Origin: Ktedonobacterales bacterium
GTDB lineage: Bacteria > Chloroflexota > Ktedonobacteria > Ktedonobacterales > JADMIN01
Direction: 5' to 3'
DNA: 32,000 bases
Assembly: GCA_030167145.1 (NCBI GenBank)
Contig: CP126532.1
Location: forward strand, 3,960,001-3,992,000
Part shown: positions 1 through 32,000 of the stretch, piece by piece
Layout: every line of letters starts with the position of its first letter
Numbering within the stretch: the first letter of the stretch is position 1
Position numbers and translations under genes: made by a program
Notes under the pieces: model-generated
Told to the model about the DNA's origin: nothing
The model's input: the letters and a program-made list of their open reading frames with translations, nothing else
The model's database searches: none

Positions 1-1
1 C

Positions 2-1423
2 GACGAACTGCGCGCCGCCATCGCCGACGGCTACAAGCGCCTGCTCGCCCCCGCGCTCGAACGCGAAGTGCGCGCCGAACTGACCCGCACCGCCGAAGAG
101 CATGCCATCAACGTCTTCGCCACCAATCTGCGCAATCTGCTCTTGCAGCCGCCGCTGCGCGGCGCTCCCGTCCTTGGCCTGGACCCCGGCTATCGCACCG
201 GCTGCAAAGTCGCCATCGTAGACACCACCGGCAAGTACATCGAATCCACCACCATCTATCCCCACGCCCCGCGCGCGCAATGGGCCGAGGCCAAAGCCAC
301 GCTGAAAGCGCTCATCGCCCGCCACAACATTCGCGTCATCGCCATTGGCAACGGCACCGCCTCGCGCGAGACCGAGCAACTCGCCGTCGAGGTAATCCAT
401 GAGCTTGAGCGCCTGGGCCATCCCGAAGGGTCGCTGGGCTACGTCATTGTCAACGAGGCGGGCGCATCGGTCTACTCCGCCTCTGAGGTCGCCCGCCAGG
501 AATTCCCCACCCTCGACGCTACACAGCGCGGCACCATCTCCATCGCCCGCCGTTTGCAAGACCCGCTGGCCGAGTTGGTCAAGATTGACCCCAAAGCCGT
601 CGGTGTTGGCCTCTACCAGCACGACGTTGACCAGCGCGCCCTGGCCTCCGCCCTTGACCGCGTCGTCACCTCTTGCGTCAACTTCGCTGGCGTGGACGTG
701 AACGCCGCTTCATCGCAACTGCTGCGCTATGTCTCCGGCGTCACTCAACGCGTCGCTGACAACATCGTCGCCTTCCGCCAGGAGCACGGCGTCTTCACCA
801 CGCGCGATCAACTCAAGAAAGTCGCCGGGCTGGGTCCGGCCACCTTCGTCCAGGCCGCGGGCTTCCTCAAAATCGCGGGCGGCGCTGAGCCACTCGACAA
901 TACCTTCATCCACCCCGAAAGCTACAGCGTTACCCGCGCGCTGCTGGCCCATCTCCCCGGCGGCGCCGACGACGAGCGCGCCGCCGACCGTGTCCGCACG
1001 TGGCGGCTGCTCTCCGGCATGGGGTCGCGCGCCAAAGGCACGGATGCTGCCATCGCCACGCTCGCCAAAGAGCTAGACACCGGTGTGCCAACGCTGACCG
1101 ACATCCTCGAAAATCTCGAAAAGCCCGGACTCGACCCGCGCGACGCGCTGCCCGCGCCCATCCTGCGCCACGACGTGCTCAAGCTCGAAGATCTGCATGC
1201 GGGCATGGTGCTGCAAGGCACCGTCCGCAACGTCGTGGACTTCGGCGCGTTCGTGGATATTGGCGTCAAGCACGACGGCCTCGTTCACGTCTCTGAGCTA
1301 ACCGACCACTTCGTCCGCGACCCGCTCTCTGTCGTCGCCGTCGGACAAGTCGTCCAGGTCCGCGTGCTCAGTGTAGACATTCCGCGCGAGCGCGTCCAGC
1401 TCAGCATGCGCGGCATTTCGTAA
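2..1423 (+). CDS. tex: Tex-like transcription accessory protein (YqgF/RuvC-like, HhH and S1 domains); 5' end lies outside the window
   Basis: The frame is open from the window edge (phase from nt 2) to TAA at 1421-1423. It shows a YqgF-like 'VLGLDPGYRTGCKVAIVD' and a C-terminal S1 domain 'GMVLQGTVRNVVDFGAFVDIGVKHDGLVHVSEL'. Confidence 0.9.
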   Translation, partial: DELRAAIADGYKRLLAPALEREVRAELTRTAEEHAINVFATNLRNLLLQPPLRGAPVLGLDPGYRTGCKVAIVDTTGKYIESTTIYPHAPRAQWAEAKATLKALIARHNIRVIAIGNGTASRETEQLAVEVIHELERLGHPEGSLGYVIVNEAGASVYSASEVARQEFPTLDATQRGTISIARRLQDPLAELVKIDPKAVGVGLYQHDVDQRALASALDRVVTSCVNFAGVDVNAASSQLLRYVSGVTQRVADNIVAFRQEHGVFTTRDQLKKVAGLGPATFVQAAGFLKIAGGAEPLDNTFIHPESYSVTRALLAHLPGGADDERAADRVRTWRLLSGMGSRAKGTDAAIATLAKELDTGVPTLTDILENLEKPGLDPRDALPAPILRHDVLKLEDLHAGMVLQGTVRNVVDFGAFVDIGVKHDGLVHVSELTDHFVRDPLSVVAVGQVVQVRVLSVDIPRERVQLSMRGIS

Positions 1424-1542
1424 CCCCTGGTCGGCATTCTGGCGTAGATGTGCGATTTGCGCGCTCTGGGGGTTGGCCGCCGCGACGCTTTGATGTACAC
1501 TTGCCCTGTGGCTGAGATACCTGCCGGGCAAGTGATGCCCTG

Positions 1543-2982
1543 ATGTGGGGATGCGCGGCGGCTAGAAGCGGGAGTGGCCTGGTGGAAGGTTCGGTTCTCA
1601 AGCGCAAAGTCAATCTCTTTTTGTTCTTCATTCCTCTGGTGTTGCTGATCGAGCCGCTCAAACTGGATGAGCTTCTGGTTGATCGCCTCGCATTGTCAGA
1701 GGATGTCGTCAAGGCAGTCCTGCCCTACGTCGTGTTCTCGCTCTCGGCGCTCTCGCTCATTCCGCTCGCCGGATTCGTCGAAAGCGCCGTCGAAGAACTG
1801 GCCGAACTGCTTGGCCCGTTCATCGGTGGACTGCTGCACACCACCTTCGGCAACGTCGCCGAGCTATTCATCGGTCTCTCGATTCTGCTCTCCGGCATCC
1901 CTCACGCCTCCGAGATCGTCTTGGGGTCCATCGGCGGTGTCATCGTCCGTAATTCACTGCTGGGCCTGGGTGTCTCCACTATCTTCGGCTCCTGGCGCAA
2001 CGGACGCATGAAATTCGATGTCGAGAACGCCACCGAATACTCAACCGTTTTCGTGCTGGCTGTCGTCGGACTCTGCCTGCCGACCATCGTCACCCTGCTG
2101 CCCAACGCGCACGCGGGCGGCGAAGGCGGTGAATCCAGTCTGTTGCTGCCCGGCGGCATCCCATTGACGGTCTATCTGGCAATCGTGCTGCTGCTCAGCT
2201 ATCTCGCCTACCTGGGCTTCGCGGTCTTCCGCCTGGGCGAGGGCTACAACCTCGTTGATTTCCGCAAGCAGCGCCGCCTCGAACGGCTCCAGCGCAAGCA
2301 GGCGAAGCGCGGGTTTGTGCCGTCCGCGCTGGCGACCCTGCCCGACACCGGCGCCCTCTTCGAGGAAGAGCGCGAATCCGCCGAGCAACGTCTCCAGGCT
2401 ACCGCACAGCCTGGGAAGCGTGTCTACGCCAAGGCGGGCATGCTGGAACATAAGAAGCGCATGCGCGAGGCGCGCGGCGAGCGCGGCCTCTTCCACCAGT
2501 ACCCGGTGCTGCGCGGGCTGGTCGCGGCGCTGGTGCTGGGCATTGCCACGGCAGGCGTCGTCGCCATGTCCGAGCATTTCGCCGAGTCCATCGAATCCAT
2601 TCTGAAGGCCAACGCCGACCTTCAGCACTACGAGTTCTTCCTTGGCCTGATCCTGATTCCGGTGCTCACCGGCGTCGTCGAACTCTACGGCTCCATCAGC
2701 GCGGCGCGCGAGAACCGCATGGAAATCGCCATGGCCGTCACCGCTGGCGCGACGATTCAGATGATCCTGCTGGTCGTGCCGATTCTCGTTATCGTCGGCC
2801 AGACCATGGGCCATCCGCTGGACCTCGTCTTCAAGCCCCTGAACATCATCATCTTCTGCGCGGCCACCTTCATCTTCATGCTGCTGAGCCGAGATGGTGA
2901 ATCCACCTGGCTGGAAGGCACGCAACTCTCCACCCTCTGGCTGCTGATCGCCGTGGTCGCGCTCTTCCTGCCGCCACGCTAA
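1543..2982 (+). CDS. CaCA/CAX-family cation (Ca2+)/H+ antiporter-like membrane protein with a long basic central loop
   Basis: Alpha-1 repeat signature 'GNVAELFIGLSILLSG'. The second repeat region 'ELYGSISAARENRMEIAMAVTAGATIQMILLVVP' aligns to the CAX alpha-2 region, but GNAAEH is degenerate. About 10 predicted TM segments. The start is uncertain; an in-frame GTG near 1582 is an alternative. Confidence 0.65.
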   Translation: MWGCAAARSGSGLVEGSVLKRKVNLFLFFIPLVLLIEPLKLDELLVDRLALSEDVVKAVLPYVVFSLSALSLIPLAGFVESAVEELAELLGPFIGGLLHTTFGNVAELFIGLSILLSGIPHASEIVLGSIGGVIVRNSLLGLGVSTIFGSWRNGRMKFDVENATEYSTVFVLAVVGLCLPTIVTLLPNAHAGGEGGESSLLLPGGIPLTVYLAIVLLLSYLAYLGFAVFRLGEGYNLVDFRKQRRLERLQRKQAKRGFVPSALATLPDTGALFEEERESAEQRLQATAQPGKRVYAKAGMLEHKKRMREARGERGLFHQYPVLRGLVAALVLGIATAGVVAMSEHFAESIESILKANADLQHYEFFLGLILIPVLTGVVELYGSISAARENRMEIAMAVTAGATIQMILLVVPILVIVGQTMGHPLDLVFKPLNIIIFCAATFIFMLLSRDGESTWLEGTQLSTLWLLIAVVALFLPPR

Positions 2983-3014
2983 TCGGCGCGTCACAACACG
3001 CGCAACCAAACGCG

Positions 3015-3051
3015 CCGCCGCTTCTCCGCGCTGATGATGGGGAAGCGGCGG
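3015..3051. terminator. GC-rich hairpin between convergent genes (possible bidirectional terminator)
   Basis: Perfect 10-bp stem CCGCCGCTTC (3015-3024) / GAAGCGGCGG (3042-3051) with a 17-nt loop. There is no clear U-tract. Confidence 0.35.
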
Positions 3052-3059
3052 TGTCGCGC

Positions 3060-3320
3060 TCACGTCTGTGGTCGCATCGCCTGCTCACGTGTCACCAGCA
3101 GATAGATGCCATTCGCTTCGATCCGCGAGATGTCCGCTGGCGGCGCCAGATATTCCTCGCTTCTGCCGCGTTCGCCGCGTATCAGCAGCCCCTCCTCCAT
3201 CTTGCCCACGACCATGCCTAATTGCTCGCCATCGCTCGTGAATACCGGCGTGCCAATCTGCGCCATCTGCCAGTCAGGCTCCATGTCGCGCAGGGTCTGC
3301 ATATCATTATCGTCCATCAT
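3060..3320 (-). CDS. Small PRC-barrel/DUF2171-like protein
   Basis: 'IGTPVFTSDGEQLGMVVGKMEEGLLIRGER...YLAPPADISRIEANGIYLLVTREQA' resembles the DUF2171/PRC-barrel pattern. The start was trimmed to MMDDND because an AAGGAG RBS (complement of 3331-3336) lies 10 nt upstream. Confidence 0.5.
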   Translation of the reverse strand: MMDDNDMQTLRDMEPDWQMAQIGTPVFTSDGEQLGMVVGKMEEGLLIRGERGRSEEYLAPPADISRIEANGIYLLVTREQAMRPQT

Positions 3321-3399
3321 GGTTTTCCGTCTCCTTCTCGTTAGCGTCCCACCAGCGTCGCTCGTGTTCACGGATTCGCGGTGGCACTGACGCCAAAAT

Positions 3400-3570
3400 G
3401 TGCAGACCTCGCACGACCCATGCCGATATGCCCGCGCCGTCGCCGATGATGATGTAGCGATCTCCTGCGCGGACGACGGCCCCGAAGGCTATGCCCGCGC
3501 CAAGGCCGTCGTGCCGTTCTTCTGGGTCTCAGGCTATCGCGTCACCGGCGACCAGCACAACGGCGACTAG
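3400..3570 (+). CDS. Possible 56-aa ORF or gene remnant (below the ORF-track length cut-off)
   Basis: GTG at 3400 to TAG at 3568-3570. Codons are overwhelmingly C-ending, like the real genes here. No RBS and no recognisable family. Confidence 0.2.
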   Translation: MQTSHDPCRYARAVADDDVAISCADDGPEGYARAKAVVPFFWVSGYRVTGDQHNGD

Positions 3571-3575
3571 ACGGG

Positions 3576-3938
3576 TTATTCCTGTGCGTCATCCTTGTTC
3601 TGGCCGCCAAGCGACGCCAGCCCCAATCGTGTGCGATCCTCGTCGCTGGCGCGGCCCTCCACCAGCGCATCCAGCGAGGTGGGCAGCGCCGGATCACCCT
3701 GATTCGCGGCGGCGGGACCATTCTGGGTCAGCCACCCCAGCAGGTCATGCCGCCCCTTAAAACTACCGCTCACCTCTTCCAACGCGAAGCTGCCCGGAAG
3801 CTTATATTCTCCCGATGCGCTGGCTTCGCGCTCCTCGTCTTCCCACTCTTTCGCCTCCTGCGCGAGCACAGCAAGGACTTCCTCCATCGCCGCGCGCCAG
3901 CCACGTAGAAAGGCTTCGCGCTCCTGTTGTGTCGCCAT
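3576..3938 (-). CDS. Hypothetical acidic protein
   Basis: 120-aa ORF with a GAGGGG RBS about 5 nt upstream of the ATG and host-like codon bias. No recognisable motif. Confidence 0.55.
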   Translation of the reverse strand: MATQQEREAFLRGWRAAMEEVLAVLAQEAKEWEDEEREASASGEYKLPGSFALEEVSGSFKGRHDLLGWLTQNGPAAANQGDPALPTSLDALVEGRASDEDRTRLGLASLGGQNKDDAQE

Positions 3939-4190
3939 AACGCCCCTCGTTTCAAGCAGGAATCATCTCAAATCGCGGATGTCGCCGGTACGTACCGTCG
4001 CGCCACCTCCGCACAGCTTCCAGACTATCAGATAGTATGCCATCTCGCCAAGTGCCGTATGCCGAATGCCTGTCTCCCCCTACCACATCCACGTCAATCG
4101 CGTAGAATACCCATTGTGGCAGACACGCGAACAGCCCGCTTGGCCCCTGGTGGGGCTAGACATGTATGTCCGCCTCTGCTCTCTTTCCCA

Positions 4191-4248
4191 CCCGCGCAGA
4201 CGGGTTTCGCGGCCGTGGGCCATTCGGGCGCGGTTTCAACCGCCCGCT
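4191..4248 (+). repeat. Copy A of a dispersed 58-nt triple-hairpin element
   Basis: CCCGCGCAGACGGGTTTCGCGGCCGTGGGCCATTCGGGCGCGGTTTCAACCGCCCGCT. It is roughly 80-90% identical, with no gaps, to 14813-14870 and 19261-19318, in the same orientation. Confidence 0.85.
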
Positions 4249-4269
4249 ACTTGTCCCAGGAGACACATT

Positions 4270-5742
4270 TTGACCGGCGAACCAGCGCTAGAAACGCCTA
4301 CAGACGACACCACCATCATCCTCGACCTGCGCGGGCGCGACCTCATACTCATCCCGCCCGCGTCGCTCTGGGCGCTGGATGACGCTGCGCTCTATATCAC
4401 TCTCTTCGGCCCCGACGATGCGCCCGCCGCCCCTGCGCTGCTTGCCCGCGACCGCCGCCACCGCTTCCTCCGCGCCCGCCCTATAGACTTCTCGCGCCTA
4501 CGCGCCGCGCTCCTTGCCACCAATAGCTGGCGCGTCGAAGTCGCCTTCCCCACCGCCCCTTTGCTCCCTCTCCAGCCCACCCTGCAAATGTCCCCGCGTC
4601 CCTACCAGGAAGAAGCGTTGCTCGCCTGGCGCGCGGCAGGGTATCGTGGCGTCGTCGTGCTGCCTACCGGCGGCGGCAAGACCCTCGTCGGCGCGCAGGC
4701 TATCGCTGATCTCGGCCTCTGGGCGCTGATCGTCGTGCCCACCATAGACCTGCTCGGCCAGTGGCGCGATGCCCTCGCGCACGCCCTGGCCCTGGCCAGC
4801 GACGAACATCTCGGCGTCTACGGCGGCGGCAGCCATGACGTGCGCCCCATCACCATCATCACCTACGAATCCGCGCAGCTTCACCCCGAACTCCTGCGCC
4901 AGTTTGGCGTGCTCGTCTTCGATGAGTGCCATCACCTCCCCGCGCCCACCTACCGCCAGATCGCCGAAGGCGCGTATACCCCCTATCGCCTCGGCCTCAG
5001 CGCCACGCCAGAGCGCGCCGACCTGGAGCATCTCGCGCTCACTCAGCTCATCGGCCCCGAAGTCTACCGCCGCGCCCCCGAAGAACTCTCCGCCGCCCGC
5101 TATCTCGCCGCCTATGATGAGCAGCAGTTGACCGCGCAACTCAGCCCCGACGACCTCGCCCGCTACTCCGCCGCCCGCGCCACCTACCGCGATTTCCTGT
5201 CTCGTCGCCGCATCGCCATCACCTCGCCCGCTGATTTTCAGCGCAAGATTCTCTGGGCCAGCGCCCGCGACTCCGCCGCCCGCACCGCCATGCTCGCCTG
5301 GCGCGAGGCGCGTTCGCTCGCCCTCAACGCTCCGGCCAAGCTGGCGCTGCTCGAAACGCTCTTTGCGCGCCACCAGGATGAGCGCGTACTCGTCTTCAGC
5401 GAATACAACACCCTGGTCGAGCAGGTCAGCCGCCGCTTCTGCATCCCCCAGATCACCTATAAGACACCCGCCGATGAGCGACGCCAGATTCTCGAACGCT
5501 TCCGCGCGGGCCAGTACACCAAGCTCGTCACCGGTCGCGTGCTCAACGAAGGCGTGGACATTCCCGATTGCGGCGTAGCCATCATCGTCAGCGGCACCAG
5601 CACCCGCCGCGAGTATATTCAGCGCCTTGGGCGCGTGCTGCGTCCCAAAGCCACCCGCGCCATCCTTTACGAACTCATCACTGAAAATACCACCGAAGAG
5701 CGTGTCGCCGAGCGGCGGCGGGGACAGAAGGGGCAGCATTGA
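4270..5742 (+). CDS. xpb: XPB/Ssl2-type SF2 DNA helicase (ERCC3-like)
   Basis: Motif I 'VLPTGGGKT', motif II 'FDECHH', motif III 'LGLSATPER', motif V 'LNEGVDIP', motif VI 'QRLGRVLR'. The start is placed at TTG 4270 because AGGAGA (4258-4263) lies 6 nt upstream. The ORF-track start at 4066 would translate through repeat copy A. Confidence 0.85.
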   Translation: MTGEPALETPTDDTTIILDLRGRDLILIPPASLWALDDAALYITLFGPDDAPAAPALLARDRRHRFLRARPIDFSRLRAALLATNSWRVEVAFPTAPLLPLQPTLQMSPRPYQEEALLAWRAAGYRGVVVLPTGGGKTLVGAQAIADLGLWALIVVPTIDLLGQWRDALAHALALASDEHLGVYGGGSHDVRPITIITYESAQLHPELLRQFGVLVFDECHHLPAPTYRQIAEGAYTPYRLGLSATPERADLEHLALTQLIGPEVYRRAPEELSAARYLAAYDEQQLTAQLSPDDLARYSAARATYRDFLSRRRIAITSPADFQRKILWASARDSAARTAMLAWREARSLALNAPAKLALLETLFARHQDERVLVFSEYNTLVEQVSRRFCIPQITYKTPADERRQILERFRAGQYTKLVTGRVLNEGVDIPDCGVAIIVSGTSTRREYIQRLGRVLRPKATRAILYELITENTTEERVAERRRGQKGQH

Positions 5743-5743
5743 C

Positions 5744-7921
5744 ATGCGATTCGCGCTCACCGACGTCAAGAAGCGCATCCACCGCCGCGACGGCGAAGCG
5801 TACCTCACGCCACATCTACTGCGCCCCAAAGAGCTTGCGCGCGAGATCGCCGCGCTGATCGCCCTCTACGAATCGTTCGTGGGCCGTCCCCGCGCGGACT
5901 TCCCCGACGATGACATCGCCGCGCTGATCGGGGACTATCGCGTGGCGCGCGGCCTCCAGCTCTGCGCAAGCGAACACTACGAATGGCAATCGCCCGCCTG
6001 GCCCGCGTCCGTAGGGGCGCATGGCGTGCGCCCGTCGCAGTCCCTCGCCGCTGCTGGCATCTCCACGCCCAGCCAGCTACGCCTTGCGCTCTACGATCAC
6101 GTTAATCAGAACTTCGGTGGCTTCCTCACCGAAGTCAACCGCGACGACGCGCTCATCGCCTTCAGCGCCGCCCTCGGCCTCACCCGTGATGCCTTCGACG
6201 AACTGCTCTACCTCGACGCCGATGAACGTGCCGTGCTTCACCGCTTGCGCGACGCTCCCCCCACACCCGCCGCGCTTGCCACCCGCTACAACCAGCTTGC
6301 CGTCGAAGCGCTGCTCTTCAACTCCGCCAGCGTCGAATGGACCATCGCCCCACCCGCCGCCGAAAGTCGCGCCGAAGGGCTGGGCACCATCGTCAAGCGC
6401 GTCTGCTTCCTCGCGCGCCGTATGGGCGTCTCCTACGATGTCGCCTTCGCCCCGCTTGACGATGGCGAACTCCCCGCCGCCCCCGCGCTCCGCGTCGCCG
6501 AGCGCCATGCGCCCTACCTGGCCCCGCTCGCCAGCGCGCCCACTCCCCCCGATCCGCCCCATACATCCCTGGACGGCTATGGCCGCGCCGTCACCCTTAC
6601 CCTCTACGGCCCGCAAGAACTGACCGGCGCGCCGCAGCAGTATGGCGAACGCCTTGCCCGTCTCTGCCGTGCGCTGCTCGGCTACCGGCGTCATGCCGAC
6701 GCAACCGGCGAGCGGAGCGCAGCCGCTCTGAGCCGTTCCGAAGAGCGCAAGCGGAGCGCAGCCGCTCTGAGCCGTTCCGAAGAGCGCAAGCGGAGCGCAG
6801 CCGCTCTGAGCTGTTCCGAAGAGCGCGGCGCCGCATTCTCCGGTGTGGCGCTGCAGGGTGCGGCGCGCGTCTATCTGCACGGCCGTCCGCTCATCTTCCC
6901 GCTAGACGAACGCCTGCTCAAACTGCTCGGACCCGATGCGAACGACGCCCCGGATATAGGTGCCGAACCAACCGACCTCACCTTCGATAGCTCCCTCGAA
7001 GGGGGACTCTACCGCGAATTCACCGCATTGGAGCGCGCGGGCGAGGCCCACGGCTGGTGGCTGGAACGCGAGCCGGAGCCAGTCATCGCCAATGATATCC
7101 TCTACGTGCCCGACTTCGCCCTCACCCGTGGCGCAACTCGCGTCTATCTCGAAATCGCGGGCTACTGGCGCCCCGAATACCGCGAGCGCAAAGTACAAAA
7201 GCTGCTCGCCCTCCGCAACGCCATCCGCCTGCTCGTCGCCGTCCCCGAATCCGCCCGCGAAGCCTTCGCCCCGCTGGACGGCGTCTTTCCGCTCATCTGG
7301 TACACGACTCGCGTCAGCGCCCAGCCAGTGCTGCGCGAACTGGACCGCGCCTACGACGATAGCGCCGTGCGGCTGGCCGCTGTGGATGCGCGCGCCGTGC
7401 TCGCCACCATTGCCGCGCGTGGCCGCATCGCGCCGCACGATGCCATGGACTTGCTCGCCTGCTTCAGCCGCGCCGAGCTAGCCCCCGCGCTGGAGCATCT
7501 TGCCGCAGCCGCTACCACGCATGGGCAGCCCAGCCCGCTCTGGCTCGATGAAGTCGGCCTCTGCTCAGCGGACTGGCACGCCGCCCTCACCCAACGCATC
7601 ACCGCCCTCATCGCGTCCGCGCCTCACAATCGCCTCACGCTTACCGTCCTCCACGCCGAACTGCGCCAGGGCGAGCCGACCGCTGGCGACCTCACCGAGA
7701 GCGCCGTCGAATCGCTGGCGCGCAGCGCCGGACTGCACATCATCCGCGATTCCATCTTCGAGGCCGTGGTCTCGTCCACCGGTGCTACTCCGTCCGCATC
7801 CGTCCCATCCCCACCACATCGTACCGTTTCGCAGGGTCCACGCGCGCAACCCCGCGAGCCTTCACGGCGTAAATCTCGTGACATCCCCTACGCGACGCAG
7901 CCGCTGCTTCCCGAAGCATAG
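5744..7921 (+). CDS. bax1: Bax1/DUF790-family PD-(D/E)XK nuclease-like protein (XPB partner), unusually long at 725 aa
   Basis: The ATG at 5744 lies 1 nt after the XPB TGA (5740-5742). The N-terminus 'LTDVKKRIHRRDGEAYLTPHLL' and the nuclease-type block 'VPDFALTRGATRVYLEIAGYWRPEYRERKVQKL' match the DUF790 pattern. The adjacency to XPB is the canonical arrangement. Confidence 0.75.
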   Translation: MRFALTDVKKRIHRRDGEAYLTPHLLRPKELAREIAALIALYESFVGRPRADFPDDDIAALIGDYRVARGLQLCASEHYEWQSPAWPASVGAHGVRPSQSLAAAGISTPSQLRLALYDHVNQNFGGFLTEVNRDDALIAFSAALGLTRDAFDELLYLDADERAVLHRLRDAPPTPAALATRYNQLAVEALLFNSASVEWTIAPPAAESRAEGLGTIVKRVCFLARRMGVSYDVAFAPLDDGELPAAPALRVAERHAPYLAPLASAPTPPDPPHTSLDGYGRAVTLTLYGPQELTGAPQQYGERLARLCRALLGYRRHADATGERSAAALSRSEERKRSAAALSRSEERKRSAAALSCSEERGAAFSGVALQGAARVYLHGRPLIFPLDERLLKLLGPDANDAPDIGAEPTDLTFDSSLEGGLYREFTALERAGEAHGWWLEREPEPVIANDILYVPDFALTRGATRVYLEIAGYWRPEYRERKVQKLLALRNAIRLLVAVPESAREAFAPLDGVFPLIWYTTRVSAQPVLRELDRAYDDSAVRLAAVDARAVLATIAARGRIAPHDAMDLLACFSRAELAPALEHLAAAATTHGQPSPLWLDEVGLCSADWHAALTQRITALIASAPHNRLTLTVLHAELRQGEPTAGDLTESAVESLARSAGLHIIRDSIFEAVVSSTGATPSASVPSPPHRTVSQGPRAQPREPSRRKSRDIPYATQPLLPEA
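6713..6829 (+). repeat. In-frame 39-nt tandem repeat x3 inside bax1
   Basis: Units at 6713-6751 and 6752-6790 are identical. The unit at 6791-6829 differs by C->T at 6812 and by its last codon. Each encodes RSAAALSRSEERK. Confidence 0.95.
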
Positions 7922-8009
7922 CCGCAAGCCAGTCAGAGACGTGTCATCCACTACCCAACACCCAGAGCATGTACCCCCGATACCCATGTCGGCAGGAAGG
8001 AGTAACGCT

Positions 8010-9647
8010 GTGAGCAACGGAGATCACGGCAATGAGCGGGAGCAGACGCGGGAGCAGACGAACGAGCGTGTAACGCCAGATGCGCCGCCGCAGTTGCCGC
8101 AGAACCACCGCATCCCGAACGACTCGCATACCTCCACCGATGACGCCATGGATGAATTGGAACGCCAGGCGCGTGAGATGCTCCAGGCCATGCGCCAGTC
8201 AGCGGGCAACCTGGGCACGCGCGTCCGCCAGGCGCTCGATCACGCCTCCTCGCTCTGGGATGAAGCGCATCCCGGCCTGCCTGTCCGCCGCGACATCGTC
8301 ACCACTGAGGATGAGCACCACGCCCGCAGCCTGGCCCGTGGCTGGGCACGGCGCGACTTCCTGGTTGACCCTGAACTCGCCTCCGCCATGAGCGTCCATG
8401 CCGTGACCCGCGCCCAGGTCTGGCGCGTCGAACTGCGCGAGCGCGGCGAGAGCCGCACCTTCGGCGTCGCGCACGAGCCATATCGCGGCCAATTCGTCGG
8501 CCAGCCCGCCCAGCCCCAATCGCCCTGGGACTACTCCTTCCCCGCCACGCCCGACATCGCCTCTGGCGAGCGCCGCGAACACATCACCGGCGCCGAAACA
8601 CTCGACAGTTGCCAGACGTGCAACGGCGCTGGCCATCGCGCCTGCGTCCGCTGCGAAGGCCGAGGGCGTACCCAATGCCCCGTCTGTCATGGCCGCGCGA
8701 AGATTCCTTGCCCGCGCTGCAAAGGCCGTGGCCGCATCGCTTCACAGCGCTTCGCCAGCGACCCCGCACAAACGAAATCGCAGATCCGGCCCTCATCCGA
8801 CCGCCTTGGCGACTTCGGTGGCAAAGTCGCGGACTTCGCCCGCTGGCTGCGCACCGACACCACGCAGACGCCCCCCGCATTCGCCTGGGCCACCCCCACC
8901 AACGCCGCCGACACCATTCCCTGCCCGGAGTGCGAGGACGGCACACGCCCCTGCGGCTGCTCCGGCGGACAAGTGCCATGCGAGCGCTGTTCCGGCGCGG
9001 GTGCGATGCCCTGCGCCGCCTGCTCCGGCACCGGCAAAGTGCTGCGCTATCAAACGGTCATCCGGCGCTTCGATACCCAGATGACCGAACAGACGCTCCC
9101 CTACGACCAATCTGAAGTCGCGGAGTGGATCGCCCCAGAGATGCTGCGTCGCGCCACCAGCGAGCCAGTCTGGGAAGGCGCATTCGATACCCTCACCGGC
9201 AGCGTCTCCGCTAATGTTCCAGCCGAGGTATGGTCGCAGCTGCGCGCCTTCGCCGACCGTACCACGACAGATACCTCAGCCCGCTCATCCCAGCCCGATG
9301 CCACATCCAGCGCAGGTGAGCGGCGTGTTATCGCCCGCCAGCTTACCCTCACCCGCGTCCCCGTCACCCGCGTCGAATACGAATTCGCGGGCAAGCCCTT
9401 CGAGTTCATCGCCGTCGGCGGCACAGACGCCGAACGCTTCTGGGCGCAGAGATTCCCACCGCGCTGGAGCCGTGTTGGTCGCTTCCTGAAAGCGCTCAGC
9501 CGCGACCTCCAGAACGAAGGTGGCTCACTCTCCCGCGCCGACTCTCCCACATCCAACCCCAACGGTGAGCCGACTTCCCTCACCGACTACCTCGCCCGCC
9601 GCGACCAACTCCGTCCTCCCGATGCCACCCCGCCCGACGAGCAATAG
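8010..9647 (+). CDS. Protein with two DnaJ-cysteine-rich-like 4xCxxC zinc-finger clusters and no J domain
   Basis: Cluster 1 is 'CQTCNGAGHRACVRCEGRGRTQCPVCHGRAKIPCPRCKGRGR' (about 8610-8736). Cluster 2 is 'CPECEDGTRPCGCSGGQVPCERCSGAGAMPCAACSGTGK' (about 8922-9037). GTG 8010 is preferred because AAGGAG (7997-8002) lies 7 nt upstream; ATG 7986 is an alternative. The ORF-track start at 7500 overlaps bax1. Confidence 0.7.
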   Translation: MSNGDHGNEREQTREQTNERVTPDAPPQLPQNHRIPNDSHTSTDDAMDELERQAREMLQAMRQSAGNLGTRVRQALDHASSLWDEAHPGLPVRRDIVTTEDEHHARSLARGWARRDFLVDPELASAMSVHAVTRAQVWRVELRERGESRTFGVAHEPYRGQFVGQPAQPQSPWDYSFPATPDIASGERREHITGAETLDSCQTCNGAGHRACVRCEGRGRTQCPVCHGRAKIPCPRCKGRGRIASQRFASDPAQTKSQIRPSSDRLGDFGGKVADFARWLRTDTTQTPPAFAWATPTNAADTIPCPECEDGTRPCGCSGGQVPCERCSGAGAMPCAACSGTGKVLRYQTVIRRFDTQMTEQTLPYDQSEVAEWIAPEMLRRATSEPVWEGAFDTLTGSVSANVPAEVWSQLRAFADRTTTDTSARSSQPDATSSAGERRVIARQLTLTRVPVTRVEYEFAGKPFEFIAVGGTDAERFWAQRFPPRWSRVGRFLKALSRDLQNEGGSLSRADSPTSNPNGEPTSLTDYLARRDQLRPPDATPPDEQ

Positions 9648-9670
9648 CCCCGCTTCCTGTCTGCGCCATT

Positions 9671-9728
9671 CAGCAAGCAAAAGAAGTGGCCCCGGTACAC
9701 GCACTGCGTACCAGGACCACTCTTGCTG
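9671..9728. terminator. Long imperfect hairpin between convergent genes
   Basis: CAGCAAG (9671-9677) and AGTGG (9685-9689) pair with CCACT (9717-9721) and CTTGCTG (9722-9728). There is additional inner pairing around GGTAC/GTACC. Confidence 0.35.
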
Positions 9729-9740
9729 TTGACCCAAATC

Positions 9741-10232
9741 TCAGAACGCCGGTGTCGCCGGACCGCCCGCCCAGCTCTCGGCAATGCCGCCGATAACGGG
9801 GAGCTTCGTCCACTTGCCAGAAAAACCGGCAATCATCCCCATCACCCACAGCACCAGGAAGCCGATGCTGATAATGAAGGCCACACATCCAACGATGAGT
9901 GCCCCGAAGCCAAGTCCTGCGCTACTAGCGGCTGCGGCTGTAGAGCTACCGGCGGCTGCGAGGGATCCCGCTATCAGGGCGCCATAGACAAAGAACCAGA
10001 GGAAACCAAAGATTGCGCCGGCGATGCTCAAGAGGATTCCCTGCGCCGCATGGAACTTGACGAAACGGTTGTTCTTCTCGACAAAGAAGAACACGATAGG
10101 GATGATCGGCCCCAGCACAATCATCGAAACATAACTTAGGCCAGCGGCAACATGCGCCTCCATCCCAATAGAGGTCGGTCCCCACCGGTTCGGCGCTGCC
10201 ACTGGCTGCTGCGGATACTGCTGCGGATTCAT
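9741..10232 (-). CDS. DUF4870-like small integral membrane protein
   Basis: 'LSYVSMIVLGPIIPIVFFFVEKNNRFVKFHAAQGILLSIAGAIFGF' fits the DUF4870 pattern. The start was trimmed to MNPQQ (complement of 10230-10232). Confidence 0.55.
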   Translation of the reverse strand: MNPQQYPQQPVAAPNRWGPTSIGMEAHVAAGLSYVSMIVLGPIIPIVFFFVEKNNRFVKFHAAQGILLSIAGAIFGFLWFFVYGALIAGSLAAAGSSTAAAASSAGLGFGALIVGCVAFIISIGFLVLWVMGMIAGFSGKWTKLPVIGGIAESWAGGPATPAF

Positions 10233-10547
10233 TGCGCGTGGTCCTTTCTGGACACCATGCCAGGTTGTCACTCGACATGTGGTTCGCCGGATAGGAACTC
10301 CACAGCCCCATCCAGGTGCGGAAAGGCGCTCTGTTCTGGCATCGCTGCTCCGCTTCCCCATCAGCACCCATCCAACGGCGGCGAACCCATCTCGGTAGCA
10401 AAGGTACAAGATAAATGCTTCCTTGTCTAGCGTCCAAAAGGCTGATTCTCACCCCTACGTACTAATACCGATTCCTTGTCGGCCCACACCGTCCACGCCC
10501 ATCGCTGGCGCGCCACCAATTCACTTCTTCGCCCTCAACCACTGCGC

Positions 10548-10576
10548 TTGACACAGCGGGGATGGTAACGTATCAT
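10548..10576 (+). promoter_or_regulatory. Sigma-70-type promoter for the tRNA pair
   Basis: TTGACA (10548-10553), a 17-nt spacer, then TATCAT (10571-10576), about 30 nt upstream of tRNA-Leu. Confidence 0.55.
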
Positions 10577-10606
10577 AGTAACTGCTTCTCAACGAAGCGC
10601 CAGCAC

Positions 10607-10693
10607 GCCGAAGTGGTGGAATCGGTAGACACGCAACGTTCAGGGCGTTGTGCGCGTACGCGCGTGGGGGTTCGAGTCCCCCCTTCGGCACCA
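10607..10693 (+). tRNA. tRNA-Leu (anticodon CAG), class II long variable arm, CCA encoded
   Basis: Acceptor GCCGAAG/CTTCGGC, anticodon loop TTCAGGG, T-loop GGTTCGAGTCC. Close by eye to E. coli tRNA-Leu(CAG). Confidence 0.95.
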
Positions 10694-10696
10694 CCC

Positions 10697-10786
10697 GGAA
10701 GGGTCGCATAGAGGTCTAGTGCGACGGTTTGCTAAACCGTTGAGTCCGCAAGGGCTCCGAGGGTTCGAATCCCTCCCCTTCCGCCA
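10697..10786 (+). tRNA. tRNA-Ser (anticodon GCU), long variable arm, CCA encoded
   Basis: Acceptor GGAAGGG/CCCTTCC, anticodon stem-loop ACGGT-TTGCTAA-ACCGT, T-loop GGTTCGAATCC. It lies 3 nt after tRNA-Leu. Confidence 0.95.
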
Positions 10787-10789
10787 CGA

Positions 10790-10818
10790 GGCCGCACCTG
10801 ATGCGGCCCTTTCTTTTT
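10790..10818 (+). terminator. Intrinsic terminator after the tRNA pair
   Basis: Stem GGCCGCA (10790-10796) / TGCGGCC (10802-10808), loop CCTGA, followed by CTTTCTTTTT. Confidence 0.7.
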
Positions 10819-10994
10819 GCCCCCGACTTCCCACCCCCCATCCTTCCCTGGCGCATATCTTGCGCGTCTCCCTCCACCGGCGCATCTAACGCCACCGCAA
10901 CATCGCGAATATCGCGCGCCTCGCCATCCTGAGCAACCCCAACCTGGACGCCCAAGAAAGCTCACGCGCGCCCCACAAGTAAGGAGCAACACGC

Positions 10995-11531
10995 ATGTTT
11001 CGTCACCGCCGCGAGGAACGGCAAGAGCAGCAGCCCGATTTCGGACCCCATCGCTATCAGATGCGCGAAAAGATGCTCACCATCGGCGACGACTTCTGGA
11101 TCGAAGACGCCCATGGCCAGCGCGCCTACAAAGTGGACGGCAAAGTCCTCCGCGCCCGCAACACCCTGATCCTCGAAGATCCCAACGGTCGGGAAGTCGC
11201 CAAAGTGCAAGAGCGCATGCTCCGCGCCCGCGACTCCATGGCCATCGAGCGTGACGGCCAGAAAATCGCCGAAGTCCACAAAGCCTTCGTCAACGTCATG
11301 CGCGACCACTTCAAGATTGACCTCGCTGGCCGTGGACCCGACATGGAAGCCAAAGGCAACATCGTCGGCCACGAATTCGAGATCACCCAGAACGGCGCCA
11401 AAGTCGCTGAAATCTCCAAGAAATGGTTCCGCGTCCGCGATACCTACGGCGTCGAGATCGAACCCAACCAGGACGACGCCCTCGTCCTCACCGCCGTCAT
11501 CTGCATTGACCAGATGACCGACGAACACTAG
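10995..11531 (+). CDS. LURP-one-related (DUF567, tubby C-terminal-like fold) protein
   Basis: 'MLTIGDDFWIEDAHGQRAYKVDGK' and 'ISKKWFRVRDTYGVEIEPNQDDALVLTAVICIDQM' are characteristic of this family. An AAGGAG RBS lies upstream. Confidence 0.75.
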   Translation: MFRHRREERQEQQPDFGPHRYQMREKMLTIGDDFWIEDAHGQRAYKVDGKVLRARNTLILEDPNGREVAKVQERMLRARDSMAIERDGQKIAEVHKAFVNVMRDHFKIDLAGRGPDMEAKGNIVGHEFEITQNGAKVAEISKKWFRVRDTYGVEIEPNQDDALVLTAVICIDQMTDEH

Positions 11532-11554
11532 CCCAACTCCTAATCCCAGCGCGC

Positions 11555-11592
11555 GAGCGGTCGGAAGCGCCACATCCGCCTCCCGACCGCTC
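11555..11592 (+). terminator. Perfect 10-bp hairpin downstream of the LURP-one gene
   Basis: GAGCGGTCGG (11555-11564) / CCGACCGCTC (11583-11592) with an 18-nt loop. No U-tract. Confidence 0.3.
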
Positions 11593-11595
11593 ATG

Positions 11596-11659
11596 CCCAC
11601 ACCCACACCCACACCTACTCCATACCCACATTCTTTGCGTCACCCACATTCTTTGCGTC
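11596..11659 (+). repeat. (CCCACA)x3 microsatellite followed by an 18-nt tandem duplication
   Basis: CCCACA at 11596, 11602 and 11608. ACCCACATTCTTTGCGTC at 11624-11641 and 11642-11659. Confidence 0.9.
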
Positions 11660-11845
11660 GCTGGCTTATTCACCACCTATGCCAACCCCACGCACCCATG
11701 ACATTTATGCCGCGAACTCGCTTTACCACCCCTCTCGCCACCCGCCGCGCTCTCATCATACGATGCCCCCCGGCATTCATGCATCCTCGCCTGTGCTCCG
11801 GCCATGGATGGCCGAGAGCATGCCCCCCACTCCCTCCCCGCCATG

Positions 11846-11854
11846 TGCTATAAT
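11846..11854 (+). promoter_or_regulatory. Extended -10 element TGCTATAAT
   Basis: Exact TGn-TATAAT about 85 nt upstream of the tnpA-like gene. The same motif class recurs at 19408, 21307 and 28380. Confidence 0.3.
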
Positions 11855-11900
11855 CCTGTAGGTGAATCGCACCAATATACAAAATTCGTCGCGTCTCCTC

Positions 11901-11929
11901 TGGACATTCGTTCCAGCACGCGATACAAT
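11901..11929 (+). promoter_or_regulatory. Candidate promoter TGGACA-17-TACAAT, implying a leaderless or near-leaderless tnpA-like mRNA
   Basis: -35 TGGACA (11901-11906) and -10 TACAAT (11924-11929). The predicted start site near 11936 is next to the ATG at 11938. Confidence 0.35.
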
Positions 11930-11937
11930 AGGTGTAG

Positions 11938-12390
11938 ATGTGGCGTATGGATATACAGAATAAGTCCACCACGTGGCACATCACGTATCACTTTGTCTGG
12001 GGGCCAATGCGCGCCAAACCCTGCCTCATCGGCGAGATCGCGCAGCGGCTCGAAGCGTTGATCGCGGAGCGAGCTGACGAAGAAGACTATCAGCCCATCA
12101 CGCTGCTCATCCTCCCAGACCGGGTATACATGGCGGCAGCGGCGCCGCCAACCGTGGCTCCGCATTCGATTATGTGTCAGGTCAAGGCCTACACGTCGCG
12201 CATCCTGCGCGACGAGTTCCCCGAACTGACACGCATTCCCAGCCTGTGGACACGAGCGTATCTCGTGCTCGCCGGCGACGAGCTTGCTGCCGAGGAGGTA
12301 CTTCAGCGCTTCGAAGAGGCGCAGCCTCAACGCCGGCCCCGTGGCCGGCCACCCAAGTCCCGCCCGGAATCCGACATCACCGATGTCTAG
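11938..12390 (+). CDS. IS200/IS605 TnpA-like (Y1/HUH fold) protein with catalytic residues replaced and a C-terminal AT-hook
   Basis: It aligns by eye along its length to IS200/IS608 TnpA ('WHITYHFVW', '[11 protein letters not shown]'). However, the HUH block DH(I/V)H(L/M)L is 'PDRVYM' and the Tyr block 'QYIENQ' is 'QRFEEAQ'. The C-terminus '[10 protein letters not shown]' matches the AT-hook core. No tnpB and no element ends were seen. Confidence 0.75.
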
Positions 12391-12452
12391 CGCGACGCTC
12401 GCGCGATGGATTCCGCGCGACAGCATCAACCCAAGGTAGAGAAGAGATAGAC

Positions 12453-14729
12453 ATGCCCAAATGTGAACGCTGCAAACAGAATGACGCCCGTGTCCGCATG
12501 GATGCCGTGGTCAACGGCCGCCGCGAACAGCACTTCTTCTGCCGCGAATGCGCCGAAGAGCTGATGGGCGGCGAACTCAGCGGCTTCAACGGCATTAGCG
12601 GCCAGAACTCCGGCAACATCTTCGGTGGCATGGGCGCGGGCAGCCCCTTCGGCTTCGCCTCGCAGCCAGGCGGCGGCGCTACCGCCACTGCCCAGCGCAG
12701 CCCCGACAAACACAGCAAAACCCCCACCCTCGACCAGTTTGGCCGCGACCTGACCGGCGAGGCGCGTGAGGGCAAGCTCGACCCCGCCGCTGGCCGCGAC
12801 CGCGAGATTCGGCGCATGCTCACCGTGTTGGGCCGCCGCCAGAAGAATAATCCCGTCCTCATCGGCGAACCCGGCGTTGGCAAAACCGCCATTGTCGAAG
12901 GCATCGCCCGCCGCATCGTAGACGGCAACGTTCCGCCTACCCTGCGCAACGCCCGCATCGTCTCGCTCAACATCGGCGGCGCAGTCGCTGGCGCGATGTT
13001 CCGTGGCCAGTTCGAGGAACGCATCAAGGCCATTCTGGAGGAAGTCCGCCAGAACCCCGATGTCATCCTCTTCATTGACGAGCTGCACACCGTCGTCGGC
13101 GCGGGCGCGGCAGAGGGCGCGGTTGGCGCCTCCGACCTGCTCAAGCCAGCCCTCGCTCGTGGCGAACTGCGCTGCATCGGCGCCACCACCCTCGATGAGT
13201 ATCGCAAGCACATCGAGAAAGACGCCGCCCTGGAGCGCCGCTTCCAGCCCGTCAAGGTAGATGAGCCATCCGTCGCGGAAGCCATCACCATGCTGGGCAT
13301 CGTGCGCGAGCACTACGAGCGCCATCACGGTGTACGCATCCCCGACGAAACCATCGAGGCCGCCGTCAAGCTCTCCGACCGCTATATCAATGACCGCTTC
13401 CTACCGGACAAAGCCATTGATGTGATGGACGAAGCCGCTTCCAGCGTCAAACTCGACGCCATCGAAGCGGGCAGCTACGGCCCTGAGCTGGTTTCTTCGC
13501 TCGAAGCGCAACTTGTCGCAATTCAGTCCGAGAAAGAGGCCGCGGCCCTCGCCGAAAACTACGAGCACGCCGCCACCCTCCGCCAGCGCGAGATTCAGGC
13601 GCAGGCGCAACTCGACGACGCCCGCGCCCATGCGGGTCAGTCTGCCGCGCTCGTCGTTGAGCCAGGGGACATCGCCCGGGTTGTCGAAAACTGGACCGGC
13701 GTTCCCGTCACCCAGATGCTCGAATCCGAGCGCGTTAACCTGCGCAACCTCGAAGAGCAGCTCCAGACGCACGTCATCGGCCAGAACGAGGCCATCAGCG
13801 CCGTCTCGCGCGCCATCCGTCGCTCGCGCGCCGGCCTGAAAGATCCGCAGCGCCCCATCGGTTCGTTCCTCTTCATGGGACCCACCGGCGTCGGCAAGAC
13901 CGAGCTTGCCAGGGCGCTCGCCGCTGAACTCTTCGGCGGTGAAGACGCGATCATCCGCCTCGACATGTCCGAATACATGGAAGGCCACACCGTCTCGCGG
14001 CTCTTCGGCAGCCCTCCGGGCTACGTCGGCCACGACGAAGGTGGTCAGCTTACCGAAGCGGTTCGCCGCCGCCCGTACAGCGTGATCCTCTTCGACGAAA
14101 TCGAGAAGGCGCATCCAGAGGTCTTCAACGCCCTCTTGCAAATTCTCGACGACGGACGCCTCACCGACGGCCAGGGCCGCACCGTGGACTTCAAGAACAC
14201 GGTGGTCATCATGACCAGCAACGTCTCCACGCCGGAGATCAAGCGCGCCGACATCGGCTTCCTGGCCCCGCGCTGGGGCGAGGCCACCAGCGAGCACGAC
14301 AGCGAAGAGGCCAAGCGCCAGGCCAAGGCCCTCGAAGGGCTGCGCCGCGCCTTCCGGCCAGAGTTCATCAACCGGATTGACCAGATCGTCGTCTTCCATG
14401 CGCTTGGTCGCGACGAGCTGCGCCAGATCGTTGACCTGCTCATGGCCAAGGTCAGCGCCCGCCTGACTGAGCAGCGCATCACGCTCAGCTATGGCGATGA
14501 CCTGCGCGACTTCCTCATGCGTGAGGGCTTCGACCAGGAATTCGGCGCGCGGCCACTCCGCCGGGCCATCCAGACCCACGTAGATGACGCGCTCGCCGAT
14601 GCGCTACTCGCTGGCACGATCCAGCCCGGCCAGACCGCCGTCCTTAGCGTCGCGGATGACGCCGTGCGCGTCAGCGCGGAGGGTGAGCCACTCGCCCTCC
14701 CCGCCCCAGCGCCAGCCCACGCCGCCTAG
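12453..14729 (+). CDS. clpC: ClpC-like two-ring AAA+ unfoldase; the Clp N-domain is replaced by a McsA-type C4 zinc ribbon
   Basis: D1 'GEPGVGKT' and 'ILFIDELH'. UVR/M-domain '[17 protein letters not shown]'. D2 'GPTGVGKT' and '[11 protein letters not shown]'. The N-terminus '[36 protein letters not shown]' is followed by a Gly-rich linker. The start is trimmed to ATG 12453; the ORF-track start at 12174 overlaps the previous gene. Confidence 0.9.
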
Positions 14730-14812
14730 TTTCCGGTTCGCCAATCAGGGGATGTGTCCATTCGTGGGCGCATCCCCTCTTTCATACCACTTCCCCGTCT
14801 CTGTGGCTCAAA

Positions 14813-14870
14813 CCCGCGACGGCGGGTTTTGTGGCCGCAGGCCATTGAGGCGCGGTTTCAACCGCCTGCT
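14813..14870 (+). repeat. Copy B of the 58-nt triple-hairpin element
   Basis: CCCGCGACGGCGGGTTTTGTGGCCGCAGGCCATTGAGGCGCGGTTTCAACCGCCTGCT. It lies between the convergent stops of clpC-like (14729) and the membrane-protein gene (14890). Confidence 0.85.
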
Positions 14871-14889
14871 AACTCTCATCGCCTTTCTC

Positions 14890-16485
14890 TTAAACCTTCT
14901 GTCCCGCATGAATCTTCTTCCGCACCCGCGACAAATCCCAGCGCATGCGCCAGATCATCAGCAGGTAGAGCACATATCCCGCCACCACCACCACCGCCGC
15001 CTCTGCGCCAATCGTCCCCAACGCTTTCTCCACAGCGGACGAATCCAACTTCGACACCAGCGGCAGCGTCCGCAGATCCAGCGTCGTGCCATTCGGCGCT
15101 TCCAGCAGAAATAGCGTCGCCACAAATGGGATCACGCTCAACACCGCCCGCATGAAAGTGGTCAGCGGATGAAACGCCCCGCGCAACTTGTCCTTGATTT
15201 CCCGCTCGTGCTTCGTCAACAACAGGAATGGCAACTGCCCCGCGACGATGCTCAGCCCCCAGCTTACCCGGTTCGCCCAGATCCCCGCCACCCCGACGGA
15301 TAGACCCGCATGCGCCACCAGCAAATCGAAACACAGGATCACGACGAAGAAGAGCAAACTGGCGACCGGCAAATCTTGCACCAGTTGCGTCGCAATCTCC
15401 TCCGGCTTCGGATTCGGCGTCCCATTCAATCGCCGCGTAACCCATCGTACAGCGTCGCCCACCCAGCCGCCGCCATGCGGCGATTCACTCTGCACGATTC
15501 CCTGCACCAGCTTCACCAGTTCCGGCCACGCCTCGATGCGTGCGCGATTTACCAGCGGCGCGAAGATCAGATACACCGCCGCCGCCACGCTCGCCTCGAT
15601 CCACAACGTCGCCCCCAGCCCCGGATTCAACCCAACCCCATGAAACACGCCGAGCGCGCCCGCCACACCGATTGCCACCACCACCAACGCCGTCACACGC
15701 CACCGCTCCGAGGGCCACGTCGTATCTGACCCCACCACCTGCGGCAGCTTCTTCGTCACCAGACTCAGCACGCTCAGCGCCACATCGTCGAAGGTCGCCA
15801 GCATCAGAAACACCACCAGCAGATTCGCGATATACACCCCCGGCGCATGCAGCAACGCGATCAGCGCCAGCAATCCCACCGTCAGCACGCTCTTCAGCGC
15901 ATATTGACCGCCGCTCCACGGCTTGTTCAAATCGAACACTTCCTTGGCGTCGAAGACGATTGCCGGAACCAACCACACCACCAGATACACCAGCGCCGTC
16001 TCGCACAGCACCAGATACAACCCCGGCCACGAATGCGCCTCCCACCCCACCACCATCGCCGCCACCGTCACGAGCAACGCCACCGCGTACCACCGCCCCA
16101 CCACCGTCACATGCGTCTGCACCATCCACAGCAGCGCCAGCCCCACCACCCCCACCAGCGACAGTAACCCATGAACGCAGATCGCCACCACGCCCCATGC
16201 CCCACTATCCGGCAGCCCAAAGAGACGGCTATACGGCGTCGCATACGCCAGCCAAATGCAATAGATAAAGACGAATTGCCCCAGCAGCATCCCGCTTTCC
16301 ACCAACGCCCGTTTCCCCAGCGGCAGATGCCTATCCGGCGTAACAAAGATCTCCTTCACCGCGAAAATCAGCGCCAGCGCCACCGCGCCGAGCAACAGAT
16401 GATACAGCAGCGGCGCATCCCGCGCCACAAATACCGGGCCAATCCCCTCTGTGAACAGATCCGTAAAGACATTCCCGCCAGCCAT
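14890..16485 (-). CDS. Uncharacterised polytopic membrane protein (about 14 TM segments)
   Basis: 531 aa. The start was trimmed to MAGGNVF (complement of 16483-16485) with an AGGAGGG RBS about 7 nt upstream. Highly hydrophobic, with no motif I recognise. Confidence 0.7.
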   Translation of the reverse strand: MAGGNVFTDLFTEGIGPVFVARDAPLLYHLLLGAVALALIFAVKEIFVTPDRHLPLGKRALVESGMLLGQFVFIYCIWLAYATPYSRLFGLPDSGAWGVVAICVHGLLSLVGVVGLALLWMVQTHVTVVGRWYAVALLVTVAAMVVGWEAHSWPGLYLVLCETALVYLVVWLVPAIVFDAKEVFDLNKPWSGGQYALKSVLTVGLLALIALLHAPGVYIANLLVVFLMLATFDDVALSVLSLVTKKLPQVVGSDTTWPSERWRVTALVVVAIGVAGALGVFHGVGLNPGLGATLWIEASVAAAVYLIFAPLVNRARIEAWPELVKLVQGIVQSESPHGGGWVGDAVRWVTRRLNGTPNPKPEEIATQLVQDLPVASLLFFVVILCFDLLVAHAGLSVGVAGIWANRVSWGLSIVAGQLPFLLLTKHEREIKDKLRGAFHPLTTFMRAVLSVIPFVATLFLLEAPNGTTLDLRTLPLVSKLDSSAVEKALGTIGAEAAVVVVAGYVLYLLMIWRMRWDLSRVRKKIHAGQKV

Positions 16486-16760
16486 CCCGTCATCCCTCCT
16501 GCAAGAGCAACACATCGAGCGGCCACATCACGCTGGCGGCGCGTGCGCTCGCGAAGAAAAGCAGTAGGATGGGTGCGACACTCTGAATAGAAAAACCGTC
16601 CAGCACACACCGCAAGCCAGCATCGTGGTGCGACACATATATCATGGATTCCGCGCGCCGTCAACTCGTCAAAAGTAGCGTCCATTCCCCCACTCCACCG
16701 CGCTACCCATCAGCTAGAACACCCTTCCACCAGAGCGAGCGAAAGCAGAGATCCCAAGCC

Positions 16761-16949
16761 ATGCCCCAACATCACATTCTTGCTGTTCGCTACTCCATCT
16801 CATACAATACCCTGGAAGCACGCGCAAATTTCCTCGTCAACATCACCTGCGCCATTGTCGGCGGCATCGTCTCCTGCTACACTGGCCTGGCGGGCATCCC
16901 ACCCGCCTGGCTCCAATCCCGCGAACCGCTGCCCGGCTGGCATAAGTAG
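16761..16949 (+). CDS. Possible 62-aa single-TM protein upstream of the 16977 gene
   Basis: ATG 16761 to TAG 16947-16949. It has C-ending codon bias like the real genes and a hydrophobic 'NFLVNITCAIVGGIVSCYTGLAGI'. The stop lies about 25 nt before the next start. Confidence 0.35.
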   Translation: MPQHHILAVRYSISYNTLEARANFLVNITCAIVGGIVSCYTGLAGIPPAWLQSREPLPGWHK

Positions 16950-16976
16950 CCCATCATCAACCAATGGAGGTTGCGC

Positions 16977-18725
16977 GTGCGCGTTCATGATCGTCGCTGG
17001 TGGCTTCGTGCACTCTGGGCCATCTGCCTGCTCGTCAGTTCAGGACTCTTCGCCGTCTGGTATTTCCAGCACATCCTGCCGCTCGACCGCGCCTTCGCCA
17101 TCCCTGCCTACCGCGACGCCATCCTCGCTGCTGTCATCTGCTTCATGCTCATTGTCCTCGCCATCTACACCGCGCTCGGCGCCCTCACCGCCCGCCACCG
17201 CTACCACGCCCGTCTCGCCACCATCCACGGCGACCACAACGCCATCCCCATCTCCCGCCTCGCCGACGAGCTATCACCGGTACTAACCTATAGGCCCCTA
17301 CCAGTCATAGCCAATAACTCCCCTGCCAGGCGCACAGCGATAACTGCGGTTCTTGGATTCGTGTTCTTACTGGGTATTCTCATCTTCCTGCTGGCAAGTG
17401 CACATTTCGTATCTTTCTTACAGTATTTGATATTTATAAGTCGCATGGATCCAATCTATCCGTATCAAGCGGTGTCCAATCATCTGCCTCTGTTGGATCC
17501 CATTCCCTACTTTGGTGGCCTTGCGCTGCTCTTCTTGTTTAACGCTCGCGACACTTCAGGCCTACGGCGCATACCGTATCTGATGCGCCGCATCACCATC
17601 ACCAGCGATGGCATTACTTGCGTATCCGCCTGGGGCGCTTCACGCACGATATTCTGGCATGACGCAAGGCTTTTCGAGGTCGCTTACCAATTTGCGCCTC
17701 CAGCCCAAACCGACCGGCTGAGCGGTTTTCTCCTCTACACCTTGCATGGTACGCGAAGCACCCTCCGCTGGACCCAACGCTTTGGCGTCCCAATAGCATC
17801 AAGTGATCCCTTCCTTTCAATTGCGCCAATGGTGGCTCGACATACCAGTCTGGTTCCGCGCTCCTTTGACGTCCGGCTTCGTGAACTATCGCAGACAACC
17901 TCTCCTGATACTGAGGTCGTTCGCTCGCACATCCTCCGTATTGCAAGCTGTGCTGCCGTTCTTCTCGCAAGTTCGACACTCATTGGAACTGACCAACAAG
18001 GATTGGTCATGTTCAGTTTGTTCGCTCTTAGTGTGGCGGGATTCACTGTCTCCACATATGGCACCAGGGCGCGCAAACGTCAGCATGATATGCTGGCATC
18101 TCCCCTACTCGCTACTGCCCCAACCAATGCGAGTACCGAACAAGGCAGCACATCAGTATCGCGGCAGCAGTTCGCCGCCCCCCTCTACGAAATGACCGTC
18201 GGCTCCTATCCCCTCTTCGTCTTCAACCAGATAGTCTTCGCCCTCATGGGCGCAGCTGCCGCGCTCGCCGCGCTTGGCATCCTCGGCGCGGAGTTCGCGC
18301 AATACGTGCTTCACGTCCCTGGACTACATCTGTATTCATTGCCCCCACTTTTTGCCCTGAGCCTCGTTCTGTTGCTCCTCGCAGGTATCCTCACCATCAT
18401 CGTCTCCATCCGCGCCCGCGACACCATCGTCCTCGCCGACCTCACCGGCGTCCGCAAACGCTGGCTCCTCGGCAACACCTTCATCCCCTGGGGCGACATC
18501 GAGCGCATCGAAGTCCGCTTCATCGCTGGCAGGCCCACCTACTACCGCGTCTTCGGCCACGGCGGCCGCCCCGCCTTCGCCTGGCCCGCACGCCCATTCC
18601 AGCCCAGCCCCAAACCCCAGGAACCCGGCGCCACCCTCACCAACCCCGCCAACATGGCCGCCATCGTCGCCCAGCGCAGCGGCAAACCAATCCTCCCCGG
18701 CCCGCCGCGCCTCCTCCCCTTGTGA
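16977..18725 (+). CDS. Uncharacterised membrane protein with two TM-pair plus bacterial-PH-like modules; the central part has foreign composition
   Basis: GTG 16977 lies 6 nt after GGAGG (16966-16970); TTG 16971 is an alternative. PH-like strings are 'ITITSDGITCVSAWGASRTIFWHDARLFEV' and 'IVLADLTGVRKRWLLGNTFIPWGDIERIEVRF'. The frame stays open through a 40%-GC segment. Confidence 0.7.
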   Translation: MRVHDRRWWLRALWAICLLVSSGLFAVWYFQHILPLDRAFAIPAYRDAILAAVICFMLIVLAIYTALGALTARHRYHARLATIHGDHNAIPISRLADELSPVLTYRPLPVIANNSPARRTAITAVLGFVFLLGILIFLLASAHFVSFLQYLIFISRMDPIYPYQAVSNHLPLLDPIPYFGGLALLFLFNARDTSGLRRIPYLMRRITITSDGITCVSAWGASRTIFWHDARLFEVAYQFAPPAQTDRLSGFLLYTLHGTRSTLRWTQRFGVPIASSDPFLSIAPMVARHTSLVPRSFDVRLRELSQTTSPDTEVVRSHILRIASCAAVLLASSTLIGTDQQGLVMFSLFALSVAGFTVSTYGTRARKRQHDMLASPLLATAPTNASTEQGSTSVSRQQFAAPLYEMTVGSYPLFVFNQIVFALMGAAAALAALGILGAEFAQYVLHVPGLHLYSLPPLFALSLVLLLLAGILTIIVSIRARDTIVLADLTGVRKRWLLGNTFIPWGDIERIEVRFIAGRPTYYRVFGHGGRPAFAWPARPFQPSPKPQEPGATLTNPANMAAIVAQRSGKPILPGPPRLLPL

Positions 18726-18830
18726 AACCCGAACGCATGTCCTATACTGAACTCTGCAACCCACGGTCAGCCTGAGAACATGGCGCCGCTCTGCCCGATA
18801 GAGGTGGAGCGGCGTCTCTCATTCTCTCAC

Positions 18831-19240
18831 GCGAAATCGGCAGAATCGGCAACTCAGATGTGCGGCGAAAACGGCGAAAAATGCACAACCAAAAAATCGG
18901 CAAAATCGGCCACTGGTGGGGCGGACATTCCTGTCTGTCCACGACCGCCAGCATCGGCCACATCGGCCACTGGCACTGCTTGCCAAGAGCGAAAATCGGC
19001 CATATCGGCCAGTTCGAGACATCCATTATGCGAAATCGGCAGAATCGGCAACTCCGGGCAACCCGCTGGTACAGGGATTACCCACGGCCTTCAGGCCGGG
19101 AGCCTCCTTTATCACCCCTCGTCACCATTCTCGCTCACCAAAAAATCGGCAAAATCGGCAACTCCCATCTGTGGCCATTTCGGCAACTGGTGAGGCGGAC
19201 ATTCCTGTCTGCCTGCGGCCACATCGGCCATTTCGGCTAC
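18831..19240 (+). repeat. Array of ATCGGC-N3-ATCGGC dyads (9-bp period) with recurring longer blocks
   Basis: 13 exact ATCGGC, all on the + strand, with no GCCGAT. The 25-nt block at 18831-18855 equals 19030-19054, and the 22-nt block at 18889-18910 equals 19138-19159. See findings. Confidence 0.9.
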
Positions 19241-19260
19241 AATCCCTGCTCTGTCCCGAA

Positions 19261-19318
19261 CCCGCGCAGGCGGGTTTTGCGGCCAGCGGCCATCCAGGCG
19301 CGGTTTCAACCGCCCGCT
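19261..19318 (+). repeat. Copy C of the 58-nt triple-hairpin element
   Basis: CCCGCGCAGGCGGGTTTTGCGGCCAGCGGCCATCCAGGCGCGGTTTCAACCGCCCGCT. It lies about 130 nt upstream of the 19450 start. Confidence 0.85.
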
Positions 19319-19407
19319 CCGTGCTATTCATGGCCGAGAGTATGGCCGCGAGTATGCGGACGCCTCAGGCCTTTTGGGTAGGTAGATATACTGGCGGGCG
19401 CACATTC

Positions 19408-19416
19408 TGCTATACT
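19408..19416 (+). promoter_or_regulatory. Extended -10 element TGCTATACT
   Basis: It lies 34 nt upstream of ATG 19450. An AAAAAGGAG RBS sits at 19434-19442. Confidence 0.4.
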
Positions 19417-19449
19417 CTCAGCCGATTCTCAGCGAAAAAGGAGTGTACG

Positions 19450-21183
19450 ATGCGCGAGAGCGTAACCATCGGCAACGGCAGCGCCAGCGAAGCGCACGAA
19501 GCGCGTAGCCTACGGCGACGCCTGCTCTGCTATTGGAGCGTGGCCGTCGTCAACATCGGCTCCGCCCTGCTGCCCATCTGGCCCTGGCGCTATCGGTTGC
19601 TCGCGCATCGTCTACCGCTCGCCATCGTCCTCACCGCGCAGAACCTCTCCGTCCTGCTCGGCATCGCCATGCTGCTGCTGGCCTATCCCGCCGCGCGACG
19701 CCATCGCGGCGCCGCCCACATGCTGATGCTCTGCGCCGGTCTGGCCATCCTCGCCAACATCGTCAAGGGACTCGATGTCGAAGAGGCCGCCATCAACACC
19801 ATCCTGCTCATCTCCCTCTGGCGCGCACACCATCAATTTGAGGCCTTCCCCCTGCGCTACACCGCAATTGACCTCGCTCGCATTGGCATATTGCTCGCCC
19901 TGCTCGCGCGCCTCTACAGCCTCGCTGGCTCAGGGCTGCTCGCCGCGCTGCACCTCCTCGTGCTCCGCGAAAAGGCCCTCTTTCCCTGGCTCGACCACCT
20001 TGCCCACATGCTCACCGCCAAGCTCGAATTCCAGCGCCTTTGGTTCCACGAATCGCAACTCCTCGTGCCACTCTTCCTGTTAACCTGCTTCCTCATCCTC
20101 TCATGGCGCTCGGCCTGGCACGGCCATCTCCGCGCCAGCGACGGCGGCGACCTGTATGGGCGCTTTGGCCGCGCCTCGCACAACTCTCTTGCCTACATCG
20201 CCAACCGCTCCGATGTCAGCACCTTCATAGACCCCGCCGGACGCGGCGCCATCACCTATCGCCAGGTCGGGCGTGTTGCCCTTCAAGTTGGCGCAATCCT
20301 CAGCGCGCCAGCGGACCGCGCGGCGGTATACGCAGGTTTCCGCGCCTTCTGCAAAGCCGAGCGCCTTATCCCCGCCGCCGTCGCCCTCACTGCGGATGAG
20401 CGGCTCGTCGCCGCTGCCAGCGGCATGCGCTCGCTTTCCATCGGCACAGAGGCCGTCGTAGACCTTCCTGCGTTCGCCAGCGAACGGCTTGGCAAAAAGA
20501 TGCGCTGGGCGCAGCGGTCGCTGCAAAAGCGCGGCTACACCGTCGAACTGCTCAGCGCGGCAGAGATCACCCCGGCAGTGCGCATCCGCCTCGACCACAT
20601 AGACCGCGAGTGGCGCGACTTCCGCGGCGGCCAGGCGCATGGCTACTGCATGACCCTGGGGCGCTTCCCCACCAACCACGACCCGCACTGTCTCATCGCC
20701 ATCGCCCGCGACGCCGCTGGCGCACCCATCGCCTACCTCACACTGCTCCCTGGCGGCGAGGGCTACTATTCGCTCGACCTCACCCGCCGCAGCTTCGCCG
20801 CGCCCAACGCTGCCATAGAATTCCTGCTTATCGAAGTCCTCACCCTCCTCCGCGCACGCGGCGCGCAGATCGTCAGCCTCAACTTTTCCACCCTCTCCTC
20901 GCTCTCCTCGCGGCGTGGCGGCGCCCTCCTCATGCGAACGCTAAGCAAAGCGTTCCAGCTTGGCTCACTCGAAGCCTTCAACGCCAAGTTTCGCCCACGC
21001 TGGGAGCCGCGCTTTCTCGTCTTCCCTACCTGGTGGAACCTGCCCGATGTGGTGTATGCGGTCCTGGTGATGGAAGGCGTCGAACGCATGGCCATCAACG
21101 CCTGCGCTCGTGTGCTGCGGCGCACTTTGCGCCCATCAGCCCATCCGCTCGCCAAACCCGTAGTCCATGCCGAGCATGCGTGA
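19450..21183 (+). CDS. MprF-like protein: N-terminal TM region plus DUF2156 (aminoacyl-phosphatidylglycerol synthase C-terminal) domain
   Basis: 'GKKMRWAQRSLQKRGYTVELL', 'DREWRDFRGGQAHGYCMTLGRFP', 'YYSLDLTRR', 'FNAKFRPRWEPRFLVF' fit the DUF2156 pattern. The ORF-track start at 18916 runs through the repeat array and was rejected. Confidence 0.75.
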   Translation: MRESVTIGNGSASEAHEARSLRRRLLCYWSVAVVNIGSALLPIWPWRYRLLAHRLPLAIVLTAQNLSVLLGIAMLLLAYPAARRHRGAAHMLMLCAGLAILANIVKGLDVEEAAINTILLISLWRAHHQFEAFPLRYTAIDLARIGILLALLARLYSLAGSGLLAALHLLVLREKALFPWLDHLAHMLTAKLEFQRLWFHESQLLVPLFLLTCFLILSWRSAWHGHLRASDGGDLYGRFGRASHNSLAYIANRSDVSTFIDPAGRGAITYRQVGRVALQVGAILSAPADRAAVYAGFRAFCKAERLIPAAVALTADERLVAAASGMRSLSIGTEAVVDLPAFASERLGKKMRWAQRSLQKRGYTVELLSAAEITPAVRIRLDHIDREWRDFRGGQAHGYCMTLGRFPTNHDPHCLIAIARDAAGAPIAYLTLLPGGEGYYSLDLTRRSFAAPNAAIEFLLIEVLTLLRARGAQIVSLNFSTLSSLSSRRGGALLMRTLSKAFQLGSLEAFNAKFRPRWEPRFLVFPTWWNLPDVVYAVLVMEGVERMAINACARVLRRTLRPSAHPLAKPVVHAEHA

Positions 21184-21286
21184 CATTGCGCACGGTTCGC
21201 GCGTCCGAAATGATGAGCGATTTCCGTTTGTGCCACCAACCGTGAGAACGGCATGATGCCAGGCAGGGTGACCTCAGTTCCGCAAG

Positions 21287-21315
21287 TTGCGGCGCTGTGG
21301 GCGCAATGCTATAAT
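21287..21315 (+). promoter_or_regulatory. Candidate rpsF operon promoter (TTGCGG-17-TGCTATAAT)
   Basis: -35 at 21287-21292 and an extended -10 at 21307-21315. This leaves a leader of about 170 nt before rpsF. Confidence 0.45.
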
Positions 21316-21488
21316 GCGATGGTGGCTCAGCGAGCCTCCGGTGACGCCGCCCTCGTAGGCGCTCGTCGCCGTCGCGTCTCTACCCAATGTGGGCGGAAAC
21401 GCTTTTGATCCATCCTGCCCCGCCTCTCCGGGCGCCACATGCGAGCGTCCGCGCAACCGGCGGGAGCACTCCCAGAGGAGGAATCCGC

Positions 21489-22043
21489 ATGGCACAGCAT
21501 CGTGATTACGATCTTGGCATCGTAATCAGCCCAGATGTCGGCGACGAACAGGCACGCGCGATTGTAGACCGCATTACCAACACCGTCACCAGCAATGACG
21601 GCCAGGTCGTGCGCGTCAACGCTGTAGGCAGGCGCCGTCTGGCCTACTCAATTGAGCACCATCGCGACGGCCTGTATTTCTTCTTCGACCTGATTATGCC
21701 GCCTACGCTGGTCAGCGAGATCGAGCGCATATTGCGTGTGAACGAAGATGTCATGCGCCATCTGCTGCTCGTGCGCGACCCACGCGCCGTTGCCCAGCAA
21801 CGCCAGCGCGACGCCGAAGCCGACGCCCAGGCCGCGCAGCGCGCCGCCGAGCAGGCCGCACGTGCGGCGGAGCAAGCTGCGGCAGCAGCGGGGGCAGCAG
21901 AAATGCCAGCGGCGAGCGAACCGGCGACCGAGGCCCCGGCCGCGGAAGTGCTGGTAGCGGAGGCGCCAGCGACCGAAGCCGCGCCAGCCGAAACAGACCA
22001 GGCCGAAGAAACGACCACAGCGGAAGCGGAGGCGAACGCCTGA
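21489..22043 (+). CDS. rpsF: 30S ribosomal protein S6 with a C-terminal Ala/Glu-rich tail
   Basis: 'YDLGIVISPDVGDEQARAIVDRI...RRRLAYSIEHHRDGLYFFFDL'. A GGAGGA RBS lies 7 nt upstream of ATG 21489. Confidence 0.9.
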   Translation: MAQHRDYDLGIVISPDVGDEQARAIVDRITNTVTSNDGQVVRVNAVGRRRLAYSIEHHRDGLYFFFDLIMPPTLVSEIERILRVNEDVMRHLLLVRDPRAVAQQRQRDAEADAQAAQRAAEQAARAAEQAAAAAGAAEMPAASEPATEAPAAEVLVAEAPATEAAPAETDQAEETTTAEAEANA

Positions 22044-22104
22044 GCGCGCGACCAGCGGCAGTCAGGTCTGCCAGCATGTGGTGTCGCGGAAGGGGAATTG
22101 ACGT

Positions 22105-22503
22105 ATGCTGAACAAAATCATGCTCATCGGCAATTTGGGCCAAGACCCCGAGATGAGCTACACGCCCAGCGGCAAGGCCATTACGAAGTTTAGCCTCGCT
22201 GTCAATCGCAACACGCGCGACCGTGAGACGAACGAACAACGTAAAGAAACGACATGGTTCCGGATCGTCGCCTGGGAGCAGAAGGCAGAGTTCTGCAACC
22301 AATATCTGCACAAAGGCTCGAGAGTCTTCATCGAAGGCCGGATGACTTCGCGCAAGTACACCAATAAAGATGGCATCGAAGTGACAGCTTGGGAAGTTCT
22401 TGTGGAGAACACGGAACTGCTCGACTCACGCTCCGATGGCTCTGGCGCGGGCGGTGGTCGTGGTGACTCCGGCGATGTCGGCCCGGACGACATACCATTC
22501 TAA
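22105..22503 (+). CDS. ssb: Single-stranded DNA-binding protein
   Basis: OB-fold 'MLNKIMLIGNLGQDPEMSYTPSGKAITKFSLAVNR...TWFRIVAWEQKAE', a Gly-rich linker and the acidic tip 'DDIPF'. Confidence 0.95.
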   Translation: MLNKIMLIGNLGQDPEMSYTPSGKAITKFSLAVNRNTRDRETNEQRKETTWFRIVAWEQKAEFCNQYLHKGSRVFIEGRMTSRKYTNKDGIEVTAWEVLVENTELLDSRSDGSGAGGGRGDSGDVGPDDIPF

Positions 22504-22641
22504 TATCACCAACCAGGGCGGGCGTCGTGTGCGCCCACCTTACCGGCGGCGCTAGCGTTGCCGCCCATATATGGTTTACGTGCTGGTCCGGTGTGACCTC
22601 TCCACCGAGACCAGCAACCCCATACGTAAAGGAGCATTGAC

Positions 22642-23025
22642 ATGCAACAGCGGAGAGATTTCAACGGACCTTCAGCGGGCGGCGACCGCCCCGCCAGTGA
22701 TCGCTCAGATCGCGGCGAGCGCGGCGAGCGCCCGGATCGCGGCGAGCGCGGCGAGCGTTCGGGTGGCCCTCGCTACGGCGGCCCGCGCGGGCGCGACTTC
22801 CGTTCCCGCCGCAAGGTCTGCACGTTCTGTGTAGACCATGTTCGCGAGATTGACTACAAAGAAATCTCACGTCTGCGACGGTATCTGTCTGACCGTGGTA
22901 AAATCGAGCCACGGCGCAAGACGGGCACCTGCGCCAAGCATCAGCGCCGGTTGAGCGTGGCATTGAAAAACGCCCGCTTCATGGCGATGTTGCCCTACAC
23001 CGCCGCACATATTCGCGGCTCGTAA
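22642..23025 (+). CDS. rpsR: 30S ribosomal protein S18 with a repetitive N-terminal extension
   Basis: Core '[64 protein letters not shown]'. An AAGGAG RBS is present. The position after rpsF-ssb is conserved. Confidence 0.9.
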
Positions 23026-23124
23026 TCCTGACCGCTAGAGGATCGAGCGGGGCCTACGCGCCAGCGCACATGGCCGTTTCACCTCGCTCGATCCGCATCA
23101 CTCATCGGGAGATGCTGGACGCAC

Positions 23125-24447
23125 ATGAGCAACCAGACGCTGAACAAACCCACGGCGACGAAGCGCGGTCGCTCAAAGACCACCGCGCGTGCGCAGACCT
23201 ATCGCAGGCAAACAGCGCACCCCGTGGAAGGAATCCGAGACGGCAACCCCCTCATCTTTGGCTGGGGCGGCCACCTGAGCAAAAATCAAAAACAGCGCAT
23301 CCAGAAGCGCGCCGCCTACTCGTTCTTCGCCGTCGTGCTCGTCGCGATTCTGGCGGTCTTCACCTTTGGCGTCGTCCAGCAAAACTTCATCATCCCCAAC
23401 CAGACCATTGTCAGCATCAACAGCACCAACATCACCCAGGATACCTACCGCAAGTATCTGGCATATGTCTCTCAGGATCTCTGGAATACGATCCAGCGCG
23501 ACCTGAAGCAGAAAACCGCCCTGGATACCAAGGTCAAGAATGGCGACAAAGAGGCCTCAACTCAGTCCAACATCCTCGTCACGCAGCTTCAATCCGAGGA
23601 ATCTGGCTATAGTCAGTCGCAGTTGACCCAAACCGCAATGGACAATCTGGTTGAGAATCAGTTGATTCTTGCCGGCATCAAGCAGATCGAGAAAACCGAC
23701 CCCGCCGCCAGCGCAAAGCTCCAACCCACTGCGCAAGCCATTCAACAGCGCTTCGACGCCTTCAAGAAGGCGTTCCCCGCCAACGAAAGCTATGCGGACT
23801 TCCTCAGCAAAGACAACCTGAGCGACGCCGATGTGCGCGCTGCCGTGACGATTGCCTTGCTCCGCGATAACCTGCAGCAGTATCTCTCCGACCATCTCGT
23901 CTCGCCCACCCGGCAGGCGCATTATCGCAAGATTCAGGTCAGCACCGCCGATGCCGCCGCCAAGGTGCTCAGCCAGCTCACCAAGGGCACGGCCACGTGG
24001 GATCAACTCGCCAAGCAGGACTCCCTGGATACCGATAGCAAGAACGTCGGCGGCGATGCGGGCTGGCTTGCCCCTGGCACCGGCGATGCCGCCATCGAAG
24101 ACTGGATCTTCGCTTCCAACCGCCAGGTTAATGTGCTCAGCCCCGTCATCAAGGATGCCAGCGGCACCTTCGATGTCGTCGAGGTACTGGCGTTCGATCC
24201 TAGCCGCCCGGTTGACGCATCGCTGCTCAGCGCTGCCAAAACGAACGCGCTCACCCACTGGCTCAGCGGCCGTCGCGCCGATCCCGCCAACAAGATCAGC
24301 ACGCCCAATTCGGACATGATGACCGCCGGGCGCAACATGCCGACCTTGCCCGATCTTAACGCGACATTGCCATCGCTCACCCCGCCGAATGGCCTCCCAA
24401 GCCAGGGCGGCATGCCTGGTGGCGGCATTCTTCCCACTGGGCCGTAG
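23125..24447 (+). CDS. Membrane-anchored SurA/PrsA-like parvulin-type peptidyl-prolyl isomerase
   Basis: N-terminal TM 'AAYSFFAVVLVAILAVFTFGVV'. Parvulin block 'HYRKIQVSTADAAAKVLSQL...DSKNVGGDAGWLAPG...SPVIKDASGTFDVVEVL'. Confidence 0.8.
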   Translation: MSNQTLNKPTATKRGRSKTTARAQTYRRQTAHPVEGIRDGNPLIFGWGGHLSKNQKQRIQKRAAYSFFAVVLVAILAVFTFGVVQQNFIIPNQTIVSINSTNITQDTYRKYLAYVSQDLWNTIQRDLKQKTALDTKVKNGDKEASTQSNILVTQLQSEESGYSQSQLTQTAMDNLVENQLILAGIKQIEKTDPAASAKLQPTAQAIQQRFDAFKKAFPANESYADFLSKDNLSDADVRAAVTIALLRDNLQQYLSDHLVSPTRQAHYRKIQVSTADAAAKVLSQLTKGTATWDQLAKQDSLDTDSKNVGGDAGWLAPGTGDAAIEDWIFASNRQVNVLSPVIKDASGTFDVVEVLAFDPSRPVDASLLSAAKTNALTHWLSGRRADPANKISTPNSDMMTAGRNMPTLPDLNATLPSLTPPNGLPSQGGMPGGGILPTGP

Positions 24448-24669
24448 AGCAAACCTCAGCGTATACGAGGGCTTCCACCGGGGCGATGCGCAGGTTCAGC
24501 GCGTCGTCCCGGTTCGCCTTGGCGCCATGAGCAACGAGGGCAATATGAGCACTGTTGGGAAAGGATTGTAACCGTGAGTTCAAGCGTCGTGGATGACCAG
24601 CAGGCGCGGCTTTCACCGCCCGCCACTTCATTTCCGCCGGACCATACTCCACACCATTCCGGCGCACGG

Positions 24670-25923
24670 ATGTCGCTTGCCAATCCTGATACCCTGCTTG
24701 ACACCATCTCGCTCTACCTGCACATTCCGTTCTGCCACGCGAAGTGCCACTACTGTGATTTCAATTCCTACGCAGGCATGCTCGGCCTGCGCGAGCGCTA
24801 CGTGGATGCCCTGGCACGCGAGATCGCCCTTGCCGGGCAGCGCGCCCGCCTGCCCGACGGCACGCCCCGCCGCTGCCGCACCATCTTCTTTGGCGGCGGA
24901 ACCCCCAGCCTGCTCACCGCCGAACAGGTCGCTCACCTGCTCACCACTGCCCGCGCCGCCTTTGCCGTGGATGCCGACGCAGAAGTCACACTGGAAGCCA
25001 ACCCCGGCACCCTCGAATATGGCCGCCTCGATGAGTTCCGCGCGGCTGGCGTCACCCGCCTGAGCATGGGCGCGCAGAGCTTCGACGCGGGCCTGTTGCG
25101 TTGGATGGGACGCATTCACAGCCCCGAAGAGATCGAAACCGCCTTCGCCTCCGCCAAACAGGCAGGCTTCTCCAGCGTCAACCTCGACTTCATCTATGCG
25201 CTGCCGGGCCAATCCCAATCCACCTGGGCCGCGACACTGGACCGCGCGCTCGCCCTGCGCCCTGAGCACCTCTCGCTCTACTCGCTCATCGTCGAGGAAG
25301 GCACACCGCTCTTCAATTGGGTCCGCCAGGGGCGCGTACATCCTGTGGATGACGACGTGGCCGCCGATATGTACGAGCTAGCCGAAGCGCGGCTCGCCGC
25401 CGCTGGCTATCGCCAGTATGAGATCTCGAATTGGGCGCTGCCGGGCCATGCCTGCCGCCACAACCTCACCTATTGGCACAATCTGCCCTACATCGGCCTC
25501 GGCGCGGGCGCGCATGGCTGGTATTCTGGGCAGCGGTACGCCGAAGCGCGTCCCATTCGCGACTACATCGCCCGTGTTGAAACAGTGGAGTCGCTGAGAG
25601 ACGAGCACGACAGCCCGCGCAACGGGCAGCCCGCGCCACTGCCTGCTGCGGCGGCTGTCGAAGACGAACGCATCCCCCGCGATCTTGAGATGGCGGAAAC
25701 GGCGATACTTGGACTGCGTCTGGTAGACGGCCTGGACCTCGATGCGTTCGCGCGGCGCTTTGGCAGCGACTTTGCCAGCGTCTTCAGCGCGCGGCTCACG
25801 CCAGTCCGCGACGCGGATCTACTGGAAACGCGGGGCAACATCCTACGGCTAACGGAGCGTGGGCGGCTGCTGGGCAACGAAGTATTCGCGCGCCTGCTTC
25901 CTGATAACGATGCCACATCCTAG
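24670..25923 (+). CDS. hemW: Radical SAM HemW/HemN-like protein
   Basis: 'LYLHIPFCHAKCHYCDFNSY' (CxxxCxxC), 'IFFGGGTPS' and 'RLSMGAQSF'. The ATG at 24670 gives a typical N-terminal length; the ORF-track start at 24574 is possible. Confidence 0.85.
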   Translation: MSLANPDTLLDTISLYLHIPFCHAKCHYCDFNSYAGMLGLRERYVDALAREIALAGQRARLPDGTPRRCRTIFFGGGTPSLLTAEQVAHLLTTARAAFAVDADAEVTLEANPGTLEYGRLDEFRAAGVTRLSMGAQSFDAGLLRWMGRIHSPEEIETAFASAKQAGFSSVNLDFIYALPGQSQSTWAATLDRALALRPEHLSLYSLIVEEGTPLFNWVRQGRVHPVDDDVAADMYELAEARLAAAGYRQYEISNWALPGHACRHNLTYWHNLPYIGLGAGAHGWYSGQRYAEARPIRDYIARVETVESLRDEHDSPRNGQPAPLPAAAAVEDERIPRDLEMAETAILGLRLVDGLDLDAFARRFGSDFASVFSARLTPVRDADLLETRGNILRLTERGRLLGNEVFARLLPDNDATS

Positions 25924-25961
25924 TGGCATGAGAAACTCGCGTGTATCACTATGATTCGACG

Positions 25962-26189
25962 CTACAGATCTGCGCATGCCTCAGTCAGCTTTCCGTTGTC
26001 GAGCAGCCAGCGGGCGAACTCAAGCCGCCGCTCATCCAGCATCCGCTTGAGATACTCATCCTGGTTATGCACCGCACGCCGTAGCTCAACCAGCCGGTTG
26101 ACCTCATCCGTGCTGAAGTTGCCGTGCAGCGTCGCGGGGGCGCCAGGCCCAGGAACGGTATTTGGAGACTCCTGCGGTAGCATATGCAT
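25962..26189 (-). CDS. Small hypothetical protein (75 aa)
   Basis: The start was trimmed to MHMLPQ (complement of 26187-26189) with an AAGGTG-like RBS. No recognisable family. Confidence 0.4.
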   Translation of the reverse strand: MHMLPQESPNTVPGPGAPATLHGNFSTDEVNRLVELRRAVHNQDEYLKRMLDERRLEFARWLLDNGKLTEACADL

Positions 26190-26353
26190 CACCTTCTCAC
26201 CTGTGTGTACCACTGGGTACCGACGACTGCATAGCCGTCTATCGCACGGGTTGTGCCAACTATCGCGCCATGCCATACAGCGGGAGTAGGTTCCCTCCGC
26301 CTGGGCCTGTTTGCCGCGGACTGCTACAATGCATTCGAAAGGGTCAACGACAC

Positions 26354-28243
26354 ATGAGCCATACCGGCAGCGGCGGCAACACAAATGATCTGCGAGATGC
26401 CCAGCAACGGGCTGTCATGCCCGTAACCGCATTACCCGCGCCAATCGCAGCGGTCGCGCGGCCACTCGAACTCGCCCTCAAACTGGCCAACACCGAACTG
26501 GATGCGCTGCTGCCCGCGCATTCGCGCATTCAGGTGCAGTTGCTGGCAAACCGTGGTATCCGTGGCGCAGAGCAGATCGCCACCTTCCTGAACGCCGATT
26601 GGCGCGCATCCGGCGATCCATTGCCCGATCTTGATACGGCCGTGGCGCGCATCCAGCGCGCGCTGCGCGACCACGAGCAGATTGCCGTCTTTGGTGACTA
26701 CGACTGCGACGGCATGACCTCATGCGCGCTCCTCACCGCTGCCCTGCGCGACCTGGGCGCGGCATCCGTCACGCCATATGTGCCCGTCCGCGAAGATGAC
26801 GGGCGCGGGCTGAATCCCTCCGCCATCGCCGAGTTGGCGGCCAAGGGGATAAAGCTGCTGATTACCACCGACTGTGGCACGGCGAACATCGCCGAGGTGC
26901 AGCAGGCGCGCGATTTGGGCATGGAAGTCATCATCACCGACCACCATCCCGCGCATGGGCCGTTGCCCGATGGCATTGCCGTCGTCAACCCCAGCCGCAT
27001 GCAGCCGCGCTCCACCGCCGCCGATCTGGCGGGCGTCGGCGTCGCCTTCCGGCTGGCCGAAGCGCTCTACTCGCATCTGGATACACCAGACCGCGACGCG
27101 AAGCTGGACGCCCTGCTCGACCTCGTGGCCGTGGGCACCATCGCCGATGTCGTGCCGCTCACCGCGCAGAACTGGGCGCTGGTTCGCGCGGGCCTGCGCC
27201 GCCTGCGCGCCGCGCCGCGTCCTGGCTTGCGTGCGCTTCTTGCCGCCGCTCGGCTGCGCCCCGAAGATGCCAGTACACGCGACATCTCGTTCTCGCTCGC
27301 GCCCCGGCTCAATGCCTGCGGGCGGCTGGGGCAACCCAAACTGGCGCTCAATCTCCTGCTCGCCGCCAGCGACACCGAAGCTACAGACCTGGCCGCCAAA
27401 GTCGAGGCGCTGAATGCCGAGCGGCAAACCCTCACCGAAGCGATCACCGCCGAGGCGCGGGCACAACTGCTCTCGCACGCGCGCCTGCCCACGACACCTG
27501 AGCCAGACACGCTCTCAGCCTTAGCCGCGCACCTGCCAGCGGGTGTGGGTGTGGCCATCGGCAACGACTGGCACATGGGCATGCTTGGACCAGTCGCCGG
27601 GCGGCTGGCTGAAGATCAACATCGCCCGATATTCATTCTCAGCCAGGGCGAAACCGAGACGCGAGGCTCCGCACGTGGGCCAGAGGGCAATGATCTGGGC
27701 GCATTGCTGGCAGCGAACAGCGGCCTATTTAAGCGCTTTGGCGGCCACACACGTGCCGCTGGTTTCACCCTGGCGAACGAACAGGTAGCGGCGTTTCTGC
27801 GCTACCTTGGCGAGCGCTTTGCCGCGCATCCCGCCGCAAGTGCGGACAGCAAGGATGATAGCGCCTCGACCTCCCAGCCAGCGCTTGCGGTAGACGCCGA
27901 GCTACCCATCGCGAATGCTATTGGCCTATATGATGACATCGCCGTGCTTGCTCCGTTCGGCCCAGACTTCCCGGAGCCGGTCTTCGTTACACGGCAGGTC
28001 AAGATTGTTGGCTGCCGCGCCGTGGGCAACGCAGGCGTGCATCTGCGACTATCGCTCCGCGAAAAAGGCCGCAATTTCGCCGCGCTCTGGCCGCGTCAGG
28101 GCGCACTGGCTGGGGCGATGAGCCAGGCGCTTCCGGCGCTGCCACCGGTAGATCTCGTCTATCGTCTGGGCGCCTCCACCGCGCGCTTTGGCGGCGAGCG
28201 CGAAGTGCAACCCTACATCGTCGGGATTGGAATTCCGAGCTAA
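26354..28243 (+). CDS. recJ: Single-stranded-DNA-specific exonuclease RecJ (DHH family)
   Basis: 'AVFGDYDCDGMTS', 'LLITTDCG', 'IITDHH' and the DHHA1-type 'GGHTRAAGF'. The start is at ATG 26354; the ORF-track start at 26162 overlaps the divergent gene. Confidence 0.9.
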   Translation: MSHTGSGGNTNDLRDAQQRAVMPVTALPAPIAAVARPLELALKLANTELDALLPAHSRIQVQLLANRGIRGAEQIATFLNADWRASGDPLPDLDTAVARIQRALRDHEQIAVFGDYDCDGMTSCALLTAALRDLGAASVTPYVPVREDDGRGLNPSAIAELAAKGIKLLITTDCGTANIAEVQQARDLGMEVIITDHHPAHGPLPDGIAVVNPSRMQPRSTAADLAGVGVAFRLAEALYSHLDTPDRDAKLDALLDLVAVGTIADVVPLTAQNWALVRAGLRRLRAAPRPGLRALLAAARLRPEDASTRDISFSLAPRLNACGRLGQPKLALNLLLAASDTEATDLAAKVEALNAERQTLTEAITAEARAQLLSHARLPTTPEPDTLSALAAHLPAGVGVAIGNDWHMGMLGPVAGRLAEDQHRPIFILSQGETETRGSARGPEGNDLGALLAANSGLFKRFGGHTRAAGFTLANEQVAAFLRYLGERFAAHPAASADSKDDSASTSQPALAVDAELPIANAIGLYDDIAVLAPFGPDFPEPVFVTRQVKIVGCRAVGNAGVHLRLSLREKGRNFAALWPRQGALAGAMSQALPALPPVDLVYRLGASTARFGGEREVQPYIVGIGIPS

Positions 28244-28379
28244 CGCGAGCAAAGGAACCATTCGCGCAGCACTGGCATGCTTTGTGCCGCATGGAATTCG
28301 CGGTTGATACTCCGCTCCGCGCTGGCGGGCTGCGGGTTTGGCCGAAAGTTTGCTGAAACACACAGTTGCCTCGCTCTTC

Positions 28380-28388
28380 TGCTATACT
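28380..28388 (+). promoter_or_regulatory. Extended -10 element TGCTATACT upstream of the P450 gene
   Basis: Same CTGCTATACT string as at 19407-19416. About 90 nt upstream of ATG 28480. Confidence 0.3.
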
Positions 28389-28479
28389 GCGTTTGTGTAA
28401 TGGCGTAGCGGTGTTCAGGATAGGGCGTCCGCGTTCCTGCGCGGATGCACGAGTGGGTATGGGAATAGGAGTCTTTGGT

Positions 28480-29865
28480 ATGGCGCTGGCGCCTTCATTG
28501 GTAGGGGCAGGAGCAGGCATACGAGTACGCAAGGCCGTCAACCGGCGGCCCGTGGCTGCGCCCGGCATCCCCCTCTTAGGCAACGCGATTGACCTGTTCC
28601 GCCGTCCTCTTGAGTTCTTCGTACAATCGTACTATGACGTTGGGCCAGTGTTTCGGGCCAGCGGGCCGGGGCGCAGCTATGTTGTGCTGGCTGGGCCGCG
28701 CGCTAATACCTTTCTGGCGCACGAAGGCGAGCGCTACCTAGATAATCGCCCGATTTACCGACAGGTCGCGGGCGAACTGCGTTCTGGCAATTATGCTATC
28801 GCCACCGACGGCGAACAGCATACCCATTTGCGACGCACACTCAAACCTGCCTTCTCGCACAAGTCGCTCTCGCGCTACCTGCCGCGCATGCTCGCCACCG
28901 CCGATCAGCTCGTGTGCGAGTGGCGGCCCGGCATGCGGCTGCGCGTGCTCGATACCATGCACCGTCTCGTCGGCGAGCAACTGGGCGCGGCGCTGGTGGG
29001 CCGCGCGCTGGGCGGCGACCTCGCCGATGCTGTGACCTTCGCACGCTACTCCGTCGGCGCGGGGCTGGGCGCGTATCCAACCTTCATGGCCCGCTTTCCC
29101 CATTATTTGGCCGCGAAGCATCGCATGTTCGCGCTGATGCGCGACATCGTCGCCGAACACCGCGACAATCCCCCAGGACCAAATCGCGAGCCGGATTTCG
29201 TTGACCTGTTGCTGGAAGCCACCGATCACGAGGGCCAGCCGCTCAGCGATGATGATGTGATCGCCAACGCGCAGATGGCCTATAGCAACGCCATGCTCTA
29301 CGGCGGACCAGCCTGTGCTTTCCTGCTCTATGTCCTGCTCAAGTATCCCGAGGCACGGGCGCGGGTCCAGGCGGAGGTGGATGCGGCGTTTGCGGACGGC
29401 ATTGGCGACGCCCGCGCCTTCTTCGGCCTGAAACATCTGCATGGGGCGATGCTCGAATCCATGCGCCTGTTTCCCATTGCGCTGGCCACACCACGGCTCG
29501 TCGTCAAGCCGTTCGAGCTTGAGGGCAACGAGGTGCGCCCCGGCGACGTGACGCTCTTTGCCGTCTCAGTCTGCCACTTTCTGCCCGAAATCTTCCCTAA
29601 TCCCTACACCTTCGACATTGACCGCTACAGCGAGCCGCGCAACGAGCATCACCAGCCTGCCATGTTTGTGCGTTTCGGCCTCGGCGCGCATGCCTGCGCG
29701 GGCATGGGGCTGGTCGAGATGTTCGTCATGACCACGCTCGCCGCGATTCTGCGCCATGTCGAACTGACGCTGGACCCACCTGGCTATACCCTGCGCCGTG
29801 TGGTGAATCCCTTCCCTGAACCTGAGCGCAAGCTCGCCGTCCGCGTCGCTGCGCTCCGCTCGTAG
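28480..29865 (+). CDS. Cytochrome P450 monooxygenase
   Basis: Heme-binding 'FGLGAHACAGMGL' and ExxR 'ESMR'. An AGGAG RBS lies 8 nt upstream of ATG 28480. Confidence 0.9.
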   Translation: MALAPSLVGAGAGIRVRKAVNRRPVAAPGIPLLGNAIDLFRRPLEFFVQSYYDVGPVFRASGPGRSYVVLAGPRANTFLAHEGERYLDNRPIYRQVAGELRSGNYAIATDGEQHTHLRRTLKPAFSHKSLSRYLPRMLATADQLVCEWRPGMRLRVLDTMHRLVGEQLGAALVGRALGGDLADAVTFARYSVGAGLGAYPTFMARFPHYLAAKHRMFALMRDIVAEHRDNPPGPNREPDFVDLLLEATDHEGQPLSDDDVIANAQMAYSNAMLYGGPACAFLLYVLLKYPEARARVQAEVDAAFADGIGDARAFFGLKHLHGAMLESMRLFPIALATPRLVVKPFELEGNEVRPGDVTLFAVSVCHFLPEIFPNPYTFDIDRYSEPRNEHHQPAMFVRFGLGAHACAGMGLVEMFVMTTLAAILRHVELTLDPPGYTLRRVVNPFPEPERKLAVRVAALRS

Positions 29866-29891
29866 TAGCATCCTGCGGACGCGCAGAACCC

Positions 29892-29922
29892 GAACCCGCC
29901 CCCATGCACCGGAGGCGGGTTC
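29892..29922. terminator. Hairpin between the convergent P450 and Yip1-like genes
   Basis: Perfect 9-bp stem GAACCCGCC (29892-29900) / GGCGGGTTC (29914-29922) with a 13-nt loop. No U-tract. Confidence 0.4.
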
Positions 29923-29946
29923 TCATATGCGCACACCTGTGGCTGA

Positions 29947-31029
29947 TCAGCGTGCGCCGTTGAGCGCGGCGGCAATCGCGGCGGCCAGAATGAACGCCAG
30001 CCCGCAGGCGAGCACCAGCCCCACAGCCAGTGGTAGTAACACCGTGGCAACCGACTTGCCGATGGTGAGCCGGTGGCTGGCCGAGATAGCGAAGACCGAC
30101 AGCACGATCTCATAGATGCCCAGTGCGAACGCAGCGATCCCACCGAGCACCGGAATCAAGCCCAGGATGGCAATCACCCCCTGGATCGGCACATAGAACA
30201 GCATCAACGCATACGAATGGTGCAGAAATGTGCCAGTTCCGCCGAAGATTTTGGCGCAGAGAAACAATATCCCCGCGCCGATGAAGAATCCCAGTGGCAC
30301 CCCGATAATGGATCCCCATCCTGCTGAGGCCGGGATGCGAATGGTGTTGGTAGCGCCATTCGCGCCAGGAACTTGGAATGTGGTCACAGTATAGAGCGCG
30401 GCGATGCCACCCGTGATCGCGCTCAGCACTCCCAGGGCGATCACGCTGAGCCAGATGTCGCGCCAGTTCGCGGTTGGCAACTCATTCGCGAATGAGGCAA
30501 CGCCGGGCTTGGTGGTGACGTTGAGCCACTTTTGCCAGATGCCGTTGAGTCCTGCCGGTTGTGGCGCGGCATAGGCCCCTCCCCCCGCTTGCGCACCGCC
30601 ATACGCGCCATAGCCACCATAGCCGCCGTACGGAGCCGCGGGCGGTGGTGGCGGCGGGGCATACTGTTGCTGTGGATACGGGGGTTGCGCTGGTGGCGGA
30701 TACTGCGGTTGCGCCTGCGCTGGCGGTGGATAGGGTGGCTGCGCCTGGGGTGGATAGCCCGGTTGTGGCTGGTAGCCCGGCGGCGGTGGATAGCTCGGCT
30801 GCGCTGGTGGCGGTGGATACCCCGCCGCGCCCGCTGGTGGTGGATAGCTCGGCTGCGCTGGTGGTGGCGTGTTGGGTGCGCTCTCGCGCGGCGGATATTC
30901 GGGCGGCTGTGCATGCTGCTGTGGCGCTCCCTGCGATGGCGTATCCGGCGCATCCAGTGTATCCGGGGGGTCTGGCGTGCCCGATGGATAATTGGGATCG
31001 CGCGGTGGCTGGGTCGGATCACTGCTCAT
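29947..31029 (-). CDS. Yip1-domain membrane protein with a long Pro/Tyr/Gln-rich N-terminal region
   Basis: C-terminal 5-TM block 'KIFGGTGTFLHHSYALMLFYVPIQGVIAILGLIPVLGGIAAFALGIYEIVLSVFAISASHRL'. The start was trimmed to MSSDPTQ (complement of 31027-31029) with an AGGAGG RBS. Confidence 0.65.
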   Translation of the reverse strand: MSSDPTQPPRDPNYPSGTPDPPDTLDAPDTPSQGAPQQHAQPPEYPPRESAPNTPPPAQPSYPPPAGAAGYPPPPAQPSYPPPPGYQPQPGYPPQAQPPYPPPAQAQPQYPPPAQPPYPQQQYAPPPPPPAAPYGGYGGYGAYGGAQAGGGAYAAPQPAGLNGIWQKWLNVTTKPGVASFANELPTANWRDIWLSVIALGVLSAITGGIAALYTVTTFQVPGANGATNTIRIPASAGWGSIIGVPLGFFIGAGILFLCAKIFGGTGTFLHHSYALMLFYVPIQGVIAILGLIPVLGGIAAFALGIYEIVLSVFAISASHRLTIGKSVATVLLPLAVGLVLACGLAFILAAAIAAALNGAR

Positions 31030-31249
31030 GGAAACTCTCCCCTCCTGGGTAGACTGCTGCTGTTCAGCATCTCTGCACGGCAAAGATGAGCGACAGCGCC
31101 TCATGCGGTCCTCTACACTACATATGTCGTGCCATCGCATGGCTGGCATGGCCCCTTCACTCCCCGCAGCGCCACCGATGGAACACAGCACGACACCCTC
31201 GCGTGCTAAGATGCAGAGAGAGACATTGCACATAGAGGAGCTTCACACG

Positions 31250-32000
31250 ATGCCCAACCCACCATCCTTGCCCACGCCGTCATTTGGCGCGCTGCTCCGC
31301 CAATATCGCCTGTCGCGCGGGCTGAGTGTCGAGCAGGTCGCCGAAGCGGCTCAGCTTGCGCCCAGTGTCATCCGCACGATGGAGGGTGGCCAGCGCATCG
31401 CCCCGCCGCATGCGTCTATTGAGAAACTGGCGGAACTGCTGCAACTGAGCAAGAACGAACGCCTGATGTTTACGCTTGCGGCGACCATGGATTCGCCTAT
31501 CATGTCAGCCTGGTTGCAGCCTTCCACCGCACCCAAGTTGCCGCCGCTTACCGCTGCTATCCTGGCGTTCCTCATCGCCGATGTGCGGGGCTATACCCAT
31601 TTCACGCAGGATCAGGGTGACGCGGCAGCCGCGCGGCTGACCACCAAATTCGCCGATCTGACACGCAGTGTGGTCGAACGTTGGGATGGGCGGCTGGTCG
31701 AGCTACGCGGCGACGAGGCGTTGGTGGTCTTCGGCTCGGCTCGTCAGGCGCTTCAAGCCGCGCTAGAGATGCAGGATCGCTTCGTCGAGGCGACCAATGC
31801 TGATCCTGATCTGCCCCTGGCGGTGGGCATCGGCATAGATGTAGGCGAAGCGGTGGCGTTGGAGGAGGGCTATCGCGGCGCGGCGCTCAATCGCGCAGCG
31901 CGACTGTGCAGCATGGCGGGCGCGGGCGATGTGCTGGTGACGACTGGGCTGGCCTACGTCGCGCCGAAGGTGGATGGTATAGATTACCTGGGACGTGGGC
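31250..32000 (+). CDS. XRE-type HTH domain fused to a class III adenylate/guanylate cyclase domain; 3' end lies outside the window
   Basis: Absent from the ORF track because there is no stop in the window. Own translation: 'FGALLRQYRLSRGLSVEQVAEAAQLAPSVIRTMEGG' (HTH), then 'FLIADVRGYTHFT', 'LRGDEALVVFGS', 'GIGIDVGEAV', 'NRAARLCSMAGAGDVLV'. A GAGGAG RBS precedes ATG 31250. Confidence 0.8.
   Translation, partial: MPNPPSLPTPSFGALLRQYRLSRGLSVEQVAEAAQLAPSVIRTMEGGQRIAPPHASIEKLAELLQLSKNERLMFTLAATMDSPIMSAWLQPSTAPKLPPLTAAILAFLIADVRGYTHFTQDQGDAAAARLTTKFADLTRSVVERWDGRLVELRGDEALVVFGSARQALQAALEMQDRFVEATNADPDLPLAVGIGIDVGEAVALEEGYRGAALNRAARLCSMAGAGDVLVTTGLAYVAPKVDGIDYLGRG

Follow-up and report, generated by a model that had tools for sequence, protein, structure and literature searches.

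The locus analysed here, from a soil Chloroflexi bacterium of the order Ktedonobacterales, raises the question of whether an XPB-type helicase, a Bax1 nuclease and a double zinc-finger protein form one three-gene DNA surveillance module, as the original prediction proposed, and whether its role lies in repair or in defence. The window (the whole stretch of DNA that was analysed) is 32,000 nt long and carries the three genes in the following order:

4270..5742, plus strand: xpb, XPB-type SF2 helicase, 490 aa, TTG start
5744..7921, plus strand: bax1, long-form DUF790/Bax1 nuclease, 725 aa
8010..9647, plus strand: zinc-finger gene OJF49_003812, 545 aa, GTG start

The archaeal XPB-Bax1 system is well described structurally, and bacterial forms are hardly studied. 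What XPB-Bax1 does in vivo is unsettled for archaea as well. No characterised bacterial Bax1 was found in the literature searched. It was reported that DUF790 co-occurs with ResIII/helicase domains in prokaryotes (PMC3424549), and according to the paper on the XPB of Mycobacterium tuberculosis (XPB/Rv0861c, like the window helicase a bacterial XPB homologue), an XPB-Bax1 complex had not been found in bacteria (PMC3353954). We hypothesize, giving the proposal somewhat better than even weight, that the locus consists of a vertically inherited two-gene XPB-Bax1 unit and a co-transcribed but separable DnaJ-like protein, which would not be an obligatory subunit.

The helicase carries the full SF2 motif set that had been predicted, i.e., motifs I–VI with DExH (PTGGGKT, DECHH, SATP and QRLGRVLR in the translation), and Pfam agrees, with ResIII, DEAD, Helicase_C and ERCC3_RAD25_C above their cut-offs (58.5 bits vs. 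27 for the last of these). In a phmmer search of the PDB, the archaeal XPB chains 6P4F_A and 5TNU_A were matched at E ~1e-93 to 3e-93, and 6P66_A and 2FWR_A at E 6e-92, with residues 105–485 covered. The XPB core can be aligned from end to end with that of the archaeal complexes (Archaeoglobus fulgidus 6P66; Sulfolobus tokodaii 6P4O, 6P4F, 6P4W), and residues 106–484 align with StXPB 67–439 in one unbroken phmmer alignment that includes the thumb (ThM) insertion. Unlike in the archaeal protein, the RED position reads R-A-D (ATPERADLEH), where the aligned StXPB residues are R-D-D, and residues 1–105, where an N-terminal damage-recognition domain would lie, gave no sequence match in Pfam or the PDB. 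Since the score against the NCBIfam model repair_heli_XPB (NF045503) was 225 bits and the equivalog cut-off is 610, the xpb product is by the NCBI rule classed as a family relative and not as an equivalog.

The assignment of the second gene was also upheld. The profile search, a check named beforehand, matched DUF790 (PF05626) in two stretches with 142 bits vs. a cut-off of 28.8 (Pfam, E 2.8e-41). The protein is divided as follows:

6065..6688, plus strand: N-terminal/central DUF790 region, Bax1 residues 108–315
6711..6826, plus strand: 39-nt tandem repeat in three copies, SAAALSRSEERKR x3, in frame, within the variable linker that precedes the nuclease domain
6968..7336, plus strand: PD-(D/E)XK nuclease domain, Bax1 residues 409–531, aligning to StBax1 277–380
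7388..7774, plus strand: two predicted tandem winged-helix-like domains, Bax1 residues ~549–677
7775..7918, plus strand: basic, disordered tail containing QPRxxxRRK and, C-terminally, a motif (YATQPLLPEA in the window)

Scanned alone, residues 108–315 correspond to DUF790 profile positions 84–233 (E 4.5e-18), and the first 107 residues had no detectable sequence match. For the nuclease domain, the PDB search gave the Bax1 chains 6P4O_B and 6P66_B (E 4e-14); the predicted PD-(D/E)XK block, PDF...YLEIAGYWRPEYRERK, lines up with this domain in the solved Bax1 structures, and E443, D457 (of PDF), E470 (of LEI), K483 and K486 show no variation among 42 sequences. The scores against the NCBIfam endonuclease Bax1 models NF053695 and NF053694 were 76 and 59 bits (cut-offs 500), so that bax1, like xpb, differs from the archaeal genes in its sub-equivalog score. 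Because of the XPB matches at E ~1e-93, the DUF790 score of 142 bits and the invariant acidic and lysine residues of the nuclease, xpb and bax1 are, judged by their sequences, a bona fide XPB-Bax1 pair of the archaeal type. The central DUF790 region and the catalytic residues are kept; the host, on the other hand, is bacterial (Chloroflexota), and this Bax1 has a long form with variable linkers, winged helices and a basic tail.

The predicted operon layout held when the coordinates were re-read. The xpb TGA (5740–5742) is separated by a single base, C (5743), from the bax1 ATG (5744), so the helicase and DUF790 genes are adjacent and would be translationally coupled, as in archaea. The TTG start of xpb at 4270 is preceded by AGGAGA (4258–4263) and gives a protein of 490 aa, compared with 487–501 aa in homologues. 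The third gene follows on the same strand 88 nt past the bax1 stop, and its GTG start at 8010 is backed by the N-termini of homologues. Two further elements flank the three genes:

4100..4110, plus strand: conserved GCGTAGAATAC element with the -10-like TAGAAT, ~160 nt 5' of the xpb start
9684..9722, strand not assigned: GC-rich hairpin with a 17-bp stem, flagged on the minus strand by the terminator scan

The 8-mers CGTAGAAT, GTAGAATA and TAGAATAC are shared by 10–11 of 54 distinct xpb upstream regions. Because a scan for the sigma-70 consensus did not flag the GCGTAGAATAC element, we treat it as a candidate operon promoter. The hairpin lies between the convergent zinc-finger gene and a minus-strand membrane-protein ORF (9741–10409) and is probably the end of the operon; between bax1 and the zinc-finger gene, the same scan found no terminator-like site.

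The original prediction also noted that this Bax1 is well above archaeal length, which is right because the archaeal Bax1 chains in the PDB have 373–501 aa, and the window protein is ~250 aa longer. The repeat insert to which part of this length was attributed does exist (6711–6826, period 39, 3.0 copies, 98% matches by TRF), but it is missing in all 41 aligned homologues and is therefore not a family feature but a strain-specific triplication. The remaining extra length is common to the class Ktedonobacteria, over which full-length Bax1 homologues are spread, and comprises the two predicted winged-helix domains and the basic tail, whose terminal motif is short and hydrophobic. An AF2 model of residues 528–725 (pLDDT 87.8, pTM 0.72) has the pattern H-E-H-H-E-E twice, and the best Foldseek matches of this part were all tandem winged-helix or winged-helix proteins (UFL1, TFIIIC tauB, STK19, SelB, ESCRT-II, forkhead), with a probability of up to 0.97 but E values of 0.04 or higher. 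A tandem winged-helix fold is thus predicted for residues ~549–677, a region which is acidic (net charge ~ -8). The tail has a pLDDT of 54–70 (AF2) and a pI of 11.3, and its residues Q702, P703, R704, R709 and F722 are invariant or nearly so in the alignment.

By comparing 87 unique Bax1 sequences, a terminal motif of the Qx[D/N]LW type was observed in 46 of the 47 unique tails from Ktedonobacteria that lack the zinc-finger gene beside bax1, vs. 2.2% of shuffled tails. The consensus for binding to the beta clamp was reported as QL(S/D)LF, usually in a C-terminal position (PMC9690074). The Bax1 ending resembles such a beta-clamp-binding motif in that the very C-terminal residues are Q-x-[D/N]-L-aromatic, preceded by a disordered linker; it differs in having W for F or L and no L at position 2. 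In the clade of the window, this motif is seen in degenerate form, with an acidic extension after it (Qxx[LIMFV][FWL] in only 10 of 40 tails; QPLLPEA in the window), so the clamp reading is weakest in the very clade studied here. If clamp binding is real, the motif would point to where the enzyme acts.

The 545-aa product of the third gene, which matches a protein of a Ktedonobacterales MAG at 100%, is soluble, without a TM segment and with a pI of 6.35. It contains the two cysteine clusters that had been described:

8610..8720, plus strand: cysteine cluster 1, C201–C237, four CxxC with a regular 11-residue spacing
8922..9023, plus strand: cysteine cluster 2, C305–C338, with CxxC, CxC, CxxC and CxxC

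None of the 16 cysteines varies among 46 homologues, and neither does the glycine that follows in cluster 1. In both clusters, four Cys pairs are followed by glycines, which is the pattern of a two-zinc module as in the cysteine-rich (CR) domain of DnaJ, BSD2 and Anti-TRAP, and the closest structural and sequence matches were BSD2, zf-AtTam37, Anti-TRAP and DnaJ. All of them, however, were below cut-off: cluster 1 matched zf-AtTam37 with 19.7 bits and BSD2_CRD with 17.5 bits (cut-offs 27), cluster 2 gave a weak Anti-TRAP-like match, and the DnaJ cysteine-rich domain (PF00684 and relatives) gave no above-cut-off match in the window protein. The CxxCxGxG pattern is present, with 3 of 4 repeats exact in cluster 1, and some homologues are recorded with PF00684. 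In the AF2 model (pLDDT 79), two DnaJ-type cysteine-rich modules lie inside a beta-rich core; this arrangement, the CxC of cluster 2, and the missing J-domain and G/F region are unlike DnaJ CR proteins. A fold search of the PDB and BFVD gave nothing significant (best, the BSD2 zinc finger, E 0.29). The family has 35 clusters at E ≤ 1e-30, and all its organism-named members are Ktedonobacterales. Farther out, in Spirochaetes, Nitrospiraceae and Planctomycetota, the homologues occur as fusions with J-domain+LprI, Ser/Thr kinase, GYF or TPR domains, one of them with a real J-domain, and neither of the 2 loci checked had a helicase or nuclease neighbour. The protein is possibly chaperone- or adaptor-like, and a widespread, uncharacterised protein core with two DnaJ-type zinc modules is hereby flagged.

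All 80 genome loci fall within the class Ktedonobacteria, with identities of 41–52% for loci of uncultured MAGs and 33–37% for loci including named cultured genera. The zinc-finger gene directly follows bax1 on the same strand in 44 of 48 informative loci (92%; median gap 44 nt), whereas the other flanks are conserved in 17% and 50%, which argues for more than hitch-hiking. These linked loci are confined to one uncultured clade of Ktedonobacterales, the window's own; in the 49 other Ktedonobacteria loci, where Bax1 is long too, no zinc-finger gene was found near bax1. The proposed three-gene module is supported only in part, as a syntenic, operon-like arrangement in one clade. An intact zinc-finger gene was observed in 4 loci without xpb-bax1 nearby, scattered across the tree, in genomes that may carry the pair elsewhere. 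Two of them (L103 and L106) share the Tex/Na-Ca-exchanger/small-ORF context of the window: Na/Ca exchanger, small ORF and zinc-finger gene are kept and exactly xpb-bax1 is missing. The distance from xpb to bax1 has a median of 44.5 nt, with many gaps of 0–2 nt; Ktedonobacteraceae loci often have a kinase gene between the two, or an xpb >8 kb away. On a Deinococcus plasmid, a helicase gene is paired with a DUF790 gene, which is short (408 aa) and, unlike that of the window, has no zinc-finger neighbour. The short xpb-bax1 gaps, this Deinococcus pair and the cassette missing from L103 and L106 argue for a two-gene unit. Moreover, the presence or absence of the cassette beside a retained zinc-finger gene provides natural genetic controls.

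From the solved archaeal complexes, we infer by analogy that the two proteins form a complex in which XPB would open or translocate on DNA and Bax1 would bind via its N-terminal half and cut the ds/ss junction with its PD-(D/E)XK domain. The acidic winged helices and the basic disordered tail of Ktedonobacteria Bax1 would most likely be protein-docking elements. The locus represents a long bacterial Bax1 form with extra parts resembling docking modules (tandem winged helices and a terminal motif). In most of the class, the Qx[D/N]LW tail would keep the nuclease attached to DNA loaded with the clamp; in the window clade, the zinc-finger gene is probably co-transcribed with bax1 as a separable addition.

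A true three-component machine, in which the zinc-finger protein would be a dedicated subunit, assembly factor or regulator in this clade, is a rival reading that we consider rather unlikely. The shared strand, the median 44-nt gap and the lack of a terminator between bax1 and the zinc-finger gene favour it, as does the maintenance of their adjacency at 40–50% protein identity, compared with 17–50% for the other flanks. Furthermore, the trio occurs with different upstream genes in L001 and L025, the Bax1 tail motif is altered where the zinc-finger gene is present, and the protein could dock on the diverged tail or the winged-helix domains. However, XPB and long Bax1 manage without this neighbour in 49/49 other Ktedonobacteria loci, the four unlinked copies are intact, two of them in the context of the window but cleanly lacking xpb-bax1, the distant homologues, where checked, never had a helicase or nuclease next to them, and the correlation between tail and zinc-finger gene amounts to one evolutionary event. 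A related proposal, improbable in our estimate, is that Bax1 is a client of the sliding clamp: Qx[D/N]LW docked on DnaN would bring the XPB-driven nuclease to intermediates of replication or repair, and in the window clade the tail would have changed to [Y/W]xTxxΦF with the acidic extension, binding the newly acquired double-zinc-finger protein as an alternative, lineage-specific recruitment or assembly platform in a three-protein machine. In the opposite direction, the zinc-finger gene might be an unrelated neighbour that shares a transcript or region, with adjacency due to narrow-clade ancestry. The restricted family, the same divergent promoter region kept where xpb-bax1 is absent, and the signalling- or chaperone-type fusions of homologues elsewhere fit this idea, to which we give little credence, since adjacency to bax1 is much better kept than that of other flanks at ~55% protein divergence and the gaps are as short as within the xpb-bax1 pair.

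The original prediction had left a defence role open, as the layout of helicase, PD-(D/E)XK nuclease and accessory protein resembles several anti-phage systems. The helicase does score on the PADLOC models of PbeA, from the archaeal Dnd-linked PbeABCD (E 1e-50), and on TIGR04095 dnd_restrict_1 (E 3e-33, 115 bits vs. a cut-off of 600), with which it has the XPB-like SF2 core in common. However, the PbeA match covers this shared core only (profile 249–635 of 672, without positions 1–248), archaeal XPB is matched far better, and no pbeBCD or dnd genes lie nearby. In PADLOC, only the helicase matched (PbeA and others), with 0 families for Bax1 and the zinc-finger protein; PHROGs gave nothing for Bax1 and one marginal match of unknown function for the zinc-finger protein (E 6e-4), and the Bax1 homologue search returned 0 phage and 2 plasmid matches. 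Among the larger ORFs of the window, there are no dnd/pbe, restriction-modification or mobile-element genes; the neighbours are Tex, a Na/Ca exchanger, tRNAs, a ClpB/C-type ATPase, MprF-like, S6 and RecJ. These genes, and the presence of 80/80 loci in one class instead of a patchy spread across taxa, point to a conserved housekeeping block of vertical character. An anti-phage system is thus highly improbable, and this tempting reading was removed as unsupported. In addition to the neighbours seen in the window, MeaB, MCM and thiolase genes recur near the locus.

The comparison of the genes for an XPB-type helicase (xpb), a DUF790 nuclease (bax1) and a 545-aa zinc-finger protein (ZnF) with loci of other genomes and metagenomes leads us to conclude that xpb-bax1 is the functional unit, while the ZnF gene, which usually follows the pair in the clade of the window, can be retained without it. 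Re-reading of the ORFs returned exactly the coordinates originally predicted for the three genes.

4270 (TTG) to 5740-5742 (TGA), plus strand: xpb, from ORF reading
5744 (ATG) to 7921, plus strand: bax1, 725 aa, beginning one base after the xpb stop
8010 (GTG) to 9647, plus strand: ZnF gene, 545 aa, 88 nt past bax1
9684-9722: hairpin with a 17-bp stem, from the terminator scan, between the convergent ZnF gene and membrane-protein ORF 9741-10409

In the database, the third protein corresponds to OJF49_003812 (100% identity) and Bax1 to OJF49_003811, the source being a metagenome-assembled genome of Ktedonobacterales (Chloroflexota). The many further long ORFs, in other reading frames or on the opposite strand, are what a G+C content of 64-69% commonly produces. 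An xpb start at ATG 4066 was ruled out on two grounds: the homologue alignments begin between residues 1 and 18 of the protein read from 4270, and 4066 lies upstream of a conserved -10-like element. The hairpin at 9684-9722 is likely to be a bidirectional terminator. No terminator-like site was found between bax1 and the ZnF gene by the scan of the window, and the consensus promoter scan gave no site in the bax1-ZnF gap or upstream of xpb. The scan of 54 xpb upstream regions for the LexA box GAAC-N4-GTTC gave only two isolated one-mismatch matches, neither of them in the window, so SOS control of xpb is unsupported. Rfam identified two tRNAs and nothing else in the entire window.

The assignment of the first gene product to the XPB family holds. 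It matched the Pfam families ResIII, Helicase_C and ERCC3_RAD25_C, and archaeal XPB ranked first in the phmmer search of PDB sequences (6P4F/5TNU, E 3e-93; 6P66/2FWR, E 6e-92), with residues 105-485 covered by a single unbroken alignment; residues 1-105 had no match in the PDB sequence and Pfam searches. The position of the XPB RED motif is occupied by R-A-D, and the score against the NCBIfam XPB equivalog (225 bits) was below the cut-off of 610. Judged by sequence, the helicase thus belongs to the XPB family without being closely orthologous to its curated members. The second gene product passed the DUF790 profile check with 142 bits (cut-off 28.8) in two stretches, and its residues 108-315 on their own matched profile positions 84-233. 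The nuclease domain of the solved Bax1 chains matched residues 409-531 (E 4e-14), and E443, D457, E470, K483 and K486 are invariant among 42 homologues, so the PD-(D/E)XK-type site is expected to be active. XPB and Bax1 would presumably form a complex.

Four domains make up the solved archaeal Bax1, whose PDB chains are 373-501 residues long, in contrast to the 725 aa encoded in the window. The original prediction had described a repeat insert and a C-terminal extension in this extra length, and the two parts proved to differ in their distribution. The tandem repeat (39 nt x 3.0, 6711-6826, 98% matches) lies inside a variable linker of bax1 and was found in none of the aligned homologues; it is therefore private to this sequence, a recent triplication that keeps the frame. 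Further linkers (approximately residues 240-280 and 390-410) also differ in length between homologues. The C-terminal 200 residues are conserved across the class Ktedonobacteria, from which all 80 genome loci found by searching with the Bax1 alignment came, most of them matching the query over nearly its full length. In one locus (L003), Bax1 was called as two genes, 5709-7166 (485 aa) and 7213-7896 (227 aa), the winged-helix and tail part having its own ORF, owing either to a frameshift or to a true division of the gene.

The AlphaFold2 model of Bax1 residues 528-725 is confident (pLDDT 87.8, pTM 0.72) and shows a helix-strand-helix-helix-strand-strand arrangement twice, followed by a disordered tail. 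All of its Foldseek matches were proteins with winged-helix domains, single or in tandem (UFL1, TFIIIC tauB, STK19, SelB, ESCRT-II, forkhead), with probabilities up to 0.97 and a best E-value of 0.04, so a tandem winged-helix fold class is likely, without pointing to any particular relative. With an acidic net charge of -8 for the two predicted domains and a basic pI of 11.3 for the tail, protein docking is a likelier role of the globular part than DNA binding. By comparing 87 unique C-termini, 47 from lineages without the ZnF gene (among them Ktedonobacter, Thermogemmatispora, Dictyobacter, Thermosporothrix and Tengunoibacter) and 40 from the clade of the window, the pattern Q-x-[D/N]-L-W was observed 0-6 residues from the C-terminus in 46 of the 47 ZnF-less tails, whereas the remaining one has QGDLW farther from the end. 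The pattern, at ~10050-10061 in both L035 and L066 (examples from the loci L033-L083), comes after a basic patch and occurred in 2.2% of trials with shuffled tails. Bacterial clamp-binding proteins share the consensus QL(S/D)LF, usually placed at the C-terminus (PMC9690074). The resemblance of the Qx[D/N]LW tail to such a beta-clamp-binding motif is a lead only; Bax1 may bind the clamp. In the clade of the window, only 10 of 40 tails matched Qxx[LIMFV][FWL], and the tails usually read [Y/W]-x-T-x-x-Φ-F and then extend into an acidic stretch (YATQPLLPEA in the window).

The proposal of a three-gene DNA surveillance module finds partial support: the three genes are linked in the clade of the window, an uncultured Ktedonobacterales group, but not in the loci from the rest of the class. 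Where Bax1 shares 41% or more identity with the query (34 loci), the ZnF gene follows bax1 in 31, and in the other three the contig ends at or right after bax1. All three look-ups from the ZnF protein returned the trio, one with quite different flanking genes. The metagenome scan with the ZnF alignment gave 61 loci, of which 45 adjoin bax1 and 12 are without upstream sequence; under stricter room criteria, bax1 lies upstream of the ZnF gene in 44 of 48. For comparison, retention was 8 of 47 for the downstream ORF and 18 of 36 for the small ORF that precedes xpb. Moreover, the bax1-ZnF gap (median 44 nt, range -28 to 177) equals the xpb-bax1 median, and the ZnF gene is probably co-transcribed with xpb-bax1 in this clade. 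In the rest of the class, however, no ZnF gene was found within ~8 kb of bax1 (0/49 loci); there, a minus-strand Ser/Thr kinase gene often lies between xpb and bax1, or xpb is not nearby. In Ktedonobacter racemifer and Thermogemmatispora, this kinase gene encodes 741-849 aa on the opposite strand (L035, 5079-7628, and L066, 5260-7485, both minus), and MeaB is upstream of xpb. Four loci whose upstream sequence extends for 6 kb or more carry an intact ZnF gene and no xpb or bax1. Two of them (L103 and L106), with the order (Tex)-Na/Ca exchanger-small minus-strand ORF-ZnF gene, represent the neighbourhood of the window minus exactly the xpb-bax1 cassette. A separate paralogue clade was ruled out by the scatter of the four copies in a neighbour-joining tree. 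The ZnF gene can thus persist without the pair. The small ORF (3576-3938, minus strand, 120 aa, acidic, without Pfam match) is transcribed divergently from xpb; its homologues are directly upstream of xpb in the 18 of 36 trio loci, and adjoin the ZnF gene in L103 and L106 with 72-76% identity. The metagenome-assembled genome SMAG_U2012 (DASTKI01) holds two divergent trios (L009 and L030, with Bax1 identities to the query of 48% and 41%), which may reflect true duplication or mixed populations/bin contamination.

An anti-phage role, which the original prediction had weighed against repair, received no positive support. The helicase did match PADLOC PbeA (E 1e-50) and TIGR04095 (E 3e-33), with both matches confined to the helicase core common with XPB. 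PADLOC gave nothing for Bax1 or the ZnF protein, and PHROGs gave nothing for Bax1 and one marginal match, to a family of unknown function, for ZnF. Bax1 gave no match among 50,697 phage records and two among 72,556 plasmids. One of these is on a haloarchaeal megaplasmid and the other on a Deinococcus plasmid, which carries a helicase and a short 408-aa DUF790 protein, unlike the 725-aa Bax1 here. No paper linking Bax1 to defence was found, the sole co-occurrence being a reference-list entry, and papers naming Rv0862c turned out to be unrelated. The other genes of the window are of housekeeping type: Tex, Na/Ca exchanger, tRNA-Leu, tRNA-Ser, ClpB/C-type ATPase, MprF-like synthase, ribosomal protein S6, PPIase, HemN-like radical-SAM protein, RecJ, P450 and Yip1-domain protein. 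Pieces of this neighbourhood, together with MeaB, methylmalonyl-CoA mutase and thiolase genes, recur at the locus in other genomes. The xpb-bax1 data fit a core-genome maintenance function. Two ORFs without Pfam match, 14890-16515 (minus, 541 aa) and 16971-18725 (plus, 584 aa), lie between the ClpB/C-type ATPase and MprF-like genes.

The ZnF protein is predicted to be soluble and near-neutral. It has 155 homologues, all named ones from Ktedonobacterales, with 40-51% identity to the query. Its sixteen clustered cysteines (C201-C237 and C305-C338) are invariant, as are most of the glycines behind them, a pattern that reads as two DnaJ-type two-zinc modules; profile matches to zf-AtTam37, BSD2_CRD, DnaJ and Anti-TRAP were all under the family thresholds. 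In the AlphaFold2 model (pLDDT 79), there is a long N-terminal helix and the zinc modules project from a beta-rich core, with no significant fold match in PDB or BFVD. An exhaustive profile search placed only 35 clusters in the close family (E <= 1e-30), and another 709 proteins match the profile at E <= 1e-10. Pairwise BLASTP showed the entire core to be common to distant relatives: residues 138-500 align with a Spirochaete protein (E 2e-22), and residues 90-477 with a Nitrospiraceae protein (E 2e-26) that has an N-terminal J-domain and a C-terminal LprI domain. Other fusions include Ser/Thr kinase (Tepidisphaeraceae), GYF and TPR. These partners point to chaperone- or signalling-type roles rather than DNA enzymology, and no helicase or nuclease genes were found near distant homologues at the two loci inspected. 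Together, the beta-rich core and its two DnaJ-type zinc modules constitute a widespread, unannotated bacterial module (distant proteins P0271, P0273, P0276 and P0309; loci L115 and L116), also joined to GYF_2 or C-terminal hydrophobic segments in Nitrospiraceae, Planctomycetota and Spirochaetes. In the window, a 12-nt tandem repeat (GCGGGAGCAGAC x2) is present at 8036-8067, in the part of the ZnF gene that encodes the disordered N-terminus.

Follow-up and report, generated by a model that had tools for sequence, protein, structure and literature searches.

What is a gene labeled as a transposase doing directly upstream of a heat-shock gene? The question is raised by an open reading frame in the window, the 32-kb stretch of a Ktedonobacterales genome that we analyzed. 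Databases label members of its family "IS200/IS605 family transposase", "putative transposase" or "REP-associated tyrosine transposase". The frame (11938..12390, plus strand) is present and encodes 150 aa as opened at 11938, the product length given in the original prediction for this locus. However, MDIQN, MDIHN or MERQN is the start in most homologs, and the conserved start codon is likely the ATG at 11947 (MDIQN...), which yields a product of 147 aa rather than 150. The coding features are as follows.

11947..12390, plus strand: coding sequence of the TnpA(Y1)-like protein with AT-hook, predicted to be catalytically dead; 147 aa plus stop, in a frame that formally opens at 11938
12115..12132, plus strand: remnant of the HUH block, P-D-R-V-Y-M (residues 57-62), which aligns with the PDHVHL of active TnpAs
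12310..12312, plus strand: Phe122, in place of the nucleophilic Tyr in the multiple alignment with canonical TnpAs
12331..12357, plus strand: predicted AT-hook RRPRGRPPK (residues 129-137)
12358..12387, plus strand: short acidic C-terminal tail, disordered as judged by low C-terminal pLDDT
12453..14729, plus strand: clpE-like Hsp100 gene (758 aa), from Pfam domains; co-oriented with the TnpA-like gene

We find that the open reading frame has the IS200/IS605 TnpA (Y1/HUH) fold. Its product matches both Pfam Y1_Tnp (PF01797; E 1.3e-16, 61 bits against a cutoff of 23) and the NCBIfam IS200/IS605 transposase model (NF033573; 73 bits against a cutoff of 55) over nearly the full length and above the curated cutoffs, and sequence searches match the solved TnpA structures 2f4f, 2ec2 and 2a6m, the last from IS608. 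Using Foldseek, we matched an AlphaFold model of the protein (pLDDT 80.5) to the TnpAs of IS200, IS608 and ISDra2 with a probability of 1.0 and TM scores of 0.72-0.77 (2f4f, 2vic, 2fyx). The original prediction had aligned the protein along the whole Y1 fold and had called for a profile alignment, a structure prediction and a survey of relatives; on the fold, profiles and structures agree with it. Relative to the TnpAs of IS608, ISDra2 and Sulfolobus (PDB 2a6o, 2vju, 2xm3, 2f4f), the protein has the same fold and core size, shares 29-41% identity with canonical members and, by analogy, is probably dimeric.

The active site is what sets the protein apart. Where the nearest active relatives have PDHVHL, the window protein has PDRVYM, with one His replaced by Arg and the other by Tyr. 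Arg59 and Tyr61 are found in 121 of 121 family members, the more divergent members read GAVF, DKVY, ACVY, ALVY or PSRVY at the former HUH block, and a His occurs at neither HUH position in any member, those of 45-55% identity included. Phe122 (QRFEEAQ) falls under the catalytic Tyr in a multiple alignment with the nearest canonical TnpAs and in a pairwise alignment with Sulfolobus TnpA, and the Gln at +4 from it is retained. The pairwise alignment with IS608 slips by one residue and places an Arg at the Tyr position; the window protein lacks the Tyr either way. Of the 121 family members, 86 have Phe and 35 have Tyr in this column, suggesting that the hydroxyl is dispensable. The KYRR motif of TnpA is degenerate (PMRAK). 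All of these replacements had been read off by eye in the original prediction, and the alignments confirm them. Given that the metal ligands are lost, single-stranded DNA cleavage and strand transfer are predicted to be absent, and the TnpA-like protein has probably lost its ability to cut DNA and is catalytically dead.

In addition to these losses, the protein has gained a C-terminal extension that is missing from canonical TnpAs in the multiple alignment. The AT-hook that the original prediction placed here is recognized by its R-G-R-P motif with basic flanks and not by its Pfam AT_hook score, which is below threshold (9.2 bits against a cutoff of 17.4, E 1.7), as expected for a 13-residue model. 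G133, R134 and P135 are invariant (121/121), and P131 and R132 are each kept in 119 of 121 members; pLDDT is low over the region. The tail that follows is net negative in 93% of 120 homologs, with a median charge of -3 and a median length of 14 residues.

Comparison across genomes suggests that this gene is used by its hosts. More than 120 intact homologs (66-96% identity) keep the Arg and Tyr at the former His positions and the GRP core, and dN/dS is about 0.17 (0.06-0.24 among close pairs). There is one locus per genome, the exception being one MAG in which a contig end gives another, partial match. In 50 of 50 species-level Ktedonobacterales loci the TnpA-like gene lies directly upstream of a clpE-like gene on the same strand, and a clpE-like gene is also directly downstream in the divergent members P0122, P0123 and L132-134. 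The gap within the pair runs from -14 to about 170 nt, with overlaps in some loci, and the genes flanking the pair vary between loci. The same arrangement occurs in 0 of 17 canonical TnpA loci (at most 41% identity). GC and GC3 of the gene resemble those of its neighbors, in line with the host-like codon usage noted earlier, and PADLOC returned no match to a defense system for the protein. Based on the conserved family, the dN/dS, the single locus per genome and the strict Clp synteny, the earlier view of a domesticated and inert TnpA homolog holds; the sequence data support a domesticated gene under purifying selection, and not a relic.

Could the gene still be a decaying IS remnant, or a transposase that remains active with unconventional catalytic residues? 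The database labels would fit, and these genomes do contain IS200/IS605 elements and tnpB genes. Yet either state is extremely improbable for the present gene given its low dN/dS, the intact homologs in which the replaced residues are themselves invariant, the absence of His at both HUH positions in all members, and the single locus in a context fixed across the whole order. Furthermore, no tnpB is found within the 32-kb window and no IS-type terminal hairpins at the gene. In the IS sense, then, the statement that tnpB and terminal hairpins are missing was correct, although it passed over two conserved 25-bp inverted-repeat elements at the 5' end of the gene, described below. On dN/dS, conservation and synteny we rejected both the pseudogene and the active-transposase readings. 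Unlike the mobile IS200/IS605 elements, the gene is single-copy, sits at a fixed site without tnpB or subterminal hairpins and is always coupled to a clpE-like gene; unlike their TnpA, its product has lost the HUH, varies between Phe and Tyr at the catalytic Tyr, has a degenerate KYRR and has added an AT-hook and an acidic tail.

The downstream gene begins at an ATG at 12453, leaving 62 nt after the stop codon of the TnpA-like gene at 12390. It had been described as clpC-like; the gap and strand are as described, but the gene type is not. The encoded protein combines an N-terminal C4 zinc finger with a Gly-rich linker, two AAA+ modules and a ClpB_D2-small domain; its IGF loop reads DIGFLAP in the translation, and Pfam finds no Clp_N domain in it. 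The zinc finger matches that of ClpE (PDB 29hb, E 5e-4) and McsA (NF053706, E 6e-6). With a C4 zinc finger in place of Clp_N, two AAA+ modules and an IGF loop, this Hsp100 gene is, by its domain sequence, of the ClpE type rather than the ClpC type.

How the pair might be regulated is suggested by the DNA upstream of it, where we predict two tandem sigma70-like promoters, P1 and P2. In the window, each is followed after 2-4 nt by a 25-bp TGTAG-N15-(C/A)TACA element with an AT tract.

11846..11854, plus strand: predicted promoter P1, extended -10 TGcTATAAT, read from the sequence
11857..11881, no strand assigned: IR1, candidate operator O1, TGTAGGTGAATCGCACCAATATACA = TGTAG-N15-ATACA, from a regex scan
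11885..11922, plus strand: stem-loop potential over the P2 -35 (CGCGT...ACGCG, CTGGA...TCCAG), from folding against shuffles
11901..11929, plus strand: predicted promoter P2, TGGACA (11901-11906), 17-nt spacer, TACAAT (11924-11929), from a promoter scan
11933..11957, no strand assigned: IR2, candidate operator O2, TGTAGATGTGGCGTATGGATATACA, spanning the start codon at 11947

P2 has 10 of 12 matches in the promoter scan, against 0.4 expected in shuffles, and the regex scan finds on average 0.28 TGTAG-type elements in shuffles of the window. The predicted transcription start of P1 is inside the left arm of IR1, and an AT tract, AAATT (11882-11886), directly follows that element. The same layout (-10 hexamer, N2-5, TGTAG-N15-(C/A)TACA, AAT(T)) occurs twice, about 76 bp apart. 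AT tracts (TATAAT and AAATT) flank both elements, which would fit minor-groove binding by the AT-hook, although this is suggestive only.

The layout is conserved in an alignment of 44 loci, comprising the window and 43 other species-level loci, in all of which the element is exactly 25 nt. At P1, a TATAAT-like hexamer is kept 2-5 nt upstream of IR1, with a TTGGCG-like -35 at 17-nt spacing in many loci; at P2, C(T/G)TGACA and TATAAT are kept. With few exceptions, the family loci have an IR1 of exactly 25 nt at -89 to -93 relative to the start codon. In IR2, TGTAG and the ACA of the right arm are invariant (44/44), and the right arm is weakly symmetric, often reading ATACA, CGACA or CAACA. This arm doubles as the codons for residues 2-4 (MDIQ or MDIH). 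Although codon 4 switches between Gln and His, its "CA" is fixed, suggesting that selection acts on the nucleotides themselves. Despite saturated dS, the upstream DNA is kept. In the divergent clade L049-L052 there is a single promoter-element unit. Conservation of TGTAGGTGA may in part reflect a function in transcription start or as a Shine-Dalgarno sequence. The stem-loop potential over the P2 -35 recurs at the same place across the 44 loci with 6-10 bp stems of differing sequence (mean z -0.9).

Outside these promoters the TGTAG element is very rare in the approximately 400 kb of related loci scanned. Two further hits in the window, 22830-22858 (inside the S18 gene and with N19 spacing) and 25942-25966 on the minus strand (intergenic, with no adjacent promoter or -10 hexamer), were treated as chance matches and not as operators. 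A metagenome scan for a wider regulon, using TATAAT-N2-6-TGTAGAT-N11-ATCTACA, returned 51 stretches, all unrelated and mostly on low-GC contigs; one is upstream of a GntR gene and one is inside a coding region. The binding targets suggested in the original prediction are not supported: neither the element (4191-4248) nor the AATCGGC repeats (18831-18913) contain a TGTAG motif or have a link to the gene, and a scan of the window for inverted repeats found no related hairpins.

In this locus a putative regulator gene precedes its presumed target gene, with candidate operators overlapping its own predicted promoters. Based on this architecture, we propose that the exapted, catalytically dead transposase is a dedicated autorepressor of the clpE-like heat-shock operon, a reading to which we assign a probability of roughly 0.55. 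This function is inferred from sequence, and it is the position of the candidate operators only that suggests a repressor rather than an activator. Under this model, the genes for the TnpA-like repressor and the ClpE-type Hsp100 unfoldase would form an autoregulated two-gene operon. A dimer, normal for TnpA, would sit on both half-sites of each element in double-stranded DNA; the half-site centers are 20 bp apart, or about two helical turns. Beside the elements, the AT-hooks would occupy AT-rich minor grooves, those of the -10 hexamer at one end and of AAATT at the other. Since O1 and O2 cover the predicted transcription starts, and O2 also the ribosome-binding region and start codon, the bound elements would block initiation. 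Proteotoxic or heat stress would then inactivate the repressor and induce the operon, perhaps through unfolding or degradation of the repressor by the ClpE-like ATPase with ClpP, by analogy with CtsR. Against this model count the weak symmetry of the right arm of IR2, the other functions that may account for part of the TGTAGGTGA conservation, and the chance that a different regulator binds the elements, since TGT...ACA palindromes are used by GntR-type proteins, for example.

An architectural role has to be weighed against this proposal. HMGA- and CarD-type proteins have an R-G-R-P AT-hook core with basic flanks and an acidic tail after it. Given this shared layout, the TnpA-like protein might be a sequence-unspecific, HMGA-like nucleoid protein that aids the promoter, for instance as an activator or anti-silencer, or it might have its targets elsewhere in the genome. 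The promoter core is indeed AT-rich (GC of 0.46 against 0.64 for the window), and our scan of this genome for further sites covered 32 kb. Nevertheless, we consider such a role very unlikely. The strict linkage to one operon, together with conserved 25-bp elements specific to that operon, speaks for a dedicated local function, elements on transcription starts are typical of repression, and no further promoter-linked element occurs within the 32-kb window. The protein also differs from HMGA and CarD in that it has a single hook on a folded Y1 domain and is tied to one operon, as opposed to being a general architectural factor.

Orthologs of the clpE-like gene that lack the TnpA-like gene offer a natural comparison. 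We identified four, in Dictyobacter kobayashii (L128) and at L129, L130 and L131, a small control set (n = 4 loci) that is phylogenetically clustered. At each, the -10 hexamer is surrounded by 2-3 CIRCE-like HrcA operators; the TGTAG element is absent from all four. The background of CIRCE-like sites is 1 in 365 kb across 50 species-level loci of the family (L005-L054). TGTAG elements and CIRCE therefore appear to be mutually exclusive at clpE-like orthologs, as judged from these four TnpA-less loci. In both cases inverted repeats lie at or beside the -10 of a heat-shock gene, and the CIRCE copies of the TnpA-less orthologs occupy corresponding positions. The sequences differ (TTAGCACTC-N9-GAGTGCTAA for CIRCE against TGTAG-N15-CTACA here), and HrcA, whose gene lies elsewhere, governs a regulon, unlike the TnpA-like gene with its one operon. 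The swap between the two kinds of element supports the autorepressor reading.

This exchange also bears on whether the TnpA-like protein is a transcription factor at all. It could instead be a partner of ClpE (an adaptor, an anti-adaptor or, via the AT-hook, a nucleoid anchor), with another regulator binding the elements. Consistent with a partner are the obligatory gene pairing, whose often tight or overlapping junctions suggest stoichiometric co-expression, and the McsA-type zinc finger that replaces the usual adaptor-binding Clp_N in the ClpE-like protein; the acidic, disordered tail could be a docking or degron segment, and an AT-hook alone has low sequence specificity. However, a partner role leaves unexplained why TGTAG occurs only with the TnpA-like gene and CIRCE only without it, the TnpA-less orthologs imply that the protein is not needed for ClpE function, and conservation is strongest in the Y1 core, including the remodeled active site, which in homologs is the nucleic-acid-binding surface. 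We regard the partner role as quite improbable.

If the protein does bind these elements, does it read a duplex or a folded strand? The native ligand of the Y1 fold is folded single-stranded DNA and not a long double-stranded operator, which counts against a repressor of the kind that we propose. Binding may have stayed structure-specific, as in the ancestor, with the elements recognized as extruded hairpins or cruciforms, as single strands melted within the open promoter complex or as the 5' end of the mRNA. Each monomer would hold one hairpin, as in the IS608 synaptic complex, and the dimer would bridge the elements 76 bp apart, a configuration that could serve as a supercoiling- or temperature-sensitive switch. 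Several observations fit. DNA hairpins are the known ligands of the fold (2vic, 2vju and 2xm3 among our structural matches are hairpin complexes), IR1 often makes 7-9 bp stems (mean z -0.8 against inner-shuffled controls), two elements per locus equal the two binding sites of a TnpA dimer, the elements lie exactly at the site of promoter melting, and their GTAG/CTAC arms bring to mind the GTAG tetranucleotide read by TnpA_REP beside REP hairpins (PMC8266576).

Other features of the elements speak for a duplex. IR2 is essentially without hairpin potential (MFE of 0 to -3 kcal/mol, mean z +0.6). The arm positions do not co-vary: a C-to-A change in the right arm is unmatched at G5, and position 7 has C:A mismatches in 7 loci, so that arm changes go uncompensated. 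RNAalifold on 44 upstream regions detects no conserved structure or pairs, and Rfam has no match in 11500-12500 at E<=1. The loops of 11-15 nt far exceed those of the IS608 or ISDra2 ends, and a transcription start inside TGTAG, as predicted, would exclude the left arm from the RNA. The elements also show no similarity to the hairpins that precede the nearest canonical tnpA genes; descent from an IS left-end hairpin, though conceivable, is unsupported, as the inverted repeats upstream of five canonical tnpA genes are unlike TGTAG-N15-CTACA. Given the lack of a conserved RNA structure, of an Rfam family and of hairpin capacity in IR2, double-stranded operators bound by protein are favored over hairpins on these sequence grounds, and structure-specific binding is unlikely. 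A more elaborate version, in which the HUH-dead dimer reads DNA shape by capturing both TGTAG elements in extruded or melted form, one per monomer, until heat, supercoiling or extraction by the ClpE-like protein releases them and turns the operon on, is quite unlikely. For such a dimer, the invariant Arg59 and Tyr61 could bind nucleic acid in place of metal, and if shape reading were true, it would be a structure-sensing transcription switch made from a transposase active site.

Both halves of the autorepressor model have relatives among known systems. The RAYTs (TnpA_REP) are domesticated TnpA(IS200) relatives that are likewise single-copy and vertically inherited and whose DNA partner has a conserved GTAG tetranucleotide (PMC8266576), comparable to the GTAG/CTAC arms here. 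RAYTs, however, keep the HUH and Tyr and cleave REP DNA that is present in hundreds of copies, whereas here the catalytic residues are lost and there are 2-3 elements, all at the gene's own promoter. The protein falls outside the RAYT profile (NF047646, 14.5 bits against a cutoff of 80), and Foldseek places it closer to TnpA(IS200) (E 1e-10) than to the RAYT structure 4er8 (E 2e-4). On the regulatory side, ctsR heads the clpC operon in Firmicutes, where CtsR represses clpC, clpE and clpP via operators that overlap their promoters; clpE is held off by five CtsR sites, and Clp ATPases feed back on CtsR (PMC12634643). The TnpA-like protein may be a functional analog of CtsR, with a clpE gene that encodes the same type of N-terminal zinc finger. 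The two are not homologous: CtsR is a winged-helix protein on a direct heptad repeat, as opposed to a Y1 fold with an AT-hook on an inverted 25-bp element. The TldR proteins are a third parallel, being nuclease-inactivated, domesticated repressors that derive from TnpB and act as RNA-guided transcription factors (PMC10705468). In both cases a protein of the IS200/IS605 family would have been recycled as a repressor; TldR comes from TnpB and is guided by RNA, whereas here TnpA was recruited and the proposed recognition is by protein and AT-hook.

Domesticated bacterial transposases are few. The described IS200/IS605 cases are the RAYTs, whose catalytic activity persists, and effectors that derive from TnpB (Cas12 and TldR); in the literature we found no report of a catalytically dead Y1 TnpA that has become a fixed host gene. 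If the proposed regulation is real, both proteins of a very abundant IS family have been recycled into transcription regulators, and the Y1 fold with an AT-hook is a new compact DNA-recognition module. The locus would also be a case of regulator displacement, in which a repressor of transposase origin, with a new operator, took over from HrcA and CIRCE at one and the same heat-shock gene. For the Ktedonobacteria, the "transposase" labels inflate counts of mobile elements and, should the proposed role be correct, hide a regulator of the stress response.

By both profile and fold, the TnpA-like protein belongs to the Y1_Tnp superfamily. Pfam Y1_Tnp (E 1.3e-16) and the NCBIfam IS200/IS605 transposase model (73 bits against a cutoff of 55) both cover nearly the full length of its reading frame, and the solved TnpA structures matched by sequence are those of Sulfolobus, IS608 and ISDra2. 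An AlphaFold model built from a 54-sequence family alignment (pLDDT 80.5, pTM 0.72) has the element order of the Y1 fold, beta-alpha-beta-beta-alpha-beta-alpha, and its top Foldseek matches in the PDB are exclusively IS200/IS605 transposases (probability 1.0, TM 0.72-0.77), with the REP-associated transposase 4er8 ranked far lower. The homology originally predicted along the reading frame is thus borne out, as are its host-like composition (GC 0.62 and GC3 0.74, resembling neighbouring genes) and the 62-nt gap to the next gene. The predicted 150-aa reading frame is present, but most homologues begin at the ATG at 11947 (MDIQN...), a conserved start, and the product is therefore 147 aa. A JGI gene call at this locus starts at Met23 (127 aa) and loses the first beta strand. 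Public annotations of four relatives (P0002, P0003, P0010 and P0050) read 'IS200/IS605 family transposase', 'putative transposase' or 'REP-associated tyrosine transposase'.

Features of the TnpA-like/clpE-like locus (window coordinates)
10607-10786 and 10995-11531: tRNA-Leu(CAG) and tRNA-Ser(GCT) genes and a LURP-one-related (LOR/PF04525) gene, upstream of the operon
11846-11854: promoter P1, extended -10 TGcTATAAT
11857-11881: element IR1, TGTAG-N15-ATACA, then AAATT
11901-11929: promoter P2, TGGACA-N17-TACAAT, 10/12 matches
11933-11957: element IR2, TGTAG-N15-ATACA, spanning the ATG at 11947
11938-12390, + strand: TnpA-like open reading frame, 150 aa
12022-12024: Cys26 (147-aa numbering), 121/121 family sequences
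12175-12177: Cys77 (147-aa numbering), 120/121 family sequences
12453-14729, + strand: clpE-like gene; N-terminal C4 zinc finger, then Gly-rich linker, and IGF loop

A multiple alignment that included the closest canonical TnpA relatives was used to read the catalytic positions. PDHVHL of the canonical proteins aligns to PDRVYM and (R/K)YIE.Q to QRFEEAQ, with the Gln at +4 retained, which upholds the predicted replacement of both HUH histidines and of the catalytic Tyr by Phe; KYRR is degenerate as described (PMRAK), and the C-terminus does carry an AT-hook (RRPRGRPPK). A pairwise alignment with IS608 is off by one residue and places Arg under the Tyr, which leaves the conclusion unchanged. 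Among 121 aligned family sequences, the first HUH histidine position is Arg and the second Tyr in 121/121, and G-R-P of the hook is likewise kept in 121/121. The catalytic column holds Phe in 86 and Tyr in 35, a mixture indicating that the hydroxyl can be dispensed with. Beyond the hook, 93% of members have an acidic tail (median charge -3). In divergent members the HUH position reads GAVF, DKVY, ACVY, ALVY or PSRVY, always without His, and an RGRP/PGRP hook (RVRP in one) is retained where the C-terminus is intact. Cys26 and Cys77 are mostly missing from canonical TnpAs, and the pair could be redox- or metal-sensing in a stress regulator. Separately, a search of representatives returned two canonical-looking TnpAs (P0129 and P0144) with a partly degenerate HUH (PNYVHA and PDYVYL), the Tyr kept and no AT-hook; HUH histidine loss may have occurred more than once in the Y1 superfamily.

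A protein search found 338 relatives, of which the best 120 are 66-96% identical and ~150 aa long, the named ones being Ktedonobacterales; most of the clusters are known from one contig each. When 1.84 billion cluster representatives were searched exhaustively, a sharp score gap emerged, with a handful of 50%-identity clusters at 118-226 bits and canonical TnpAs next, at no more than 98 bits and about 40% identity or below. The dN/dS is ~0.17 overall and 0.06-0.24 for close pairs (Nei-Gojobori). This value and the conserved family argue against the decaying pseudogene that the original prediction had allowed for. Despite its fold and profile, the protein lacks the HUH histidines, the Tyr and the mobile-element context of an IS200/IS605 transposase and is therefore not to be filed as one; that it is either a relic or an active transposase is extremely improbable. 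In one long-read MAG (L053, 4001-4810) both the TnpA-like and clpE-like genes are frameshifted, reflecting either assembly error or a decaying operon.

We next turn to genomic context. Scanning one genome per GTDB species yielded 67 loci. The same AAA+ gene lies immediately downstream on the same strand in 50/50 loci of 52-78% identity (gap -14 to about 170 nt), and at canonical TnpA loci (<=41% identity) this AAA+ gene was found in 0/17. The pairing with the Clp gene extends to the most divergent members (P0122 and P0123), and three more such loci were found from the Clp side. Genes flanking the pair vary from species to species, and the tRNA/LURP-one neighbourhood is not conserved in other species. 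Each genome has a single locus, except for MAG Bin_8, in which a further, partial match lies at the end of a contig. In one species (L001-L003), a solo tnpB (OrfB_IS605/Cas12f-like, 428 aa; L001 11212-12498) lies ~330 nt downstream of the clpE-like gene; IS200/IS605 elements are thus present in these genomes, and this one is probably an unrelated insertion.

The downstream gene, labelled atypical clpC-like in the original prediction, is a ClpE-type Hsp100. Its product has two AAA+ modules, AAA_lid_9 and ClpB_D2-small; a domain search found no Clp_N, a C-x2-C...C-x2-C stretch at the N-terminus can be aligned with ClpE (PDB 29hb, E 5e-4) and with the McsA model (E 6e-6), and the ClpP-docking IGF loop reads DIGFLAP. 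The protein probably works with ClpP. JGI places the start of this gene later (743 aa).

The family's upstream regions show striking conservation, even at dS > 1.5. The TGTAG element is exactly 25 nt long in the window and 43 other aligned loci, IR1 and IR2 are 75-78 bp apart in most loci, and TGTAG of IR2 is invariant (44/44). The right arm of IR2 doubles as codons 2-4, and in codon 4 'CA' is fixed while the residue flips between Gln and His; since the N-terminus is disordered in the AlphaFold model, this argues for constraint on the DNA. A divergent clade (L049-L052) has a single unit, TAAAAT-N3-GTAG-N15-CTACAGGATT...ATG, and 25-nt units are also retained in L072 and L075. Window shuffles give 0.28 such elements on average; of the two other matches in the window, one lies within the S18 gene and one away from any promoter. 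Within ~400 kb of related loci it occurs almost nowhere outside the TnpA-like promoter region. The promoterless match in the window, a 25-nt TGTAG-N15-ATACA at 25942-25966 (- strand), intergenic after a HemN-like radical-SAM gene and with no adjacent -10 hexamer, is probably a chance match. A third element, CCGTGTAGAG-N~10-CCCTAC(A), occurs ~25 nt before the clpE-like start in a long-spacer subclade (115-170 nt between genes; L004/L015, L017, L021, L024, L028, L032, L035, L036, L047 and L133), with no obvious -10 hexamer before it in those loci. The repeats at 18831-18913, once suggested as a target, are unrelated to the TGTAG elements; these two direct-repeat pairs, AAATCGGCAGAATCGGCAA and AAAATCGGCAAAATCGGCC, just upstream of an MprF-like (LPG_synthase_C) gene (18916-21183), resemble operator repeats belonging to a different regulator.

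A natural control is provided by clpE-like orthologues without an upstream TnpA-like gene, found with residues 1-125 of the ClpE-like protein as query: Dictyobacter kobayashii (L128) and three metagenome assemblies (L129-L131). All four have 2-3 CIRCE-like elements, for example TTAGCAATC-N9-GAGTGCTAG, which differ by 2-5 mismatches from the consensus for HrcA operators, TTAGCACTC-N9-GAGTGCTAA, as used in PMC7464140.

CIRCE-like sites around the promoter of the clpE-like orthologue (locus coordinates)
L128: 3850-3940
L129: 3760-3965
L130: 2789-2870
L131: 2766-2850

These sites flank and directly follow a TATAAT or TATACT hexamer, and the TGTAG element is found in 0/4 of these loci. Conversely, CIRCE-like sites (<=4 mismatches) occur once in 365 kb of 50 species-level family loci (L005-L054), and TGTAG elements are present in all the family loci that were checked starting from the Clp gene. 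To judge from these promoters, control of the clpE-like gene lies either with CIRCE or with the TGTAG elements plus the TnpA-like gene. This alternation places the clpE-like gene in the negatively controlled heat-shock class and links the occurrence of the TGTAG element to that of the TnpA-like protein. Strict pairing might also suit a ClpE partner or adaptor, a reading that seems rather unlikely beside this link, and the AT-hook might suit an architectural or other regulatory role, which is distinctly unlikely. In L128-L130 the clpE-like gene is broken into 2-3 ORFs, by frameshifts, assembly errors or pseudogenisation, and is cut by the contig end in L131.

Structure-specific binding to a hairpin or ssDNA would fit the modest hairpin potential of IR1 (mean z -0.8), but IR2 shows no such potential (mean z +0.6, MFE about 0), no compensatory substitutions were found in the element arms, RNAalifold predicted no conserved base pairs in the upstream region, and Rfam gave no match to it. 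Usual promoter spacing would put the transcription start inside TGTAG, so the left arm would be missing from the RNA. We consider hairpin or ssDNA binding unlikely. Given the fixed spacing, half-site centres are 20 bp apart, about two helical turns, and AT tracts (the -10 hexamer and AA(A)TT) lie on both sides of each element; we infer that the protein sits on the duplex as a dimer and that its AT-hooks enter the minor grooves on either side. A stem-loop at 11885-11922 overlaps the P2 -35 and differs in sequence between species (mean z -0.9 across 44 loci); at this position in L072, TTAGCAGAC-N9-CATTGCTAA resembles CIRCE with 4 mismatches. The stem-loop may be left over from a CIRCE site or form in the leader of P1 transcripts.

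We propose, with a probability of roughly 55%, that a catalytically dead Y1 transposase has been exapted as autorepressor of the bicistronic TnpA-like/clpE-like operon. The comparisons establish the anatomy of the locus, its conservation, the synteny and the swap of operators, from which DNA binding, its duplex mode, the sign of the regulation and the inducing signal are inferred. The protein would occupy candidate operators over both transcription starts and the translation start, and an inducing signal would relieve repression, which may involve the ClpE-like unfoldase by analogy with CtsR, whose gene heads the clpC operon, which tightly represses clpE and on which Clp ATPases feed back (PMC12634643).

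Among known systems, a RAYT identity is ruled out by a profile score far under the cutoff, the lost catalytic residues and the absence of REP arrays. RAYTs read GTAG (PMC8266576), which the GTAG/CTAC arms of the elements recall; this is a lead rather than a test. We found no description of such a TnpA-like protein in the searchable literature, and the nearest conceptual precedent within the same IS family is TldR, which is TnpB-derived (PMC10705468). Based on the sequence comparisons, we suggest that the TnpA-like protein is a transposase-derived regulator, with a repressor role slightly favoured, and would add a new, inert branch to the Y1 family.

Follow-up and report, generated by a model that had tools for sequence, protein, structure and literature searches.

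Dispersed arrays of a 9-bp direct repeat form a lineage-specific intergenic family in Ktedonobacterales and are predicted to be transcribed

Why should thirteen copies of one hexamer, ATCGGC, be lined up on a single strand in a gap of about 720 bp that seems to hold no gene? The question is raised by positions 18831-19240 of the window (the whole 32-kb stretch analysed here), which covers positions 3,950,001-3,982,000 of a 5.07-Mb contig of a Ktedonobacterales (Chloroflexota) MAG. Ktedonobacterales are abundant, actinomycete-like soil bacteria, and to our knowledge almost nothing is known about their gene regulation. A sequence-only reading of the region had favoured a partition centromere or a multi-site operator and had named a lineage-specific composite MITE or a structured transcript as alternatives. 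Our data show that the array is one copy of a dispersed intergenic repeat family that is specific to a subgroup of Ktedonobacterales. The family is previously undescribed and is embedded in a BIME-like mosaic, and we infer from sequence features that its arrays are transcribed in the sense direction. For family, mosaic and sense transcription taken jointly we estimate a probability of about 0.55.

The array in the window and its coding status

All 13 ATCGGC starts listed earlier are present on the + strand at 18831-19240, and GCCGAT does not occur between these limits. Given the background rate of 6.5e-4 per bp per strand, counted outside the array stretch, 0.27 copies would be expected in the 410 bp (Poisson P(>=13) = ~4e-18). 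The spaced pair ATCGGC-N3-ATCGGC is found exactly six times in the 32-kb window, each time in the array, and both long exact duplications were recovered (18831-18855 = 19030-19054; 18889-18910 = 19138-19159). The hexamers and pairs are one-directional short direct repeats, as had been described. A single inverse unit, GCCGATTCT, lies at 19421-19429, just beyond the 18831-19240 range of that description.

The gap extends from a stop codon at 18725 to an ATG at 19450 that is preceded by an AAGGAG ribosome-binding site. None of its eight ORFs has the GC1>GC2<GC3 pattern shown by the real genes of the window, none matches Pfam, and a search of 1.84 billion proteins for relatives of the 173-aa ORF gave none at E<=1e-3. 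Since coding GC pattern, Pfam match and homologue are all absent, the gap is non-coding; the pile of overlapping ORFs is an artefact, as had been suspected, and ORF 18916-21183 carries a 178-codon upstream extension. The same absence answers the concern that one frame might be selected as a real repeat protein. A protein search that looked for other arrays through mis-called genes, its 1451-aa query joining the spurious array ORFs end to end, returned nothing.

ATCGGC turns out to be the core of a 9-bp direct-repeat unit with the consensus A-R-A-A-N-C-G-G-C (73 units). Two to five units stand head to tail in a cluster, for which the consensus is GYGAAA-NN-CGGCA-RAA-NN-GGCAA-YNTC, and the clusters, all pointing in the same direction, are strung into loose arrays, nine of them in the window. 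Over all arrays the start-to-start distance between clusters is most often 40-44 bp (10 of 28 intervals) and falls mostly within 40-62 bp; 25-27, 35, 51, 57 and 62 bp as well as longer gaps also occur. The spacers between clusters measure 15-85 nt, and the repeats are 64-100% alike. The unit consensus is homogenised in each lineage, with ATCGGC in the source genome and a mixed NNCGGC in the metagenome-assembled genome MFD06714.

A second array is present in the same 5.07-Mb genome, at 7641-7815 of L139 (the recA locus), ~1.03 Mb away and on the opposite contig strand, and modules of the window array can be traced in it. All features of the window array that follow are on the + strand. Cluster 1 (module a, GCGAAATCGGCAGAATCGGCAACTC, two units, 18831-18855) is identical over 18834-18855 to L139 7743-7764 (22 nt), and cluster 6 (19030-19054) is its exact copy, as seen by internal repeat comparison. 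Cluster 2 (module b, TGCGGCGAAAACGGCGAAAAATGCAC, 18858-18885), a degenerate variant, has 20 bases identical to L139 7789-7808; it is followed by cluster 3 (CCAAAAAATCGGCAAAATCGGCCACTGG, 18889-18916). Clusters 4 (ATCGGCCACATCGGCCACTGG, 18948-18973) and 5 (GAAAATCGGCCATATCGGCCAGTTC, 18990-19015) are of a GGCC type, and in the former GGCC-N5-GGCC could form a 4-bp mini-hairpin. Module d (GGGATTACCCACGGCCTTCAGGC, 19074-19096) contains a small hairpin and matches GGGATTACCCGTGGCATTCATGC of L139; from window to L139 its GGCC/GGCC changes to GGCA/UGCU, which preserves pairing in an alignment read by eye. Beyond cluster 7 (CCAAAAAATCGGCAAAATCGGCAACTC, 19138-19164) and the degenerate cluster 8 (TGTGGCCATTTCGGCAACTGG, 19168-19188), the array ends with cluster 9 (module c, 19214-19240), whose three units are TGCGGCCAC ATCGGCCAT TTCGGCTAC and in which ATCGGCCATTTCGG is identical to L139 7644-7657. 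Altogether the window and L139 arrays have in common the exact blocks AAATCGGCAGAATCGGCAACTC, TGCGGCGAAAACGGCGAAAA and ATCGGCCATTTCGG, of 14-22 nt and in different order, and a near-exact hairpin module, GGGATTACCCRYGGC.

A dispersed family in a mosaic of short modules

Besides the nine clusters, the 720-bp gap holds two REP-like GTAG hairpins and one 60-nt dispersed element, which makes it a BIME-like mosaic. The hairpins, both on the + strand, are GGTGGGGCGGACA-TTCC-TGTCTGTC at 18915-18939, which matches L139 13301-13319, and GGTGAGGCGGACA-TTCC-TGTCTGCC at 19189-19213, recognised by internal repeat and by comparison with L139. Both are degenerate copies of GTAG-GGCAGACA-TTYC-TGTCTGCC. One GTAG hairpin family (GTAGGGCAGACATTTCTGTCTGCC), to which the degenerate copies in the array belong, is represented by four tandem 41-nt units on the - strand of L139 (13270-13420). 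Another (GTAGGGGCGTCCGGTGGACGCCC) has three copies in 21 kb, at L139 7466, 8989 and 11128 (+). A single-copy Y1_Tnp gene of IS200/IS605 or RAYT-like type lies at 12007-12390 (+) of the window, directly upstream of a ClpC-type gene, and could encode the enzyme behind the REP-like hairpins.

The separate 60-nt element (19259-19318, +) recurs on the same strand of the window at 4190-4248 and 14811-14866. It comprises three small hairpins, AACCCGC/GCGGGTT, GGCC-N3-GGCC with a variable loop, and GCGG-TTTCAA-CCGC. The first of them (AACCCGC-GCAG-GCGGGTT, then TTTG) looks like a terminator and could mark the end of an array transcript. Two short-read Logan contigs, L002 and L141, break inside this element and not at the ATCGGC pairs, and a CRISPR-DR28 match below the Rfam cut-off also sits in it.

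Other short modules were noticed in the window. A tandem 12-mer, ATGGCCGAGAGT / ATGGCCGCGAGT, occupies 19330-19353, past the 60-nt element and ahead of the downstream promoter. Positions 10784-12006, an intergenic stretch of 1.2 kb, are C-rich (GC skew -0.26) and contain an 18-nt tandem duplication, CCCACATTCTTTGCGTCR, at 11625-11660; they have short modules in common with the array region and L139, namely GGCATTCATGC and ATGGCCGAGAGYATG (the latter at 11812-11826 and 19330-19344).

Several short intergenic modules, dispersed and in variable order, are what defines a REP/BIME mosaic. Enterobacterial BIMEs and REP clusters are likewise dispersed, strictly intergenic and built of short modules in variable order and number; they vary between relatives and are co-oriented with transcription, and the co-occurrence here of GTAG-type hairpins with a Y1 transposase gene recalls the REPs that are mobilised by the Y1 enzymes of RAYT type. 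The GTAG palindrome, however, characterises only the two embedded hairpins and not the ATCGGC pairs, which are direct repeats: in contrast to BIMEs, the module that characterises the family is a 9-bp direct repeat in tandem and not an imperfect palindrome, the arrays are one-directional instead of alternating, and three come with a promoter-like site and a 5' hairpin of their own. Pneumococcal BOX and cyanobacterial STRR elements resemble the family as lineage-specific intergenic repeats, modular or of short tandem units, which are transcribed with their neighbours (a prediction in our case), but BOX has fixed boxA-B-C modules of 45-59 nt, and STRR consists of long heptamer runs and not of two to five nonamers per cluster with unique spacers. 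The composite MITE proposed earlier is half right. The repeat is composite and lineage-specific, but it is a mosaic of short modules that lacks terminal inverted repeats, and its copies share only 14-33-nt modules, in changed order.

How far does the family extend? The part of the source genome inspected, ~66 kb (<2%) of 5.07 Mb, contains two arrays. At least three more (L024, L037 and L058), with 3-9 related clusters each, are found in MAG MFD06714.bin.2.15, whose RecA shares 87% identity with the RecA of the source genome, and one in its close relative L140 (RecA of L058 and L140, 97% identical). In a scan of a genome collection with AAATCGGCANAATCGGCNAC, the matches listed are mostly single chance ones; among them are four candidate loci in two Chloroflexota MAGs, one of which, L031, probably belongs to a coding sequence. 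A 20-mer scanned against metagenome and viral sequences, in a collection without the source contig, gave chance single matches only. A plasmid collection yielded neither array-like DNA nor a Ktedonobacterales BldC.

Comparison with orthologous intergenic regions reveals a rapid turnover. The region upstream of the orthologous LPG-synthase gene has no array in any of three relatives (LPG-synthase proteins 60-66% identical), where it is replaced by a directly adjoining valS or by an unrelated 678-bp gap; one of them, L131, keeps the -10 region of the gene. Downstream of recA, L058 and L140 carry an array and the source genome does not, and ~30 kb of another lineage (L143-L145), including the region upstream of ybaB, have none. 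L058 and L140, which differ at 21.6% of the 4-fold sites of recA, carry clusters at corresponding positions, with four against five and 2+2 against four units and with strongly diverged spacers. Absence in relatives together with changed unit numbers shows that the family is patchy and fast-evolving. Within arrays as well as between them, exact blocks of 20-25 nt reappear in shuffled order. These comparisons show that arrays grow by local segmental duplication, that 9-bp units are gained and lost, and that whole arrays come and go between relatives.

Transcription and candidate binding partners

Each of the five independent arrays runs in the direction of the gene that follows it, and the genes in question (LPG synthase, ybaB-recR, an ABC ATPase, a GH15 hydrolase and a small ORF after recA) are unrelated. 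One array is located in a divergent intergenic region, so this one is not simply a 3' UTR. Promoter-like sites, that is, consensus matches, precede several of them. In the window a sigma-70-like site, TTGTGA-17-TATACT (18720-18748, +), overlaps the stop codon of the upstream gene and is directed into the array (one site against 0.3 expected in shuffles). The L024 array is preceded by TTGCGA-16-TATAAT on the same strand and the L139 array by TTGCGC-18-TATAAT, which was read by eye and, matching the -35 hexamer at three of six bases, fails the criterion of the promoter scan.

Further downstream, 27-45 nt past the -10 box, a hairpin of the form GGCGCCGYTY...RAGCGRCGYC is found before three arrays in two genomes. 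The window copy (GGCGCCGCTC...GAGCGGCGTC, 18782-18816, +) is followed by a C/T-rich tail, and the same hairpin precedes the L024 and L037 arrays. Five of its 16 predicted pairs are changed on both sides, and in 1.2 Mb of DNA the pattern matches elsewhere only once, in an unrelated genome outside Ktedonobacterales; two arrays are without it. The spacers contain more C than G on the sense strand in 6 of 6 arrays (495 C versus 279 G). In the centroid fold of the window transcript the repeats are predicted to be mostly unpaired. The fold of the whole region is unremarkable on both strands (z = -1.7 and -1.8), and no Rfam covariance model matches the array region above its cut-off. Of the structured transcript offered earlier as an alternative, the transcript part fits the promoter, hairpin and strand evidence.

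It should be noted that the orientation evidence comes from only five independent arrays, and that the sense strand is the locally C-rich strand at every locus, so the orientation bias could follow replication and not transcription. The + strand GC skew of the window is alike for genes on both strands (-0.144 and -0.149), which makes the asymmetry strand-wide and not coding-driven. Most window genes lie on the C-rich strand.

Co-orientation, promoter sites, the conserved hairpin and C>G spacers lead us to favour a transcribed, strand-specific, multi-site binding platform. Three arrays would be transcribed from their own sigma-70-like promoters, which are followed by the conserved hairpin, and the one downstream of recA would be reached by read-through. 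On the transcript the A-rich repeats would stay mostly unpaired and serve as a multivalent and strand-specific docking platform; its sequence-specific partner would be an RNA-binding protein or a complementary RNA, and the logic would be like that of a CsrB-type sponge or a long regulatory leader. Features of a sponge or regulatory ncRNA are predicted from the sequence: a promoter-like site, a conserved 5' hairpin and a terminator-like hairpin. Like CsrB and RsmZ, the window array would give a non-coding transcript with a promoter, a terminator-like end and many short single-stranded motifs, but the motif is another one and is not placed in hairpin loops, and the family is multi-copy and fast-evolving, whereas the sponge RNAs come from one or two conserved genes. 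We know of no RNA-binding partner that recognises a tandem motif of 9 nt. The period of 9 bp and the preferred spacing of ~42 bp, equal to four helical turns, look more like DNA-level features. We hold the platform as a whole tentatively, at somewhat less than even odds, its binding step being much less certain than the family, the mosaic and the transcription.

A DNA-level role has a precedent in Streptomyces, where BldC binds 9-bp direct repeats with the consensus AATTXXXX(C) as directional head-to-tail multimers; natural sites have two to four repeats, and an optimised site is CAATTCGGACAATTCGGACA (PMC5859096). By analogy, a small winged-helix protein that, like BldC or Xis, forms head-to-tail oligomers might place one subunit on each 9-bp unit. 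Short filaments would then start from clusters of two to five units, and the arrays would be genome-wide regulatory or architectural sites near promoters. The ARAANCGGC unit and the BldC site share the period, an A/T-rich tetrad, CGG and a C at position 9, with at least two units head to tail, and the match of architecture makes binding on DNA a serious rival. The variable cluster size (two to five, versus two to four in BldC sites), the directional arrangement, the peak of spacings near four helical turns, the location of arrays upstream of the downstream genes' own promoters and the descent from a mycelial, sporulating soil lineage all fit. On the other hand, up to nine clusters in 400 bp exceed what is seen at BldC sites, some spacings (57, 35 and 25 bp) do not keep the helical phase, a DNA site requires no fixed orientation to a gene, and the strand and orientation biases, the C>G spacers and the conserved 5' hairpin have no counterpart in BldC and are left unexplained. 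A tblastn search with BldC, the query having been checked against annotated BldC genes, found no BldC-like gene in ~190 kb of Ktedonobacterales DNA, a small sample with <2% of the source genome. We consider such binding unlikely. Of the earlier proposals, an operator for local genes is not supported, and a tandem-binding regulator may be at work, with BldC as its precedent. A broader formulation, that arrays are genome-wide sites of a head-to-tail oligomerising factor, whether a BldC-like developmental regulator in filaments on DNA or an RNA-binding protein sequestered by multi-copy sponge transcripts with a promoter and 5' hairpin of their own, is speculative and rather doubtful.

Could the arrays instead be selfish or neutral DNA, either non-autonomous passengers of a single-strand system of Y1/RAYT or IS200/IS605 type or products of slippage and recombination? 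Replication would then determine their orientation, and they would serve the host in no sequence-specific way. The patchiness of the family and its turnover, the shuffled exact blocks, the homogenised unit consensus, the constantly C-rich sense strand, the placement of modules among GTAG-type hairpins and the Y1 transposase gene in the window speak for this. We nevertheless judge this second serious rival unlikely, because Y1 enzymes recognise hairpins whereas the signature module is not one, because clusters in L058 and L140 have kept their positions despite the divergence of spacers, and because the arrangement of hairpin and promoter is retained in two genomes with only 87% identical RecA. 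A locus-specific partition centromere, iteron set or operator for adjacent genes, the leading proposal of the sequence-only reading, has in its favour the short, one-directional direct repeats, known from parC-type centromeres and RHH operators; those of R1 parC and the omega heptads of pSM19035 are bound cooperatively. These, however, are single loci beside par or rep genes, and here the same modules recur ~1 Mb away on the chromosome and beside unrelated genes, the orthologous loci of three relatives that keep the gene have no array, and Pfam, NCBIfam and PADLOC found no par, RHH or rep gene on the flanks, in line with the earlier statement that no cognate gene is adjacent. The dispersed distribution largely refutes this explanation, and we give it hardly any credence. 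Less credible still, and refuted, are the readings as a true repeat protein or as a CRISPR-like array in degenerate form. Six of seven pairs in the window (six exact, one with one mismatch) do share a reading frame, and the repeat/spacer layout with the weak DR28 match nearby is superficially CRISPR-like, but the clusters of L024 are spread over all three frames, the gap ORFs have no coding signature, the repeats are imperfect (mostly ~70-90% alike) with spacers of uneven length, no cas domain occurs in the neighbours, and the DR28 match belongs to the 60-nt element.

Several further candidates were rejected. A sigma-54 promoter would need a GG-to-GC spacing of 12 and not the 10 observed, and no consistent -10 element accompanies the repeats as in an ECF promoter. 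DnaA boxes or an oriC are contradicted by the absence of sequence matches and by a cumulative GC skew that is monotonic over 17.5-20.5 kb, with no reversal. Footprints of 9-bp transposon target duplications would make repeats more similar within pairs than between pairs, and the difference is not significant (P = 0.08). Arm sites of an attP lack an adjacent integrase or tRNA, and a Rho rut site does not agree with the GG present in every unit.

Implications and neighbouring genes

Clusters of 9-bp direct repeats, sometimes following a promoter and a hairpin, are a compact sequence signature of many intergenic regions in some lineages. Should there be a partner, its set of targets could be read from sequence alone; in the case of a head-to-tail factor, a regulon or sponge system would become readable from genomes of uncultured, actinomycete-like Chloroflexota, and the match to the BldC architecture supplies a concrete candidate partner. 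There are practical consequences as well, as arrays yield spurious ORFs and the false 178-codon N-terminal extension of the downstream gene, and the neighbouring 60-nt element breaks short-read assemblies.

The gap is flanked upstream by the gene for a 584-aa membrane protein (+ strand) without a family match and downstream by that for an LPG_synthase_C protein, which is followed by rpsF-ssb-rpsR. The segment 14890-18725 contains genes for a 531-aa (- strand) and the 584-aa (+) protein, both without family match, plus a 62-aa ORF, and occupies the position of valS in the relatives L131, L132 and L134 (in L132 and L134 valS is the immediate upstream neighbour). This insertion may have brought the array along.

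Arrays end 50-170 bp upstream of the -10 boxes of downstream genes; in the window this box is TATACT (19411-19416, +), the -10 region that array-less L131 has kept. The inverse unit GCCGATTCT, which complements the unit AGAATCGGC exactly, lies 5-13 nt past the box, where the LPG-synthase mRNA is predicted to begin. There GCCGAUUCU might pair with AGAAUCGGC. No inverse unit follows the other arrays or is present in L131.

One repeat triad stands ~20 nt before a ribosome-binding site. Directly downstream of recA, three genomes carry a small ORF for a helical protein of 63-76 aa (…ELERxERRMExKWYDLAMAEQR…) without a Pfam match (L139 11233-11424; L140 11607-11837; L058 about 40-262, -), and in two of the three a triad is found at this distance from its ribosome-binding site. 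Downstream of the L037 array, the GH15/glucodextranase gene (L037 1267-4131) is split over several frames, which is probably an indel error of a long-read MAG and not a sign of a pseudogene.
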